From an uncultured Bacilli bacterium (GTDB taxonomy: Bacteria > Bacillota_I > Bacilli_A > Izemoplasmatales > UBA1188): a DNA stretch of 64,000 nt. Both the position numbers and the translations under genes were made by a program. Position 1 is the stretch's first letter. Each line of letters begins with the position of its first letter. The notes under the pieces are model-generated. The model was not told the origin of the DNA, made no database searches, and saw only the letters and a list, made by a program, of their open reading frames with translations. Shown here in pieces: positions 1 through 64,000 of this stretch. The DNA is taken from the NCBI GenBank assembly GCA_905235635.1, contig CAJOMC010000002.1, positions 12,067 to 76,066 on the forward strand. The letters run 5' to 3'.

Positions 1-1451
1 ACTTTTCTTTCTTTAAAGCCTTCTTTCATAAGAAGTTCATCTCTATATTCATAGAGTTTAAATATGGTATCAATGGTTCTAATCATACCTTCTTGGAATA
101 GGAATTCAGATATTTTATCTCCAAGACCTGTGATATCATATGCATCTCTTGATGCAAAGTGGATAATTGATTCAACACGTCTTGCGGGACATTCTTGATT
201 TAGGCAGTACCAATCAGCTTCTCCTTCTTTTCTAATAAGTTCGCTATGACATATCGGACATATATTAATCATTTCAAATGGAGGAAGAGTTTTGTCTCTT
301 TCATCTAATACGACAGATACAACCTCTGGGATAATCTCTGCGGCTTTTCTAACCATGACAAAATCACCCACTCTTATATCTTTTAATAAGATATAGTCTT
401 CGTTGTTTAGAGTTGCACGTGATACAGTTGAACCAGATATATTAACCGGTGTAAGATTCGCAACTGGCGTAATAACTCCAGTACGTCCTACTTGAAAATC
501 TATTGACTTAATTTGTGTCTTTACTTCAAGTGGTGCGAACTTATAGGCAACCGCCCATTTTGGATATTTCACAGTCTCGCCAATTAAAGAGTAATCTCTC
601 ATATAGTTGTATTTAAAGACAACGCCATCGATAGAATAATCATAATCAAATCTCTTTGAATCAATATCATCTAGATATTCGATTATCTCTTTTTTATTCC
701 TTGCGATAATGCCTTCTTTATTTACCTTAAAGCCAAGAGATGCCATAAAGGATAGGGCTTCACTTTGAGTTGTAATACCGTGTTTTTCTGGTTCCACTAA
801 ATAATAAATAAATGAACTAAGGCCTCTTTTTGCGACCACTTTGGGGTCAAGTTGTCTAATAGTGCCTGCGGCTGCATTTCTTTCATTTTTAAATGGCTCT
901 TCGCCGTTTCTTATTTTCTCTTCATTAATCTTTTCAAGGTTTTTCTTTGGAAGATAAATCTCACCTCTAACTTCGATATCGATATCTTTTGCGAGTCTTA
1001 AAGGAATAGACGGGATAGTTTTAGCGTTATTTGTGATATCTTCGCCTATAACTCCATCACCACGAGTTGATGCCTCTTTAAGCAATCCTTTTTCATATAT
1101 TAAATCAACTGATAATCCATCAATTTTAAGTTCAAGTGAGTATTCAGTTTTACCTGTGAGTTTTTCTATTGAATTAATATATGAAACTACTTCTTCATAA
1201 GAGAAGATATCAGAGAGTGATTTCATCTCTATATCGTGATGAACCTTTTGGAACTTACTTAAAACCTCGCCTCCCACTCTTAGAGTAGGTGAATCAGGAG
1301 TTTTAAATTCTGGATATCTTTCTTCAAGATCGATTAGCTCTTTCATAAGCATATCGTATTCATAATCAGAAAGGGTTGGATTATCTAGAGTGTAATATTC
1401 ATAATTAGCTTTATTAATTATCTTCTTTAATTCTTCAATTCTCTCTTTCAT
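1..1451 (-). CDS. ligA: NAD-dependent DNA ligase, N-terminal about 483 codons (C-terminus lies beyond the window edge)
   Basis: Own minus-strand translation from ATG at 1451: MKERIEELKKIINKANYEYYTLDNPTLSDYEYDML... It has the adenylation motif ELKIDGLS (KxDG) and a Zn-finger-like CPICHSEL..CLNQECP. It is absent from the ORF track because it runs off the window. Confidence 0.9.
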   Translation of the reverse strand, partial: MKERIEELKKIINKANYEYYTLDNPTLSDYEYDMLMKELIDLEERYPEFKTPDSPTLRVGGEVLSKFQKVHHDIEMKSLSDIFSYEEVVSYINSIEKLTGKTEYSLELKIDGLSVDLIYEKGLLKEASTRGDGVIGEDITNNAKTIPSIPLRLAKDIDIEVRGEIYLPKKNLEKINEEKIRNGEEPFKNERNAAAGTIRQLDPKVVAKRGLSSFIYYLVEPEKHGITTQSEALSFMASLGFKVNKEGIIARNKKEIIEYLDDIDSKRFDYDYSIDGVVFKYNYMRDYSLIGETVKYPKWAVAYKFAPLEVKTQIKSIDFQVGRTGVITPVANLTPVNISGSTVSRATLNNEDYILLKDIRVGDFVMVRKAAEIIPEVVSVVLDERDKTLPPFEMINICPICHSELIRKEGEADWYCLNQECPARRVESIIHFASRDAYDITGLGDKISEFLFQEGMIRTIDTIFKLYEYRDELLMKEGFKERK

Positions 1452-1956
1452 TTATAATCCTCCTTATATATTCATCAACATCTTTTTGTTTTTTAAGTAA
1501 TACCACCTTATCGGGGTATTTCACTTTGAACTGATCAAACCTACTAGTTATTTTCTTACGTCTTTGGCCAAATAGTGCCCACATAATAAATGATAAATCA
1601 GGCTTATCAGGACAACCTTCTGCCATATCATCTCTTTGCACACCTTTATTTGCGACTTCTCTTTTCAAGATTCTTTTAAGACAAGTTAGTCTATTAAATT
1701 TTAGATATAATATTTTATCTGCCTCGTAAAACCTTTCTATATTGTGGTTATAGTAGTTTCCATCAATTACCCAACTACTGTGAGAGTTCATAAAATCGGC
1801 TATATCTTTTTCAAGCAATTCTTTTTCTCTTATAACCATGCCTGGGTAAAAGTGAAGTTTATCAATATGTAAAACTTCAATATCATAAATATTACCTAGT
1901 GTTTTAGCGAGAGTGGATTTACCGGAACCCGCAAATCCGCAAATTAGTATTTTCAT
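1435..1956 (-). CDS. P-loop NTPase, adenylate-kinase-like / topology modulation protein (FlaR-like)
   Basis: Walker A GFAGSGKSTLAK at the N-terminus. 173 aa, with a DGNY...DMAEGCPDK pattern typical of the FlaR/AAA adenylate-kinase-like family. Confidence 0.6.
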   Translation of the reverse strand: MKILICGFAGSGKSTLAKTLGNIYDIEVLHIDKLHFYPGMVIREKELLEKDIADFMNSHSSWVIDGNYYNHNIERFYEADKILYLKFNRLTCLKRILKREVANKGVQRDDMAEGCPDKPDLSFIMWALFGQRRKKITSRFDQFKVKYPDKVVLLKKQKDVDEYIRRIINEREN

Positions 1957-4091
1957 TATCTTTTAGTTAATAAAGGATGCCCTATAATTATTTTTTTAGT
2001 CACTTTCTTCTCAGGAAACTCCACAATATAGAATCCTTCAAAGATAGCTTTAATAGTGCCCGCCCCAAACATTGTATGATATACTTCGTCTTTCACATTA
2101 TAGTCAGGTTCTGGGAACTTAGTTTTAGTTTTAATAGTTTTATCGGATTCTATCTCTTTTGCGTATGTAGATTCTTTTGGCTTAAGCGATCCAATTTCTG
2201 CGATAAATGGAGATGCTTTCTCTATTTGAGTAGAACCGAATACAAATCTAGATTTAGCGTATGATAAATATAGCCTTTCTTTCGCTCTTGTGATTGCAAC
2301 ATAAAGAAGTCTTCTTTCTTCCTCTATATCATCCGCCCTTAATGATGGGATAACTCCATTTGAGAGTGACACAAGAAATACTACCTTAAATTCAAGGCCC
2401 TTTGATGAATGCATAGTCATAAGTGATACAGCATTATCGCTATCACTAGACATATCAAGGTCAGTCATTAAAGTAACATTATCTAGAAAATCAACTATAG
2501 TATCAACGTTTGAACCAGGTGTTTCTGTCTCAGTTATTGCGCCTAAGAGTTCTTTTACGTTTTCTTCTCTTGTATATCTTTCATCTAGATCCTCAATTGA
2601 ATCTATAAATTCTTTATAGCCCGAATTGTCATATACCGTTTCAAGGAATTCTTTTAAAGGCATCTTATCTATAAGTTGAGCTAGCGAATTAATAATAGAG
2701 AAGAAATCATTTAATATCTTTTTAGCGGGGGTGGATATATTTGCGATATTTACCGCATCACTTAGTTTAAGACTATTATCTTTAGCGGCTTTAAATAGTT
2801 TTTCAATTGTTTGTTTACCAATATGCCTTGATGGGGTTGATATTGCACGTTCAAAGGAATATAGGTCGTCAAAAGAGATGATTAGTCTAAGGTATGCAAG
2901 CATATCTTTTACTTCTTTTCTCTTATAGAAAGAAAGGCCTGCATATACCTTATAGTTAATTCTTTGATATATTAGTTCATTTTCTATATTTCTTGAGAGA
3001 TAGTTATTTCTATATAAGATAGCGATATCTTTATATTCATAGTTATGATATTGAACTAAATCTTTGATTCTTTCTCCTATAGCTCTTGCCTCATATTTGT
3101 CATATTCAAATGACTGGAATTTAACATCTTCTCCACCTTTTTTCACACAAAATAGATCTTTAGGAATTCTATCTTTATTGTGGGAGATAAGCTTATTCGC
3201 AGCTTCAAGAATGTTTTCAGTAGATCTATAGTTCTCATTTAGAATAAATCTCTCATATGTAGAGAAATCTCTCATAAATTTTTTAATGTTGTTGATGTTT
3301 GAACCTCTAAAAGAATAAATTGATTGGTCCTCATCCCCTACAATAAAGAGGTTTTGGCTATTTATCGCAATCATTTTAACTAAGTCATACTGGATGTTAG
3401 ATGTATCTTGGAACTCATCTACTAATACATATGGGTATTTATTTTGGTAGTATGATAATATCTTTGGATTCTTTTCGAATACTTCAATAGTAAGTAGGAT
3501 TAAATCATCAAAATCAAGGAGATTCTCATCTATAAGTTTTTGATTATATAAATTAAGTATATTAGTAAAATGCTTTGCGAGGTTTAAATCATAGGCACTC
3601 TCAAGTGTAATCATCTTAGATTTAACTTGTGATATTACTGATTGGGCATCTTTTGGAGTGATAAATTTAGGATCAATCCCAAGTTCAATAATTGATTCTC
3701 TAATTAATTTTCTTGAGTCATCATCATCAATAATTTGAAAATTAGTGAATCTATCTGGAAGAGCATCTATAGTTGAACGGAGGACTTTTGCGCAAAATGA
3801 GTGGAAAGTTGATGCCTGAATATATCTTGCGTATTCTCCAACTAATACTTCAAGTCTATCTCTCATCTCTTTTGCGGCTTTATTAGTAAATGTAATCGCA
3901 AGAATAGATGATGGAGCTATGTTGTATTCAGAAATCATATAGGCAATACGATGTGTTAAAACACGGGTCTTACCTGACCCGGCCCCCGCTATAACAAGCG
4001 ATGGTCCTAAGATTGCCATACACGCTTCTTTTTGTTTTTCATTTAGTTCATCAAGTATATTATTCATCTCTATATAGTTTAAAAGAGGCAT
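1956..4091 (-). CDS. pcrA: ATP-dependent DNA helicase PcrA/UvrD family
   Basis: 711 aa. Motif I AGAGSGKTRVLTHRIAYM, motif II VDEFQDTS, TMHSSKGLEF and VAITRAKERLYLS. The ligA-adjacent position is as in many Bacillota. Confidence 0.9.
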   Translation of the reverse strand: MPLLNYIEMNNILDELNEKQKEACMAILGPSLVIAGAGSGKTRVLTHRIAYMISEYNIAPSSILAITFTNKAAKEMRDRLEVLVGEYARYIQASTFHSFCAKVLRSTIDALPDRFTNFQIIDDDDSRKLIRESIIELGIDPKFITPKDAQSVISQVKSKMITLESAYDLNLAKHFTNILNLYNQKLIDENLLDFDDLILLTIEVFEKNPKILSYYQNKYPYVLVDEFQDTSNIQYDLVKMIAINSQNLFIVGDEDQSIYSFRGSNINNIKKFMRDFSTYERFILNENYRSTENILEAANKLISHNKDRIPKDLFCVKKGGEDVKFQSFEYDKYEARAIGERIKDLVQYHNYEYKDIAILYRNNYLSRNIENELIYQRINYKVYAGLSFYKRKEVKDMLAYLRLIISFDDLYSFERAISTPSRHIGKQTIEKLFKAAKDNSLKLSDAVNIANISTPAKKILNDFFSIINSLAQLIDKMPLKEFLETVYDNSGYKEFIDSIEDLDERYTREENVKELLGAITETETPGSNVDTIVDFLDNVTLMTDLDMSSDSDNAVSLMTMHSSKGLEFKVVFLVSLSNGVIPSLRADDIEEERRLLYVAITRAKERLYLSYAKSRFVFGSTQIEKASPFIAEIGSLKPKESTYAKEIESDKTIKTKTKFPEPDYNVKDEVYHTMFGAGTIKAIFEGFYIVEFPEKKVTKKIIIGHPLLTKR

Positions 4092-4107
4092 AAGCCTCTA
4101 TTATTAT

Positions 4108-5739
4108 TTATTTTTTAACTGATGATTTTAAAGAAACAGTTCTATTTATCACAATATTATCTTCTTTAGAATCATAATCATTTGAGAAATATCCATATCT
4201 CATAAGTTGGCATTTAGCAAGTGGAGATGAATCATATGCTTCTTCCACAAAACCGTAAGATACCATGAGTGATTCAGGATTAATTCTATCCTCTAGTGGA
4301 AGTGAGTCATCATCCTCTTCCTTAAGTAAAGGATTAAATAAATTGAATTGAGCCTTCTTTGCGGTACTTTCATCCACATATTGGATAGTACCTTGAGGTT
4401 TTCTTTCATTAAATCCAGAACCAGATAATGTATCTTTATCATATGTGCATAAGATTTCAGTGATACTACCTTCACTATCTTTAATTACTTCATTTGCCTT
4501 AATGAAATATGCACCCATAAGACGCACCTCAGCGCCTAAAGATAATCTTTTATATTTATTGTTTGGTTTGACTTCTGTGAAATCTTCGCTATCAATATAA
4601 AGATGTTTAGAGAAAGATATCTTTCTTGAACCTAATTCCTCATTTTCAAGGTTATTAGGGAAATCAAAATATTCCACTAAATCATCAGGATAATTGGTGA
4701 TAGTAACTTTAATTGGATTCATTACGGCCATTCTTCTAACTTGTCTTAGCTTTTCAAGATCCATATAGAAGTGATCAAGCAAAGATAGTGGAACTTCAGA
4801 ATTAATTCTAGATAATCCGGTTGATAGGATAAATTCTTTAATTGATTCAGGAGTATATCCTCTTCTTTTAAGTCCGACAAGTGTAGGCATTCTTGGGTCA
4901 TCATAGTCACTCACAAGATGCTTATCAACCATCTCTTTTAAATATCTTTTAGAGAGAATAGTACCTTCAATGTTGAGTCTTCCAAATTCAATTTGTCTTG
5001 GTTTTGATGGCGGATTGGTGTGATCTATTACCCAATCATATAGGACTCTATGGTCATCATATTCAAGAGAACATAGCGAATGAGTTATAAATTCATTCGC
5101 ATCTTGAAGTGGGTGAGCGTAATCATATAAAGGATAAATATTCCATTTAGATCCTGTGTGTGGGTGAGGTTTCTTGATAATACGATAGATTGCGGGGTCT
5201 CTCATATTAAGGTTAGGAGATGCCATATCTATTTTAAGTCTTAATACTTTAGAGCCTTCCTCGTATAAACCATCTTTCATTTCTTCAAATAGTTTTAGAT
5301 TTTCTTCTATACTTCTATCTCTATAAGGAGAATTCTTCCCTGGTGTATCAAGAGTACCTCTATATTCTCTCATTTCTTCTTTAGTTAAATCATCAACATA
5401 TGCGAGGCCTTCTTTGATTAAATTAACGGCTTTATTATAATCATCTTCAAAATAATCACTGCCATAAGTGATTTTATATGGGTGATATCCTAGCCATTCT
5501 AAGTCATTCTTTATGCCGTCAATAAATCTTTTTTCTTCTTTCGCAGGATTAGTGTCATCAAATCTTAAAATAGTTTTTCCATTAAAAGATGCCGCAAGCT
5601 CAAAATTAGTGATTATCGCTCTTGCGTGGCCAATGTGAAGATATGCATTTGGTTCTGGAGGAAACCTAGTAATTATTTCATCATGTTTACCATTTTTAAG
5701 GTCTTCTTCCATTATTGTTTTTATAAAATTAGAGATCAT
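4108..5739 (-). CDS. glnS: Glutaminyl-tRNA synthetase
   Basis: NFIKTIMEEDLKNGKHDEIITRFPPEPNAYLHIGHA aligns with the GlnRS N-terminus and HIGH motif. There is a VLSKR (KMSKS-like) motif. The start is moved to ATG 5739, which has a GGAGG 7 nt upstream; the track start 5766 overlaps the upstream gene. Confidence 0.85.
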   Translation of the reverse strand: MISNFIKTIMEEDLKNGKHDEIITRFPPEPNAYLHIGHARAIITNFELAASFNGKTILRFDDTNPAKEEKRFIDGIKNDLEWLGYHPYKITYGSDYFEDDYNKAVNLIKEGLAYVDDLTKEEMREYRGTLDTPGKNSPYRDRSIEENLKLFEEMKDGLYEEGSKVLRLKIDMASPNLNMRDPAIYRIIKKPHPHTGSKWNIYPLYDYAHPLQDANEFITHSLCSLEYDDHRVLYDWVIDHTNPPSKPRQIEFGRLNIEGTILSKRYLKEMVDKHLVSDYDDPRMPTLVGLKRRGYTPESIKEFILSTGLSRINSEVPLSLLDHFYMDLEKLRQVRRMAVMNPIKVTITNYPDDLVEYFDFPNNLENEELGSRKISFSKHLYIDSEDFTEVKPNNKYKRLSLGAEVRLMGAYFIKANEVIKDSEGSITEILCTYDKDTLSGSGFNERKPQGTIQYVDESTAKKAQFNLFNPLLKEEDDDSLPLEDRINPESLMVSYGFVEEAYDSSPLAKCQLMRYGYFSNDYDSKEDNIVINRTVSLKSSVKK

Positions 5740-5740
5740 A

Positions 5741-7279
5741 TTATGCCTCCTCTTTGAGTAGTCCACTTATATAATTATACACATCTAAATCTATTTCTTT
5801 AAAGTATTCTTTTAACTTTGTTAAAAATAGGGTCTTATTTGTGTATTTAAGTTCATTAAATGAGTCACATATTGTATTAATGACAGTAAAATCTATTTCA
5901 TTAGGTAAAGCTTCCTCAATCTCACTAATAAATACATTAGACATTACGTTTTCCGTAATAATATCTAAATATTCATTTTCTTTTACCATTAATGTGTCAT
6001 CTTCTAAAGAATTATATTCAATACTTAAATCTTTAAGTAATTTTTCTAAACCAATATTATAGTCAGAGGATAGATTAATCCCATACTCACTTAAGATGTC
6101 CTTTATATATTTAAACATCTCTTTATCTCTTATCGATAGATAGTCATAAGGACTCTCTGTTGGATCCACCCCAATATATAAAGTATTAAGTGTAAGAATA
6201 TTATTATCTTCTTTAAACTCTAAATCTAATGATATATATTTAGTAAAAATATGATAGATAATATTCATTAAATAAGTATCATTATTTTTTGAAATATAGA
6301 TGGATTCTATTGTGATTTCATTAAATGAAGCGGGATTAGGATTTATTTCACCAAGTATATCAAGATAGATAACGCTATTTAGTAAATCGCTAGTTATAGG
6401 GATATTCTCACCTTTTAATAAGTAATTTACTATGGATTTATAATTTATATCCTTCGCTATTATTTCATCTATGTAATAATTATTTCTAGTATTGCTTGAG
6501 ATAAGAAGCTTAGTGTAATCTAAGCTAAAATAAATCTTTCTATCGATATTTACTTTAAGAAGATTGTTGTTTGAAAGGATTATGAGGAGTGATGAGATAG
6601 CCTTTCTCATCTTAGGGTAATCACCTATTAGTATATCCCCTATAATTCCATCTCCTATATTCTCAAACAGGTCCTTCTTTCTAATAGTAACTGAAACATC
6701 GGAAGCATCTACCCTTCCAAATTTTAATGTTTCAAGAGCCTGTGAAATAATTTGTCTAAGCGAACCTTCGTTATCATTTTCAATAAGCGCTTTAGTAAAT
6801 GAGGATGGGATAAGGATAGACCCAATATTCGCCCTTGATAGTTTTAAGATAAATTCTGTATCAGTGACATCTATTGTGAAATATGCAGATATCTTAATAG
6901 AATAATTTAAAAGATGTTTATAGGAAAGATGAAAATTAAAGACGATATAGTTTTTTAGGATCCTTAAGGTAACACCTTTTAATGCCCACTTGCTGGTTTC
7001 ATAAATATATTCGTTATTATAATCAATTGAATTAAATATAATTTCATTTAATGTGTCACTATCAAACTCAATTGACATTACATTTAGACTCACTGATTTT
7101 TCTATTTCTTTTACAAGTATCTCCTCAAACGTTTCACTATATGAAGAGTTAGTATTATCTCTTCTATATTTCTTCTTAGGAGTAAAGTCGTAAGTTAGGA
7201 AAAAGAAAAGAAACGCTAATAGAATTATAGCGAATAATATATATGAAATTATCTTAATTGCCTTATTCTTAAAAATCAT
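5741..7279 (-). CDS. Hypothetical membrane-anchored protein (single N-terminal TM)
   Basis: 512-aa ORF. It has an N-terminal hydrophobic helix (IISYILFAIILLAFLFFFL). Its start overlaps the tsaD stop as ATGA. No recognisable catalytic motif. Confidence 0.5.
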   Translation of the reverse strand: MIFKNKAIKIISYILFAIILLAFLFFFLTYDFTPKKKYRRDNTNSSYSETFEEILVKEIEKSVSLNVMSIEFDSDTLNEIIFNSIDYNNEYIYETSKWALKGVTLRILKNYIVFNFHLSYKHLLNYSIKISAYFTIDVTDTEFILKLSRANIGSILIPSSFTKALIENDNEGSLRQIISQALETLKFGRVDASDVSVTIRKKDLFENIGDGIIGDILIGDYPKMRKAISSLLIILSNNNLLKVNIDRKIYFSLDYTKLLISSNTRNNYYIDEIIAKDINYKSIVNYLLKGENIPITSDLLNSVIYLDILGEINPNPASFNEITIESIYISKNNDTYLMNIIYHIFTKYISLDLEFKEDNNILTLNTLYIGVDPTESPYDYLSIRDKEMFKYIKDILSEYGINLSSDYNIGLEKLLKDLSIEYNSLEDDTLMVKENEYLDIITENVMSNVFISEIEEALPNEIDFTVINTICDSFNELKYTNKTLFLTKLKEYFKEIDLDVYNYISGLLKEEA

Positions 7280-8265
7280 AAATCAAGTCTAGATGATGCC
7301 TTTAAGGACATATCGTCAATTAGTCCTTTCTTTATCTTATAATAGGCACTGATGCCTATCATTGCGGCATTATCACCACAATATTTTGTCTTAGGGAATG
7401 TGACTATCACCTTATTTAATTCATTTAAGAATCTATTTCTAATGACACTATTTGCGGCACTCCCTCCGACAACAAGAACTTCTTTTACTTTATATTCTTT
7501 AATAGCTTTTTTAACCTTATAAATTAATACATCAGTGACAGCTTCTTCAAAACTTCTTGCGATATCAGAGTCACTATATGGTTCACCCGATTCTTCTAAA
7601 TCTTTCTTAAGTTTTGTGACTGCGGTCTTAAGACCTGAAAAACTAAAGTCATAGTTAGGTGAATATATCATAGGGCGAGGAAGATTATAGATATCTTTCC
7701 CATCTTTACCTATTTTATCAAGAAGTGGACCTCCAGGATATGGAAGACCCATTATGCGGGCGGCTTTATCAAAAGCTTCACCTACTGCATCGTCAGTGGT
7801 CGAACCAATCTTTTTAAATAAATAATCTTCATTCATAATAACTATTTCTGTGTGACCCCCAGAGATAATAAGTGCAAGACATGGGAATGATACATCATGT
7901 TCTATCATTGAGGCATAAATATGTCCAGTTAAGTGGTTTACCCCAACAAGTGGTTTAGATGAAAAGAGCGAAACTGTCTTTGCGGCATTAATGCCAGTTA
8001 AAAGGGAGCCAATTAAACCAGGTCCTTCAGTTACAGCGATATAATCTATTTGATCAAGAGTAACACCTGCGTCTTCAAGTGCTTTTTTATATATTAATGT
8101 GATTCCTTTTACGTGTTCACGTGATGAAATCTCAGGAACTACTCCACCATATTCCTTAAATATATCTATTTGAGATAAAACTTCATTTGAAAGAACATAT
8201 TTACCATCTTTTGTGACTGCACAACTAGTTTCATCACATGATGATTCAAAACTTAGTATTAACAT
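7276..8265 (-). CDS. tsaD: tRNA N6-adenosine threonylcarbamoyltransferase TsaD
   Basis: ILSFESSCDETSCAV, the GVNHLTGH metal motif and GGSAANS. 329 aa. Confidence 0.92.
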   Translation of the reverse strand: MLILSFESSCDETSCAVTKDGKYVLSNEVLSQIDIFKEYGGVVPEISSREHVKGITLIYKKALEDAGVTLDQIDYIAVTEGPGLIGSLLTGINAAKTVSLFSSKPLVGVNHLTGHIYASMIEHDVSFPCLALIISGGHTEIVIMNEDYLFKKIGSTTDDAVGEAFDKAARIMGLPYPGGPLLDKIGKDGKDIYNLPRPMIYSPNYDFSFSGLKTAVTKLKKDLEESGEPYSDSDIARSFEEAVTDVLIYKVKKAIKEYKVKEVLVVGGSAANSVIRNRFLNELNKVIVTFPKTKYCGDNAAMIGISAYYKIKKGLIDDMSLKASSRLDL

Positions 8266-8676
8266 TTATAACTCTTTCTCCATAACAATTGAATCATGTC
8301 CGTTATCGTAATATTTTATTCTTCTTGATATTTCTTTGAAGTCTAATTTCTTATATAGCTTATATGCATATAAATTATCAGTATCAACTTCAAGGAAACA
8401 TTTACTAACACCATTATCTTTTAAGATATTTAGTGTTTCATTTAGTAGTCTATACCCTAATCCTTTATTTCTATAACCCTCATCAATTAAGAGATATAAA
8501 ACTTCTGCCTCAGGACTAACTACATTAAACGCGATATATCCAATAATAATATCTATATCTTTTAGTAAGAAGATTTTTCTTACAGTATCATTAGATATAA
8601 AATCAGTGCCTTTATTATTTTTAATCCATAATCTAAGGCTTTCTTTTTCTTTTAAGTTAAATTCTTGAACTCTCAT
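8266..8676 (-). CDS. rimI: Ribosomal-protein-alanine N-acetyltransferase (GNAT)
   Basis: GNAT acetyl-CoA motif YRNKGLGYRLL. It sits between tsaB and tsaD as in Bacillus ydiB-E. Confidence 0.75.
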   Translation of the reverse strand: MRVQEFNLKEKESLRLWIKNNKGTDFISNDTVRKIFLLKDIDIIIGYIAFNVVSPEAEVLYLLIDEGYRNKGLGYRLLNETLNILKDNGVSKCFLEVDTDNLYAYKLYKKLDFKEISRRIKYYDNGHDSIVMEKEL

Positions 8677-9272
8677 TCAAGACCTCTTCTTTTTCTTTCC
8701 GCTTCCACAAGTTGAAGGTAGTTTGGGGTTAGTGAATCAACATCTTCTACCCTAGTTAGAAGATTAGAATTTAATAATAAGGTGATATTAGGTTTACCAT
8801 TTTCTACTATTAGTACTTTATCATTTTCTTTATCCTTAAAATACTCTTCAATAGATACAACCTTATCTTCTTCTAATCTAATTAGCTTGTCCATATCTAT
8901 AGTAAAATGCGAAATATAGGCATTCCCTCTTCTCGCATCTATTAAAGGATATGATTCACATAAGGAAGATGATGCGATTAATGAAAGAGTAGAAAATGAG
9001 TATAATGTGGCACTTGACAAGACCGTAAGCATCTTTGCGATTGTCACCGCAACTCTTATACCTGTGTATGATCCAGGACCGATACCTACATATATTTCCT
9101 CTACGTCTTTTAAAGATTTAGAGCTTTCTTTTAACATATTCTCCAAATCAACCATTAAAGTTTCAGAACTAGATTGTTTAGAATATTCATATCTTTCACT
9201 TAGAATATCCAAATCATTTAAAAGAGCTATATAGTAATAGTCAGTTGATGAATCAAGAACTAATTTAATCAT
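8673..9272 (-). CDS. tsaB: tRNA threonylcarbamoyladenosine biosynthesis protein TsaB
   Basis: LVLDSSTDYYYIAL and GPGSYTGIRV motifs, in operon context. Confidence 0.85.
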   Translation of the reverse strand: MIKLVLDSSTDYYYIALLNDLDILSERYEYSKQSSSETLMVDLENMLKESSKSLKDVEEIYVGIGPGSYTGIRVAVTIAKMLTVLSSATLYSFSTLSLIASSSLCESYPLIDARRGNAYISHFTIDMDKLIRLEEDKVVSIEEYFKDKENDKVLIVENGKPNITLLLNSNLLTRVEDVDSLTPNYLQLVEAERKRRGLE

Positions 9273-9690
9273 ATATGCCTCCTTTAATTTCTAATTCTCT
9301 TTTATTTGAATTATCTATTATATTGATGTGAATCTTAATCGCATCTTTAAAGATTGGTTCATCTATAAATTCATACCATTCAATAAATCTTAGTGAATTA
9401 TAATCATAGATATATTCATCAAGCATAGGGTCGTATCCTATATCTTCTAGTCTATATGCATCAATATGGTATAACATGCCTAGATTTGACTTATATATTC
9501 TAACTATATTGAATGTAGGAGATATAACATTTTCCTTAACTCCCAAGTAAAAAGAAACATACTTTGTAAAAGTAGTTTTTCCAGCACCTAAATCACCTTT
9601 TAGGAGTATTAATTCATTTCCCTTTAATTTACTTGCGAAGTCTTTAGAAAAAGATGCAAGCTCTTCTTCGTTATTAACAATTATTTTCAT
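9265..9690 (-). CDS. tsaE: tRNA t6A ATPase TsaE
   Basis: GDLGAGKTTFTK Walker A, SPTFNIV and HIDAYRL motifs. 141 aa. Confidence 0.88.
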   Translation of the reverse strand: MKIIVNNEEELASFSKDFASKLKGNELILLKGDLGAGKTTFTKYVSFYLGVKENVISPTFNIVRIYKSNLGMLYHIDAYRLEDIGYDPMLDEYIYDYNSLRFIEWYEFIDEPIFKDAIKIHINIIDNSNKRELEIKGGIYD

Positions 9691-10021
9691 AATAGCCTAT
9701 TTAATTATAGCACAAAGGCATATCTATTTTTAATGCTTCATTATAGAATATAATGGATGATTATATTTGATGGTTTTATGTATTATCTAGCTAAAAAAGT
9801 ATAAATATTAAATAATCTAGTATTTTGTGATATGATTTTAATTGCTTATTGTATTACTTAATACAAGATCAAAGAAAATGATGGTAGAAGTATTTAAATT
9901 TTAAAATCTAATTTTGTTTTAAGTTATAATTAAGTTTCGTTTGATAAGATGATAATACAAAAAAACGATAAAAGAATTAATTCTATCATGTAAAGATATA
10001 AACAGACAAGGAGGATAGTCT

Positions 10022-11377
10022 ATGAAGAAAATAGTTAGAATTATAATGTCTTTATTCTTAGTTATTGCGATTTCTTTAACTCTTTCATCTTGTGGTACAA
10101 CTACAGTTGAACCAACTAAGGTTAATGATGTCGCAAAAAATGCTTATATAATAGCGGTTGAAGAAGGATATGATGGCACATTCACAGATTGGATAATTAG
10201 TTTACTTGTGAGTGGTGAATATGAATCAATATATGAACTTGCAGTTGCATCTGGGGTATTTAATGGAACTATAGAAGACTTTATTATAAGTCTTAAAGGT
10301 GATACAGGAAGTACTAACTTAATTGATGCGACAAGTTATGCCCTCACATCTATTGTTTCTATATACTGCTCATTTAATCAAAAAACCACAGCACAAACTA
10401 TTTTCGGAAGAGAAACTACTTCTACTGAAAAAGTGAGCGTGACAGGTAGTGGTGTTATATATGAGATGAGTGGCGATGGCACAGCATACATTATCACAAA
10501 CTACCACGTAGTATATGACAAAGAATCTGCTCCTTTAATCTCAGATGAAATCTATGTATTCCTATATGGAATGGAATATGAGAAGTTTAAGATTTCTGCA
10601 TCATATATAGGCGGAAGTATGCAGTACGATATCGCAGTATTAAAAGTTGAATCAGATTATTTAAAGAGTGAATCAGGTTATCCTTACCATAGCGCAACAT
10701 TAGGTGATAGTTCAATGTTAATCGCTGGATCTAGCGTTATTGCAGTAGGTAACGCAAGAGGAAAAGGTATAAGCGTTACAAACGGTATTATCTCAGTACC
10801 TAACGATAATATATCTATGACTCTTGCGGATGATGAAACAAGCGCAAATATTAGAGTTATAAGAAACGATGCATTGATTAATGCGGGTAACTCTGGAGGC
10901 GGGCTATTTAATAGTGAAGGAATATTAATTGGTATTACAAACGCTAAAAATGTTCAAGAAAATACTGAAGGATTATGCTACGCTATCCCAATTAATATTG
11001 CTAAAGCTGTCGCAAATCAAATAATAAAAAAATGTAATGGTGATACCATAACCTCAATCGAAAGAGTATATCTTGGAGTAATGGTTGAAGTAATGGAAAG
11101 TGCCCCAGTATATAACGCAAATGGCGCTCTTGAAATTAGACAAAAGGTACAAGTTCAAGAAGTATCAAAGGATGGCGATTCGGTAGGAAAACTAGCCATT
11201 GGTGATGAACTTAAATATGTTACTTATAATAATGAAACATATCCAGTATTAAACTTAAATAGTGTTGAAGATGTACTTCTTAATGTATCTGTAGGTGAAT
11301 CGGTTACAATAGGTTTAATAAGAGATAATACTCAGTACGAGGTTGTGATTACTTTTACAAAAGGTACCGCAATCTAA
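10022..11377 (+). CDS. Lipoprotein trypsin-like serine protease (S1C/HtrA-like) with C-terminal PDZ-like region
   Basis: Lipobox LTLSSC. Catalytic triad context ITNYHVV / YDIAVLKV / NAGNSGGGLF. AGGAGG SD lies before the ATG. Confidence 0.75.
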   Translation: MKKIVRIIMSLFLVIAISLTLSSCGTTTVEPTKVNDVAKNAYIIAVEEGYDGTFTDWIISLLVSGEYESIYELAVASGVFNGTIEDFIISLKGDTGSTNLIDATSYALTSIVSIYCSFNQKTTAQTIFGRETTSTEKVSVTGSGVIYEMSGDGTAYIITNYHVVYDKESAPLISDEIYVFLYGMEYEKFKISASYIGGSMQYDIAVLKVESDYLKSESGYPYHSATLGDSSMLIAGSSVIAVGNARGKGISVTNGIISVPNDNISMTLADDETSANIRVIRNDALINAGNSGGGLFNSEGILIGITNAKNVQENTEGLCYAIPINIAKAVANQIIKKCNGDTITSIERVYLGVMVEVMESAPVYNANGALEIRQKVQVQEVSKDGDSVGKLAIGDELKYVTYNNETYPVLNLNSVEDVLLNVSVGESVTIGLIRDNTQYEVVITFTKGTAI

Positions 11378-11383
11378 TATTAT

Positions 11384-11421
11384 AAAGTAAAAATGGACTC
11401 GCTTGAGCCCATTTTTACTTT
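11384..11421. terminator. Bidirectional intrinsic terminator between convergent genes
   Basis: AAAGTAAAAATGG...CCCATTTTTACTTT forms a 13-bp stem. It is A/T-rich on both flanks. Confidence 0.6.
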
Positions 11422-11429
11422 ATAAATCA

Positions 11430-11966
11430 TTACTTTGTTTTCTTAACGTATGATCCAAATGTTAATTGATATAGAGTATAAACTCCATCAATTATCATAA
11501 CTGCGCCAGCAATATAGGCTAAGATATTCGCAAAACTCCATACAAATTTTGAACCGAACGCAAAGAGTAACATAACTACTGAAACAACTATCTGAGCAAT
11601 TGCGCCTATCTTATCCCCGTTCTTATCAAAGAGGGCGCCAAGTGCAGCAATTAGAGTTATTGCAGCGTAAACGATAAATGCTACCCAGTATAAGAACCAT
11701 CCTAAAAGTATTACTACAATACCAATAACGATTCTTACAAATCCTTGTGGATAATCTTTCTTAATTACATCAATTAGGCCGAGAACAATAAATACTGCGC
11801 CTACAACTGTAATTGCGAGTTTAATTAGCCATTCAACTGATGATATTCCGCCTACTATTAGTAAGATACCCATTGCGATTAGACCAATAGCGAGCAAGGT
11901 TCGTGAATCAAATTCAAATTTAATCTTTTTGTGTTGTTTTGGTGCTTTTTGGCTAGATTTTGCCAT
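11430..11966 (-). CDS. Polytopic membrane protein (HdeD/DUF308-like repeats of TM hairpins)
   Basis: 178 aa. Basic N-terminus, then about 6 hydrophobic helices. The family assignment is tentative. Confidence 0.45.
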   Translation of the reverse strand: MAKSSQKAPKQHKKIKFEFDSRTLLAIGLIAMGILLIVGGISSVEWLIKLAITVVGAVFIVLGLIDVIKKDYPQGFVRIVIGIVVILLGWFLYWVAFIVYAAITLIAALGALFDKNGDKIGAIAQIVVSVVMLLFAFGSKFVWSFANILAYIAGAVMIIDGVYTLYQLTFGSYVKKTK

Positions 11967-11969
11967 TTT

Positions 11970-12767
11970 CTACCTCCTTATATTTGGTGTTCCATCAAGC
12001 TTTTGTTGTTTCATCCATATAGACATTATAAGACTATGTGGAAGAATTTTCACTAAAGCCTGTTGAAATTTATTGTGGAAAGCGTATTTTGATACATCTT
12101 TCTTAGAATATAAATCTTTAATTGCTTTTTTAATAACGCCTTCCGCACTATCAATTGTACCATAATTAATCACCACTGGCTTCTCATTTTTATTAATTGC
12201 ACGATTGAAGAACTCTGTCTCAACCCAAAGGGGTGATACAGCAAGTACATGGATTCCTCTATATTTTAGTTCTCTATTTAAAGATCTTGAAAATGAAAGT
12301 AAGGCGGCTTTGGTTGCACCATACATATTAATGTATGGGACTGGTTGAACCGATGAACCGCTACATAGAATCATTATATTAGATCCTTCTTTCATATAAT
12401 CTAAAGTATAGTTAACCATTAGAACTGTAGATGTAAGATTAGTATCAATCATAGATATGTTTTCATCTGCGCTTACTGATTCAAAATGAGCGAATCTTCC
12501 CCAACCTGCGATACACGCAAGTACTTTAACGTTTGGTTTTTCTTCATCTATTTTCTTTTTATATACATCTTTTATTTTTTCTCTGTTGGTTAAATCTAGT
12601 ACGATAGGTACTATTTTAGCATTAACCAAACTTTGAAGTTCTTTTAGTTTTTCTTCCCTTCTTGCGATAACCCAAATCTCATCTACTTTTTCTTTTCTAT
12701 CTATTTGAGCCACGAATTCTTTTCCCATTCCAGAAGAGGCACCAGTAACCACAATTATATTTTTCAT
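11970..12767 (-). CDS. Short-chain dehydrogenase/reductase (SDR)
   Basis: TGASSGMG cofactor motif and YGATKAAL catalytic YxxxK. Confidence 0.8.
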   Translation of the reverse strand: MKNIIVVTGASSGMGKEFVAQIDRKEKVDEIWVIARREEKLKELQSLVNAKIVPIVLDLTNREKIKDVYKKKIDEEKPNVKVLACIAGWGRFAHFESVSADENISMIDTNLTSTVLMVNYTLDYMKEGSNIMILCSGSSVQPVPYINMYGATKAALLSFSRSLNRELKYRGIHVLAVSPLWVETEFFNRAINKNEKPVVINYGTIDSAEGVIKKAIKDLYSKKDVSKYAFHNKFQQALVKILPHSLIMSIWMKQQKLDGTPNIRR

Positions 12768-12852
12768 ATAGCAAAACCTCCCTCACAAAATACTAACAAT
12801 ATTCGATTTTATTTATACAAACTAATTATAATCTAAGTTATAATTAAAATGT

Positions 12853-13665
12853 ATGAAAAATAAAAAGAAAACGGACCAAGATAAAAGGAGCGACAATATT
12901 GTGTTTTTTAAGCTTTTATTTATCATAATAGAAGCTTTACTTTTTATTTTCGCTATGTTCAAGTTTAATAATAAGTTCTTGCTATTTTCAACTTTAGCAC
13001 TCGCATTAGTCTTTACTATGTTATTCTGGGGCAAAGAAAATGGACGTATTTATTTACCTAAACTCATTATTTTATTTGATGTGGTTGCGGATATATTTAT
13101 AACTTTAGGTGTTGGCATAGAGGGATTTGGCGAATATAAGACTAGAGTAATTGGAATGGGTGCATTTATAGTGGCGCAACTATTCACATCTTTATATGTT
13201 GTAGCTGGGGAAAGCAAAAAACTTAAGCTATACAAATTTATAACTTCATTAGCTTTATTTATAGCTTTATTTATTGTGTTAGTTATCTTACGATACAATG
13301 ATTTAAAACTATTATATGTTGAAGCACTGATTTATTTCTCACTTCTTATCACATCCCTTGTTTTCTCTTTTGTAACATTTAGAAAAAACCCTCTTCTTCC
13401 ATTAAGCCTACTATGTCTTACAATATGTGACTTAATAATAGGACTTGGTTTTATAGAAAATATGTTTGATTTGTCAGATAAAGCATTCTTTATCTTCTTA
13501 AATCATTTTAATATTAATCTTCCTTGGTTCTTCTATATACCATCATTTACTATTCTCGCACTAACTATTAGAACTCATTATAAATACGTTAAAAAAGAAA
13601 AAGATGATAAGGAAGATAATGATAAGTCTATTAATGACGATACAAAGTCTAAAGAAGAATCATAA
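12853..13665 (+). CDS. Polytopic membrane protein, unknown function, acidic/basic C-terminal tail
   Basis: 270 aa with about 7-8 hydrophobic helices. No diagnostic motif recognised. Confidence 0.5.
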   Translation: MKNKKKTDQDKRSDNIVFFKLLFIIIEALLFIFAMFKFNNKFLLFSTLALALVFTMLFWGKENGRIYLPKLIILFDVVADIFITLGVGIEGFGEYKTRVIGMGAFIVAQLFTSLYVVAGESKKLKLYKFITSLALFIALFIVLVILRYNDLKLLYVEALIYFSLLITSLVFSFVTFRKNPLLPLSLLCLTICDLIIGLGFIENMFDLSDKAFFIFLNHFNINLPWFFYIPSFTILALTIRTHYKYVKKEKDDKEDNDKSINDDTKSKEES

Positions 13666-13698
13666 ATACTATCACGATAATAATGGAGAATTAACTTT

Positions 13699-15114
13699 AT
13701 GAAATATGATGTCATTATAGTAGGGGCTGGCCCCTCGGGTTATTTTTGTGCTTACGAATTAACTGAGAAAAATCCAAATTTAAAAATACTTCTTGTGGAT
13801 AAGGGAAGAGAGATAGAGAAAAGGTCTTGTCCCGTTATGGAACATAAACTAGGTAAATGTCCAGAAAATAAAGAAGGATATAGAGAATGTTTCCCTGCGT
13901 GTTCTATCACAAGTGGTTTCGGAGGAGCTGGCGCATATTCCGATGGTAAATTTAATATCACCACTGAGTATGGTGGATGGTTAAATGACTATATGGATGA
14001 TAGTAAGTTACTTGAATTAATTTATTACGTTGATAGTATTAATCTAAAATATGGTGCTACTGAGACCATTACAAATCCTGAAACACCTAAGGTAAAAGAG
14101 ATAGAACATAGAGCCATGAGTGTTGGAGTTAAACTTCTAAGAGGAATGGTGAGACACCTTGGTACTGAAGAAAACATTAAGATATTAACTAAAATCTCTA
14201 ATCATTTAAAAGAAAGGATTGATTTAATGATGAGATGTGAAGTTAAGGACATTAATGTGGAAAATGGTCGTGTTACTGGAATCACATTAAAAAATGGTGA
14301 AGTGATTGAATCAGATTATGTAGTACTTTCGGTGGGCCGTGAAGGAAGCGAATGGCTTGGTTCTATCTTTGATAAACGCAAAATCAAAATGAGTTCTAAC
14401 CAGGTTGATGTTGGTGTAAGAGTTGAAACAACCAACCTAGTTATGGAAGAAATCAACGATAATCTATATGAAGGCAAATTCTTATATAAAACCAAGGCAG
14501 GAACGACAGTTAGGACTTTCTGTGCTAACCCAAGTGGACATGTGGTTATTGAAAATTATGAAGGCGTAGTAAATGTAAACGGACATTCATACAATGATTC
14601 TTCTCTTGGAAGCAATAACACCAACTTCGCTCTTCTTGTTTCACATAAGTTTGATGAACCATTTAATAAACCAAATGAATTCGCACTAAAAGTATCATCA
14701 CTTGCAAATCAACTATCTTGTGGAAGTGTAATAGTACAACGTTATGGTGATCTCTTAAAAGAAAGACGATCTACCGTAGCTAGAATTAATGAAGGTTTTA
14801 TTACACCTACACTCAAAGAAGCGGTTCCTGGTGATTTAAGACTATGTCTTCCATATAAAACAATGAAATCTATTATTGAAATGATTGAAGTACTAGATAA
14901 AATCACTCCTGGTATTGCGACAGAACACACTCTTTTATATGGTGTAGAAGCTAAATATTATAGTGCACACCCTGAAATTGATAATAAACTTGAAGTAAAA
15001 GATATAAAGAACTTATACGTTGGTGGTGATGGCGCAGGTATCACAAGAGGACTAGCCCAAGCTGGTGCATCTGGCGTATATATCGCAAGGAATATTATAG
15101 ATAAGATTAAATAA
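13699..15114 (+). CDS. FAD-dependent oxidoreductase (COG2509-like uncharacterised dehydrogenase)
   Basis: N-terminal Rossmann motif DVIIVGAGPSGYF and C-terminal GGDGAGITRGLAQA. Confidence 0.7.
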   Translation: MKYDVIIVGAGPSGYFCAYELTEKNPNLKILLVDKGREIEKRSCPVMEHKLGKCPENKEGYRECFPACSITSGFGGAGAYSDGKFNITTEYGGWLNDYMDDSKLLELIYYVDSINLKYGATETITNPETPKVKEIEHRAMSVGVKLLRGMVRHLGTEENIKILTKISNHLKERIDLMMRCEVKDINVENGRVTGITLKNGEVIESDYVVLSVGREGSEWLGSIFDKRKIKMSSNQVDVGVRVETTNLVMEEINDNLYEGKFLYKTKAGTTVRTFCANPSGHVVIENYEGVVNVNGHSYNDSSLGSNNTNFALLVSHKFDEPFNKPNEFALKVSSLANQLSCGSVIVQRYGDLLKERRSTVARINEGFITPTLKEAVPGDLRLCLPYKTMKSIIEMIEVLDKITPGIATEHTLLYGVEAKYYSAHPEIDNKLEVKDIKNLYVGGDGAGITRGLAQAGASGVYIARNIIDKIK

Positions 15115-15122
15115 GTTATATA

Positions 15123-15158
15123 AAGATAGATGGAGCTCAGTCGAGTTCCATCTATCTT
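15123..15158. terminator. Bidirectional intrinsic terminator between convergent genes
   Basis: AAGATAGATGGA...TCCATCTATCTT forms a 12-bp stem. Confidence 0.6.
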
Positions 15159-15160
15159 AC

Positions 15161-15961
15161 TCATTTATTCTTGGGTGTAATTAAACTCTTGATTATACTT
15201 AATTGTAGTCTTTTTGGTAAAAGAGAAAGAAGTATTAGTTTAGGATTTCTATTAATTGAATAAAGTAATTTAGGGTTCTTTTTATCTAGTATTTTCTTAA
15301 TTAAAATAGATAATTTATGTGGAGAAATGGTTTTAGATTCATTCTTCTCCACTATTTTCCTAAACAGTTTAGCATTTTCCTTATATAGAATAGTTTCATT
15401 TTCTACTCTTTCCACATTCTTAATAGATTCATCTAATAAAGTTGTGCTTATAGCACCAGGTCTTAAGATGATAACATTAATACCTAATAGGTTTAATTCT
15501 TGTCTAAGTGATAAAGCATAGTTTTCAAGGGTGTTTTTTGTTAGAGAATAGATTCCATTAAATGGAAGTGGATCAAGTGGGGCAACCTCACTTGATGTGA
15601 TCACTATTCTTGAACCTTTCTTTAAAATATCAATAAATACTTTATTAACCAAGAAAACACTATAAAAGTTAATGTCGAATACTTTCTTTAGCTTTTCTTC
15701 TTCTATTTCAATTAGGCTATCCATATAATATGTGCCACTTAAATGAACAATAGCGTCTATGGTGCCTTCGCATTTTATTTCCTCATATACCTTTCTTATT
15801 TCTTCTTCTTTTGTGAGATCGCAGGTAAATGATTTAACATTATTTATATAATCAATATTTTTAATATCAAGCGCATATACAAAATAACCATTTTCCGATA
15901 GATATCTTATTGTGGAATAACCAATTCCACCCGCTGCGCCTGTAACAATTACTTTTTTCAT
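15161..15961 (-). CDS. Short-chain dehydrogenase/reductase (SDR)
   Basis: VTGAAGGIGYS and YSLTKNTL (YxxxK). Confidence 0.75.
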   Translation of the reverse strand: MKKVIVTGAAGGIGYSTIRYLSENGYFVYALDIKNIDYINNVKSFTCDLTKEEEIRKVYEEIKCEGTIDAIVHLSGTYYMDSLIEIEEEKLKKVFDINFYSVFLVNKVFIDILKKGSRIVITSSEVAPLDPLPFNGIYSLTKNTLENYALSLRQELNLLGINVIILRPGAISTTLLDESIKNVERVENETILYKENAKLFRKIVEKNESKTISPHKLSILIKKILDKKNPKLLYSINRNPKLILLSLLPKRLQLSIIKSLITPKNK

Positions 15962-16031
15962 AAATCACCTATTTAATATAATTATACTTTATCTTGAGAT
16001 AAGGTGAAGATAAAAAATGATATAATAAGGT

Positions 16032-16355
16032 ATGATTGCGTATGGAATTATTGTGTTAGTCGCAGGACTTGCGTTATCTATAATATCAATATTTTTATCT
16101 TTAGGTCACATTAATCTATTACATGAATATCATAGATATAATGTGTCTGAGGAGAATAAAAAGAGATATGGTTTATCTATTGGACTATCTTTATTGATAG
16201 GGGGAGTTGGAATGACCATATCTGGTTTAATATCTATTATAGTTAATAACGAAGCCATTATGGGATATATGATGATTGTGGCTTACGTTCCACTCTTTAT
16301 TTCAATAATTCTTGCGTTCATTATAATAAAAAAGTTTAATAAGACAATAATATAG
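16032..16355 (+). CDS. Small membrane protein (3 TM)
   Basis: 107 aa with three hydrophobic helices and a short charged loop, EYHRYNVSEENKKRYG. Confidence 0.45.
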   Translation: MIAYGIIVLVAGLALSIISIFLSLGHINLLHEYHRYNVSEENKKRYGLSIGLSLLIGGVGMTISGLISIIVNNEAIMGYMMIVAYVPLFISIILAFIIIKKFNKTII

Positions 16356-16516
16356 TTTGTTTATTATAGAAAAATCACTAATAGTTTTATGGGGCATCTT
16401 ATTGGGACACTTATTTGTCTCGCAAAAAATAAAATAAACAAATGGAATATATATTCTATAGATCTTACATAATTAAGGCATACGTTTAAGGATATATCAA
16501 ACGTCTTTATGATAAA

Positions 16517-16542
16517 AAGCATCCCACTCATTTGGGATGCTT
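16517..16542 (-). terminator. Intrinsic terminator downstream of the 133-aa gene
   Basis: AAGCATCCCA/TGGGATGCTT form a 10-bp stem. On the minus strand it is followed by TTTTTATC. Confidence 0.55.
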
Positions 16543-16618
16543 AATTATTTATTGCGTGTGTCGGACAAAATGTTTCATTTGTACAGGTGTATCGGAAAAA
16601 CGTTTCATGAAAACACAA

Positions 16619-17020
16619 TCATTTTTCCAATCCAATCTCTTTTGCCAAAAAATCTTTAAATTTGTTGTTAGATACCGTGTCTATAGCATTTCCATCATAG
16701 TTATATGACAACAATCCCTTGACTAATAACTTCTTCCCATCATTATCAGTTTTTATATATTTTGGCATTCTAATAATATGTAATACCTTTGAATTAACCA
16801 TAAGTTCAAGCTGAGTGTTAGGTATACAATCATCAGCACATATTTTTAAATCTTCATCAGAATCAAATAAGCAATAATCTACATATTTATTTAAATCATT
16901 GTTTTTATTAATAAAGTCATCTATATTCTCGTTAATTTCATAGAATTGTTGTTCTTTAATGCCAAACATTCCTTCAACAGAAATATACTTAATTATTATT
17001 TCGCTAGATCTTTTTTCCAT
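16619..17020 (-). CDS. Hypothetical protein, no recognisable domain
   Basis: 133-aa ORF next to tRNA-Gly with its own terminator. No motif recognised. Confidence 0.4.
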   Translation of the reverse strand: MEKRSSEIIIKYISVEGMFGIKEQQFYEINENIDDFINKNNDLNKYVDYCLFDSDEDLKICADDCIPNTQLELMVNSKVLHIIRMPKYIKTDNDGKKLLVKGLLSYNYDGNAIDTVSNNKFKDFLAKEIGLEK

Positions 17021-17252
17021 AATAATCCATCCTTTATAACTAATATTTTACGATTTATTATAAACCAGTTTTCTTTTGATTTATATATAATTGTTTAAAA
17101 ATATATCGATTTATTATTTTCTATTAAAAATGAAAAATCGAGCGATAATAAAGAAAAAATCACCAATCCGTAGACTAGTGATATTTCATTTCTTGGCCAG
17201 ATTTGGCCATTATTTTTAATAAGTCAAAAAAAGACTTATAGACCAGCTAAGT

Positions 17253-17327
17253 TGGAGCCTCAGAACGGAATCGAACCGTCATCCTCTGCTTGGGAAGCAG
17301 GAGTAATGACCATTATACTACTGAGAC
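17253..17327 (-). tRNA. tRNA-Gly (anticodon CCC), CCA encoded
   Basis: The reverse complement folds as a cloverleaf. Acceptor stem is GTCTCAG/CTGAGGC. Anticodon stem is CCTGC/GCAGG with loop TTCCCAA. The T arm carries GGTTCGATTCC. Discriminator is U, followed by CCA. Confidence 0.85.
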
Positions 17328-17416
17328 AATAGAGTCTAATAATATTGTATCACAATCCTTATATTATTAGACTATTAAAGAAAATAATCCGCAACTAACG
17401 GATTATTTCTATTTAA

Positions 17417-19321
17417 CTATATAAATTTTTCAATTAATGCTGCAATCTCATATGGAGTTTGAGCGAGTACGGATTCTGATTCAGACTCAGTTTCAATTTG
17501 GAACTCTTTTTCTAATTGATTAACTAGCGAGAAGTAATCAAGTGAATTTCCACCTAAATCATTATAGAAGTTAGAATGATCATCAATAGTGTTAGGATCT
17601 ATCACAAGAACTTCGGCGATTAATTCCTTAATCTTCTTTAAGATTGCCGGGTTAACGTCTGCATATGTTTTCTTAGTTAACTCTTCAGGTTTTTTAAGAG
17701 ATACTCTATTTTCAGCGATTTCTTTTAAAAGGAATTGTCTAGATACTTTTATTGCACCTTCGCTTTGAATGTGATCATATGTAAAGAGTATTTGTCTCAC
17801 CATCATGGATGAGTCAATATCTTTATTAACATTATTAACATAAGATACAATTTCTTCAATTTTGTGAGCTGGAAGATATGGAGTAATTTCTATAACCATT
17901 GTTAAGGTGTTTTCTAAACCAAGAACACTAATCCTTGATGCGTAAGGTACATTGAACATATTTTCTACAGTATCAGGATTAACATTTTCACCATTATCTG
18001 AGATGAATACATCATCTTTTCTACCATCGATATAGTATCTATCCTCTAAAACGTGTGCATTATCTTCGGTTGTAAACCATTCATAGCCTTCGTGTAGTTC
18101 ACCATCAATATAAATCTTATGTGACATAGACGGAGCCTTGATTTCAAGAATTCCTTCATCATTAATTCTATATTCAATGCCATCAAATGGTTTGCCTATT
18201 GATGATAAAAGTCTATCTTTAATTTTGTCTGATAACTCTACTGAAGTAATACCAACTTCGCTCATTCCGAATCCATTATATAAGTTATATCCTAAAGCAT
18301 TAAATAGTTTAAGAGTAGATTCTTTTACATATGAACCACCACTTATACAAAACTTCACAGAAGGTCCAAATAGTTCATTTCTTATATCCTTTAATGCTTT
18401 ATTTACAATTCTTTCAGAATGTTTTTCTCTTGCGACTAAAGCTTTATCAAGCCCTTCAACTAATGCGTTATATTGTTCATCGCCAAGTTTTTTAACTTTC
18501 TTGAATAATGTCTTTTCAATAGATCTAAAGAATAAAGGCACTGCGAATATATGAGTTACCTTATGCATTTTAATAGTATCTAGAATAGTTTCAGGGGATA
18601 AATCACGTAAAAATACAAATGTAGCACCTAAGAAACTAAACCAGAAGTATGTCGCAAATAAACCAAACACATGGTATAAAGGCAAAAACATAAGTTGAGC
18701 CATCTTACCTTTATAAATAGATTTCATTCTGTGACAAGCATTAGTAATGTTTACACTATTTAAGTTTTGAGCTGCGATTTCTTGGCCAGTATAGAACACA
18801 ATCTTTTCTTTTAATGTAGTAGCACTTGTAGATAATGCCATTTCATTAGCAAAAGATGGACTATATGTCTCTGGCGCTTCCTTTTGTTTAATTGCGTCTA
18901 CTGGAATAATTTCAGCATCATATCCTTGGTTTAATCCAATAACATAATGTATTCTAAGAGTCTTAATAATCGAGTTAGTTAAATGACTAGGATGTCTTAA
19001 ATTGACAAGATATGGTTTGTTCCCACTCATGAGTATTGCCCAGAAGCATACGACCCAGTCAATTGAGTTTTCGAGCGCAAGACCTACATACTCATCTTTT
19101 AATTTAGGATATAGCTCATTAATTGAATATGCATAGTCATATACTTTTTGTCTTGCATCTTTATAAGTTAATGGATATATTTCAATGCCATCATCTGTCT
19201 CTGCGAAGATGTGATCATCAACGTAGAATGAATATTTGAATAGCGCCTCAAAGTCTTTCTTAGAAGAGGCAAGCTCTTTAGTCTTTCTTTTTAAGAGTTT
19301 ATTAAACTCATGTTTTTTCAT
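17417..19321 (-). CDS. Adenylate-forming enzyme (acyl-CoA-synthetase-like) fused to a C-terminal carrier-protein (PCP/ACP) domain
   Basis: FACS-like motifs LPLYHVFG, GFGMSEVG and WFTTEDNAHV..DGRKDDVFISDNGENVNP. The C-terminal DLGGNSLDYFSLV is a phosphopantetheine-attachment motif. Confidence 0.75.
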   Translation of the reverse strand: MKKHEFNKLLKRKTKELASSKKDFEALFKYSFYVDDHIFAETDDGIEIYPLTYKDARQKVYDYAYSINELYPKLKDEYVGLALENSIDWVVCFWAILMSGNKPYLVNLRHPSHLTNSIIKTLRIHYVIGLNQGYDAEIIPVDAIKQKEAPETYSPSFANEMALSTSATTLKEKIVFYTGQEIAAQNLNSVNITNACHRMKSIYKGKMAQLMFLPLYHVFGLFATYFWFSFLGATFVFLRDLSPETILDTIKMHKVTHIFAVPLFFRSIEKTLFKKVKKLGDEQYNALVEGLDKALVAREKHSERIVNKALKDIRNELFGPSVKFCISGGSYVKESTLKLFNALGYNLYNGFGMSEVGITSVELSDKIKDRLLSSIGKPFDGIEYRINDEGILEIKAPSMSHKIYIDGELHEGYEWFTTEDNAHVLEDRYYIDGRKDDVFISDNGENVNPDTVENMFNVPYASRISVLGLENTLTMVIEITPYLPAHKIEEIVSYVNNVNKDIDSSMMVRQILFTYDHIQSEGAIKVSRQFLLKEIAENRVSLKKPEELTKKTYADVNPAILKKIKELIAEVLVIDPNTIDDHSNFYNDLGGNSLDYFSLVNQLEKEFQIETESESESVLAQTPYEIAALIEKFI

Positions 19322-19435
19322 TTTCTTCTCCCTAGCATTCAGTAAAGACTATATGTCTTTATCGTCAAATGCTTTTAATAGGATACCAAAAGATATAAAA
19401 ATATGCAAGTGTCAATATTTTGGTGGGAAAATTCA

Positions 19436-19468
19436 AAATAAAAAGTGTCATTAATTTGACACTTTTTA
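19436..19468 (-). terminator. Intrinsic terminator after the MBL-fold gene
   Basis: AAAAGTGTCA...TGACACTTTT stem overlapping the stop codon. On the minus strand it is followed by TTTTTATTTTG. Confidence 0.65.
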
Positions 19469-20248
19469 TAATTCTATAATATCACTAATATCTGTCTTTT
19501 TCGCTACATAAATCTTAATATTATTTGAGTCAATATTATGTTCTTTCGCATACATCCTATAAGCCCCTAGCGCGAGTTCGTCAGAGTTACATTCTTTTGA
19601 TAAATGGTATAACACTAAGGACTCTGTTTTATCTCCATAAATATTATAAAATAGCTTAGCGCTATCTTCATTAGATAGATGTCCTTCATCAGAGATAATA
19701 CGTTGTTTTAAGGGCCATGGACGAGAACTTAAAAGTAGAATATTTGGCTCATGATTGGCTTCAATTATGTATGATGTTGCATTCTTTAATACATCACTCT
19801 CATCTAAGTGACCCGTATCAGTTATATATACAATTGATTGATTATTATATTCAATTCTATATCCTAAAGGATCCGCGGAATCATGGTGTGTCATAAAGGT
19901 CTTAACCACTAAATCATCCACCACAAATTCGTCATCATTTTTAATGAAATGAAAGTACCTTGGAGATATCTTTTCCTTGATATCATCCGATAAATATTTA
20001 TACGCATTTTTTGACACATATATAGGGCATTCCATTTTTGAAAAAATACTTCTTAATCCACTCACGTGGTCTGAGTGCTCATGAGTTAAAAAAATACCAT
20101 CGAGATGGTTTAATTCAATTCCTTTTTCACTTAAATTCTTAATTATTTTCCTAATTCCAATGCCTGCATCTAATAAATAATACTTATCATTATTCATTAA
20201 AAGCACCGAATTCCCACTTGAGGATGAGGCGATAACCACGTATTTCAT
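19466..20248 (-). CDS. MBL-fold metallo-hydrolase (YycJ/WalJ-like)
   Basis: THEHSDH metal motif. The N-terminus MKYVVIASSSSGNS aligns with the YycJ-type start. The start is moved from 20269 to ATG 20248. Confidence 0.75.
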   Translation of the reverse strand: MKYVVIASSSSGNSVLLMNNDKYYLLDAGIGIRKIIKNLSEKGIELNHLDGIFLTHEHSDHVSGLRSIFSKMECPIYVSKNAYKYLSDDIKEKISPRYFHFIKNDDEFVVDDLVVKTFMTHHDSADPLGYRIEYNNQSIVYITDTGHLDESDVLKNATSYIIEANHEPNILLLSSRPWPLKQRIISDEGHLSNEDSAKLFYNIYGDKTESLVLYHLSKECNSDELALGAYRMYAKEHNIDSNNIKIYVAKKTDISDIIEL

Positions 20249-20254
20249 ACTAGA

Positions 20255-20263
20255 ATTATAGCA
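20255..20263 (-). promoter_or_regulatory. Extended -10 promoter element (TGCTATAAT), possibly giving a leaderless mRNA
   Basis: The minus strand reads TGCTATAAT, then 6 nt, then ATG(20248). There is no SD in between. Confidence 0.35.
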
Positions 20264-20389
20264 CCACATTTTACTAAATATTTCGGTAAAATATTTATGG
20301 TTTTTTCGTTTCTTTAAAAAATATTTGTTGTCATTTATATATATAAATGATAATATATAAAAGACTTTTTATTAAGGAGTGTATTTTTT

Positions 20390-23300
20390 ATGGGGAATTA
20401 TGGAAAAAGAGTTCTAATTGTTCTCGTTGCTGTAGCAGCTGTTGTCGCACTAGCTGTTGCAGGTAACGCTTTCCAACAACGTAACAAAGAACATACCATA
20501 TCACATAGTAAGGAAGTTGTTTATCAAGGAGAGTATAATGGCACATCTTATGATGTTACTAAGGCTGATGTTTGGAAAAACATCCTTTATTCATCTCCTT
20601 TATCTACTATGAATGAAATGGTTGAAAAATTATTACTTAAAGATATTATTGCTAATATCAGCGACAATGAATTAATAGATAAGAAGATTGAATATCTTAT
20701 TTATTCAACAAACGATGCTGAGGCTATCGAATCTTATCAAAAGGATCCTGAAAGGGATGAAGAATTAAAGAATAGTTTTGAAATGAGAATGGCTATCTTA
20801 GGCTACTTTGAAAATGGTAGCGAAGGCCATACTTGGAACGATTATGCAAAACTATTAATTGCGAAAGACATATATGCTAAATATAGAATTGAAAATGAAC
20901 TACCAATCGGTTCATATACTTTCGATTTATCAGATGAAACATTAACTAAAGAATATAAAGAAGCATATAAAGACACATACGCAATCACATTAAAATTCTA
21001 TAGTGAGGGAGATGCTACTTCATTCCTAAAATCTATGGGATATGTAACTGTTTCAAACAGATTAAGACAATATGTCGGAGATAGAGAATTTGAATTACAA
21101 AAGAACAGTAGTGGTTCTTATTATGTCAATGATGATTTATCTTTACCATTTGTATTAGTTGATGTTACATATAACGATGAAACTACAGGCCAAGAAAAGG
21201 TTCCATTTGGAAACATCCAAAAAGATGAAGATGGCAACTTCGTATGGGATCAAAATAGCAATTCATTCGTTTTGTCTGGCGAAGAATTTGTATCAAGTTC
21301 TGTAAGCATTTGGGATGCTGAATCATTCACTAACGATAATACTGCTTACCTATCTGATGAACAATTATTAAAGGTATATATTAATCTTTATAACGAATAT
21401 TATAAGCAACAACGTTCTTCTATTAAGAACACCATTTCATTAGATGATTTCGCTAATGCATTTGGTTTTACTAAAGTTGGCGAATTATATAGCGATGAGA
21501 ATGTTGCTACTATGAATGGCGCACTAAAAGCTTATGATTTAGTTATTGTTAATAATAATGGTAACCAAGAAATTAGAAAATATGTTGGTAATGAAGAGTA
21601 TGTAGTGGATTTAGATGAAGATGGTCATGCTATAGGTAGTTATGGTCTTCCAACATACAAGAAATCTTCAGTTAATACTGAACAGATTCCTAATTACCAA
21701 ATTAAATTAGATGAAGATGGCGAACCAGTATTAGACGTTGAGAATGAGTTCATCTTCTATCTTGATAGAGATGGCAATAAGGTTGCTAATGAATCTAAGA
21801 AAGCTATTGCTGATCAAACTACATTTGATTTATCAAATACTATCCCAACAACTGACCTTCAATTATATAGTGCATTCTATTCTATTTATTTAGATGTAAC
21901 TGGTACTGAATGGACTAATGAATATAAGAATAGTGCAGATGCTGCATCAAGCATCCTCTATAAGTATGCTGATTTATCTTCTAAGAGATCTGATGTTGCT
22001 AAACAAATATTCGTAACATTCGAATATAATACTTCAACAGCTGCTCAATTACTTTATACACCGACAAGCTTCACAGGTGCTAATAACTCAGAAACCCCAT
22101 ATTATTTAATATATAAATTAACTGATTCTAAAACTCAAGAACCTACTGAAGCACAACTTAAAGAATATAAAGAAGATAAGATTGCTGAATACTTAAAAGA
22201 AAAAGGTCTAGTCGATATGGCTATCGCAGAACTTAAGAAAGAATCTGGATTAGCATTCTATGATCAATTCTTCGCATGGGATTATGAAGCAACTCTCGCA
22301 AGTGATGACGATAATAATCCTGCAGGTATATCTGAGGATAAAATTGAAAACTACTTCAAGAATAAAGCATATAGTAATTCTAAATTATTAAGCCTTAAAA
22401 CTCCTACATATGTTAAGTATGATAGTGAAAATAAGATTGTAGTTGAATCTTCTAAAGATAAATACGTTATCACCGCCAATGACTTATATGATTATTCAAT
22501 GGAATACGCATCAGCATCTTATGTATCTTCTGCAACTTTATCTAATATCTTATTATTAATGAAAGAATTTGAAGAAATACATGGTACTACTTATGCTAAA
22601 TCTAATTATTTAACAAGCAAGAACTGGAAATTAGAGCAATATGCAACAACTACTCAAAATTATAACTATTACTTTGAGTTCTATAAACAAATGTATGCTC
22701 AATATGGATTATCTTACTATGACACATTAAATGAATTCCTACATTCATATAACACAAGAAGCTTTGATGATTTAGTAGATTCACTAATGAAGGGTACAAT
22801 GAGAAACCTATATCTATATAAAGCTATAGTTGGAGAATTCAAAGAAATAACTGATTTATCAACATTTGATTTAACTGAATACGGAAATACTCTATTTAAT
22901 CAAGATGAATTTAACAAGTTATATGATGATTATTTCGATGTAAACGTTAATCACATCCTCTTCTATGTTGATTTAGATGAAGACGGAAACCCAGATGATT
23001 ATAAAGACTTCCTTGCTACATTTGATGAAGAAACATATGAATCAAGTGTATTAAAAGATGCGGATGGTAATCCATATAAACTTGAAGATTGGGAACTTAA
23101 CCTAAAATTACTCGAACAAAAAATCTTAGATAAGATTGCAGATAATGACGCATTTGGTGTATCTTCAATGTCACTTCTATCTGAATTCATCACTGAATAC
23201 AATAAATCTAATAGACATGATGATACTGAATATGCTTCATATAAAGCATTAGGTATTCAAATCATGTATGAAAATCTAGGTGAGGTTACACTATCAAGTG

Positions 23301-23824
23301 TCGAATCATATGTTAAAGAATTTAAAGAATCCGTAATTGAATTACATGAAAGACTTCAAAAGTCAGATAATCAAGTGCTTGGATATACATTATCAGATAA
23401 ATTAACTCGTACATCATTCGGTGAACATTTCATCGTTGAAACTCCTGGCACTAACTTCAATAAACCAACATTCAAGTATACAGATAGCACCAATAGTTAT
23501 AGCCTTGGATGTGAAAATGAAGGAGATAAGATGAGCAAAGCTCAATTCGCTCTTTATATTGAACGTTACGCTTACACTCAAATCTATGGTTCAACTGCGG
23601 ATACTCAAGAGAATGCTGCATTCGATTATCCAAATATGCCAGATGAATTAATTGAAGCATTTGAATTATATTATAAAGATTGGTTCAGCCTTATGTTAGA
23701 TGAATCAAGCACATATCATTCAAGTTATATTAACTTAAGATATCTATCAGGGGAAGATACAACTTGGAAAGAATCTCTAACTAAGTTAAGAGATATCTAT
23801 GAATTCGTTTTATTCGGTGAATAG
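20390..23824 (+). CDS. Giant membrane-anchored PrsA/SurA-like protein with a diverged, insertion-bearing parvulin-like domain
   Basis: 1144 aa with an N-terminal signal anchor. It has a PrsA-N-like VTKADVWKNIL...MVEKLLLKDII, and a parvulin-like NVNHILFY ... SFGEHFIVE (compare HILV ... FGYHII). Confidence 0.55.
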   Translation: MGNYGKRVLIVLVAVAAVVALAVAGNAFQQRNKEHTISHSKEVVYQGEYNGTSYDVTKADVWKNILYSSPLSTMNEMVEKLLLKDIIANISDNELIDKKIEYLIYSTNDAEAIESYQKDPERDEELKNSFEMRMAILGYFENGSEGHTWNDYAKLLIAKDIYAKYRIENELPIGSYTFDLSDETLTKEYKEAYKDTYAITLKFYSEGDATSFLKSMGYVTVSNRLRQYVGDREFELQKNSSGSYYVNDDLSLPFVLVDVTYNDETTGQEKVPFGNIQKDEDGNFVWDQNSNSFVLSGEEFVSSSVSIWDAESFTNDNTAYLSDEQLLKVYINLYNEYYKQQRSSIKNTISLDDFANAFGFTKVGELYSDENVATMNGALKAYDLVIVNNNGNQEIRKYVGNEEYVVDLDEDGHAIGSYGLPTYKKSSVNTEQIPNYQIKLDEDGEPVLDVENEFIFYLDRDGNKVANESKKAIADQTTFDLSNTIPTTDLQLYSAFYSIYLDVTGTEWTNEYKNSADAASSILYKYADLSSKRSDVAKQIFVTFEYNTSTAAQLLYTPTSFTGANNSETPYYLIYKLTDSKTQEPTEAQLKEYKEDKIAEYLKEKGLVDMAIAELKKESGLAFYDQFFAWDYEATLASDDDNNPAGISEDKIENYFKNKAYSNSKLLSLKTPTYVKYDSENKIVVESSKDKYVITANDLYDYSMEYASASYVSSATLSNILLLMKEFEEIHGTTYAKSNYLTSKNWKLEQYATTTQNYNYYFEFYKQMYAQYGLSYYDTLNEFLHSYNTRSFDDLVDSLMKGTMRNLYLYKAIVGEFKEITDLSTFDLTEYGNTLFNQDEFNKLYDDYFDVNVNHILFYVDLDEDGNPDDYKDFLATFDEETYESSVLKDADGNPYKLEDWELNLKLLEQKILDKIADNDAFGVSSMSLLSEFITEYNKSNRHDDTEYASYKALGIQIMYENLGEVTLSSVESYVKEFKESVIELHERLQKSDNQVLGYTLSDKLTRTSFGEHFIVETPGTNFNKPTFKYTDSTNSYSLGCENEGDKMSKAQFALYIERYAYTQIYGSTADTQENAAFDYPNMPDELIEAFELYYKDWFSLMLDESSTYHSSYINLRYLSGEDTTWKESLTKLRDIYEFVLFGE

Positions 23825-23836
23825 GAGGATAGGATA

Positions 23837-26317
23837 ATGAAAAAGTTATTTAGTTTATTACTTTTATTATTACTCTCTTTATCTCTAGCATCTTGCGCTA
23901 AAGATGAAGTTGCTGAATATAAACATCCTTATATTTCAAATCCTACTGAAGTTATTCTTACATCTACTCATAATTCATTAGAATATTCAGTAACTAAAGC
24001 CGACCTATACCATTCAATTTTAGATAATGGTGGATTAAATCTAGTGCTTGAAGCACTTGATTCTAAGTTACTTAAAGAATATGTATCAAGCGTCACAGAT
24101 AGCGAATATACATCTAAATACAATAGAGTTGTTCATTCTACAGAACATCTTGATGCATTATCTGAAGAAAAGAAAGCTAAAAATATTGCTGATTATAATA
24201 ATCAAATGAAGGTTATGGGTTTTGATTCTGAATCTATCGTAGATTATATTAAGTTCTTAGCTGGTAAAGAAAAATATGCTTTAGAAGTACTAAAAAATGC
24301 TCAAGAAGATAAAAAGAGCGATTACTATGTTGAAGATGAAACTCTAAAGGCATATTATGAATCAAGTTATTATACAGATGCTAGAGCTATTGTTATTAAC
24401 TTTATGTCATCAAGCGACTACAAATCTACAATAGAAGATTTAGGATATGTAACATATAACTCCGAATTAAGAAAATATACAGGTGTTACTCCAATTAATG
24501 AAGTTCTTCAAGCTGATCTTAATGATACTAATACTGAAAAATTAGATTCAGCCGCTTTAAGAGCTGCCTTCATTGAAATCTATAATAAAGTATATTCTAG
24601 TTATAGACCTATGTTAAATGAAGAATCTCTTAATGAAGATAGTCACTTATTATATAACTATGATGTACTAAGTGTATCTAATAGTTCTCTCGCATCATTC
24701 CTCTTCTCTTTAGCAAAGGATGATTCAACATATGCTCCTTATAAATCTACCACTTCTTATGAAACAGTATATTCACTTGTATATAAATTAAGTGAAGGTA
24801 ATAAAGATTACTATGACCTAACAAGTGAAGAAAGAGAGAATGTATTAAATAAGTATTTAGTATCTCTTTCACAAAATGCTGATACAGTAAATAGTATTCT
24901 TGTTGAATTAAGAAAAGAAAATGGCTTAGTATTCTATGATAGATACCTAGCTAATGCATATAAGACATATGATGCAAATGTTAAAACTGAACCTAAAGGT
25001 GATGAATCTAAGTTACTAAAATGTGGAGATGTAGAATTAACCGCAGATGAATTATATGCCTACGCTAAAGATCCATCTGAAGCATACTACTTAATTAGTG
25101 CCGCAACTACTTCTATCCAAGAAACTCTTAAATCATATAGTTTAATATATGGTCTTGAAAGAGATTTAAATAAGAATGCAGCATTAAGATTTGTATCTCA
25201 TCATGATGCAGCATTAAAGGTTTTAGACCAACATAAAGCTGAATATGATACTACTGAAGAGTGTTTATATAAATACTTTGGTACTACTAATTTAAGAGAT
25301 GCAGTTAAGAATACTTACGTTAAAGAAGATCTTGATATGCTTTCTATGCTTGATTATCTACTTACTGTAGATGAAAATGGTAAAGCTGAATTTAATGATA
25401 ATGTATCAAGCAAGATGGAATCATTCTTATCAGATGCATATAATTCATATTATGATTTAACTCCATATCTACTTGTAGTATATACAGATTATAATGGAGA
25501 CTATATTCCTGATAATATGGAAGATGTACTTAATAATCCATCTACATATGGTTTAGATTTAAATAAAGAAGAATATGAACTTCATTTAAAGGGATTATAT
25601 GATACTATCTATGCATTATTTAATGAAGCTGAGGACGCAAACGATGTAGTAGAAGCAATGCAAGATTTCGTTACTGAATATAAGAAAGCATCAAGAACTT
25701 CTGGCGAATATGCTTTATATAAGAACTTAGGTCTTCATATTAGATATTCTAAACCAAGCGTATCTGGTTCGAGTTACATTAACTACTTCAAATATTCTAA
25801 AGATGCATCAGATAATATGAATGCATTACTCAAAGAATTATACGCTGATATCACTGATGGTGAATTTGATTCATTTGTATTACAACATGTAACTAATACA
25901 CTTGTAGTAGATGAAGATGGTGCATACTTTATGGCTGCAGCTAAGGGTTCATCAACATCTAGACCTAAATTTGCATATGATAAAACAACTGATACAGAAA
26001 ATAAATATAATGAATATGCTGATAATAGTTTAGATGCACCTAATGCAGTTCAGCTTGCTAACGCATTATTATATGAATTCTATGAATATATGTTTGAAGA
26101 TGAAGAAACTGCTCTAGAACTTAATGTATCAACATTCCCTAAAGCATTCCCATCACAGGTTAACTTATCAAGTTATGTTCATGCTATCTTAGACGAATAC
26201 TTTACCACAGCTTATTATGCATATAACTATGCAACTATCTTAAGTGCTTGTGAAGATACTACATTATCACCAAAATTTAGTAGTGTAGCTGACGCATTAA
26301 ACACACTTCTTGGTTAG
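23837..26317 (+). CDS. Large lipoprotein, paralog of the preceding PrsA/SurA-like protein
   Basis: Lipobox LSLASC. It shares blocks with the 1144-aa neighbour: YSVTKADLYHSIL, ENGLVFYDRYLANAYK, DFVTEYKKASR..YALYKNLGLHIRY. Confidence 0.55.
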   Translation: MKKLFSLLLLLLLSLSLASCAKDEVAEYKHPYISNPTEVILTSTHNSLEYSVTKADLYHSILDNGGLNLVLEALDSKLLKEYVSSVTDSEYTSKYNRVVHSTEHLDALSEEKKAKNIADYNNQMKVMGFDSESIVDYIKFLAGKEKYALEVLKNAQEDKKSDYYVEDETLKAYYESSYYTDARAIVINFMSSSDYKSTIEDLGYVTYNSELRKYTGVTPINEVLQADLNDTNTEKLDSAALRAAFIEIYNKVYSSYRPMLNEESLNEDSHLLYNYDVLSVSNSSLASFLFSLAKDDSTYAPYKSTTSYETVYSLVYKLSEGNKDYYDLTSEERENVLNKYLVSLSQNADTVNSILVELRKENGLVFYDRYLANAYKTYDANVKTEPKGDESKLLKCGDVELTADELYAYAKDPSEAYYLISAATTSIQETLKSYSLIYGLERDLNKNAALRFVSHHDAALKVLDQHKAEYDTTEECLYKYFGTTNLRDAVKNTYVKEDLDMLSMLDYLLTVDENGKAEFNDNVSSKMESFLSDAYNSYYDLTPYLLVVYTDYNGDYIPDNMEDVLNNPSTYGLDLNKEEYELHLKGLYDTIYALFNEAEDANDVVEAMQDFVTEYKKASRTSGEYALYKNLGLHIRYSKPSVSGSSYINYFKYSKDASDNMNALLKELYADITDGEFDSFVLQHVTNTLVVDEDGAYFMAAAKGSSTSRPKFAYDKTTDTENKYNEYADNSLDAPNAVQLANALLYEFYEYMFEDEETALELNVSTFPKAFPSQVNLSSYVHAILDEYFTTAYYAYNYATILSACEDTTLSPKFSSVADALNTLLG

Positions 26318-26330
26318 TATAACCTAAGAT

Positions 26331-26357
26331 GAAAGGAGGACATCTGTCCTCCTTTTC
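26331..26357 (+). terminator. Intrinsic terminator
   Basis: GAAAGGAGGACA tct GTCCTCCTTTTC followed by TTAT. Confidence 0.65.
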
Positions 26358-26399
26358 TTATGCCTCTTATATACTTATATATTATATATAATAGGAAAA

Positions 26400-26472
26400 T
26401 CGGAATGGTGAGACTCGAACTCACGACCTCTAAGTCCCGAACCTAGCGCGCTACCACCTGTGCTACATTCCG
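26400..26472 (-). tRNA. tRNA-Pro (anticodon CGG), CCA not encoded
   Basis: The reverse complement has acceptor stem CGGAATG/CATTCCG with a C1:G72 pair, and discriminator A. The anticodon loop is TTCGGGA. The T arm carries GAGTTCGAGTCTC. Confidence 0.85.
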
Positions 26473-26475
26473 ATT

Positions 26476-26886
26476 TTATGATTCACATTTTATTACATTA
26501 CTCTTTCTAAAATATCTTTTAAATATTCTAAAACAATTAAATGTTTTACGATTAAAATGATATTTAGTTGAAACTAGGTATAAGGCATCAACTTTTATTT
26601 TTAATTTCTTCAATATTCTTTTAAAGTATATTGCGTTACCCAGTGTTGTGAGAGATTTTTCTTCTCTTATAATCATATCTTTATTAATACCTTTATCTAC
26701 TAAGTATTTATACATTTGTGATGCCTCACTTATTCCAGCCTTTTTATTTGGAATACCGCCACATACAGCGATTTTCCCTATTTTATCATTTATAAGACTA
26801 ATACCTAGATTTAATCTATTAATAAGTTCATCTGTCATAGTGGAATCATCATTTAATCTTTTCCCAAGTACCACAATTATATCCAT
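26476..26886 (-). CDS. DUF218/YdcF-like protein
   Basis: 136 aa. The pattern IIVVLGKRL...GGIPNKK..SEASQMYKYLVDKGI is typical of the YdcF/ElyC family. Confidence 0.55.
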   Translation of the reverse strand: MDIIVVLGKRLNDDSTMTDELINRLNLGISLINDKIGKIAVCGGIPNKKAGISEASQMYKYLVDKGINKDMIIREEKSLTTLGNAIYFKRILKKLKIKVDALYLVSTKYHFNRKTFNCFRIFKRYFRKSNVIKCES

Positions 26887-26887
26887 T

Positions 26888-27535
26888 TTATTCTCCTATA
26901 AAGTCTAGTATCTCTTCTGGTCTATCAATAAGTATATTTATGCCCTTACTTTCTAAAAATTCTTTTGACCTAAAACCATACGTAACCATTAATACATCTA
27001 CTTTTGAATTGATTCCCGTAAGATAGTCGGTGTATGAATCTCCAATAAATAATGCATCTTCCTTACTAATATTTAATTCTTTTAAGCATAAATCCACCAA
27101 ATCAGGTGATGGTTTTAGTTTTAAACCTTCTTTTTCGCCTGTCACATAATCAAACAGTCTAGTATAAAGGGTACTTATTATTTCTTTTGTGAATTCATCT
27201 CTTTTATTAGATACAACACCTAGTTTATATCCTTTATTCTTTAATTCTTTTACTACATCAATAAGCCCATCATATCTATTTGAATAGTCTAGATAATGAT
27301 TAGAGTAATATTCTTTAAAGTCATTAAATAGTTTGTTTATCATATTTTCGTCATCACATTTAGAACTTCTTTTAATGAGGTTAAGCATACCATCACCGGT
27401 ATTTAGGATGGCTTCTTTTTTAGTTATTGAGTTAAAACCATTTCTTTTTAATGCATAATTAACCGCATTAAGTAAATCTATTGATGTATCCACAAGAGTT
27501 CCGTCTAAATCGAATATTATTCCTTTATATTTCAT
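26888..27535 (-). CDS. HAD-superfamily phosphatase (Gph-like)
   Basis: IIFDLDGTLVDT (motif I), VVSNK (motif II) and GDSYTD (motif IV). Confidence 0.75.
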   Translation of the reverse strand: MKYKGIIFDLDGTLVDTSIDLLNAVNYALKRNGFNSITKKEAILNTGDGMLNLIKRSSKCDDENMINKLFNDFKEYYSNHYLDYSNRYDGLIDVVKELKNKGYKLGVVSNKRDEFTKEIISTLYTRLFDYVTGEKEGLKLKPSPDLVDLCLKELNISKEDALFIGDSYTDYLTGINSKVDVLMVTYGFRSKEFLESKGINILIDRPEEILDFIGE

Positions 27536-27653
27536 TAAAATAACCTCTTCTCAAATTGTATCACTTATTAAATAAATATTATAAATATATCAATATTATT
27601 GGCTTATTTATAGTGGCGGTGTATGATATTATAATATAAAGAAGGAGATTAAA

Positions 27654-29149
27654 ATGACTAAGGAAGAAATATTAAAGAAAGCAGAATACTACTCAACGTT
27701 TGATAGATCATGCTCATATATACTACAAGTATTTAACTATGATAGGGCAACTATTGCGCCAAAAGGTGGCGCAATGGAAGGGAATGAAGCATTAAGCTTC
27801 GTTTCTAATGAAGTATATAAGGTATATAAGAGTGACGATTATAAAGAATTTGTGGTCGAAGCATATAATAAAAGAGATGAGTTTAGTGAACCTTATAAAA
27901 GACTCTTTGAACTCAAATATAAATCACTAAAAGAAAGTGAAAATCTTGATTCTGAAACAAACTACAAGTTACAACTAATCTTTTCAAATGGTAATACTAT
28001 TTGGGAAGAAGCTAAAGAGAAGAATGATTATTCAATCTTTAAAGATGCATTAAAAAATATTATAGAGGCTTTAAAACTAATAGTGGATTTAAAACCTACT
28101 AAATTTAAGAATCCATATGATAGTCTTTTAGACCAATATGAAGAAGGATTAAATGTAGATATACTTGATAATTTCTTTAATAAGTTAAAAGAAAGAATAG
28201 TACCTCTTCTTCAAAAGATAATGAAATCAAAGAAGAAAATTAGAACTGATTTTTTATCGAGAGTTGTGTCAAAAGATATCCAACAAAAAATATCTTATGA
28301 ATTACTTAAGTTTAATGACTTTGAGTTTTATCAGAATCAGAACATCCATTTACCTGTTTCCCAAGCCACCACGACGTAATAGTTACAACTCACTATTATG
28401 AAGATAGTTTTGCGTCAAATATATATTCAGTAATTCATGAAGGTGGACACGCCATATTCGCTCAAAATGAACCTGATTTATTCTATGAAATTGGTCTCGC
28501 TGGCTCAATGAGTATGGGAGAGCATGAAACAATTTCAAGGTTTTATGAAAATATAATAGGTAGAAGTAAAGAATATACTGATCATATATACGACATTATT
28601 AATAGTATCTATCCTGAACTTTTAAGTGATGTATCTAAAACTGAATTCTTTGAAGCCGTTAACGTTTCTACGCCATCACTTATAAGAACTGAATCTGATG
28701 AATTAACTTATTCTCTTCACATCATGATTAGATATGAGTTAGAAAAAGCTTTAATTAACAATGAGATTACTGTGGATAATGTAAAAGATGAATGGAATCG
28801 TCTATATAAAGAATATCTTGGTGTAGATGTTACATCTGATAGGGAAGGAATCTTACAAGATATGCACTGGAGCGATGGAACTATAGGATATTTCCCAACA
28901 TATGCACTAGGCAATGCATATGGTGCACAAATCCTTAATACTATGAGAAAAGATATAGATCTTGAAAAAACACTTAAAAATGGGGATTTAAAGATAATTA
29001 AGGAATGGCTTAAAGAACACGTGTTTAAATATGCATCTCTTCTTAAACCTAGAGAATGGTTATTAAAAATAACCGGCGAAGAATTAAACCCTGATTATTT
29101 CCTAGATTACTTGGAAAATAAATATTCAAAGCTATATGATCTAAAATAG
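27654..29149 (+). pseudogene. M32 (Taq-type) carboxypeptidase interrupted by a -1 frame change in a T4 run
   Basis: Two ORFs (27654-28379 and frame-shifted 28325-29149) together give a full M32 protein. HPFT and the HEGGHA zinc motif lie in the second frame upstream of the track ORF. The frames switch at TTTT 28326-28329. Confidence 0.8.
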
Positions 29150-29241
29150 AAAATATTGACATTATCAAAACTCTTGGTTTTGAAAGAAAAACGCTAGTTT
29201 TAGCAATTTATTTTTTTTCACATTTACGGCATTTTAAAAAT

Positions 29242-29268
29242 GGGGCAAAATTGCCCCTTTACTTTTAA
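29242..29268 (+). terminator. Intrinsic terminator after the carboxypeptidase locus
   Basis: GGGGCA aaat TGCCCC followed by TTTACTTTTAAT. Confidence 0.65.
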
Positions 29269-29401
29269 TTATATTATGTATACAATAGTGCTACACTAGT
29301 TATGACTTATGTGTATAAATAATGTACTTCTATTACTTGATAGTAGGAGGAGTGTTTTATTCACGGTACATAAAAAATACTGGTAAGGGAAGGAAGGAAT
29401 T

Positions 29402-31786
29402 ATGTTAAGAGTTAGGAAAAGAAATGGCAATATCGTTTCTTTCGATATTGCAAAAATTGAAAGTGCTCTTAAGAGAGCATTCGAAGACGTTAGAAAAGAA
29501 TCATCTAAGGATGTTATTGAACTACTTGCCTTAAGAGTAGTATCAAATTTCCTAGGTAAAACCAAAGATGGCATTATTGGTGTTGAAGACATCCAAGATA
29601 GCGTTGAGGTTGTGCTTATTCAAGCTGATTTCGCAGATGTTGCTAAATCTTACATTTTATATAGAAAACAACATGAAAATATTCGTCAAGCAAAGTCGAC
29701 TCTTTTAGACTACAAAAATACAGTTGATAACTACTTAAAGATTGCTGACTGGAGAGTTAAAGAAAACTCTACAGTTACATATTCAGTAGGTGGTTTAATA
29801 TTATCTAACTCTGGTGCTATTACTGCTAACTACTGGTTAAGTGAAGTATATGATGAAGAGATAGCTAACGCTCATAAAAACTGTGATATCCATATCCATG
29901 ACTTATCTATGCTTAGTGGATACTGTGCAGGATGGAGCTTAAAACAATTAATTAAAGAAGGTCTTGGTGGTGTTCAATCTAAGATATCTTCTACTCCTGC
30001 ATCTCACTTATCCACTCTCTGTAACCAAATGGTTAACTTCCTAGGTATTATGCAAAATGAATGGGCAGGCGCACAAGCATTCTCTTCTTTTGATACTTAC
30101 CTCGCACCTTTCGTTAAAGCAGACAACCTAACATATAAAGAAGTTAAACAATGTATCCAATCATTTGTGTATGGTGTTAATACTCCTTCTCGTTGGGGTA
30201 CACAAGCTCCATTTACTAATATCACTTTAGACTGGGTAGTTCCAAATGATCTAGCTGAACTTAACTGTATAGTGGGTGGCAAGGAACAAGACTTCAAATA
30301 TAAAGATTGTGTTAAAGAAATGGCTATGGTTAATAAAGCCTTCATTGAAATAATGATTGAAGGCGATGCTAATGGTAGAGGTTTCCAATATCCAATCCCA
30401 ACATATTCAATCACAAGAGATTTTGATTGGAGTGATACAGAAAACAATAGACTTCTATTTGAAATGACTGCGAAATATGGTACACCATACTTCTCAAACT
30501 ATATTAACTCTGATATGGAACCAAGCGATGTTAGATCTATGTGCTGTAGACTACGTCTTGATTTAAGAGAATTAAGAAAAAAGAGTGGTGGCTTCTTCGG
30601 TTCAGGTGAATCAACTGGCTCAATTGGTGTAGTTACAATCAACATGCCAAGAATTGCATATCTATCAAAAGATGAAGATGAATTCTATGAAAGATTATCT
30701 AAGTTAATGGACTTAGCTGCTAAATCATTAAAGATAAAGAGAACTGTGGTCACAAGTTTACTTGAATCAGGATTATATCCTTATACTAAGAGATATCTAG
30801 GCACCTTCAACAACCACTTCTCTACAATTGGACTTGTTGGTATGAATGAAGCTTGTCTTAATGCTAATTGGATTAGAGAAGATTTAACTAATGCTAAAGC
30901 ACAAGAATTCACTGAGAATACATTAAATTTCATGAGAAATAAATTATCAGATTTCCAAGAAAAATATGGTGATTTATATAACCTTGAGGCAACTCCAGCT
31001 GAATCAACTGCTTATAGACTTGCGAAACATGATAAGGAAAAGTATCCAAACATCATCACCGCAACTTCTCCAGATAATACTCCATATTATACTAACTCAT
31101 CACATCTCCCTGTATCTTATACAGAAGATGTGTTCAGCGCTCTTGATATTCAAGATAGATTCCAAACTCTTTATACATCTGGAACTGTATTCCATACATT
31201 CCTAGGTGAAAAGATGCCAAGTTGGGAATCTACTGCAAAGCTAGTTAGAACTATCGCTAATAACTATAAACTTCCATATTTCACTTTATCACCAACTTAT
31301 TCAGTATGTCCTGAACATGGATACATCACTGGTAAGATGGACACATGTCCACTTTGTGGTAAAGAAACTGAAATATATTCAAGAATTACTGGTTACTATA
31401 GACCTGTTAAAAACTGGAATGCTGGTAAAACTCAAGAATTCAAAGAAAGAAAGACATATGACGCTATAGGATCTCTAACTAAACACAGAGAGAAGGAAGA
31501 TAAAATTTTAACTGAAGTAGAGGATAAATCTAATATTGATGCATGTACTATCAATAAAGAGATTCTTCTCTTCGTAAGAAAAGATTGCCCTAACTGTATG
31601 ATGGCTGAAATGATGCTTGATAGAGCTCATATCCAATATAAGGCCATAGATGCTGAAGAAAATGTTCAAATGACTAAATCATACAATATTACATCAGCAC
31701 CTACAATGGTAGTTCCTGGAAGCGAAAACTTAAAAGTATTTGAAAATGCTTCTAATATTAAAAGATATATTGAAGAGAATAGATAG
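29402..31786 (+). CDS. nrdD: Anaerobic ribonucleoside-triphosphate reductase (class III) with N-terminal ATP-cone and C-terminal fused thioredoxin-fold CxxC domain
   Basis: ATP-cone start MLRVRKRNGNIVSFDIAKI. SMCCRLRLD finger-loop region. Zn ribbon CPEHG..CPLCG. Glycyl-radical motif SRITGYYRPV. An extra ~110 aa follows, with LFVRKDCPNCMMAE. Confidence 0.9.
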   Translation: MLRVRKRNGNIVSFDIAKIESALKRAFEDVRKESSKDVIELLALRVVSNFLGKTKDGIIGVEDIQDSVEVVLIQADFADVAKSYILYRKQHENIRQAKSTLLDYKNTVDNYLKIADWRVKENSTVTYSVGGLILSNSGAITANYWLSEVYDEEIANAHKNCDIHIHDLSMLSGYCAGWSLKQLIKEGLGGVQSKISSTPASHLSTLCNQMVNFLGIMQNEWAGAQAFSSFDTYLAPFVKADNLTYKEVKQCIQSFVYGVNTPSRWGTQAPFTNITLDWVVPNDLAELNCIVGGKEQDFKYKDCVKEMAMVNKAFIEIMIEGDANGRGFQYPIPTYSITRDFDWSDTENNRLLFEMTAKYGTPYFSNYINSDMEPSDVRSMCCRLRLDLRELRKKSGGFFGSGESTGSIGVVTINMPRIAYLSKDEDEFYERLSKLMDLAAKSLKIKRTVVTSLLESGLYPYTKRYLGTFNNHFSTIGLVGMNEACLNANWIREDLTNAKAQEFTENTLNFMRNKLSDFQEKYGDLYNLEATPAESTAYRLAKHDKEKYPNIITATSPDNTPYYTNSSHLPVSYTEDVFSALDIQDRFQTLYTSGTVFHTFLGEKMPSWESTAKLVRTIANNYKLPYFTLSPTYSVCPEHGYITGKMDTCPLCGKETEIYSRITGYYRPVKNWNAGKTQEFKERKTYDAIGSLTKHREKEDKILTEVEDKSNIDACTINKEILLFVRKDCPNCMMAEMMLDRAHIQYKAIDAEENVQMTKSYNITSAPTMVVPGSENLKVFENASNIKRYIEENR

Positions 31787-31789
31787 AAA

Positions 31790-32686
31790 ATGAAATACGA
31801 TTCAATAGTAATCGGTGCTGGGGCTGCAGGTATGACTGCAGCCTTAAACATCTTAAGAAACGGAAAAAGTGTATTAATAATCGAAAAAGAACAGATTGGT
31901 GGTCAAATAGCCTCTTGTCCTAAAGTAGAAAATTTCCCTTCTATCAAAGAGACATCAGGTGTAGCGTTCTCTACTAACCTTTTTAACCAAGTAATGGCTC
32001 TAGGCGCAGAATTTACGCTTGAAGAGGTATTAGAGGTTAAGAAAGAGAGTGATGAATCATTTATCGTAACAACTGACTACGCTACATATATAGGTCGCAC
32101 CGTCATAATCGCAACTGGTGCTTCTCATAATAAGATAAATAAACCTGGTGAAGAATTAAAAGGTGTATCCTACTGTGCCCTATGTGATGGTCCATTCTAT
32201 AAGGGTGAAGATGTTGCGGTAATTGGAGATGCGAATACCGCACTCCAATACGCGATACTTCTATCAGGCTATGCAAAGACAGTTCACTTCTGTATGTTAT
32301 TTGATAGATTCTTTGGAGATAAGATATTAGTAGATAGACTACTTAATATCCCTAATGTAAAGATATATAAAAATATCTCCCTTGAAGAAATGAAGGGAGA
32401 TAAGAATCTATCATCATTGCATTTCATTAACACTAAAACAAATGAACCATTTGATTTAGATGTTAAGGCATGCTTTATCGCAATTGGTGAATCACCAAAA
32501 ACTGAAGTTTTTAAAGATTTAGTTGATAGAGATAGAAACTATATTCTAACTAATGAGAATATGGAAACTAAAACTAAGGGATTATACTGTATAGGAGATG
32601 TTAGATCTAAACAAGTTAGACAACTAACTACTGCCTGTAGTGATGCGGCAATAGCTGCATTCAATATATCTAAGAACTTATCTTAG
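31790..32686 (+). CDS. Thioredoxin-reductase-like flavoprotein lacking canonical NADPH-binding motifs
   Basis: FAD motif IVIGAGAAGMTAA and redox CALC (compare CATC). GDANTA replaces GGGNSA/GGGNTA. MLFDRFFG replaces HRRDxFRA. Confidence 0.75.
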   Translation: MKYDSIVIGAGAAGMTAALNILRNGKSVLIIEKEQIGGQIASCPKVENFPSIKETSGVAFSTNLFNQVMALGAEFTLEEVLEVKKESDESFIVTTDYATYIGRTVIIATGASHNKINKPGEELKGVSYCALCDGPFYKGEDVAVIGDANTALQYAILLSGYAKTVHFCMLFDRFFGDKILVDRLLNIPNVKIYKNISLEEMKGDKNLSSLHFINTKTNEPFDLDVKACFIAIGESPKTEVFKDLVDRDRNYILTNENMETKTKGLYCIGDVRSKQVRQLTTACSDAAIAAFNISKNLS

Positions 32687-33378
32687 TATCCTCTTAGGCG
32701 AACATCATTCACATATTCTTCTAAAATGTGCTTGTATTCAAGCACTTTTTTATTATCTACTGGGTGTAGTGCCTTATTAGGTACATATTCAGATATTTCA
32801 AACTTTTGAAGGAATAATACTCTTGCACCCTTAATAAATTCACCAATACCTCTAATATTGTCTTCTTTATGATATTCATCTATTAGAGTAGTCCTAAACT
32901 CATATGGGAATGAATGATCTAAAAGATATGATACTGATTCTTTGAAGGGCTCCATATTAAGGTTAACTCTACCAGTGATATCCGAATATGAATCAGGACT
33001 ATTTTTTATATCTATTGCGACATAATCAATTAAGTTATTCTCAATTAATTCTTTTAACATTTTAGGGTTAGAACCATTAGTATCAAGCTTAACTTTATAT
33101 CCAAAAGATTTAATCCATTTAATAGTTTCTGGTAGATCTTCATATAGTGTTGGTTCACCACCCGTAATTACAACACCAGTTAATCTATTTTTATGTGATT
33201 CTAAAAACTCTTCTAATTCTTTATTATCTATTGCATCTTGATTATAGACACTATCTTCTACTAATTCATAGTTATGACAAAAAGGGCATCTTAAATTACA
33301 CCCTTTAGTAAAGAGTGTACAAGATACTTCAGAGTCATAATCAACAAGCGATAGTTTTTGAATACCATAAAATTTCAT
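32683..33378 (-). CDS. nrdG: Anaerobic ribonucleotide reductase activating protein (radical SAM)
   Basis: CNLRCPFCHN (CX3CX2C) and GGEPTL. It is convergent with the nrdD module. Confidence 0.85.
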   Translation of the reverse strand: MKFYGIQKLSLVDYDSEVSCTLFTKGCNLRCPFCHNYELVEDSVYNQDAIDNKELEEFLESHKNRLTGVVITGGEPTLYEDLPETIKWIKSFGYKVKLDTNGSNPKMLKELIENNLIDYVAIDIKNSPDSYSDITGRVNLNMEPFKESVSYLLDHSFPYEFRTTLIDEYHKEDNIRGIGEFIKGARVLFLQKFEISEYVPNKALHPVDNKKVLEYKHILEEYVNDVRLRGY

Positions 33379-33488
33379 TTTCTAATACCTTTTTATTATT
33401 ATACTACATATTATTTCATTGATTCTTTGTGATCTTTCTAGTGACAAGACAGATATTAAACATAGAGTATTAATCTCACTCTATTATT

Positions 33489-34133
33489 TTATATAATTTG
33501 TTCCTCTTCTTCTATTTCATCTTCGATTAATGTATTGTCATAAATCATGCCGAGAAAACTATTCTTTAGGAATGAAGTTTTATACCTTCTCGATAACATC
33601 ACAATAACTGGTAACATTAACGCCATTATCACTATATTTACTGCGGTTGATGGGAGGACATAAGATACATTATAAATAATACCTTCAAGATATGTTACCT
33701 CATAAAACAACATAGAGTTAATACTAGATGATAGTATTCTGAGTAGACCTTGTAACGCAATCATAAGCGCTAGTACCACAAAAGAAAATACCACATTTAA
33801 CTTTTCCTTACTTGTATACATGTTAAATATAGGTTTAGCCACAAGGCCTAATATAGCGGTTAAGCCAAATGGTATTAAATAATCAAAGACAAAGAACGCT
33901 ATTCCATATGCATCTATTACCGCAGTTATAATGCTATAGATGATACCACTTGCGATAAAACCTTTAATTGGTCCATGTCTTAATGCCACAATAAATAGTG
34001 GCACCATAGAGAAATTAATAGAACCTCCTGTTGAACCTATTGGTATTTTAACGAATGTATCAAGTACTATCGCAAGTGCGGATAATACACCTATTTCTGT
34101 AATCTCTCTTATTGTAAATCTACTATTATTCAT
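33489..34133 (-). CDS. thiT: Thiamine transporter, ECF S-component ThiT
   Basis: 214 aa, polytopic. The N-terminus NNSRFTIREITEIGVLSALA resembles ThiT. A TPP riboswitch lies directly upstream. Confidence 0.75.
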   Translation of the reverse strand: MNNSRFTIREITEIGVLSALAIVLDTFVKIPIGSTGGSINFSMVPLFIVALRHGPIKGFIASGIIYSIITAVIDAYGIAFFVFDYLIPFGLTAILGLVAKPIFNMYTSKEKLNVVFSFVVLALMIALQGLLRILSSSINSMLFYEVTYLEGIIYNVSYVLPSTAVNIVIMALMLPVIVMLSRRYKTSFLKNSFLGMIYDNTLIEDEIEEEEQII

Positions 34134-34149
34134 TTCTTTTATACCTCCT

Positions 34150-34300
34150 TAATATAAGTAGGGGCCAAGCCAAAAAGACTAAGCCCCTACTTATATTAAA
34201 CCTACGCTAGTATTACCTAGATCAGGTATAGGTCGTTATACCATATTTACTATAATATAACCTCTCAGCCTTAATAGCTCCCTTTAATATTTATATTTAA
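34150..34300 (-). ncRNA. TPP (THI-box) riboswitch with expression-platform hairpin
   Basis: The minus strand reads ATATTAAAGGGAGC..CTGAGAGG...ACCTGATCTAGGTAATACTAGCGTAGGTTTAATAT. P1 is ATATTAAA/TTTAATAT. A hairpin AATATAAGTAGGGGC/GCCCCTACTTATATT abuts the AAGGAGG SD. Confidence 0.85.
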
Positions 34301-34320
34301 TTATTTATTTGTCCCTATCT

Positions 34321-35631
34321 TTATTTTAAATCAATTAGCTTACAAATGTCATCAATAGATTGAAGATTGTGTCTCACTTTATCTATATCATTCTCTATCA
34401 CAATGTCTTTTTCCTCTGGTAAAAGACAGTGATGAACTCCACCTTTACCGTTCATACTATTTTGGTATGAACCTGTGCCTATTAATCCAATATATAAATC
34501 ATCTATATTTGGTAGGTCTATATATCCTTTATCTTTTAGATAATAGATATCATCACAGTCACAAGTAATACCACCAAGTCTTCCCTTTATAGTAGGTTTA
34601 TTTAATCCATTTACAGGTGTCACAAATATTGGTTCACCTAAGGCATACATCTCAGGTAATGCGATTAAGAGTGATCCATCTATGATATGCCAAGGATAAT
34701 TATCAGTGTATTTCTTTGCGACTACTTTATATAGATTAATTGTGGAGTCTTTCTGAGAATATTTACCATTCTCAGAAATGAGGTTAGGCTCTTTCACATT
34801 ATATTTTTTAGATAATTCTTTTAAGTGATTAAGTACTTCTTTAGCCCAAGCATAGTAATCAAAGCCATAATCTATAGGAAGTGGTGTTCCACCACCTATA
34901 TCAAAATTAACAACTGTATCATATTTTTTATGTGCTTCTACATAAAAGTTAAATACTTTATCAAAGTTGATATAGAATTTCTCTTTTTCATAATCAAAGC
35001 CTCTTTGATGGAAATGGATAGTAGTGAGTTTTAGATTTGTACTTCCAATATCACTTAAGATATATTCATAATCTTTAAGTGGAAGTCCAAATCTATCATT
35101 TAATACTACATCTCCTTCTTCATTATATAAGGCACTAATATGAATTCTAAGACCTACTTCAAGTGATACCTTTCTTTCTTTCAGATATTCATATTCTTCA
35201 AGTGAATCAATGATATCTATAATCTTATATCCTTCATTATGAATATCAATAATCTTATCTATATAGTTTCTTTCCTTATTACCATTAGAAACTATATATT
35301 TATCTTTTCCATCTTTATGGTTTAAGAACATCTTATGAGTTAAAAGTAAATCATAGTATGAAGATGTTTCAAGACCATCTGAATAGATAAATGATGTTTC
35401 TATTTCTTCTTTAGAATAATTAGCTTTATTAGCGTTTAAATAGATAAATTTAGAACTATACCCTAATTCATCTATTCCTTTATTAAAGGCATCCTTTAAT
35501 TCTAATACCCTATTCTTGATGATATCAAGAAAAGTTATTTTCAGTGGTGTCCCATATTTAATGGCTAAATCTTTTAGATTGTAGCCAAAATAAAAAAGTT
35601 CACCATTCTCCTCTTTTAATAATTTCTCCAT
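34321..35631 (-). CDS. PLP-dependent group IV decarboxylase, compact SpeA-like (arginine/ornithine decarboxylase)
   Basis: Motifs NANKAN (PLP Lys), DIGGGTPLP, SENGKY, GGITCDCDD and GTGSYQNSM..VHHCLLP. These resemble the SpeA signatures GGG, ESGR, CDS and YQE..HNLF. Confidence 0.6.
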   Translation of the reverse strand: MEKLLKEENGELFYFGYNLKDLAIKYGTPLKITFLDIIKNRVLELKDAFNKGIDELGYSSKFIYLNANKANYSKEEIETSFIYSDGLETSSYYDLLLTHKMFLNHKDGKDKYIVSNGNKERNYIDKIIDIHNEGYKIIDIIDSLEEYEYLKERKVSLEVGLRIHISALYNEEGDVVLNDRFGLPLKDYEYILSDIGSTNLKLTTIHFHQRGFDYEKEKFYINFDKVFNFYVEAHKKYDTVVNFDIGGGTPLPIDYGFDYYAWAKEVLNHLKELSKKYNVKEPNLISENGKYSQKDSTINLYKVVAKKYTDNYPWHIIDGSLLIALPEMYALGEPIFVTPVNGLNKPTIKGRLGGITCDCDDIYYLKDKGYIDLPNIDDLYIGLIGTGSYQNSMNGKGGVHHCLLPEEKDIVIENDIDKVRHNLQSIDDICKLIDLK

Positions 35632-35632
35632 C

Positions 35633-36553
35633 TTAGTTCTCCATTATGGTTCCTTTAAGGCCATTAAGCGCATCATATGCGCTTTCTATATCAGTGATAA
35701 TAGCTTTAGCGTCTTTACTTTTTTCAAGGAATCTTAAAGACGCAATTACCTTTGGTTTCATTGATCCTTCACCAAACTCATTATTCTTTAAATATTCCTC
35801 TATAACGCATTTTTTAACTTTACCGAGTGATATTTCATTTTCTTTCTTATAATTGATTTTAACGCTTTCTACAGCCGTTAAAATAAGCAATATATCAGCA
35901 CCTATTGATGATGCGAGTAGGCTTGATGCGTAATCTTTATCTATTACCGCATCAATACCTTCAATCATATTATTATCATTTAATACGACAGGGATTCCAC
36001 CACCTCCTGCGCATATCACGATAAAGCCTTTATTAACTAATGTATCTATTTCTTTTTCTTCTAGGATTTTAACTGGATTGGGTGATGCGAATACTCTTCT
36101 ATAACCTCTACCTGAATCTTCCATATAATCCACGTTCATCTTTTTAATCTCATCTAATGAGTAGAATGAACCAATAGGTTTTGTGGGATGATTAAAGGCA
36201 TCATCTTTTTTATCTACTAATACAGTAGTGATAATTGTAGATACACTTTTATCAATATTCTCTTTATTTAATTCGTTCTGAAAAGATTCTTTAAGGTGAT
36301 AACCAATATAGCCTTCACTCATTGCCCCACACTCAGGGAATGGCATATTATAGACTTTATCATTAATCTTGCCTCCTTCACTGAAGGCAAGATTAATGAG
36401 ACCTACTTGAGGACCATTACCATGAGTGATAATTACTTCATGTCCATCTTTAATAATTGGGATAATGTTTTTCGCAGTTAGTTCTGCGTTTTTCTTTTGA
36501 GTGATTGGATCGTTTCCTAGCGCATTACCACCAAGCGCAATAACAATTCTCAC
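35633..36553 (-). CDS. arcC: Carbamate kinase
   Basis: MRIVIALGGNAL...THGNGPQVG and CAGGGGIPV. Confidence 0.9.
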   Translation of the reverse strand: MRIVIALGGNALGNDPITQKKNAELTAKNIIPIIKDGHEVIITHGNGPQVGLINLAFSEGGKINDKVYNMPFPECGAMSEGYIGYHLKESFQNELNKENIDKSVSTIITTVLVDKKDDAFNHPTKPIGSFYSLDEIKKMNVDYMEDSGRGYRRVFASPNPVKILEEKEIDTLVNKGFIVICAGGGGIPVVLNDNNMIEGIDAVIDKDYASSLLASSIGADILLILTAVESVKINYKKENEISLGKVKKCVIEEYLKNNEFGEGSMKPKVIASLRFLEKSKDAKAIITDIESAYDALNGLKGTIMEN

Positions 36554-36555
36554 TT

Positions 36556-37551
36556 TTAGTTATCTCCATAAAGTGTTGCATACATTACAGCTTTAATTGT
36601 GTGGAGTCTATTTTCTGCTTCATCAAATACTTTAGACTTAGTTGATTCAAATACTTCTTCAGTGACTTCAAGACCATTTAAACCAAATTTATTGTATACA
36701 TCAAGACCTACTTTAGTTTCTAGGTTATGGAATGACGGAAGGCAATGGATGAATATGGCATCACTTTTAGCCATATTCATTAATTTGGCGTTAACTTGAT
36801 ACTTCTTAAGAAGATTAATGCGTTCTTCCCATACAGAATCAGGTTCACCCATAGATACCCATACATCGGTTGAGATTACATCACAATCTTTAACGCCTTC
36901 AGCAACATCCTCTGTGAGAGTAATCTTTGCGCCGCTAACTCTTGCGATTTCCTGACACTTTTCTATTAAATCTTCACTTGGCCAAAGTTCTTTTGGGCCT
37001 ACCATTCTAAAGTCTAACCCCATCTTGGCACTACCTATCATATATGAGTTACCCATATTGTATCTACCATCACCAAGATATGCGAACTTTAGTCCCTTAA
37101 GGTTTCCTTTAAATTCTTCTATGGTCATAAAATCCGCAAGGATTTGAGTAGGATGATATTTTTCAGTTAAACCATTCCATACTGGTACACCTGAATAATC
37201 TCTTAAGCATTCTACTGTTTCTTCTTTAAAGCCTCTATATTCAATACCATCAAACATTCTGCCTAGTACTCTTGCGGTATCTTTAATAGATTCTTTTTTA
37301 CCCATTTGAGAACCACTTGAACCAATATATACAGCATTCATTCCTAAATCACTAGATGCGACTTCAAAGGCGCATCTAGTCCTTGTGGAATCCTTTTCAA
37401 ATAGTAGTACTACATTCTTTCCTTTTAAGACATCATGTTTAATGCCGCTTTTCTTTTCTTTCTTTAATCTTTTTGATAAATCGAGTAAATATCTTATCTC
37501 TTCTTCACTGAAGTCAAGTAGAGTTAAGAATGATCTTCCTTTTAAATTCAT
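36556..37551 (-). CDS. arcB: Ornithine carbamoyltransferase (catabolic context)
   Basis: STRTR, HPTQ, DVWVSMG and HCLP motifs. Confidence 0.88.
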
Positions 37552-37556
37552 AATAA

Positions 37557-38783
37557 TTATTTTTCCTCCTCTCTATATAATGGCATAGACATACATCTTG
37601 GGCCACCACGTCCTCTTGATAATTCACTTGATTCTATAGTGATAACTTTTATACCATATGATTCAAGTATTTTATTAGTTATATCGTTTCTATCATAGGC
37701 TATAACTTTACCGGGTGATATAGATAAACAGTTAGAACCATCGCTCCACTGTTCCCTATCAGATGAGATTAGATCATCTCCACCACAAGGGATAAGGGTA
37801 ACAGGCTTACCTATATATTTTTCTAGAACCACTTCAAGCTTGTCTTTAAGTGGTTTTATATCAAGCTTAGGTGAGTCATTTTCACTTCTTGTGATTTCGA
37901 ATATCTCAAGCCTTTCATAACAGCCTTTATGGATAGTAAATTTATCATAATCAACTTGAGTAAATATAGTATCTAGATGCATAAAGGTTCTAGCTTTTGG
38001 AATCGCAAAAGCTAGTACCCTTTTAAATGTGGTATTAAAGTTATAGAAAATATTCTTAGCGAGTGCCCATACACCTTCAGGTGATGTCCTCTGTGAAACA
38101 CCTACTATTAGTGTTTCACTATTTAATACCATAATATCTCCACCTTCTATTTCAAAGGAGTCATACCTATTATAGTATTTAGGCACGTCTTTAAACATGT
38201 CATGGTATCTAAAGATGAAATCGCCAAAGATGGTCTCTCTTCTTCTTGTCTTTGAATGCATCCTATTTATCACAACCCCATTTCCTATTAAGACAAAAGG
38301 ATCTCTTGTGAAATAGAGATTTGGCATAGGGTTTGTGATAAATGGTGAATCATTAACGTAATCAGATAATGTTCTATATTTAAAGTTATCTATATCTCTT
38401 GTCTTAATACCTGAGATACACTTAAGCACTAGTTCCTTAGTATCAGTAAATGATAATAGATATTCCTTAGTCTTTTCTTTTAAGGTTTGACTTGCGATAT
38501 TTGAATCATTTAAAAATGTATCAATAAATTCTTCTTTAATACTATCATTTTTAATTGATTCAGATACAAGGTCAGTGAGGTAATATATCTTAACACCATT
38601 ATCTTTAAACACTTTAGCGAACTTTTTATGTTCCTCTTTCGCTCTTGGGAGCCAAGGAATATCGTCAAACAATAATTCTTCTAAATATTGAGGAGTTAAA
38701 TTATTAATTTCTTCCCCTGGTTCATGAAGAATTATTGCGCTAAGTTTTCCTATCTCAGAATATATATTTACTTTCTCGCTCAT
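37557..38783 (-). CDS. arcA: Arginine deiminase
   Basis: [33 protein letters not shown] at the N-terminus and [10 protein letters not shown] at the C-terminus. Confidence 0.9.
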
Positions 38784-38986
38784 ATTAAATCCTACCTAAA
38801 TCGCTTATATTATAATATTAGGGGGAGAAAATGCAATTAATATTTTATAAAATTATTAATTAAAGATTAAAAAACATTATATTAACACAATAATTATATT
38901 TAATTAAAATAGTAGTAAATCGCTATTTCTGGCGATATAAAGGTATATAATTTAAAATGATTAAAGTTACATAGTATAGGCATCTA

Positions 38987-39030
38987 TAAAGAATTGAGGC
39001 ATGGTTTTTACCATGCCTCAATTCTTTATT
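38987..39030. terminator. Strong bidirectional intrinsic terminator
   Basis: AAAGAATTGAGGCATGG ttttta CCATGCCTCAATTCTTT. It lies just downstream of the minus-strand 40.9-39.1 kb gene cluster. Confidence 0.7.
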
Positions 39031-39106
39031 TAAACATATCTAAATAATTAGGGTTTTAGGATTATTTAAAAAGTATTATATAAAATGTATGAAATTATTT
39101 ATAAAA

Positions 39107-39523
39107 TTAATGATTGTATGCGATTTCGTACATTGTCTCAAAATCAAAGTTTGTGTAATAGACATCTATCCTTACGTCGTTAAATACAATTCTGTGTGGT
39201 CCAAAAAAGATTTTAGAACCATCATCATAATATACTTCAATAGAGATATCAGTGCCCCATCTATAGTCGTTCTTAAATGTCCTATAGTATATTGCTTTAT
39301 TTAATAGTTTTTTAAGTGTTTTAATGTCTTCATCTATATTTGTAGTAACTCCATAAAAACCTGGTTCATTTATTACTATATAAGCAATATCTTTAGTCTT
39401 AACTTTAGACGAAACATTTTTTGGACCATATAAAATATTTAATACACAAAGTACTACGAGTATTAGTCCAATAATTATATATAAAAATAAAAGTTTAGGT
39501 TTCTTTAATGATTGCGATTTCAT
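39107..39523 (-). CDS. Hypothetical membrane-anchored protein
   Basis: N-terminal TM LLFLYIIIGLILVVLCVLNIL. The start is placed at ATG 39523, 9 nt after GGGGGGTG; the track start 39535 is GTG. Confidence 0.45.
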   Translation of the reverse strand: MKSQSLKKPKLLFLYIIIGLILVVLCVLNILYGPKNVSSKVKTKDIAYIVINEPGFYGVTTNIDEDIKTLKKLLNKAIYYRTFKNDYRWGTDISIEVYYDDGSKIFFGPHRIVFNDVRIDVYYTNFDFETMYEIAYNH

Positions 39524-39950
39524 ATGGTAATTCACCCCCCGTATTTAAATTAATTAGAACATCCATAAATTCGGTATTACTTCCATTCTTATAGGTAATT
39601 CCAAGGTATTGAACTGGAACAACTTGATTATCTAAAACCATATACATTAGGTCTTCATCGATATGTGTAATTAAATGTTTACAATCAATTAATTTAAAAG
39701 CAGCAGTTTCTTTATAGTTATAATTAATACCTAGTATTTTCTTATTATTTATACTTACTTTAGAATAACTGATTGCATAATAATTTCCATTTTGTTTAAT
39801 AGCGTCAATATACTCACTTGATCTTATTCCATTTACAAGTTTATATAATCTATAATAATCGTTATAAGAATACTCTATAAAATAACTATCAATGTTATTA
39901 ATTAACATATCGCCACGTATATTAACACTATTTTTGCTAGGTAAAGACAT
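39495..39950 (-). CDS. Hypothetical protein, no signal peptide, no recognised domain
   Basis: 151-aa ORF whose stop overlaps the next gene. No clear SD. The upstream in-frame region is open back to the stop of the preceding gene. Confidence 0.35.
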   Translation of the reverse strand: MSLPSKNSVNIRGDMLINNIDSYFIEYSYNDYYRLYKLVNGIRSSEYIDAIKQNGNYYAISYSKVSINNKKILGINYNYKETAAFKLIDCKHLITHIDEDLMYMVLDNQVVPVQYLGITYKNGSNTEFMDVLINLNTGGELPYEIAIIKET

Positions 39951-40012
39951 CCACGCATCTATTATTCTTGTATTTGTATTTCCGTATATTACATACTGTC
40001 TAATGTTCCCGA

Positions 40013-40903
40013 TTAAAAACTGGATTTAGCAATTGCCGCAGCAGTAGATATAGAATATTGATTTGAACACATTTCATCAAATAATTTATCAGTAAAAGTC
40101 CTAGCATACACATTTCCAATCGAATATTTCCAACCTATAGACGATTTGGCTCCATTGATAACAAATTGGTTAGCAATGTTATATCTACTTGAAGGTGTTT
40201 CTGCAGTACAACATCCTGCGCATATCGCTAATTTAGTTACTGTCAAACTAGGTAAAATTTGCCCATAGAAAGTACCGGTGTTGGCCCAAAGAACATTAAA
40301 AAGTCCCGGTAGTGCGAAACGATCATAATTAGCATGGCCTGCGTAAAAGAAAATATCGGAATCAATATATGGTAAACCCCTTAAGTCTGTACTTACCATC
40401 TGCATAGCATTATGATACGTGGCATCGGTGTATTTAGTGGAATTAATATATGGTGACAAGTTTGCGTGAGGAGCATCCACATCTGGTGCTGTATTAATAT
40501 CAGTGCCCTCTCCCAAATCATAATTCCATCCATATAAACTTGCAACCATAGGATGAATTATAAAAGTTGATGGTGACCCTGAATTATAAAGGCACTCTAT
40601 ATCAATATATGTTGGCGTATCAGTATCGTAGAACTCTATATTTATTTGTGGATTTGTATAAACAAATGTATTAACACTAGTTGTAATTGTGACCCTCATT
40701 AAGCTTGACCCATTGAGATAGAATTTATAGTAATTAATTCCGCTGATACAAAAAGTATAGTGGTTCGTTGTTCCTTGTGGAATATTAACTGAATAGTTTG
40801 TACTGGTATATACTGGTGTTGCAGCCTGTGCAGAAGTTTGCACACTATTGCTAAACAATAATAGTAATGATGCAATTACAAATAACAGTATCTTTTTAGT
40901 TAT
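40013..40903 (-). CDS. Secreted protein with N-terminal beta-rich domain and C-terminal clan-CD-like (His...Cys) putative cysteine peptidase domain
   Basis: Upstream in-frame extension encodes a Sec signal peptide, (I)TKKILLFVIASLLLLFSNSVQTSAQA/A. Hydrophobic-strand-then-His IFFYAGHA and hydrophobic-strand-then-Cys KLAICAGCC. AAAGGAG SD at 40914-40920. Confidence 0.45.
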   Translation of the reverse strand: MTKKILLFVIASLLLLFSNSVQTSAQAATPVYTSTNYSVNIPQGTTNHYTFCISGINYYKFYLNGSSLMRVTITTSVNTFVYTNPQINIEFYDTDTPTYIDIECLYNSGSPSTFIIHPMVASLYGWNYDLGEGTDINTAPDVDAPHANLSPYINSTKYTDATYHNAMQMVSTDLRGLPYIDSDIFFYAGHANYDRFALPGLFNVLWANTGTFYGQILPSLTVTKLAICAGCCTAETPSSRYNIANQFVINGAKSSIGWKYSIGNVYARTFTDKLFDEMCSNQYSISTAAAIAKSSF

Positions 40904-41018
40904 TTTATTTTTTCTCCTTTAAACTGTAGTTTTCCACACTTTATTTAATATATTTTATAATAATTTTATCAAATTATATAAAAAGACAAAAGGATGGCAA
41001 AGTGCCACCCAAAAGTGT

Positions 41019-42413
41019 CTATTCTTCTTCAGGACCCTCTAAGATTTGCCTTGCTGTTGCATCGTCCATAGTGTCGATGCTCTTAAGTTTAGAGTTCATC
41101 ATCTTAGTTCTAGTACCTACTAATTTATCTAATTCTTCTGCAGCTGAATTAACTTTATTTTGAGTCTTTTCTAGTGCTTCCGCAAATTTATTGAACTCTG
41201 TCTTAACTGCGCTAAGTAATTGGAATACATCTGCACTCTTCTTTTGAATCATAAGAGATCTAAATCCTGCATTTAACGCACTAACAAATGCGGTAAATGT
41301 AGTAGGCCCAGTTAGATTTACTTTATATTTAGATTGTATCTCTTCAAATAATCCCATATTAAGTGCTTCAAGATATAATCCTTCAAGCGGAAGGAATATA
41401 ATCGCAAAGTCAGTAGTATTAGGTGCATCTATATACTTTTCACTTACGTCTTTAGCGTATTTAAGAAGATTTTGTCTTAAGTTCTTTCTCGCATTACTTA
41501 TCTCGTCTATGTCAGTTGATTCACTGATAATAGAATAAGATTCATATGGGAATTTAGAATCTACAGGTAGATATATAGTTTCATCCTTAGTGCCTGGAAG
41601 TTTAATCGCAAATTCTACTCTTTCAGTAGAGCCTTTCTTAGTTACTACATTTTCCTCGAATTGACCTGCGGTTAAGAACTCTCTAATAATATTACCAAGT
41701 ATTACTTCACCTAATATACCCTTAGTTTTAACATTTGTTAAAACGTTCTTAAGTGATCCAACATCTGTGGCGAGACCCTTTATCTCACCTACAGCTTGGT
41801 TAACTGAACCAATACCTTCTATTACACTCTTAAATGAATCTTTTAATTTATCTTCAAGAGTTTTTTGTAATTTCTCATTAACTGATTTATTGATTTGATC
41901 TAGTTTTTCATTATTATCGTTTCTGATACTCTTTAGATTATCAGAAACAGTAGTACTTAGTTCTTTTACAGATTCTTTAGTATCTTTCTTAAAGTCTTCT
42001 AGTTTTTCTTTAATAGATTTATCAGAAGAATCAAGTGATTTCTTCACTTCTTCATTAAATGCTTTGATTTCTAAAGATAACTTCTCCATGATTTCATCTT
42101 TTTGTTTATTATATTTTTCAATGAAATCTTTTTCAAAGGTATTTAGATTATCAGTTACTAGAGTCATCTTCTTATTAACTTCTTCTAATTCTTTAGAAAC
42201 ATTCTCTAGAATAACTTTATTTTTCTCTGCGACTAAGTTAGAAACATTAGTAGATAAAAGATTAAGTGTTTCTGAAACTGACTCTTTAATCTGTTTTAAA
42301 TCATGAGAAGAAAGAGTAGTACTTCCTTTTCTTGATCCAAGTATCACAAATACAAGTGTTGCGCTACTTACTATTATCGCAACAATACAAAGTATAATAA
42401 TAGCTATATCCAT
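41019..42413 (-). CDS. rmuC: DNA recombination protein RmuC
   Basis: N-terminal TM, a long coiled-coil, and a C-terminal RmuC nuclease-like region (FAIIFLPLEGLYLEA, TGPTTF). Confidence 0.8.
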   Translation of the reverse strand: MDIAIIILCIVAIIVSSATLVFVILGSRKGSTTLSSHDLKQIKESVSETLNLLSTNVSNLVAEKNKVILENVSKELEEVNKKMTLVTDNLNTFEKDFIEKYNKQKDEIMEKLSLEIKAFNEEVKKSLDSSDKSIKEKLEDFKKDTKESVKELSTTVSDNLKSIRNDNNEKLDQINKSVNEKLQKTLEDKLKDSFKSVIEGIGSVNQAVGEIKGLATDVGSLKNVLTNVKTKGILGEVILGNIIREFLTAGQFEENVVTKKGSTERVEFAIKLPGTKDETIYLPVDSKFPYESYSIISESTDIDEISNARKNLRQNLLKYAKDVSEKYIDAPNTTDFAIIFLPLEGLYLEALNMGLFEEIQSKYKVNLTGPTTFTAFVSALNAGFRSLMIQKKSADVFQLLSAVKTEFNKFAEALEKTQNKVNSAAEELDKLVGTRTKMMNSKLKSIDTMDDATARQILEGPEEE

Positions 42414-42447
42414 TTAGGTGCCTCCATTAAGTAATTATTATATTCTT

Positions 42448-42852
42448 CTACCACTCTATGAGTGTCAATAGTGATACGCCATCTTCTTCTATAGTTGGTG
42501 CATCATAAAATGAATGAGAAGAATATTCTAGTTTCATCATATTTTCGTTTTCCATTGCTTTATCGAATATGTCATAAAAAGAAAACTCTTCTAATTCATT
42601 ATAGTTTATTTCTTTGATTGTATCAAAGGAATAAATGGTATTGTCTATAAAAACACCTGAATCATTTAGTTCATTTAATGATTTTGATGATTTTAGTGTA
42701 TGAATAAAATCATCATAATCTTCAATTAAAGCGTTAGACGATTTCATTAAAGATAAAACTATATCTACTGATTTTGGTATATCCATATAAAAGGTAGATC
42801 TATATCCTTTTGTCTTACTATACACAATATCAACCACAAATCTATGAAGCAT
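42448..42852 (-). CDS. Hypothetical acidic protein upstream of rmuC
   Basis: 134-aa ORF with GAGGTA SD 6 nt before the ATG, 35 nt upstream of rmuC. No motif recognised. Confidence 0.4.
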   Translation of the reverse strand: MLHRFVVDIVYSKTKGYRSTFYMDIPKSVDIVLSLMKSSNALIEDYDDFIHTLKSSKSLNELNDSGVFIDNTIYSFDTIKEINYNELEEFSFYDIFDKAMENENMMKLEYSSHSFYDAPTIEEDGVSLLTLIEW

Positions 42853-42932
42853 ATCTATACCTCAGTTATTTAATATTTCTATAATAAAAATAAGTGTGAT
42901 AACACCTATTATTATTTAATAAAGGAGAATGT

Positions 42933-43038
42933 GGTGTGGCCTATTTTAATGAGGAATAAGCCTATAGCCAAATGTCCTATGGAGGTAATAAGAGTGAAAC
43001 AACTATAATTACTTTTTTGGCTACCTCTAGGCCACACC
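42933..43038. ncRNA. Candidate structured RNA or MITE-like imperfect hairpin (unclassified)
   Basis: 11-bp perfect terminal inverted repeat GGTGTGGCCTA/TAGGCCACACC. Inner pairings GAGG/CCTC and TAGCCAAA/TTTGGCTA. It is locally GC-enriched within an AT-rich intergenic region. Confidence 0.3.
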
Positions 43039-43061
43039 GTATATCACAGGAGGTACTTGTG

Positions 43062-43142
43062 ATGAAAAAAAATCAAATTATCACCAAAACACAATTTAAT
43101 TTTAAAATATTAGTCTCATTATTAAAAGGGGTAGTGATATAA
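43062..43142 (+). CDS. Candidate 26-codon small ORF (MKKNQIITKTQFNFKILVSLLKGVVI)
   Basis: GGAGG at 43049-43053 lies 8 nt before the ATG. The SD and start are embedded in the hairpin ATCACA(43043-48)/TGTGAT(43058-63). Confidence 0.2.
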   Translation: MKKNQIITKTQFNFKILVSLLKGVVI

Positions 43143-43160
43143 CTTGATAAACATAGAGTA

Positions 43161-43242
43161 GGTCACATATTTTTATATAGAAATATCTATATTTGGCTAT
43201 TTTTCTACTATTATTTATGAAATATGGTCACATATTTTGTGG
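43161..43242 (+). promoter_or_regulatory. Putative operator/promoter region of the WYL-like regulator gene
   Basis: Direct repeat GGTCACATATTTT at 43161-43173 and 43226-43238. Palindrome ATATAG-N6-CTATAT at 43174-43191. A -35-like TTGTGG at 43237-43242 lies 17 nt before the TA tract. Confidence 0.3.
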
Positions 43243-43257
43243 AATATGTTACTATTA

Positions 43258-43279
43258 ATATATATATATATATATATAT
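43258..43279. repeat. (TA)n dinucleotide microsatellite, about 11 units
   Basis: An uninterrupted ATATAT... run ends 1 nt before the GAGG SD of the gene starting at 43295. Confidence 0.95.
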
Positions 43280-43294
43280 GAGGTTACAGATATT

Positions 43295-44338
43295 ATGGGC
43301 AATAGTTTATTAGATGTTAAATTAAGTATTAAAAATGAAACATATGAAAGGTTAATTAGTGATAAAGAACTATTCTTTCACATAGATGATAATTCTAAAG
43401 AGAAAAAGAATAATGACTTTTTTACCACAGTTATCATTAATACTCACGAATACAAAAATAGAGTCAAACTAATTAATGATATTACTGAGATATTATTAGA
43501 TAAGAATAATTCATTAATATCTAACGATATTTCAAGATATATTAAAGATAATAGAAATAAAAAAATTATTAGAGATGCGAAAGAAATCGCAACACTAATA
43601 ACTTCTTCTATTTATTCTATTGACTATACTATTAGTGATAGTACTAAAACGATTCATATTAAAGAAAATGAAAATATAAGACATAGGATAGATAATATTA
43701 TTAACGAAACACAGAGCTTATATAGAGCGCAATTACTTAAGAATCTCTTTAATGAATACCTCTCTTATCCACTTTATATAAGAGAGGAGATAGTATTCTT
43801 AAGTGATTGTACAAAATTAAGAGAAAATATTAAGAATAAAACGATCTCATGTATTACTACTTCTAAAGGAAGGGTTATTCCTTTAGAAGTTTATGGTCTT
43901 ATTCCTGGCAAGCATGAAAACCATCTATATGTAGTAGGATATTTCACTGATGGTGATAGACGTAGAGCTTTCTCAACTAAACTATGTAACATAACTAATA
44001 TCTATACTGGTAAAGAGTATGAACTATCAGAAGATGAAAAGATAAGTATAAATAATAGGCTCGCAAATGGCGCAGAATGGATTAATGATGAAATCATTAC
44101 CACTAGAATTAAATTCGATAAAGAAGGATTAAAGTTGCTTAGAAAGATCTATACTAATAGGCCAGTATGTAGTCCTATTAGTATAGACGATAATATATAT
44201 GAATTTAATTCATCTATGGGGCAATTATTTACCTATTTAATCACCTTTGGTGAACACGCAGTCGTCTTAGATAATAATGAATTAAAAGATAGATTAATAA
44301 AAAGATATACTAAAGCACTTGATGCATATTTGAAATAG
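43295..44338 (+). CDS. WYL-domain-like putative transcriptional regulator with unusual N-terminal region
   Basis: GRVIPLEVYGLIPGKHENHLYVVGYFTDGDRRRAFSTKLCNITNI resembles a WYL domain. The C-terminal ITFGEHAVVLDNNELKDRLIKRYTKALDAYL resembles the WYL-associated C-terminal domain. N-terminal DVKLSIKNETYERLISD may be ribbon-helix-helix. Confidence 0.4.
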   Translation: MGNSLLDVKLSIKNETYERLISDKELFFHIDDNSKEKKNNDFFTTVIINTHEYKNRVKLINDITEILLDKNNSLISNDISRYIKDNRNKKIIRDAKEIATLITSSIYSIDYTISDSTKTIHIKENENIRHRIDNIINETQSLYRAQLLKNLFNEYLSYPLYIREEIVFLSDCTKLRENIKNKTISCITTSKGRVIPLEVYGLIPGKHENHLYVVGYFTDGDRRRAFSTKLCNITNIYTGKEYELSEDEKISINNRLANGAEWINDEIITTRIKFDKEGLKLLRKIYTNRPVCSPISIDDNIYEFNSSMGQLFTYLITFGEHAVVLDNNELKDRLIKRYTKALDAYLK

Positions 44339-44413
44339 ATAAAAGGATGTGACACAGAAATACCACATCATTTTTAACTCAAAAAACTAAGAAAAACTAA
44401 AACATATTTCCTT

Positions 44414-44456
44414 TCATTTCTTTCTATATTTTTCATTTCTTGTCATTTCTTGTCAT
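44414..44456. repeat. Short direct repeats TCATTTCT x3 plus a partial copy
   Basis: Copies at 44414, 44433 and 44443, plus TCAT at 44453. The last three are spaced 10 bp apart. Confidence 0.8.
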
Positions 44457-44470
44457 ATGTCAATAAATAT

Positions 44471-44510
44471 AAAAACATTGAGACAGCTAGTGCCTCAATG
44501 TTTTTGCCTT
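44471..44510. terminator. Bidirectional terminator between convergent genes
   Basis: AAAAACATTGAG...CTCAATGTTTTT, with T runs on both strands. Confidence 0.55.
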
Positions 44511-44531
44511 ATTCTATATTAGAAACATAAA

Positions 44532-44951
44532 TTATTTTTTATTTTTTATTGCCTCATCATACTTTAAGGCATCGCCACTATCTCCCTCATATGGGAAGAC
44601 AACCCAGTCTCCTGCTTTTTCTCTTTCGTAGAAATCAACTTTAACGCTACATTCTTTACTATTATAAAACATAGTAGTTAAGTAATATTTATTGAATTGA
44701 GTTTCATTTTCAGTATAGTGTGCAAGTGTTCTTCCTGTATCAGCGATATCATCTATTACAACACATCCATCGCATGGGGCGAGTAAAAGAGGTATATCCA
44801 TTCTATATGATAAAAGAATAGCGAAGAAAAGACCTCCTCTTGGGATACCGTATACGCCATTAGGCTTTACATTTATAGATTCGAAATATTTCACAACGTC
44901 TTCAATATATTTAGTTATGTCATCATAAGAGATATATATTTTTTTTACCAT
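44532..44951 (-). CDS. Small purine phosphoribosyltransferase (Gpt-like)
   Basis: PRPP motif VVIDDIADTGRTL. The IPRGGLFFAILLS loop and overall layout resemble xanthine-guanine PRTase. Confidence 0.65.
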   Translation of the reverse strand: MVKKIYISYDDITKYIEDVVKYFESINVKPNGVYGIPRGGLFFAILLSYRMDIPLLLAPCDGCVVIDDIADTGRTLAHYTENETQFNKYYLTTMFYNSKECSVKVDFYEREKAGDWVVFPYEGDSGDALKYDEAIKNKK

Positions 44952-45032
44952 AGTAGTTTTCTTCTCCTTGTTGAACAGAAATACTTATAATAAATTTTAT
45001 CATTATTAACAATTTTTTAATAAATGTATTTA

Positions 45033-45971
45033 TTATTCTGATAAAAACTTAATTATATAATCCCATGTTTCATCATCTTGTGCAGAGGCTCTATCAAAGT
45101 CCACATGAGAATAATATTCCGCTCTATCTTCTATTTTTTTAATAGTTTTATTTCTTAGTTTCTTTTTATATGTTGAATTTACTTCTTTGAAATAATTAAC
45201 CGCATCAGTTGTATATTGAGGGAAATGATCTTTTGAAACTGGGATATAGAATTTCACATCTTTATTATCTACACATTTGATAAGTTTTTTAGTGTTGGGG
45301 TTAAAAGGTACTATGGAATCATCAATTGATGCGATTATGAGGGCTTTTACTCCCTCCTTATTTAACGCATCAATTGATGATATATCTGCATAATCACCAA
45401 GTTTTTCTCTTTCAAGTTTCATTGCGATGGGTAAAAGAATTGATAGTGGAAACTTAAAGAATGATTTATACATAGTCTTTGGTGAGATAAATGGTGAGAT
45501 GGCCACAACCTTTTCTACCCTTTGAAGCGCATTTATGGCGCTTGATGCATATGCTCCCCATGAATGACCTACAACATAAATCTTCTTATTCTTATATTCT
45601 TCTTTCTCTCTTAAGGATTTAATACACATATCTAAATCTCTTAAAGAATTTGATAAGCCATTTGATGATTCTCCTTCACTTAATACACAACCTGTATAAT
45701 CAAAGCCGAGTGTTAAATAGCCCGCTTTAGCCAATCGTTCTATTTCTTTAAAATATGAAGAATGACCTCCGCCTATCCCATGACAAAATATTACAATCAC
45801 ATCCTTATTATAGTTATCATAATAATAGAAAAATCCTTTTAATGCGTGATTAAAAGATGAGAATGAATAGGGAATCGCTTTAAGCCCTTTAAAGTCATCT
45901 AATCCAAAGTATTTAAAATACGGAACTTCATCATACCTTGAGAAGATTCTGTCGTAATATTTTTTGATCAT
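45033..45971 (-). CDS. Alpha/beta hydrolase
   Basis: Nucleophile elbow GHSWGA, HG oxyanion motif CHGIGGGH, and a late D/H. Confidence 0.65.
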   Translation of the reverse strand: MIKKYYDRIFSRYDEVPYFKYFGLDDFKGLKAIPYSFSSFNHALKGFFYYYDNYNKDVIVIFCHGIGGGHSSYFKEIERLAKAGYLTLGFDYTGCVLSEGESSNGLSNSLRDLDMCIKSLREKEEYKNKKIYVVGHSWGAYASSAINALQRVEKVVAISPFISPKTMYKSFFKFPLSILLPIAMKLEREKLGDYADISSIDALNKEGVKALIIASIDDSIVPFNPNTKKLIKCVDNKDVKFYIPVSKDHFPQYTTDAVNYFKEVNSTYKKKLRNKTIKKIEDRAEYYSHVDFDRASAQDDETWDYIIKFLSE

Positions 45972-46037
45972 TTTATTATCTCCTATAATATTAGGATTTC
46001 GCTAGATTTAAAGATTTTTTTATTCTTTAACTTCTTT

Positions 46038-46898
46038 TTAATTTTTAAGTAATCCTTTTACTAAAATAATTCCACTATACACACTAAATATTAAAGATGA
46101 TAGTAGTAAAATTAGTGGAAGTATTGGCATTGATACCGCGAAATCTACTGGCGCAAATGGCTTGCCTACTTCTACTATAAAGTCGGGTAAAATAACTTCA
46201 GTTAATACAAATAGAAGTATCATTCCTAAGTTTACACATAGGTTAACTAAAGGCATCACTTTAGGAAGTCTATCTTTAGATAGTAGATATACTTCATCAA
46301 ATACTAGTGTTAAGAAGAATAAAACTAATACAAGATATCCGAAGAAACTTACACCATAGTTTCTAATAGAAATAAATGATACATAGAAGCATCCTAGTGC
46401 GTAGTATGCGAATATTGAGAATATAGTTCCTAGGATAAATCTAGATTTAGAGATATTCTCAAGTTCTCTTTCATCTACATTTTTAAGTACTAATTCTCTT
46501 CTCTTAAGCGCAAGGATATCTAAAATAACTACGCCTGTAACCATGATAAAAGAGAAGAATACATTAGCGTTTGCGTCATACTTAAGGTTCACAAAGTATC
46601 TACCAACTTTAATAAAGTATATTACATAGAATGCTAAAGATAGGACGAATGTAATAATAGATATAACTAATGTATTAATCTTACTTCTTTCTTTAATATA
46701 ATAGTGTGATAAATAGAAGAAATAATTAATTAAATAGATAAGCCCACTAATAAAGAATGGTAGGACATATAGATAGTGTTGAGAGATTGAATTAACTGAA
46801 TCAAACACTATATAGATAAAGTGGATTATTCCGTCATATACAAAGTATCCACCAAGAAGTGTTAATACTATAAATAATAAATGTTTATTAGCTTTCAT
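46038..46898 (-). CDS. Polytopic membrane protein, unknown function
   Basis: 286 aa with about 8 hydrophobic helices. Confidence 0.5.
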   Translation of the reverse strand: MKANKHLLFIVLTLLGGYFVYDGIIHFIYIVFDSVNSISQHYLYVLPFFISGLIYLINYFFYLSHYYIKERSKINTLVISIITFVLSLAFYVIYFIKVGRYFVNLKYDANANVFFSFIMVTGVVILDILALKRRELVLKNVDERELENISKSRFILGTIFSIFAYYALGCFYVSFISIRNYGVSFFGYLVLVLFFLTLVFDEVYLLSKDRLPKVMPLVNLCVNLGMILLFVLTEVILPDFIVEVGKPFAPVDFAVSMPILPLILLLSSLIFSVYSGIILVKGLLKN

Positions 46899-47865
46899 AT
46901 GGCACTATCACCCACTTAACGTTATCTACTCCAAATTCGCTTGGATCATTTGGTAAGGTTATTATCTGACATCCTTGAATTTCTTTATCATAATATACAA
47001 GGTCAGTAGCCTTAATACCATAAGATAGAATCATTTCATTCTTATAGTTGATTGTAGTGTAATTTATATGGTCGTGACCATAAAATACACCAATTATACC
47101 TATTGATTTAAACACATCATAAGCACCATTATTCATATACCCTGGGCAATATGGTTCATTGTGTTCGCCTTTTCCTTCATATAATCCTTCTTTATATCCA
47201 TTATATGCATCATCAACTTCGATGATAGGAATATGAATAAGCATAATTCCAGGTGCATTATCATTTTCATAGTTATCAATGTTCTTTAAGTGTTCAAGTT
47301 GATTTGGATGAATAATATCATAATCATAATCTGGACCTGTGTAGTGATAACTATTTGAATCAACAACGTATAGTCTATATTTAGTATTATTAGATTCATC
47401 TAGTAGATTAATATAGAAATTAGTAAATCCATCTATATCATCATCCTCGTAATCTACATAAACTATGTTCTTACATTTCATTAGTTGTCTATTAATATAG
47501 CCATGATCATAATATCCTTGATTATCATGATTTCCAAACGTATATGTCCATGGAATATTTAGTGAATCAAAGAATTTAAGTAGTGACTTAACCATAGTTT
47601 TATTGCCAAATAGGAACGAGTCTCCTGTGATTACTATTAAATCTACATCCCCTGCCTCTTTTAATACTTTATTTAAGTAGTTAAATTCATAATCAATATC
47701 AACGTTTAAGCCAAAATGAATATCCGTAAACTGTAGTATTTTATAATCCTCGTGGTACTTGAGCTCTTTCTTATAAGCCTCAACTGGATAAGTTTTCGTA
47801 CCACAAGAAGTTAATACTAAAGATAGGAATATTACTTGAAGTATAATTAGTATTTTATTCCTCAT
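46888..47865 (-). CDS. Lipoprotein metallophosphoesterase (calcineurin-like)
   Basis: Lipobox LVLTSC. Motifs DIHFG, GDSF, GNHD and GHDH. Confidence 0.75.
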   Translation of the reverse strand: MRNKILIILQVIFLSLVLTSCGTKTYPVEAYKKELKYHEDYKILQFTDIHFGLNVDIDYEFNYLNKVLKEAGDVDLIVITGDSFLFGNKTMVKSLLKFFDSLNIPWTYTFGNHDNQGYYDHGYINRQLMKCKNIVYVDYEDDDIDGFTNFYINLLDESNNTKYRLYVVDSNSYHYTGPDYDYDIIHPNQLEHLKNIDNYENDNAPGIMLIHIPIIEVDDAYNGYKEGLYEGKGEHNEPYCPGYMNNGAYDVFKSIGIIGVFYGHDHINYTTINYKNEMILSYGIKATDLVYYDKEIQGCQIITLPNDPSEFGVDNVKWVIVPYES

Positions 47866-47914
47866 TAGTTTCTCCTTATATTTTTATATATTAGATAAAA
47901 CATTTAAGACAATC

Positions 47915-50618
<2,704 letters not shown>

Positions 50619-50620
50619 AA

Positions 50621-52132
50621 TTATTGTTTAAATATTTGTTTATAGTCGTTAATTAATTTAATTAGTAGTTCTTCATTTTTGATAACTTTATCTGTCTTGA
50701 TACTTTCAAGAAGTTTAATTCCTTCTTTATCTTTTGAGATATAGTTATGGATACCTTTTTCAAATCTTAAGACATCTTTTACATCTATATCGTCTAGGTG
50801 ACCTTTGGTGAGGATATATAAAGATATAACCTCTTTTTCTACATCTAGTGTTTCATGAGCACCTTGGATTAATAGTTGGATAGATTTTTTACCACGTTCA
50901 AGACGACGGGTAGTCATCTCATCTAAATCCGCCCCAAACTGAGTGAAGGCCTCAAGTTCTTGGTAGGAAGCAAGGTCAAGCCTTAGTGTACCACACAAGC
51001 TTTTTACTGCCTTAATTTGAGCCGCACCACCTACACGTGATACAGATATACCAGGGCTCATCGCAGGTCTTATACCTGAGTGGAATGAGTTAGTATCAAG
51101 ATAGATTTGTCCATCTGTGATTGAAATAACATTTGTAGGGATATAGGCACTAAAGTCACCTGCTTGTGTTTCAATGATTGGAAGAGCAGTTAGGGAACCT
51201 GAGCCTAGTTCTTTAGATAATTTTGCGGCACGCTCAAGTAATCTTGAGTGAAGATAGAAGATATCGCCAGGATATGCTTCTCTTCCTGGAGGACGACGGA
51301 GTAATAATGATATTTCACGATAAGCTACCGCATGTTTAGATAAGTCATCGTATATTACAAGTGCATCTTTTCCGTTAAACATATATTCTTCACCTATTGC
51401 GCATCCTGCGTATGGCGCAATATACTGAAGTGGCGCAGGATCTGATGCGTTAGCGCATACAACTGTCGTATATTCCATCGCATCATATTTTTTAAGTGTA
51501 TCTATTACTGATGCGACAGTTGATTCTTTTTGACCTATCGCAACATAGATACAGTTAACGCCTTTACCTTTTTGGTTGATGATTGTATCTATCGCAATAG
51601 TAGTTTTACCAGTTTGTCTATCACCAATGATTAACTCTCTTTGGCCACGTCCAATAGGGGTTAGGGCATCAATTATTTTAAGACCTGTCTCTAAAGGTGT
51701 ATTTACTGATTCTCTTTCAATAACACCCGTAGCTCTTATATCAATTGGCCTAGTTTTATTAGTTGAGATAGGTCCAAGTGAATCAAGTGGTTTACCTAGT
51801 GGATCTACTACTCTCCCCTTTAAAGCGTCTCCTACTGGCACCTCGATGATTCTTCTTGTGGATACAACCTTATCTCCTTCTTTTACTAGTGATGAATCAC
51901 CAAGCAAAATAGCGCCTACTAAATCTTTTTCAAGATTAAGGGCGAGTCCATATATTCCACTTGAGAATTCAAGAAGTTCATTAGCCATAGCGCCTTTAAG
52001 TCCGTGAATAAGCGCAATTGAATCACCACATGAAACAACTATACCTATCTCATCTTCATTAACTTTTACACTATATGATTTTATCTGAGCTTTTATTAAG
52101 GATGTGATTTCTGATGTATTAATTTTATCCAT
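50621..52132 (-). CDS. atpA: F1 ATP synthase alpha subunit
   Basis: [15 protein letters not shown] Walker A. 503 aa. Confidence 0.97.
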
Positions 52133-52135
52133 AAA

Positions 52136-52654
52136 CTACCCCTTTAATTCCTTCTTTAGTTTTTCTAGCCTTGTGTTTACTGATAAATCTAAGACTTTAG
52201 ATTCATATTCAATACGAATACCTGCCTTAATAGATTCATCTATCTTATTAACTAAGACTAGTTCTTTATTAAATTTCTTTTCTAGTTCTTCTTTGAGCTT
52301 TGATAGGTATGAATCATCTAATCTTTCTTTTGAGTAAACTAAAACATTCATCTTGTTTAAATAATCTAAAAGAAGAGACTCATAGTCATCTTTAATATCT
52401 TTCAAATCTAATATTCTTGAATTGTCTATTAGTACATAGAGAAAATCTCTATATAACCCTTTAGAGAAAGATTTTCCTATCACTTTTTTCTTGTCGTCTT
52501 TAGGGATAGTAGGTGATGATAAAAATTCACTTATTTCATCATCACTAAAAATATCTAAAGACGACTTTAGTAATTCAAAAATATCTTTCTTGTCTAGAGT
52601 TTTTTCACTAAGTTCAAATAGAGCTTTAGCGTACTCAAAAGAAAGATTACTCAT
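52136..52654 (-). CDS. atpH: F1 ATP synthase delta (OSCP) subunit
   Basis: 172 aa, positioned between atpF and atpA. N-terminus YAKALFELS. Confidence 0.8.
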   Translation of the reverse strand: MSNLSFEYAKALFELSEKTLDKKDIFELLKSSLDIFSDDEISEFLSSPTIPKDDKKKVIGKSFSKGLYRDFLYVLIDNSRILDLKDIKDDYESLLLDYLNKMNVLVYSKERLDDSYLSKLKEELEKKFNKELVLVNKIDESIKAGIRIEYESKVLDLSVNTRLEKLKKELKG

Positions 52655-53180
52655 CTTTATTACCTATCTCGCTTAAAAGTTTCTCATTGTATTTATCGCT
52701 ATCTATTTCCTTATCTATAATAGATCCCGCAATACTAGATGCGATATCAATGATTTCGCTTCTCGCTTCTTCAATCTTTTGACTCTTAATAATTTCCCCT
52801 TCTTTTCTAGCTTCAGTAATTATACTTGAAGCCTTCTTTTCTGCGTCTTTAATAATTGATTCTTTGATTAAAGATGCATCTTTTTCTGCTTCACTTAAGA
52901 TGGCTCTTGCCTCTTCTTTAGAAGTAGATAAAGTACTAAGTGCTTCTTCTTTAACACGTAAAGCTTCTTCTTTGATTTCATCAGTTTTTCTATATTCTTC
53001 TTCAATCTTTTCTTTCTTCTTGTTTAAGAAAGATGAAACCTTATCATAGAAAACATATCTGATTAGGATAATTAAAAGAATCGTTGCGACCACATTGATA
53101 AGAAGTTCCCAAATATTGATATGAAAAGAATCTTTTAAGATATCTGAGAGCTTCTCACCTATGCCTAGTATATAAGGCAT
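52647..53180 (-). CDS. atpF: Fo ATP synthase b subunit
   Basis: Single N-terminal TM followed by a long charged helix. Operon position supports the call. Confidence 0.8.
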   Translation of the reverse strand: MPYILGIGEKLSDILKDSFHINIWELLINVVATILLIILIRYVFYDKVSSFLNKKKEKIEEEYRKTDEIKEEALRVKEEALSTLSTSKEEARAILSEAEKDASLIKESIIKDAEKKASSIITEARKEGEIIKSQKIEEARSEIIDIASSIAGSIIDKEIDSDKYNEKLLSEIGNKDE

Positions 53181-53198
53181 AATAATCTATCCCTCTTT

Positions 53199-53489
53199 TT
53201 ACATAAATTGAGAAAGGATTAAAATTGCGGTAATGAATGCGTAAAGACCAGTAGTTTCTGCGACTGCGGCACCAACGATCATAGCGGTTGTGATACGGCC
53301 AGCCATTTCTGGTTGTCTTGCGATTGATTCACAAGCTTTAGCCGCAACCATTGATTGACCAATACCTTGTGATACACCAGTTAATACTGCGATAGCGGCG
53401 CCAATATAGGCCATAGCTTGAGAGAAATATTGGTTGTATTCTACAACCTGTTCCATCTCTGAGAGTAATACACTAAATAGAGATTGCAT
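53199..53489 (-). CDS. atpE: Fo ATP synthase c subunit (Na+-binding signature)
   Basis: GIGQSM...ARQPE...AVAETTGLY. The start is moved to ATG 53489, 8 nt after GGAGG; the track start is TTG. Confidence 0.9.
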   Translation of the reverse strand: MQSLFSVLLSEMEQVVEYNQYFSQAMAYIGAAIAVLTGVSQGIGQSMVAAKACESIARQPEMAGRITTAMIVGAAVAETTGLYAFITAILILSQFM

Positions 53490-53517
53490 TATATATACCT
53501 CCAAAAAAATAATTAAA

Positions 53518-54222
53518 TTATTCTATATTAATCTTTATGTTCATAGTGGTAAGCATAAAGAAAACATATACTTGAATTAAGCCAAAGGCAAAATCAAAAA
53601 TAGGATGGAAAATAATAGTTACTGCGACTGTACCTACTATTAACTCTAAAGCGTGTCCTAACGCTTCAAGGGCACCAAATAGGACACCTGAGAGTAATAC
53701 ACCTGAGAAAATATTACCAAATAAACGCATACCCATAGAGAATGGGGTAGTAAACTCACCAATTAGGTTAATTGGGAAGATAATTGGCGCAACAAATGGT
53801 ACAGGCCCAAGCATTCCTTTAAGTTTATTCTTAAGCCCATTAAACCTAAATGATGTGAACTCAAATATTAAGAAAGCAATAACGCACATAGATAGAGCTA
53901 TTGCGAGATTTGAGGTAGGTGGTGTAATACCTATCATTGAGGTAATATTTGCGAAGAATAAATATGAAACGAGACCTAAAAAGAATGGTGAATAAGTTTT
54001 TCTTTTTGTCTTGCCCAAGTTTGCGTCAACGTTATTATCCACAAAACCAACGAGCAAAACTGAAAGCATCATTAATCCCTTTAGTGGTACTTCATCTTTT
54101 ATAGGATCAAGTTTAGAAAACTTAACACCAAGTACAATGAAAAAGATAGCTAACATAATGATGATCGCTATAGACACATAAAAGCTTAATCCAAAATTAA
54201 AAGATGTATCAAAACTAATCAT
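53518..54222 (-). CDS. atpB: Fo ATP synthase a subunit
   Basis: 234 aa, polytopic. MGMRLFGNIFSG contains the conserved Arg. Confidence 0.9.
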   Translation of the reverse strand: MISFDTSFNFGLSFYVSIAIIIMLAIFFIVLGVKFSKLDPIKDEVPLKGLMMLSVLLVGFVDNNVDANLGKTKRKTYSPFFLGLVSYLFFANITSMIGITPPTSNLAIALSMCVIAFLIFEFTSFRFNGLKNKLKGMLGPVPFVAPIIFPINLIGEFTTPFSMGMRLFGNIFSGVLLSGVLFGALEALGHALELIVGTVAVTIIFHPIFDFAFGLIQVYVFFMLTTMNIKINIE

Positions 54223-54604
54223 TTTGGCTCCTTCTTCCGCTAAAGATAGATATGATTGTTAAGGCAATTGAATATTCACATAATCCAAATACTAAATAGA
54301 TTGGATGGAAATCGCTTAATGTGGTAGAAAGTAAAACAAAAGCGATTATTATTGAATATCTTAAAAGGAATGAGATAATAGAAAAACTTTTTAATTTCTT
54401 ATAGTCTCTTTGACCTATATTTAAAGTTGCACGAGAATTCCAGAGATTTAAGATTAAAGATAATACTTCACCTACTATTAATGATTTAACCTCACCATTA
54501 CTATTTCCAGTTACAAAGAAAAGAACCACAGACAATACAATTGTAAATGGTATAGTTACTATTAATGATTGATCAAATAGGTTTAAGCTATCTTTATTTT
54601 CCAT
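54215..54604 (-). CDS. atpI: ATP synthase protein I (AtpI-like)
   Basis: 129-aa 4-TM protein immediately upstream of atpB. Confidence 0.55.
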   Translation of the reverse strand: MENKDSLNLFDQSLIVTIPFTIVLSVVLFFVTGNSNGEVKSLIVGEVLSLILNLWNSRATLNIGQRDYKKLKSFSIISFLLRYSIIIAFVLLSTTLSDFHPIYLVFGLCEYSIALTIISIFSGRRSQND

Positions 54605-54613
54605 ATCTTTTTT

Positions 54614-54886
54614 CTATTTCCTATTATTTAACCTTACATAGAGATTTCTTATTGGCACAAAGCCAAAAAGAAAAATAAACAAAATTAAAAATAAACATTT
54701 AGTATTGGCTTTATAGTCTAGATATAGTCCAAGTACTATCGCAGAGCCAATAAATAAAATAACTTCAATTACAAATTGAGTAAAGATAAAATAACTTTTA
54801 TAGAAAATAGAAGTTGACTCTTCTTTTTCTTTTTTGTTTTTATCTTTATTATTTGGTTCCAAAGAGTCTGTCACCGCAGTCTCCAA
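54614..54886 (-). CDS. AtpZ-like small membrane protein (start uncertain)
   Basis: About 90 aa with a charged N-terminus and 2 TM, upstream of atpI. The track start is TTG and overlaps the upp end. GTG and TTG alternatives lie downstream. Confidence 0.35.
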   Translation of the reverse strand: METAVTDSLEPNNKDKNKKEKEESTSIFYKSYFIFTQFVIEVILFIGSAIVLGLYLDYKANTKCLFLILFIFLFGFVPIRNLYVRLNNRK

Positions 54887-55469
54887 GACCAGGTAGTATA
54901 TATCCTATATCAGATAATTCTCTATCTACTGCAACAAGATATATTTCTACATCAGGATGTCTTTCCTCTACAGCTTTAATACCTTGAGGACATCCTACTA
55001 GTCCAACATATATAATCTTTTTAACACCTTTTTCTTTAAGTAGATCTATACCTTTATTACAAGAATTACCTGTCGCAAGCATTGGGTCTACAAGAAGAAC
55101 AGTTGTGTTATCATCCACTTCTGGAAGTTTAAAATAATATTCTACAGGTTTAAGGGTATTTTCATTACGATACATACCGATATGTCCTACTTTTGCAAAT
55201 GGAATGATTCTTCTTATACCATCTACCATACCAAGTCCAGCACGTAAGATTGGGACAATAATTATATTTGTATCAAGAGTTCTACACTTAACCTTTTCAA
55301 AAGGAGTCTCAACTTCTATTTCTTTTGTCTTTAAATTTTCAGTGATTTCATAGGTAACGAGCATCGCTATTTCGTCAACAATAGCGCTAAATGCCCTAGT
55401 GTTTGTCGACTTATCTCTTATGATAGCCATTTTTGAATCAAGTAGTGGATGCTTTAAAATGTGTAGCAT
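54849..55469 (-). CDS. upp: Uracil phosphoribosyltransferase
   Basis: ILRAGLGM, VLLVDPMLATGNS and YILPGLGDCGDRLFGT. Confidence 0.93.
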   Translation of the reverse strand: MLHILKHPLLDSKMAIIRDKSTNTRAFSAIVDEIAMLVTYEITENLKTKEIEVETPFEKVKCRTLDTNIIIVPILRAGLGMVDGIRRIIPFAKVGHIGMYRNENTLKPVEYYFKLPEVDDNTTVLLVDPMLATGNSCNKGIDLLKEKGVKKIIYVGLVGCPQGIKAVEERHPDVEIYLVAVDRELSDIGYILPGLGDCGDRLFGTK

Positions 55470-55470
55470 A

Positions 55471-55911
55471 TTATTTTTCCTCCATCTTTTTTATTTGATT
55501 TACTCTTCTTAGGTGCCTTTCTTCATTTGAAAAGTTAGTACCTAAGAACGTTTTAACAATATTAAGCGCCTCATCCATAGATTGGTTTACTTGACCAAGC
55601 GCAAGACAATTTGCATCGTTGTGTAGTTTAGCATGTGATGCCATCTCTATATTTAGACATAAGGCACATCTTACACCTTTAACTTTATTTGCGACCATCG
55701 ATACACCAACTCCATTGGTACAGATAACTATCGCATTATCTACTATGCCATTTGATAGATCTTCCGCCGCAAGAGATGCGTATATTGGATAATCTACACT
55801 ATCTTTCGAAAAACAGCCTTTATCAATAAATTCATATTGATGGCTTAGTTTATTCTTAATAAATTCTTTTAATTCATATCCGCCATGATCTGATGCGATT
55901 GATACTTTCAT
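55471..55911 (-). CDS. rpiB: Ribose-5-phosphate isomerase B
   Basis: ASDHGGYELK and ICTNGVGVSMVANK. Confidence 0.9.
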   Translation of the reverse strand: MKVSIASDHGGYELKEFIKNKLSHQYEFIDKGCFSKDSVDYPIYASLAAEDLSNGIVDNAIVICTNGVGVSMVANKVKGVRCALCLNIEMASHAKLHNDANCLALGQVNQSMDEALNIVKTFLGTNFSNEERHLRRVNQIKKMEEK

Positions 55912-56244
55912 AAAAACCTCGTTATATCTATATATAATTATAAACTAATTTTTAGTTTATTAATTAAAAACCGAATAAAAAGATATATATGAAGATAAAA
56001 ACACTTTAGTATGATAGGCATATAGAAACATTTATTGTGATGATTGTTTTGACTAATTTATTGGTTTAGCTAAAAAAATATTTTATAAAAAATGCAGACA
56101 AAAAATAATAATGTAAAAAAAGTAAAATGCCTATATTTAAGGATTTACCACTAAATATTTCGTTCAGTTTTTGTCTTTCTTTTTTATAAAATATATTCGT
56201 ATTAGGTAGTAGCTGTTTTTTAAAAAATAAAAAGTGAAATAAAA

Positions 56245-56715
56245 CTATTTCACCTTTTTCTCCATTATTGTTTCAAGTGGGCTATAACCATTATCTAAGT
56301 AGAATTTCAACGCTTTTTCATTAAAGTTCCAAACATTTAACCTTACATAGTCCATTTCCTTTTCTTTCGCTAAATTATAGATATAATCCATTAGGGCCCT
56401 GCCTATTCCTTCTGATCTATGGTTTTTATCTACACACAAATCTTCAATAAAGATATATTTTCTAATCTCAAGCATCTTATTGCATTGAAACATATAAGAA
56501 ATAAAAGCGTAAGCTAAGACTTTACCATTTTCTTCATAAATGTAGATTGGAGTATATTCATTATCTATTAGTTTTTTAATTTCATCTTCATTAAACTTTG
56601 ATACACCCTCCTTAAAAATATCTGGGCGTGCCATAAAGTGGAGGTCATGAATATCTTCGAGTAATTCTTCAATTTTAGGGATATCGCTATAAATCGCTTT
56701 TCTAATCATACACAT
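56245..56715 (-). CDS. GNAT family N-acetyltransferase
   Basis: HRSEGIGRALM acetyl-CoA motif. A terminator hairpin GTGAAA..TTTCAC plus T run overlaps the stop. Confidence 0.7.
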   Translation of the reverse strand: MCMIRKAIYSDIPKIEELLEDIHDLHFMARPDIFKEGVSKFNEDEIKKLIDNEYTPIYIYEENGKVLAYAFISYMFQCNKMLEIRKYIFIEDLCVDKNHRSEGIGRALMDYIYNLAKEKEMDYVRLNVWNFNEKALKFYLDNGYSPLETIMEKKVK

Positions 56716-56760
56716 ATTTTATCATAAGAAAAAAGAAAGGGCTATTTAATTATAGCCCAA

Positions 56761-57315
56761 TTAATCGATATGGATAGATCCTTCTCTTAAGGTCTTCTTG
56801 TTTTTTAAATCATAAACAGTAGACGGAATACCGCTTAAATCCGAACCCTGAATAATATAATCAACGGTACCCACATATTTAAGTGTATCACTATATTTGG
56901 TGAGAGGTTTTTCACCGCTTTTATTAAGTGATGTCATAATGATAGGTCCAAATTTTTCCATTAATCTTAAAACTTTTGGAGATGCGGGCATTCTTAAACC
57001 AACTGTATCCGTTTTAGATATATAGTCCCTAACTTTATCTGATTTAGTGTAGATAAATGTAATGGCACCAGGCCAATATTTATCAGTGATATCTATATAT
57101 TTTTTAGAATCTGTGGTTAACTCTTCTACCTGATACATATTAGATACAAGAAGGGAAAAAAATTTTGATTCATCTCTACCTTTTATGTCCATTATTCTCT
57201 TTGCGCCTATCTCTGATGAATAAAGACAACCAATACCATATACAGTATCAGTTTCAATAATGAATACTTCATCTTTAATATCTAATTTTAGAAAATCTTT
57301 AATACTAATTTCCAT
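56761..57315 (-). CDS. tsaC: L-threonylcarbamoyladenylate synthase (YrdC/TsaC type)
   Basis: IIETDTVYGIGC, GLRMP and PSTVYDL motifs of the YrdC domain. Confidence 0.8.
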   Translation of the reverse strand: MEISIKDFLKLDIKDEVFIIETDTVYGIGCLYSSEIGAKRIMDIKGRDESKFFSLLVSNMYQVEELTTDSKKYIDITDKYWPGAITFIYTKSDKVRDYISKTDTVGLRMPASPKVLRLMEKFGPIIMTSLNKSGEKPLTKYSDTLKYVGTVDYIIQGSDLSGIPSTVYDLKNKKTLREGSIHID

Positions 57316-58129
57316 CTTCTATTCCTAAATCTAAAAACTCATTAAAGAAATGAGCAAGCCCTTCTCTCTCTGCCTCTTTATCATAAACATAGGTAGATTT
57401 TTCTTTAATACGTGGGTCAGCGTTTTTAAGTGATACGGTTATGCCTGCTTCTTCAAAAAATTCATGGTCATTTTGAGAATCTCCGCAGGCAATTACTGAT
57501 TCTTTACTATATTTAAGTATTTCTCTAACGCAATTTAGTGCAGTACCTTTGGATGAATAATTTGAATACAGCTCTACAATTTCTTTGTATGGCCCCCAAG
57601 CCCAAAGACGTGCACTGAATGATTTAAAATTACTATTTATATAATCCATAAGGATTTTACCATGTCCATCTTTCGCAAGTATAAGCGAACCGTGGACATT
57701 ATTTTTTAGTATATTATTTAAATCACCAGTATATGTTTTAGATAGAGTGTTAATATGCATTAATAATTCAAACTGATCCGCGCTAACATTAGTGAATATA
57801 TTATCAAAATATTCACAAAAGAATAAACTATAATCTTCTTTTCTTTCGTTATATAGTCTTAATACTTCATTTCTATCTAACTCGTCAGAGAAATATATCT
57901 CTTTCGTGATTGGATTAGATATTAAAGAACCATTATAGTTAATGATAGGGGTATTAAGACCTAGTGCCTTATACACAAAATAACTAGACCTAAATGGTCT
58001 ACCTGTGACTATAACTAAATCATTTCCTAATTCTTTAATTTTTTTAAAAACTTTAATAGTGTATTCTTTTAAGTTATATAAACCTTCTATTAATGTTCCA
58101 TCTAAATCAAGCGCTATTAAGTATTTCAT
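57305..58129 (-). CDS. Cof-type HAD-IIB phosphatase
   Basis: LIALDLDGTLI, VTGRP and GDSQND. Confidence 0.8.
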   Translation of the reverse strand: MKYLIALDLDGTLIEGLYNLKEYTIKVFKKIKELGNDLVIVTGRPFRSSYFVYKALGLNTPIINYNGSLISNPITKEIYFSDELDRNEVLRLYNERKEDYSLFFCEYFDNIFTNVSADQFELLMHINTLSKTYTGDLNNILKNNVHGSLILAKDGHGKILMDYINSNFKSFSARLWAWGPYKEIVELYSNYSSKGTALNCVREILKYSKESVIACGDSQNDHEFFEEAGITVSLKNADPRIKEKSTYVYDKEAEREGLAHFFNEFLDLGIEDGN

Positions 58130-58237
58130 TTAAAGCTCCTTAGGTATATTATATTATTTTATTTAAAATTAATAAAATAAAAATTGAGAATTATGGGTTT
58201 ATCTTAGGTTATAATATATATAGATTAAGGGGATTTA

Positions 58238-58963
58238 ATGGCTATTTTTTTATCGGAGATTATAAACGTAGGTTCAATAGTTGGTTTTCTGGTAGGTATA
58301 CTATCAGGTGTTTTACTTGCGGCGGCTATATTTGTGATAATAGCCTCCAGCAAAGTAAAAATAAAAGCTATTAAATCACCTACTGTAGATGCGATAGATG
58401 ATGAAACTATTAAAGAGATATCGCTTGAAAAAAGCAAGGTTTTAATATCTATTCTTGAAGAAAGTGGTTTTGATGCCAAAAAGATGAGTGATATCGTAAT
58501 GGAATTAGTCCATGAAATTGCATCATACTACTTCCCTGAGTCTAAATCACCTGAATATGAATTAACTGTGGGTGAAGTTGTGGAATTAATTGGATACGTT
58601 AAAATTAGACTAGATGAACTACTTAATAAACCATTATTTAAGTATATAAAACCAAGAACTGTCACACAAATTGTATCTATTATTAATACTGTCGCATTTT
58701 CTCCAGAAGCAAAGGCTGTAAAGGCCGGGACAGAGACATATGGTTGGGTTAAGAGTTTAACATCTTTAGTAAACCCAGTTTACTGGATTAAAAAGACCAC
58801 AATTACACCTATGATATTTATGGCACTTAAGAAACTCTGTAAGAGCATTATTTTAATTATTGGAGATGAGACAAACAAGATTTATTCTAAAAAACTCTTT
58901 AAAGATGTGAGTGAAGAAAGAATAGATATAGAAGAAATATTTAATGATGAAGGAGGTATATAG
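58238..58963 (+). CDS. Membrane-anchored protein of unknown function immediately upstream of the FtsK-like gene
   Basis: 241 aa with an N-terminal TM (VGSIVGFLVGILSGVLLAAAIFVIIA). Its stop lies 5 nt before the ftsK-like ATG, and the SD for that gene is inside its 3' end. Confidence 0.5.
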   Translation: MAIFLSEIINVGSIVGFLVGILSGVLLAAAIFVIIASSKVKIKAIKSPTVDAIDDETIKEISLEKSKVLISILEESGFDAKKMSDIVMELVHEIASYYFPESKSPEYELTVGEVVELIGYVKIRLDELLNKPLFKYIKPRTVTQIVSIINTVAFSPEAKAVKAGTETYGWVKSLTSLVNPVYWIKKTTITPMIFMALKKLCKSIILIIGDETNKIYSKKLFKDVSEERIDIEEIFNDEGGI

Positions 58964-58967
58964 GGGA

Positions 58968-61028
58968 ATGCTGTTTAAGAAAAATAGAAGAGCGGTAGTA
59001 GTAAAAAGAACTCCTGATAAAGAACAATATAAAATATTAGGATTATTCAGTGATACAGTTGTCCACACAGATGACCAAGGTTTCGTATCTCCTATGTATG
59101 GTGACGATAACTATGATAATGCGTTAAATAATAGAGTTATTGATAAACCAGTCTCTCAATATGAGGCTTTTTCGGCTAGTGGAAAAATAAAGAAAGATGA
59201 AGAAAATCCTTATTTTGAATTTAGAACTGTAAATGAAAGAAATAGAAAGAGAGCTAAGGAAGAACCCGTTAAAGAAGAAATAAAAGCGGAACCTATTAAA
59301 CCACTAAGTGAAATCTTTAATGAAGATAAAGATACAGATAGCGAAGAAAATCTAGAACCAAAGAAAATAATTCACTATGAAGATAATAGTGAAGTTAAAG
59401 ATATAGATAAAGGTTTAATGGAAGATTTGTTCCATTACACTCCAACAAGCGTCACAAGAGAGTATGGTAAAAGTAATAGCGAGTCTTCTACTTCTTCTTT
59501 TGAGGAAGAGAATGATAATGAGTTTGATAGTAGTGAGAATAAAGGCACTTACCCTAAGGTTGAGTTTATAGAAAAGGATAATACTGAATTTGATTATTCA
59601 AATTATAAATATCCACCACTATCAATTCTTCATGAGCCTATTATCATGGCTACAAATAATATTGAAAATGTTAGACATAATTGTGATGTATTAAATCAAA
59701 CACTAAAAGCCTTTAAAATAGATGGACAAGTTGAAGAATATACTCAGGGTCCAACTTTCACCCGTTATGCGATAGGTCTTGCGCCTGGTGTTCAAGGATC
59801 AAAAGTTGAAAATCTTCAAAACGACTTCCAAAGATCATTAAGAGCAATCTCTCTACGTATTCAAAATCCAATACCTGGTAAGCCATTTATTGGTATTGAA
59901 GTTCCAAACGAGAAAAGACGTACCGTTAATCTTAAAGAACTACTGACCACAAGAGAATATGAAGAAAGCCATGACCCAGTATTAATACCTGTTGGATTAG
60001 ACGTTGAGGGAAGGGCAATCTATAGCTCAATCACAGACTGGCCACACTCATTAATCGCAGGTGCGACAGGTTCAGGTAAATCAATCTTTATCAATAATGT
60101 GGTTACATCTATTCTTTTTAAGGCAACCCCAGATGATGTGAGGTTCTTCTTTATTGACCCTAAACAGGTCGAACTTCAGGCATATAGTAATATTCCACAC
60201 TTACTTTGTCCTATTATCTCTGACCCTAAACAAGGTATCCCTGCCTTAAAATGGTTAGTTGATGAGATGAATAGAAGATATACTCTCTTTAGAGAATATG
60301 GCGGTATATATAAACTCAAAGATTGGAATGAGGCAAGAAAGAAAGATACCAGCATGGAAAAACTACCTGTAATAGTTTGCATTATAGATGAAGCCGCAGA
60401 CTTCCTCATGACCGCAGGTCAAGAGGCAGTAGACGCCATCACATTCCTCGTTCAAAAATCTAGGGCAGCAGGTATTCACATTACTCTTGCGATGCAAAAA
60501 CCTATCGCATCAGTATTATCAAGCGTTATTAAATCACAGGCAACCACAAGATTTGCATTTAAGGTTATCTCAAGAGCCGATTCAATGGTAATCTTAGATG
60601 AAACAGGCGCAGATGAACTATTAAATCATGGTGATATGATTTATTATTCAGATGGTATGCAATATAGATGCCAGGGTGCGTTCGTTGATAAAGAGGAAAT
60701 TGCGCAAATTGTGGATTGGGTTATAAAACATTCAGGACCACAAAAATTTGCGTTTAATCCTAAAAATTTAGAAAAGAAAGACGATAGTCAATCATCAATT
60801 AATATTGACGAGAAATTTGCGGATGTCGCAAGATATGTGGTAAAAGAAAATAGATGTTCTACAAATGCTATATGTAGACAATTCCATTTCAGTTACAATA
60901 GAGCCGATAGCATAGTTCTCACTATGGAACAATTCCATATAGTAGAATTAAACCAAGGCACAAAACCAAGAGAAGTTCTAGTTGATGAATATGAACTAGA
61001 GGAAATACTTAGAAAGTTAGGATTTTAA
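58968..61028 (+). CDS. ftsK: FtsK/SpoIIIE-family DNA translocase without N-terminal transmembrane domain (SftA-like)
   Basis: Walker A GATGSGKS, Walker B CIIDEAAD and a gamma winged-helix domain at the C-terminus. The start is placed at ATG 58968 after AGGAGG 58951-56. There is no hydrophobic helix in the first ~300 aa. Confidence 0.85.
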   Translation: MLFKKNRRAVVVKRTPDKEQYKILGLFSDTVVHTDDQGFVSPMYGDDNYDNALNNRVIDKPVSQYEAFSASGKIKKDEENPYFEFRTVNERNRKRAKEEPVKEEIKAEPIKPLSEIFNEDKDTDSEENLEPKKIIHYEDNSEVKDIDKGLMEDLFHYTPTSVTREYGKSNSESSTSSFEEENDNEFDSSENKGTYPKVEFIEKDNTEFDYSNYKYPPLSILHEPIIMATNNIENVRHNCDVLNQTLKAFKIDGQVEEYTQGPTFTRYAIGLAPGVQGSKVENLQNDFQRSLRAISLRIQNPIPGKPFIGIEVPNEKRRTVNLKELLTTREYEESHDPVLIPVGLDVEGRAIYSSITDWPHSLIAGATGSGKSIFINNVVTSILFKATPDDVRFFFIDPKQVELQAYSNIPHLLCPIISDPKQGIPALKWLVDEMNRRYTLFREYGGIYKLKDWNEARKKDTSMEKLPVIVCIIDEAADFLMTAGQEAVDAITFLVQKSRAAGIHITLAMQKPIASVLSSVIKSQATTRFAFKVISRADSMVILDETGADELLNHGDMIYYSDGMQYRCQGAFVDKEEIAQIVDWVIKHSGPQKFAFNPKNLEKKDDSQSSINIDEKFADVARYVVKENRCSTNAICRQFHFSYNRADSIVLTMEQFHIVELNQGTKPREVLVDEYELEEILRKLGF

Positions 61029-61032
61029 AAAA

Positions 61033-61839
61033 ATGGATAAAGAGGAAAAGAGTATTAAATACTATTTATTAAGAAAAATTATAGTAGCTACATTTTGGCT
61101 ACTTCTTTTCCTCTTATTTTTTGTCTTAAATATGATTAATCCTATTTGCTTCATGTATCAAATCTCTGACAGATTTAAAGGAAGTAGTACTGGTATTATT
61201 TCGCTTATTTTATTATCGCTTATATTTTCTATCTTCCTCTTCTCTCTAATATTCGCTATTATATCCCGCTCAATCAAAAAAGAAAAACTTATGGGGAAAG
61301 CCTTCAATATTTTAGATATCACCACAATCATTCCTGTTATTATGATGATATTTTTAATGGTTGATGTCTTATTCTTTTCTGTTGTTAAAGTATCAGGGCT
61401 TTCAATGAATAATACATTAATGAATGGTGATACCATCCTTGCTTATCACGCACCCGAAAATACAATAAGTAAAGAAGATATAGTTATCCTTTATACTGAA
61501 GTATATGGCGATAATATGTTAATTGTGAAAAGAGTTAAGGCAACTGAGGGTGATACCGTATCATTTAAAAACGTTGATGGGAATGCTATTCTAACGATCA
61601 ACGGAATAGAAATTAACACTGGAAGTGTATTCGGTAGAGGATATGAATTCTTTGACGATTATACTCTAAAAGAAAATGAAATATTTGTTGTAGGGGATAA
61701 TTATTATAATTCAATAGATTCAAGATATCTCGGGGTATTTAAAATTAAAGGAAGGGATAAAAATGCCACTTTCTGCGCTAAAGCGGTATATAGCATAAAA
61801 CCATTTGGTAAAATAGAGAAAGACTTGGCACATAACTAG
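61033..61839 (+). CDS. lepB: Signal peptidase I
   Basis: S26 boxes SGLSMNNTL, IVKRVKATEGD and GDNYYNSIDSRYLG. Confidence 0.85.
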   Translation: MDKEEKSIKYYLLRKIIVATFWLLLFLLFFVLNMINPICFMYQISDRFKGSSTGIISLILLSLIFSIFLFSLIFAIISRSIKKEKLMGKAFNILDITTIIPVIMMIFLMVDVLFFSVVKVSGLSMNNTLMNGDTILAYHAPENTISKEDIVILYTEVYGDNMLIVKRVKATEGDTVSFKNVDGNAILTINGIEINTGSVFGRGYEFFDDYTLKENEIFVVGDNYYNSIDSRYLGVFKIKGRDKNATFCAKAVYSIKPFGKIEKDLAHN

Positions 61840-61841
61840 TA

Positions 61842-62696
61842 ATGACTGATATATATTCAAGACCAATTCATTGGTATCCTGGTCACATGGCTAAGGCCAT
61901 GAGACAGATGAAAGAAAAACTAAATCTAATAGATGTGATAATTGAGGTTTTAGATGCAAGATGCCCTCTTTCATCAATTAATCCATCAATAAAAGAGGCT
62001 ATAAAAGAAAAACCTCTTCTTTTAGTGTTAAATAAAACTGATCTTGCGGACGATACAGTAACCAAAATGTGGGTTAAGGAATTATCTAAAACATATATGG
62101 TTGTGGTTACTGATTCGCTAAATGGGACAAAGAATATAGAATTAATATCGAGTGCCCTAGATAAATTATTAGAGGATAAAATTAAAAGTGCAAAAGAGAG
62201 GGGCATGAGTATATATCCCTTAAAGGCAATGGTTGTGGGTATACCTAACTCAGGTAAATCTACATTTATGAATAATTTAGCGAAAAGGAAGGTGCTTGAA
62301 GTAGGGAATAAGCCTGGAGTAACCAAAAACCAACAATATCTAAAGACATCTGATAAACTTCTTCTTTTAGATAATCCTGGTGTCCTATGGCCAAAGCTTG
62401 AAAATCAAACACAGGCAAAAATACTTGCCTTATCTGGTTCAATAAAAGATGAAATATTAGATATAGAATCAATAGTGAGATTTGGGCTAGATTTATTAAA
62501 AGAAAATTACCCTAATTTTCTAAAATTAAGATATAAACTTGAGTCACTTGATGGCGATCTAGTTGATCAAATCGCAAGAAAAAGAGGATGCATCTTAAGA
62601 GGCAACGAAATTGATTATCCTAAGGTATATGATATCATCTTAAGAGATATAAGATCAGGAAAGATAGGACGTATTAGTTTTGAAAGACCAAATTGA
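61842..62696 (+). CDS. rbgA: Ribosome biogenesis GTPase A (YlqF)
   Basis: Circularly permuted GTPase with LNKTDL (G4) before GIPNSGKST (G1). N-terminus IHWYPGHMAKA. Confidence 0.9.
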   Translation: MTDIYSRPIHWYPGHMAKAMRQMKEKLNLIDVIIEVLDARCPLSSINPSIKEAIKEKPLLLVLNKTDLADDTVTKMWVKELSKTYMVVVTDSLNGTKNIELISSALDKLLEDKIKSAKERGMSIYPLKAMVVGIPNSGKSTFMNNLAKRKVLEVGNKPGVTKNQQYLKTSDKLLLLDNPGVLWPKLENQTQAKILALSGSIKDEILDIESIVRFGLDLLKENYPNFLKLRYKLESLDGDLVDQIARKRGCILRGNEIDYPKVYDIILRDIRSGKIGRISFERPN

Positions 62697-63318
62697 TTTA
62701 TATAAATATGAAAATAATCTCTTAAACAAGGGATATAAATATATATCAGGGTGTGATGAGGCAGGAAGAGGACCTCTTGCGGGTCCTGTTTACTGTGCCG
62801 CCTGCATCCTAGACCCAGAATATAAAATAGAAGGCCTTAATGATTCTAAAAAGTTGACCGAGAAACAAAGAGAAAAACTATTTGGTGAAATTAAAGAACA
62901 CGCTCTCTCCTATTCCATTGTATCAATAGATAGTGAAACAATAGATAGAATCAATATCCTTGAAGCGTCAAGAAAAGGCATGGAAGATGCGGTTAAGAAT
63001 TTAACCATTAAGCCAGACTATATACTCACAGACTATATGGATTTATACCATACAGATATAGAGTACTTAAAACTTGCACATGGGGATGCGCTATCTGCAT
63101 CTATTGCGGCGGCCTCTATCCTTGCGAAGGTTTCAAGAGATAGATACATGACTAAAATTAGTAAGGAATATCCTGAATATGGGTTTGATAGTCATAAAGG
63201 TTATGGGACAAAAGCTCATATAGATGCGCTTAAAAAATATGGAGCGTCACCGCTCCATAGAAAATCGTTTAAGCCAGTGAAAGAAGTCCTAGAGGAACAA
63301 CTTACTTTCGATTTTTAG
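62680..63318 (+). CDS. rnhB: Ribonuclease HII
   Basis: GCDEAGRGPLAGPV, DSKKL and HKGYGT motifs. Confidence 0.92.
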   Translation: MKDQIDLYKYENNLLNKGYKYISGCDEAGRGPLAGPVYCAACILDPEYKIEGLNDSKKLTEKQREKLFGEIKEHALSYSIVSIDSETIDRINILEASRKGMEDAVKNLTIKPDYILTDYMDLYHTDIEYLKLAHGDALSASIAAASILAKVSRDRYMTKISKEYPEYGFDSHKGYGTKAHIDALKKYGASPLHRKSFKPVKEVLEEQLTFDF

Positions 63319-64000
63319 ATAAGAATAATTTTAAACCCTTAAAGAATTTGCCATTTAGAAGGACTAAAAATCCTTCTAATTTTCTTTCTGTAAAACCGCC
63401 AAATTTAGCGATTGCCCTTACTGGGAAGCCTTCACCTTCTCTTAAGAAATGTCTGATATAGAAGCTCATAAGTCTTCCGATTAATGATCTTGAATATCTA
63501 AGTTCAGATAGAGTGGTATTAAGTGTTACTTCTATTCTATTCTTCTTAATAAAGTTAAGACCCTGAGCCGGCTTGATATCTATAAACTTATAGAATTCTT
63601 CATCAGATAAATCATATGTGTCATCTAGTCTTTTATCTAATTTAACGCCTTCAATATTAACTTTATCTTTTAATCTAATATCATTTAGGGAAGCACCTAT
63701 TTGAATTTCATATTCTCCATCTTCAATTTGGAACTTATCAGATAAAGAATCATATACTCTAAATGTATATTCATCAAATAGTATTTCTACTTCTTTTTCT
63801 TCACCTGGAGGTAGATTTACTTTTACAAAACCTTTAAGTTCTCTTTTAGGTCTTGAAACACTTGATTCTTTTTTAGAGATATATAATTCCGCAATCTCTT
63901 GTGCTTCTTTTAAACCAGTATTTTTAATAGTGAAAGATGCCTTGTCTTTTGAAAGTTTTAAATCCTTATATTCAAAACTAGAATATGATAAACCATATCC
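63302..64000 (-). CDS. Glycoside hydrolase family 3 (beta-glucosidase-like), C-terminal 232 codons; N-terminus beyond window end
   Basis: Own minus-strand translation from 64000: GYGLSYSSFEYKDL...RELKGFVKVNLPPGEEKEV..., which matches the GH3 C-terminal / FnIII-like domain signature. The stop TAA (plus TTA, 63302-63304) overlaps the rnhB 3' end by 17 nt. Confidence 0.7.
   Translation of the reverse strand, partial: GYGLSYSSFEYKDLKLSKDKASFTIKNTGLKEAQEIAELYISKKESSVSRPKRELKGFVKVNLPPGEEKEVEILFDEYTFRVYDSLSDKFQIEDGEYEIQIGASLNDIRLKDKVNIEGVKLDKRLDDTYDLSDEEFYKFIDIKPAQGLNFIKKNRIEVTLNTTLSELRYSRSLIGRLMSFYIRHFLREGEGFPVRAIAKFGGFTERKLEGFLVLLNGKFFKGLKLFLSKNRK

Follow-up and report, generated by a model that had tools for sequence, protein, structure and literature searches.

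How is a class III ribonucleotide reductase (NrdD) supplied with electrons when its own chain ends in a redoxin and the next gene encodes a thioredoxin reductase (TrxR) homolog in which the NADPH motifs are replaced? The question is raised by the following features of the window, the 64-kb stretch of DNA analysed here:

29242-29257, + strand: terminator-like hairpin ending the gene upstream of nrdD (sequence)
29402-31786, + strand: nrdD, class III ribonucleotide reductase with a C-terminal redoxin, 794 aa (ORF; Pfam; NF006126)
31790-32686, + strand: TrxR-like gene, low-Mr thioredoxin-reductase homolog, 298 aa (ORF; TIGR01292; PDB; AlphaFold2)
32683-33378, - strand: nrdG, radical-SAM activase, 231 aa (TIGR02495, 198.6 bits; cut-off 131)

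Given the upstream hairpin, nrdD appears to open a new transcription unit. Its stop codon (TAG, 31784-31786) is followed by 'aaa' and then by the ATG of the TrxR-like gene; co-transcription of the two genes and translational coupling between them are almost certain. The nrdG gene is convergent to the reductase gene, with a 4-nt overlap of the stop codons, and the same convergent order is present in 54 related loci. A preliminary description of this DNA had reported an NrdD with a redoxin extension and a TrxR-like neighbour; both are present, and the positions it gave for CPNC (31586-31597) and CALC (32174-32185) are exact.

Pfam and NCBIfam profiles identify NrdD as a complete class III ribonucleotide reductase. 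The Pfam NRDD model covers residues 121-686 (E 1.8e-192), NF006126 scores 1124 bits (cut-off 548), and profiles or alignment recovered every core element previously claimed (ATP-cone, zinc ribbon, glycyl-radical motif):

29408-29677, + strand: ATP-cone, residues 3-92 (PF03477, E 4.5e-22)
29924-29926, + strand: Cys175 of strand beta-A, after Tyr174, equivalent to T. maritima Cys125/Tyr124 (alignment to 4coi)
30539-30550, + strand: finger-loop Met380-Cys381-Cys382-Arg383, double-cysteine type (aligned with T. maritima SCCR, 328-331)
30986-30988, + strand: Glu529, equivalent to T. maritima Glu495 (alignment)
31307-31357, + strand: zinc ribbon C636-x2-H639 ... C649-x2-C652 (C636-P-E-H, C649-P-L-C652; sequence, aligned to the T. 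maritima zinc site)
31379-31402, + strand: glycyl-radical motif RITG664YYRP (sequence)

The active-site type was assigned by published criteria (PMC9669993), mapped on T. maritima numbering. As read from this alignment, with its MCCR loop and a glutamate equal to T. maritima E495, the site is of the double-cysteine, redoxin-capable type and not formate-type, as the earlier proposal of a redoxin-fed enzyme had implied. All 69 full-length fusions have GYCA around Cys175, SMCCRL in the finger loop and NLEAT around Glu529, and RITG664YYRP is invariant in these as well as in 121 aligned tails. In redoxin-type NrdD, the residue equivalent to T. maritima Glu495 has been proposed to donate the proton, and the formate chemistry of E. 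coli NrdD requires a methionine equivalent to Met380 (PMC9669993). Since Met380 of the formate-type loop is kept, NrdD could in principle take either reductant; Met-containing double-cysteine NrdDs are described as having components for either, the choice between them being left open (PMC9669993).

Beyond the catalytic core, the chain continues into a linker and a small domain:

31448-31558, + strand: charged linker, residues 683-719 (~37 residues), predicted flexible (pLDDT about 48-60)
31559-31783, + strand: glutaredoxin/NrdH-like thioredoxin-fold domain, residues 720-794 (75 residues; AlphaFold2; Foldseek; profiles)
31586-31597, + strand: C729-P-N-C732 of the redoxin domain (sequence)

The linker is 43% charged, and the radical glycine lies 59-70 residues (median 62, n = 69 sequences) from the first cysteine of CPNC. 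AlphaFold2 predicts residues 720-794 with pLDDT 88-96 and a beta-alpha-beta-alpha-beta-beta-alpha topology, and Foldseek matches the tail model to thioredoxin-fold proteins, among them Thermosipho Trx1 (6mos). The domain also carries the cis-Pro motif A-P-T; both cysteines of the CxxC, its proline and the cis-Pro are invariant among the tails, and the asparagine of CPNC is conserved in at least 90%. Although PF00462 scores 20.6 bits on full-length NrdD, under the Pfam cut-off of 22.9, the isolated 76-aa tail domain passes with 25.1 bits, and all 25 homologous tails examined match (best E 3.4e-12). These results bear out the earlier assignment of the extension to a glutaredoxin/NrdH-like thioredoxin fold. 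Searched against the PDB, the tail profile matches PDO/glutaredoxin-like proteins (E 1.5e-10), NrdH (E 1.5e-6) and small archaeal thioredoxins. All three are redoxin types reduced by TrxR-family enzymes. This redoxin was also observed as a free-standing protein, and there too a TrxR-like gene is next.

The 298-aa flavoprotein scores 279.9 bits with TIGR01292, below the cut-off of 343.45. Its best PDB match by phmmer is 7jyp (E 2e-52), and its AlphaFold2 model (pLDDT 93.6; pseudo-NADPH Rossmann domain >90) aligns in Foldseek to 7jyp and 3f8p with TM 0.86-0.88 (7jyp 0.86). Four motifs define it:

31814-31831, + strand: FAD-binding GxGxxG (G9-A-G-A-A-G14; G9, G11 and G14 invariant)
32174-32185, + strand: redox-active C129-A-L-C132 (both cysteines invariant across 64 homologs)
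32225-32242, + strand: G146-D-A-N-T-A151 in place of the pyrophosphate motif GGGxxA (alignments)
32294-32317, + strand: M169-L-F-D-R-F-F-G176 in place of the 2'-phosphate motif HRRDxxRA (alignments)

Where the NADPH-dependent enzymes of M. mazei (4zn0) and S. pyogenes (5uwy) read 'vavvgggnsa...vylvhrrdhlkaarvl' and 'llvvgggdsa...vtvvhrrdqlraqkil', the window's flavoprotein reads 'vavigdanta...vhfcmlfdrffgdkil'. While CA[VLTI]C is present in 120 of 120 homologs, GD[AG]N[TS]A (G146 and A151 invariant; D147 and N149 in at least 90%) and [TMA]LFDx[FYLW]F[GAC][DE] (L170, F171, D172 and F175 in at least 90%) each occur in 118, in agreement with the earlier report of a TrxR homolog without either NADPH motif. 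The pyrophosphate loop of this clade, which is monophyletic in a neighbour-joining tree, thus has Asp, and usually also Ala, replacing two glycines. Because the altered motifs are nearly invariant across the clade, the NADPH site looks remodelled, not decayed. At the level of sequence, the alignments show that its 2'-phosphate site has been lost. However, the GxGxxA pattern survives as GDGNTA in about 25 of the 120 members, and Asp172 is the Asp of HRRD, which leaves room for binding of a pyridine nucleotide, especially NADH. Of the relay free of pyridine nucleotides that had been put forward, the loss of the 2'-phosphate site stands, but full independence does not follow, and a relay independent of all pyridine nucleotides would be a further step. 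The nearest solved homolog, 7jyp, likewise lacks HRRD yet keeps GGG; no paper on its cofactor use was found in the literature searched.

At least 237 species-level genomes, the majority from gut and rumen Bacilli, encode the NrdD-glutaredoxin fusion. Independent genomes and metagenomes with this architecture number in the hundreds, so it is no chance feature. Its pairing with the reductase, postulated from this one locus, proved to be a tight linkage: among 77 informative loci from species-representative genomes, 63 have a TrxR-type gene at most 200 nt downstream of the fusion, and 14, of Erysipelotrichaceae type, have a fusion with no adjoining reductase gene. In a reverse search, 5/5 TrxR-like homologs sit directly 3' of a glutaredoxin-like domain; four have a complete NrdD-Grx gene upstream, sometimes overlapping, and the upstream gene of the fifth is truncated at a contig end. 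Gene clustering of 80 loci showed that nrdD, nrdG and the TrxR-like gene alone recur in most, the next commonest families reaching 34 and 32 loci. Some fusions, such as that at locus L041, are followed by a TrxR with canonical GGGNSA/HRRD motifs, which supports a role of the neighbour in reducing the fused redoxin.

From the domain architecture, motifs, conservation and gene linkage observed, we consider it rather probable that the locus encodes a dedicated relay running from a donor through the FAD/CxxC flavoprotein and the tethered redoxin to the NrdD active-site disulfide. Turnover would leave a disulfide between Cys175 and Cys381 or Cys382, with Glu529 as proton donor; the enzyme's own glutaredoxin-like domain (Cys729/Cys732), swinging on its flexible linker of ~37 residues, would directly re-reduce it, and would in turn be re-reduced by the flavoprotein of the next gene (Cys129/Cys132, low-Mr TrxR fold). 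Since the Arg-rich 2'-phosphate pocket is gone and two glycines are replaced, the FAD is most likely reduced by a donor other than NADPH; we would guess at a protein carrier of low potential, perhaps ferredoxin or flavodoxin. The activase NrdG requires a donor of this same kind. TrxR homologs without NADPH motifs that do not use NAD(P)H include DvTRi (GEGxxAxN, acidic at position 2; PMC5627308) and the FFTRs (PMC8154056), and a ferredoxin-fed redoxin relay serves the class III enzyme of Methanosarcina barkeri, as cited in PMC9176816.

A less probable reading, which nevertheless deserves weight, keeps the same relay but has it fed conventionally: the flavoprotein would still accept a hydride at its altered site, the donor being a pyridine nucleotide and most probably NADH, and losing the Arg cluster would merely have shifted specificity from NADPH to NADH. 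The glycine motif argues on both sides, since a subset of the clade retains GxGxxA as GDGNTA, whereas most members have Ala for the second glycine and position 2 is Asp (D147 in at least 90%). The three Arg positions have become conserved Leu, Phe and Phe, none small or polar. AhpF-type NADH-specific relatives have Glu where this clade has Thr or Met, neither of them acidic. On the other hand, the entire pseudo-NADPH Rossmann domain is kept (pLDDT >90), the top structure and sequence match, T. africanus TrxR (7jyp), also lacks HRRD, and no gene for ferredoxin, flavodoxin or another donor was found in the 64-kb window or linked in the 80 loci. NADH-preferring TrxRs such as DvTR3 and that of Thermotoga exist, as cited in PMC5627308, but NAD(P)H does not reduce DvTRi, whose glycine motif has a similar acidic change (PMC5627308).

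It is unlikely that formate stays the turnover reductant while the tethered redoxin and the reductase serve another purpose, such as rescuing NrdD whose active-site cysteines were adventitiously oxidised, for example by oxygen exposure, or gating its activity by redox state. All 69 fusions keep the Met380 of the formate-type MxCR loop, and such enzymes possess components for either reductant (PMC9669993). However, Glu529 and the second finger-loop cysteine, hallmarks of formate-independent reduction, are equally invariant in the 69 fusions, the tether length from Gly to CxxC is tightly kept, a dedicated reductase in >80% of loci would be a heavy investment for repair, and no pyruvate formate-lyase was found in the window, which spans only 64 kb. 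That the flavoprotein is a general cellular thioredoxin reductase whose place beside nrdD is inherited and has no functional significance is very improbable: although this TrxR homolog is full-length and has every element of a disulfide reductase, the adjacency persists in divergent lineages with completely different flanking genes, is found in both search directions and extends to a different TrxR lineage (L041, L056, L058, L061, L074).

The dedicated relay that we favour resembles several known systems in part. Thioredoxin-dependent NrdD2 of Neisseria bacilliformis and T. maritima (Wei et al. 2014, as summarised in PMC9669993, PMC4493059 and PMC9176816) shares the double-cysteine finger loop, the beta-A Cys after Tyr and the active-site Glu (T. 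maritima E495 = E529), and uses a thioredoxin-fold reductant recycled by a TrxR-family flavoenzyme, an arrangement predicted here from sequence. According to these summaries, however, its loop is SCCR, not the Met-containing MCCR, and it was assayed with free Trx/TrxR/NADPH; here the redoxin is covalently fused at the C-terminus and the reductase, in the same operon, lacks the NADPH motifs. NrdD3 of M. barkeri, whose operon also encodes NrdH and a ferredoxin:disulfide reductase (Wei et al. 2015, as cited in PMC9176816 and PMC5704485), is likewise a class III enzyme with a dedicated glutaredoxin-like redoxin encoded alongside it, and its electrons are supplied without pyridine nucleotides. As these citing papers describe it, the redoxin is a separate protein, and in place of a flavoprotein the reductase is an FTR-like enzyme with a [4Fe-4S] cluster; the NrdD3 loop is QCCR/A without Met or Glu (PMC9669993), in contrast to MCCR plus Glu here.

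A physiological redoxin covalently joined to a ribonucleotide reductase component has a precedent in the Grx-ATP-cone-NrdB of Facklamia ignava, whose fused Grx is a working reductant, but that enzyme is class I, with an N-terminal fusion to the radical subunit and a glutathione-type domain (CxxC, GrxC family; PMC6187632). The same study tabulates one 'Glutaredoxin:NrdD', from Lachnospiraceae bacterium TWA4 (subclass NrdDd; Table S1), with no partner reductase noted; its screen demanded a Pfam Grx cut-off of 21.5 bits, above the 20.6 of the window's full-length protein. This table entry is the one mention of such a fusion in the literature searched, and it shows that the fusion, one half of the combination once taken as undescribed, had been listed before.

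The flavoprotein itself resembles the NAD(P)H-independent low-Mr TrxRs (clostridial and cyanobacterial FFTR, Desulfovibrio TRi, Thermoplasma TR, methanogen DFTR; PMC8154056, PMC5627308, PMC10880999) in keeping the TrxR fold, FAD and CxxC with both NADPH motifs gone, and it shares with DvTRi an acidic residue within the glycine motif (GEG; PMC5627308). Its motifs are GD[AG]N[TS]AxQ and [TM]LFDxFF, unlike TQ/NGK in TRi, and its predicted client is a redoxin fused to ribonucleotide reductase, not general thioredoxin. Placement within the FFTR clade was not upheld: the protein scores 160-181 bits with Firmicute NADPH enzymes but 83.6 with the FFTR of C. acetobutylicum, so the loss of the motifs looks independent. 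The nearest solved relatives of both halves are PDO/glutaredoxin-like protein and TrxR pairs of thermophiles (Pyrococcus 1A8L/1J08, Aquifex 2AYT, Sulfolobus TrxR-B3 3F8P, Thermosipho Trx1 6MOS and TrxR 7JYP), but these are free-standing general disulfide systems, and each PDO consists of two Trx-fold units and is unlinked to NrdD. The pattern described here points to a private electron supply line for an oxygen-sensitive enzyme of DNA-precursor synthesis, widespread among bacteria of the gut and rumen.

ORF calling placed nrdD, the TrxR-like gene and nrdG at the same coordinates as the preliminary description. The features of this region, together with the Rfam matches of the window, are as follows.

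Features of the nrdD locus and Rfam matches in the window
29242-29257, + strand: terminator-like hairpin ending the upstream gene, read from the sequence
29402-31786, + strand: nrdD, ORF of 794 aa
31790-32686, + strand: TrxR-like flavoprotein gene, ORF of 298 aa
32683-33378, - strand: nrdG, radical-SAM activase, ORF of 231 aa (TIGR02495, 198.6 bits against a cut-off of 131)
2253-2340, - strand: Rfam match to RF03531
17256-17327, - strand: tRNA (Rfam)
26400-26472, - strand: tRNA (Rfam)

The nrdD stop codon TAG and the ATG of the flavoprotein gene are separated by 'aaa' only, and nrdG is convergent to the flavoprotein gene, with stop codons that overlap by 4 nt. Judging from the TAG-aaa-ATG spacing and the terminator-like hairpin upstream, the flavoprotein gene is most likely cotranscribed with nrdD. 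A search for NrdR boxes 5' of nrdD (pattern ACACNANNTNTNGTGT, 3 mismatches) yielded no informative signal (203 matches compared to 174 +/- 16 expected), and an Rfam scan of the window detected no riboswitch or other RNA near the nrdD operon. The same scan returned two tRNA genes and a match to RF03531 ('C. difficile sRNA included into helicase gene', 68.3 bits, cut-off 65.2) inside a PcrA/UvrD-like helicase ORF. The window has a G+C content of ~30% and carries ordinary chromosomal genes, including the ATP synthase operon, the arginine deiminase pathway and ligA; the closest relatives of the locus are from uncultured rumen and gut Bacilli. Directly 5' of nrdD, an M32 (Taq-type) carboxypeptidase gene lies in two ORFs (27654-28379 and 28508-29149, + strand) spanning PF02074 positions 14-220 and 283-489, with ~60 middle profile positions absent. 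Since it is split in two and lacks the middle of the enzyme, this gene is probably a pseudogene. Adjoining nrdG is a gene for an ECF-transporter S component (33489-34133, - strand), whose best matches, the thiamine ThiT/YuaJ and riboflavin families, both fall below the NCBIfam cut-offs; nothing was found tying this component to the flavin supply of the flavoprotein.

The nrdD product is a class III ribonucleotide reductase (RNR), with an NRDD barrel, a glycyl-radical motif, a zinc ribbon and a cognate nrdG all present. Pfam places an ATP-cone at residues 3-92 and the NRDD domain at residues 121-686 (PF13597, E 1.8e-192), and the NCBIfam model NF006126 is matched with 1124 bits (cut-off 548). 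The zinc ribbon CxxH...CxxC aligns with the T. maritima Zn site. The glycyl-radical motif RITGYYRP, in which Gly664 is the radical residue, is unvaried in aligned tails and full-length fusions. Alignment and domain searches thus bear out the ATP-cone, zinc ribbon and glycyl-radical motif named in the preliminary description.

We aligned the window enzyme residue by residue with the T. maritima structures 4coi/4u3e. Tyr174-Cys175, Met380-Cys381-Cys382-Arg383 and Glu529 correspond to T. maritima Tyr124-Cys125, SCCR 328-331 and Glu495, the same alignment columns that Burnim et al. (PMC9669993) used for sorting class III enzymes, which are grouped by reductant as formate, thioredoxin or NrdH types. 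In that study, the formate type (NrdD1) has an MGCR loop with a single Cys and no active-site Glu, the 'thioredoxin only' subclades (strict NrdD2) have a double-Cys loop and the Glu without the finger-loop Met, and the methanogen type (NrdD3) has a QCCR/A loop without Met or Glu; for the majority of double-Cys enzymes keeping the finger-loop Met, the reductant is unresolved (PMC9669993). The motifs GYCA, SMCCRL, NLEAT and TGYYRP are unchanged in 69/69 full-length fusion homologues from genomes, that is, NrdDs with a C-terminal glutaredoxin-like domain. MCCR together with Glu529 rules out NrdD3 and also NrdD1, with which Met alone is in common; a check of the subtype residues, proposed earlier, therefore gave an enzyme that is not of formate type, in all 69 fusions. 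The double-Cys loop and Glu of NrdD2 are present (C381-C382 and E529, 69/69), and the strict 'thioredoxin only' form is excluded by Met380, found in all fusions. By these residues, the window enzyme falls in the larger Met-containing double-Cys group (MCCR + Glu) of class III RNRs.

Gly664 is followed by a charged stretch and then by 75 residues with C729-P-N-C732. An AlphaFold2 model computed with a 121-sequence alignment showed residues 720-794 (pLDDT 88-96) in the beta-alpha-beta-alpha-beta-beta-alpha order of glutaredoxin/NrdH, and residues 683-719 at a pLDDT of about 48-60. With this tail, Foldseek retrieved from the PDB solely thioredoxin-fold proteins (target-normalised TM 0.5-0.72), among them T. 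africanus Trx1 and, from the B. subtilis RNR complex, the thioredoxin chain. A profile search against the PDB ranked Pyrococcus/Aquifex PDO or 'glutaredoxin-like' proteins first (E 1.5e-10), followed by a glutaredoxin, small archaeal thioredoxins, B. subtilis TrxA and NrdH-redoxins (E about 1e-6). Across the 121-sequence alignment, CPxC varies neither in its two Cys nor in its Pro; conservation reaches at least 90% for the Asn of CPNC and for the cis-Pro motif A-P-T. By fold order, a CxxC at the onset of helix 1 and a cis-Pro ahead of strand 3, the tail is a glutaredoxin/NrdH-like thioredoxin-fold redoxin, as first proposed from the sequence, and the model, Foldseek and profile matches identify it as a minimal glutaredoxin-like one. 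It is not an NrdH-redoxin proper, whose motifs are CVQC and WSGFRP: the TIGR02194 score is 17.2 bits against a cut-off of 85.75, the motif is CPNC and WSGFRP is absent. The first Cys of CPNC is 59-70 residues away from the radical Gly (median 62, 69 sequences), and the conservation of this distance suggests that tether length is under selection. In the full-length protein, Pfam Glutaredoxin scores 20.6 bits, under the cut-off of 22.9; the isolated tail passes PF00462 with 25.1 bits, and 25/25 homologous tails match. This sub-threshold full-length score is probably why a RefSeq screen with the Pfam Grx cut-off listed a single Grx:NrdD fusion (PMC6187632).

On a 622-nt metagenome contig (L092, 171-622), an 83-aa redoxin from the family of the fused tail stands on its own, with a TrxR-like gene directly after it; no NrdD C-terminus is encoded in the 170 nt before it, so the redoxin-reductase pair exists unfused too. 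An apparent 'split' NrdD with a free redoxin at another locus (L093) was rejected as evidence: the same 12 residues are encoded in both frames over the junction, which suggests an assembly or frameshift artefact. Inteins are present in some fusions (proteins P0287, 1041 aa, and P0354, 1608 aa). One of them lies within the catalytic finger loop (...DVR[AS]MC-PL[RS]G...VTHN-CRLRLDL). If the boundary is a canonical Cys1, splicing would leave SMCRL, with one Cys; for MCCR to result, the intein would have to begin with Pro.

The flavoprotein is a low-Mr thioredoxin reductase by its FAD motif, second-domain CxxC and overall fold. It aligns full length with these enzymes (7jyp, E 2e-52; a literature search on this PDB entry found no paper), and its model (pLDDT 93.6) superposes on many TrxR structures with TM 0.83-0.88 (Foldseek). 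The FAD motif GxGxxG (G9/G11/G14) and the cysteines of C129-A-L-C132 are invariant in its homologues. Identity as an NADPH-dependent TrxB was rejected, since GDANTALQ and MLFDRFF stand in place of GGGxxAxE and HRRDxxR and the TrxB equivalog TIGR01292 scores 279.9 bits, below its cut-off of 343.45. In an alignment with 4zn0, canonical 'GGGNSA ... HRRDHLKAARVL' lies opposite 'GDANTA ... MLFDRFFGDKIL' of the window protein. The corresponding positions of E. coli TrxR, in E. coli numbering, are compared below.

E. coli TrxR residues and their counterparts in the window flavoprotein
G154: Asp147
G155: Ala148
H175: Met169
R176: Leu170
R177: Phe171
D178: Asp172, unchanged
R181: Phe175

The patterns GD[AG]N[TS]A and [TMA]LFDx[FYLW]F[GAC][DE] are carried by 118/120 database homologues (53-95% identical), so the altered motifs are a clade signature and not decay. 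The original claim that both canonical NADPH motifs are missing is thereby confirmed, with GDANTA and MLFDRFF at these positions. G146, A151 and Y154 are invariant, conservation is at least 90% at D147, N149, L152, Q153, L170, F171, D172 and F175, and neighbour-joining unites the GD[AG]N group in a single clade. The flavoprotein has lost the pocket for the 2'-phosphate of NADPH. A reductase variant with GGSDTA and 'MRR[ND]TYSP', partly Arg-containing and with a 2-residue insertion, was seen at locus L005 (6393-7299) and in proteins P0172 and P0157. It lies inside the GD[AG]N clade beside the window protein (neighbour-joining), which may reflect a reversal, retention of the ancestral state or an artefact of the tree.

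We compared the flavoprotein with FFTR and TRi, two known NAD(P)H-independent thioredoxin reductase types, by bit scores and motifs and not by a full tree. The pointer to the FFTR clade in the preliminary description did not hold: phmmer gave 83.6 bits (6gna) and 114 bits (5j60), below the 160-181 bits for Firmicute NADPH enzymes. The Desulfovibrio enzyme DvTRi carries GEGxxAxN and TQ/NGK and is not reduced by NAD(P)H, its donor being unknown (PMC5627308). Membership of the TRi type is ruled out by [TM]LFD and GD[AG]N[TS]AxQ at these motifs; common to both are the acidic second position and, in many clade members, a Thr. Taken from motifs and scores, the flavoprotein looks like a further, independent remodelling of Firmicute-type TrxR.

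Gene linkage was surveyed in one genome per species. At least 237 genomes encode the fused tail; 80 loci were kept, 77 of which had enough downstream sequence for linkage counts. Most carriers belong to uncultured Bacilli, RF39/'Candidatus Enteromonas' and Erysipelotrichaceae, and the cultured ones include Sharpea porci and Lactimicrobium massiliense; implausible bin labels (e.g. Paludibacteraceae, Slackia) are probably binning errors. Larger databases gave 431 proteins at E <= 1e-3 (90%-clustered collection) and 187 clusters at 50% identity (E <= 1e-10). A TrxR-type gene lies within 200 nt 3' of nrdD-grx in 63/77 loci, 54 of which have a convergent nrdG as in the window. The other 14 are of an Erysipelotrichaceae type with no adjacent reductase and nrdG upstream. 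When the search was reversed, 5/5 divergent TrxR-like homologues directly followed a glutaredoxin-like domain, within a complete NrdD-Grx gene with unrelated flanking genes in four; the fifth upstream gene is truncated by the contig end. Both surveys support the co-occurrence of fusion and reductase. Clustering of all 839 genes from the 80 loci showed that nrdD, nrdG and the flavoprotein gene alone recur in most loci, the next commonest families being found in 34 and 32. In reductase-less loci (Lactimicrobium massiliense, Solobacterium-like), the upstream activase is a fusion of an N-terminal MarR winged helix with NrdG, 380-417 aa long (L077 2868-4046; L022 2880-4025; L043 2772-4025). Five loci (L041, L056, L058, L061 and L074) carry a different TrxR lineage (~40% identical, GGGNSA) in the order nrdG, nrdD-grx, trxR, with trxR at about 6380-7330. 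Its 2'-phosphate motif is canonical HRRD in L041 and VRKD, VRAD, HNLD or QNLS elsewhere, a natural series for the study of cofactor switching.

Our functional statements on this system are drawn from sequence, models and context. That the flavoprotein would reduce the tethered redoxin, and that the redoxin would in turn reduce the NrdD active-site disulfide, is strongly supported by the fusion, operon structure, conservation and precedent. N. bacilliformis NrdD works with Trx/TrxR, as summarised in PMC9669993, PMC4493059 and PMC9176816, and NrdH together with a ferredoxin:disulfide reductase serves the M. barkeri NrdD, as cited in PMC9176816; a functional Grx is fused to F. ignava NrdB (PMC6187632). 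Our best guess is that electrons would enter the flavoprotein from a non-pyridine donor, because DvTRi and the FFTRs, which take electrons from ferredoxin (PMC8154056), are precedents for such motif losses. Alternatively, NADH may be the electron donor; a GDGNTA motif, formally still GxGxxA, occurs in ~25/120 homologues. As for a non-pyridine donor, NrdG requires a low-potential one-electron donor, which means that these cells must contain a carrier of that kind. Scans of the window for the ferredoxin motif (CxxCxxCxxxCP) and for thioredoxin/glutaredoxin CxxC revealed no linked donor, and ferredoxin/flavodoxin motif scans and the clustering of 839 genes in 80 loci gave no donor candidate. In the four loci read, no small ORF situated between reductase gene and nrdG codes for a redox protein, and Cys is absent from a 53-aa ORF that follows the reductase gene in L088.

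All of the components have known relatives, and two systems are known that work by the logic of donor to reductase to redoxin to class III RNR. The searchable literature does not describe C-terminal redoxin-NrdD tethering as a large conserved family, a redoxin tether on an MCCR + Glu enzyme, the near-obligate pairing of the fusion with a dedicated TrxR paralog or the conserved exchange of the NADPH site for GD[AG]N / LFDxFF. The initial view that the combination is not a described system thus stands for the conserved family and its altered-reductase pairing, and yields on the one Grx:NrdD fusion already listed (PMC6187632). We tentatively propose, with somewhat less than even confidence, that the GD[AG]N / LFDxFF flavoproteins would be a new pyridine-nucleotide-independent, RNR-dedicated disulfide reductase family fed by NrdG's own low-potential flavodoxin/ferredoxin. 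Combined with the tethered redoxin, they would make up a self-contained module for dNTP synthesis needing neither formate nor NAD(P)H, widespread in gut/rumen Bacilli, and the fusion would act as a 'Rosetta stone' marking the large MCCR + Glu class III group as redoxin-driven.

That an MCCR + Glu NrdD is naturally and widely fused to a redoxin and accompanied by a dedicated reductase argues strongly, on genomic grounds, for redoxin use. The reductant question for Met-keeping double-Cys NrdDs thereby becomes testable, with a three-protein system ready-made for experiment. The reductase adds an apparently independent lineage of TrxR homologues with a rebuilt NADPH site whose new residues are conserved, and since its physiological substrate is obvious from context, the hunt for its donor is tractable. 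The carriers are abundant, mostly uncultured gut/rumen Bacilli (RF39/'Enteromonas'-like bins, Erysipelotrichaceae), so the system bears on DNA-precursor synthesis in these reduced-genome anaerobes.
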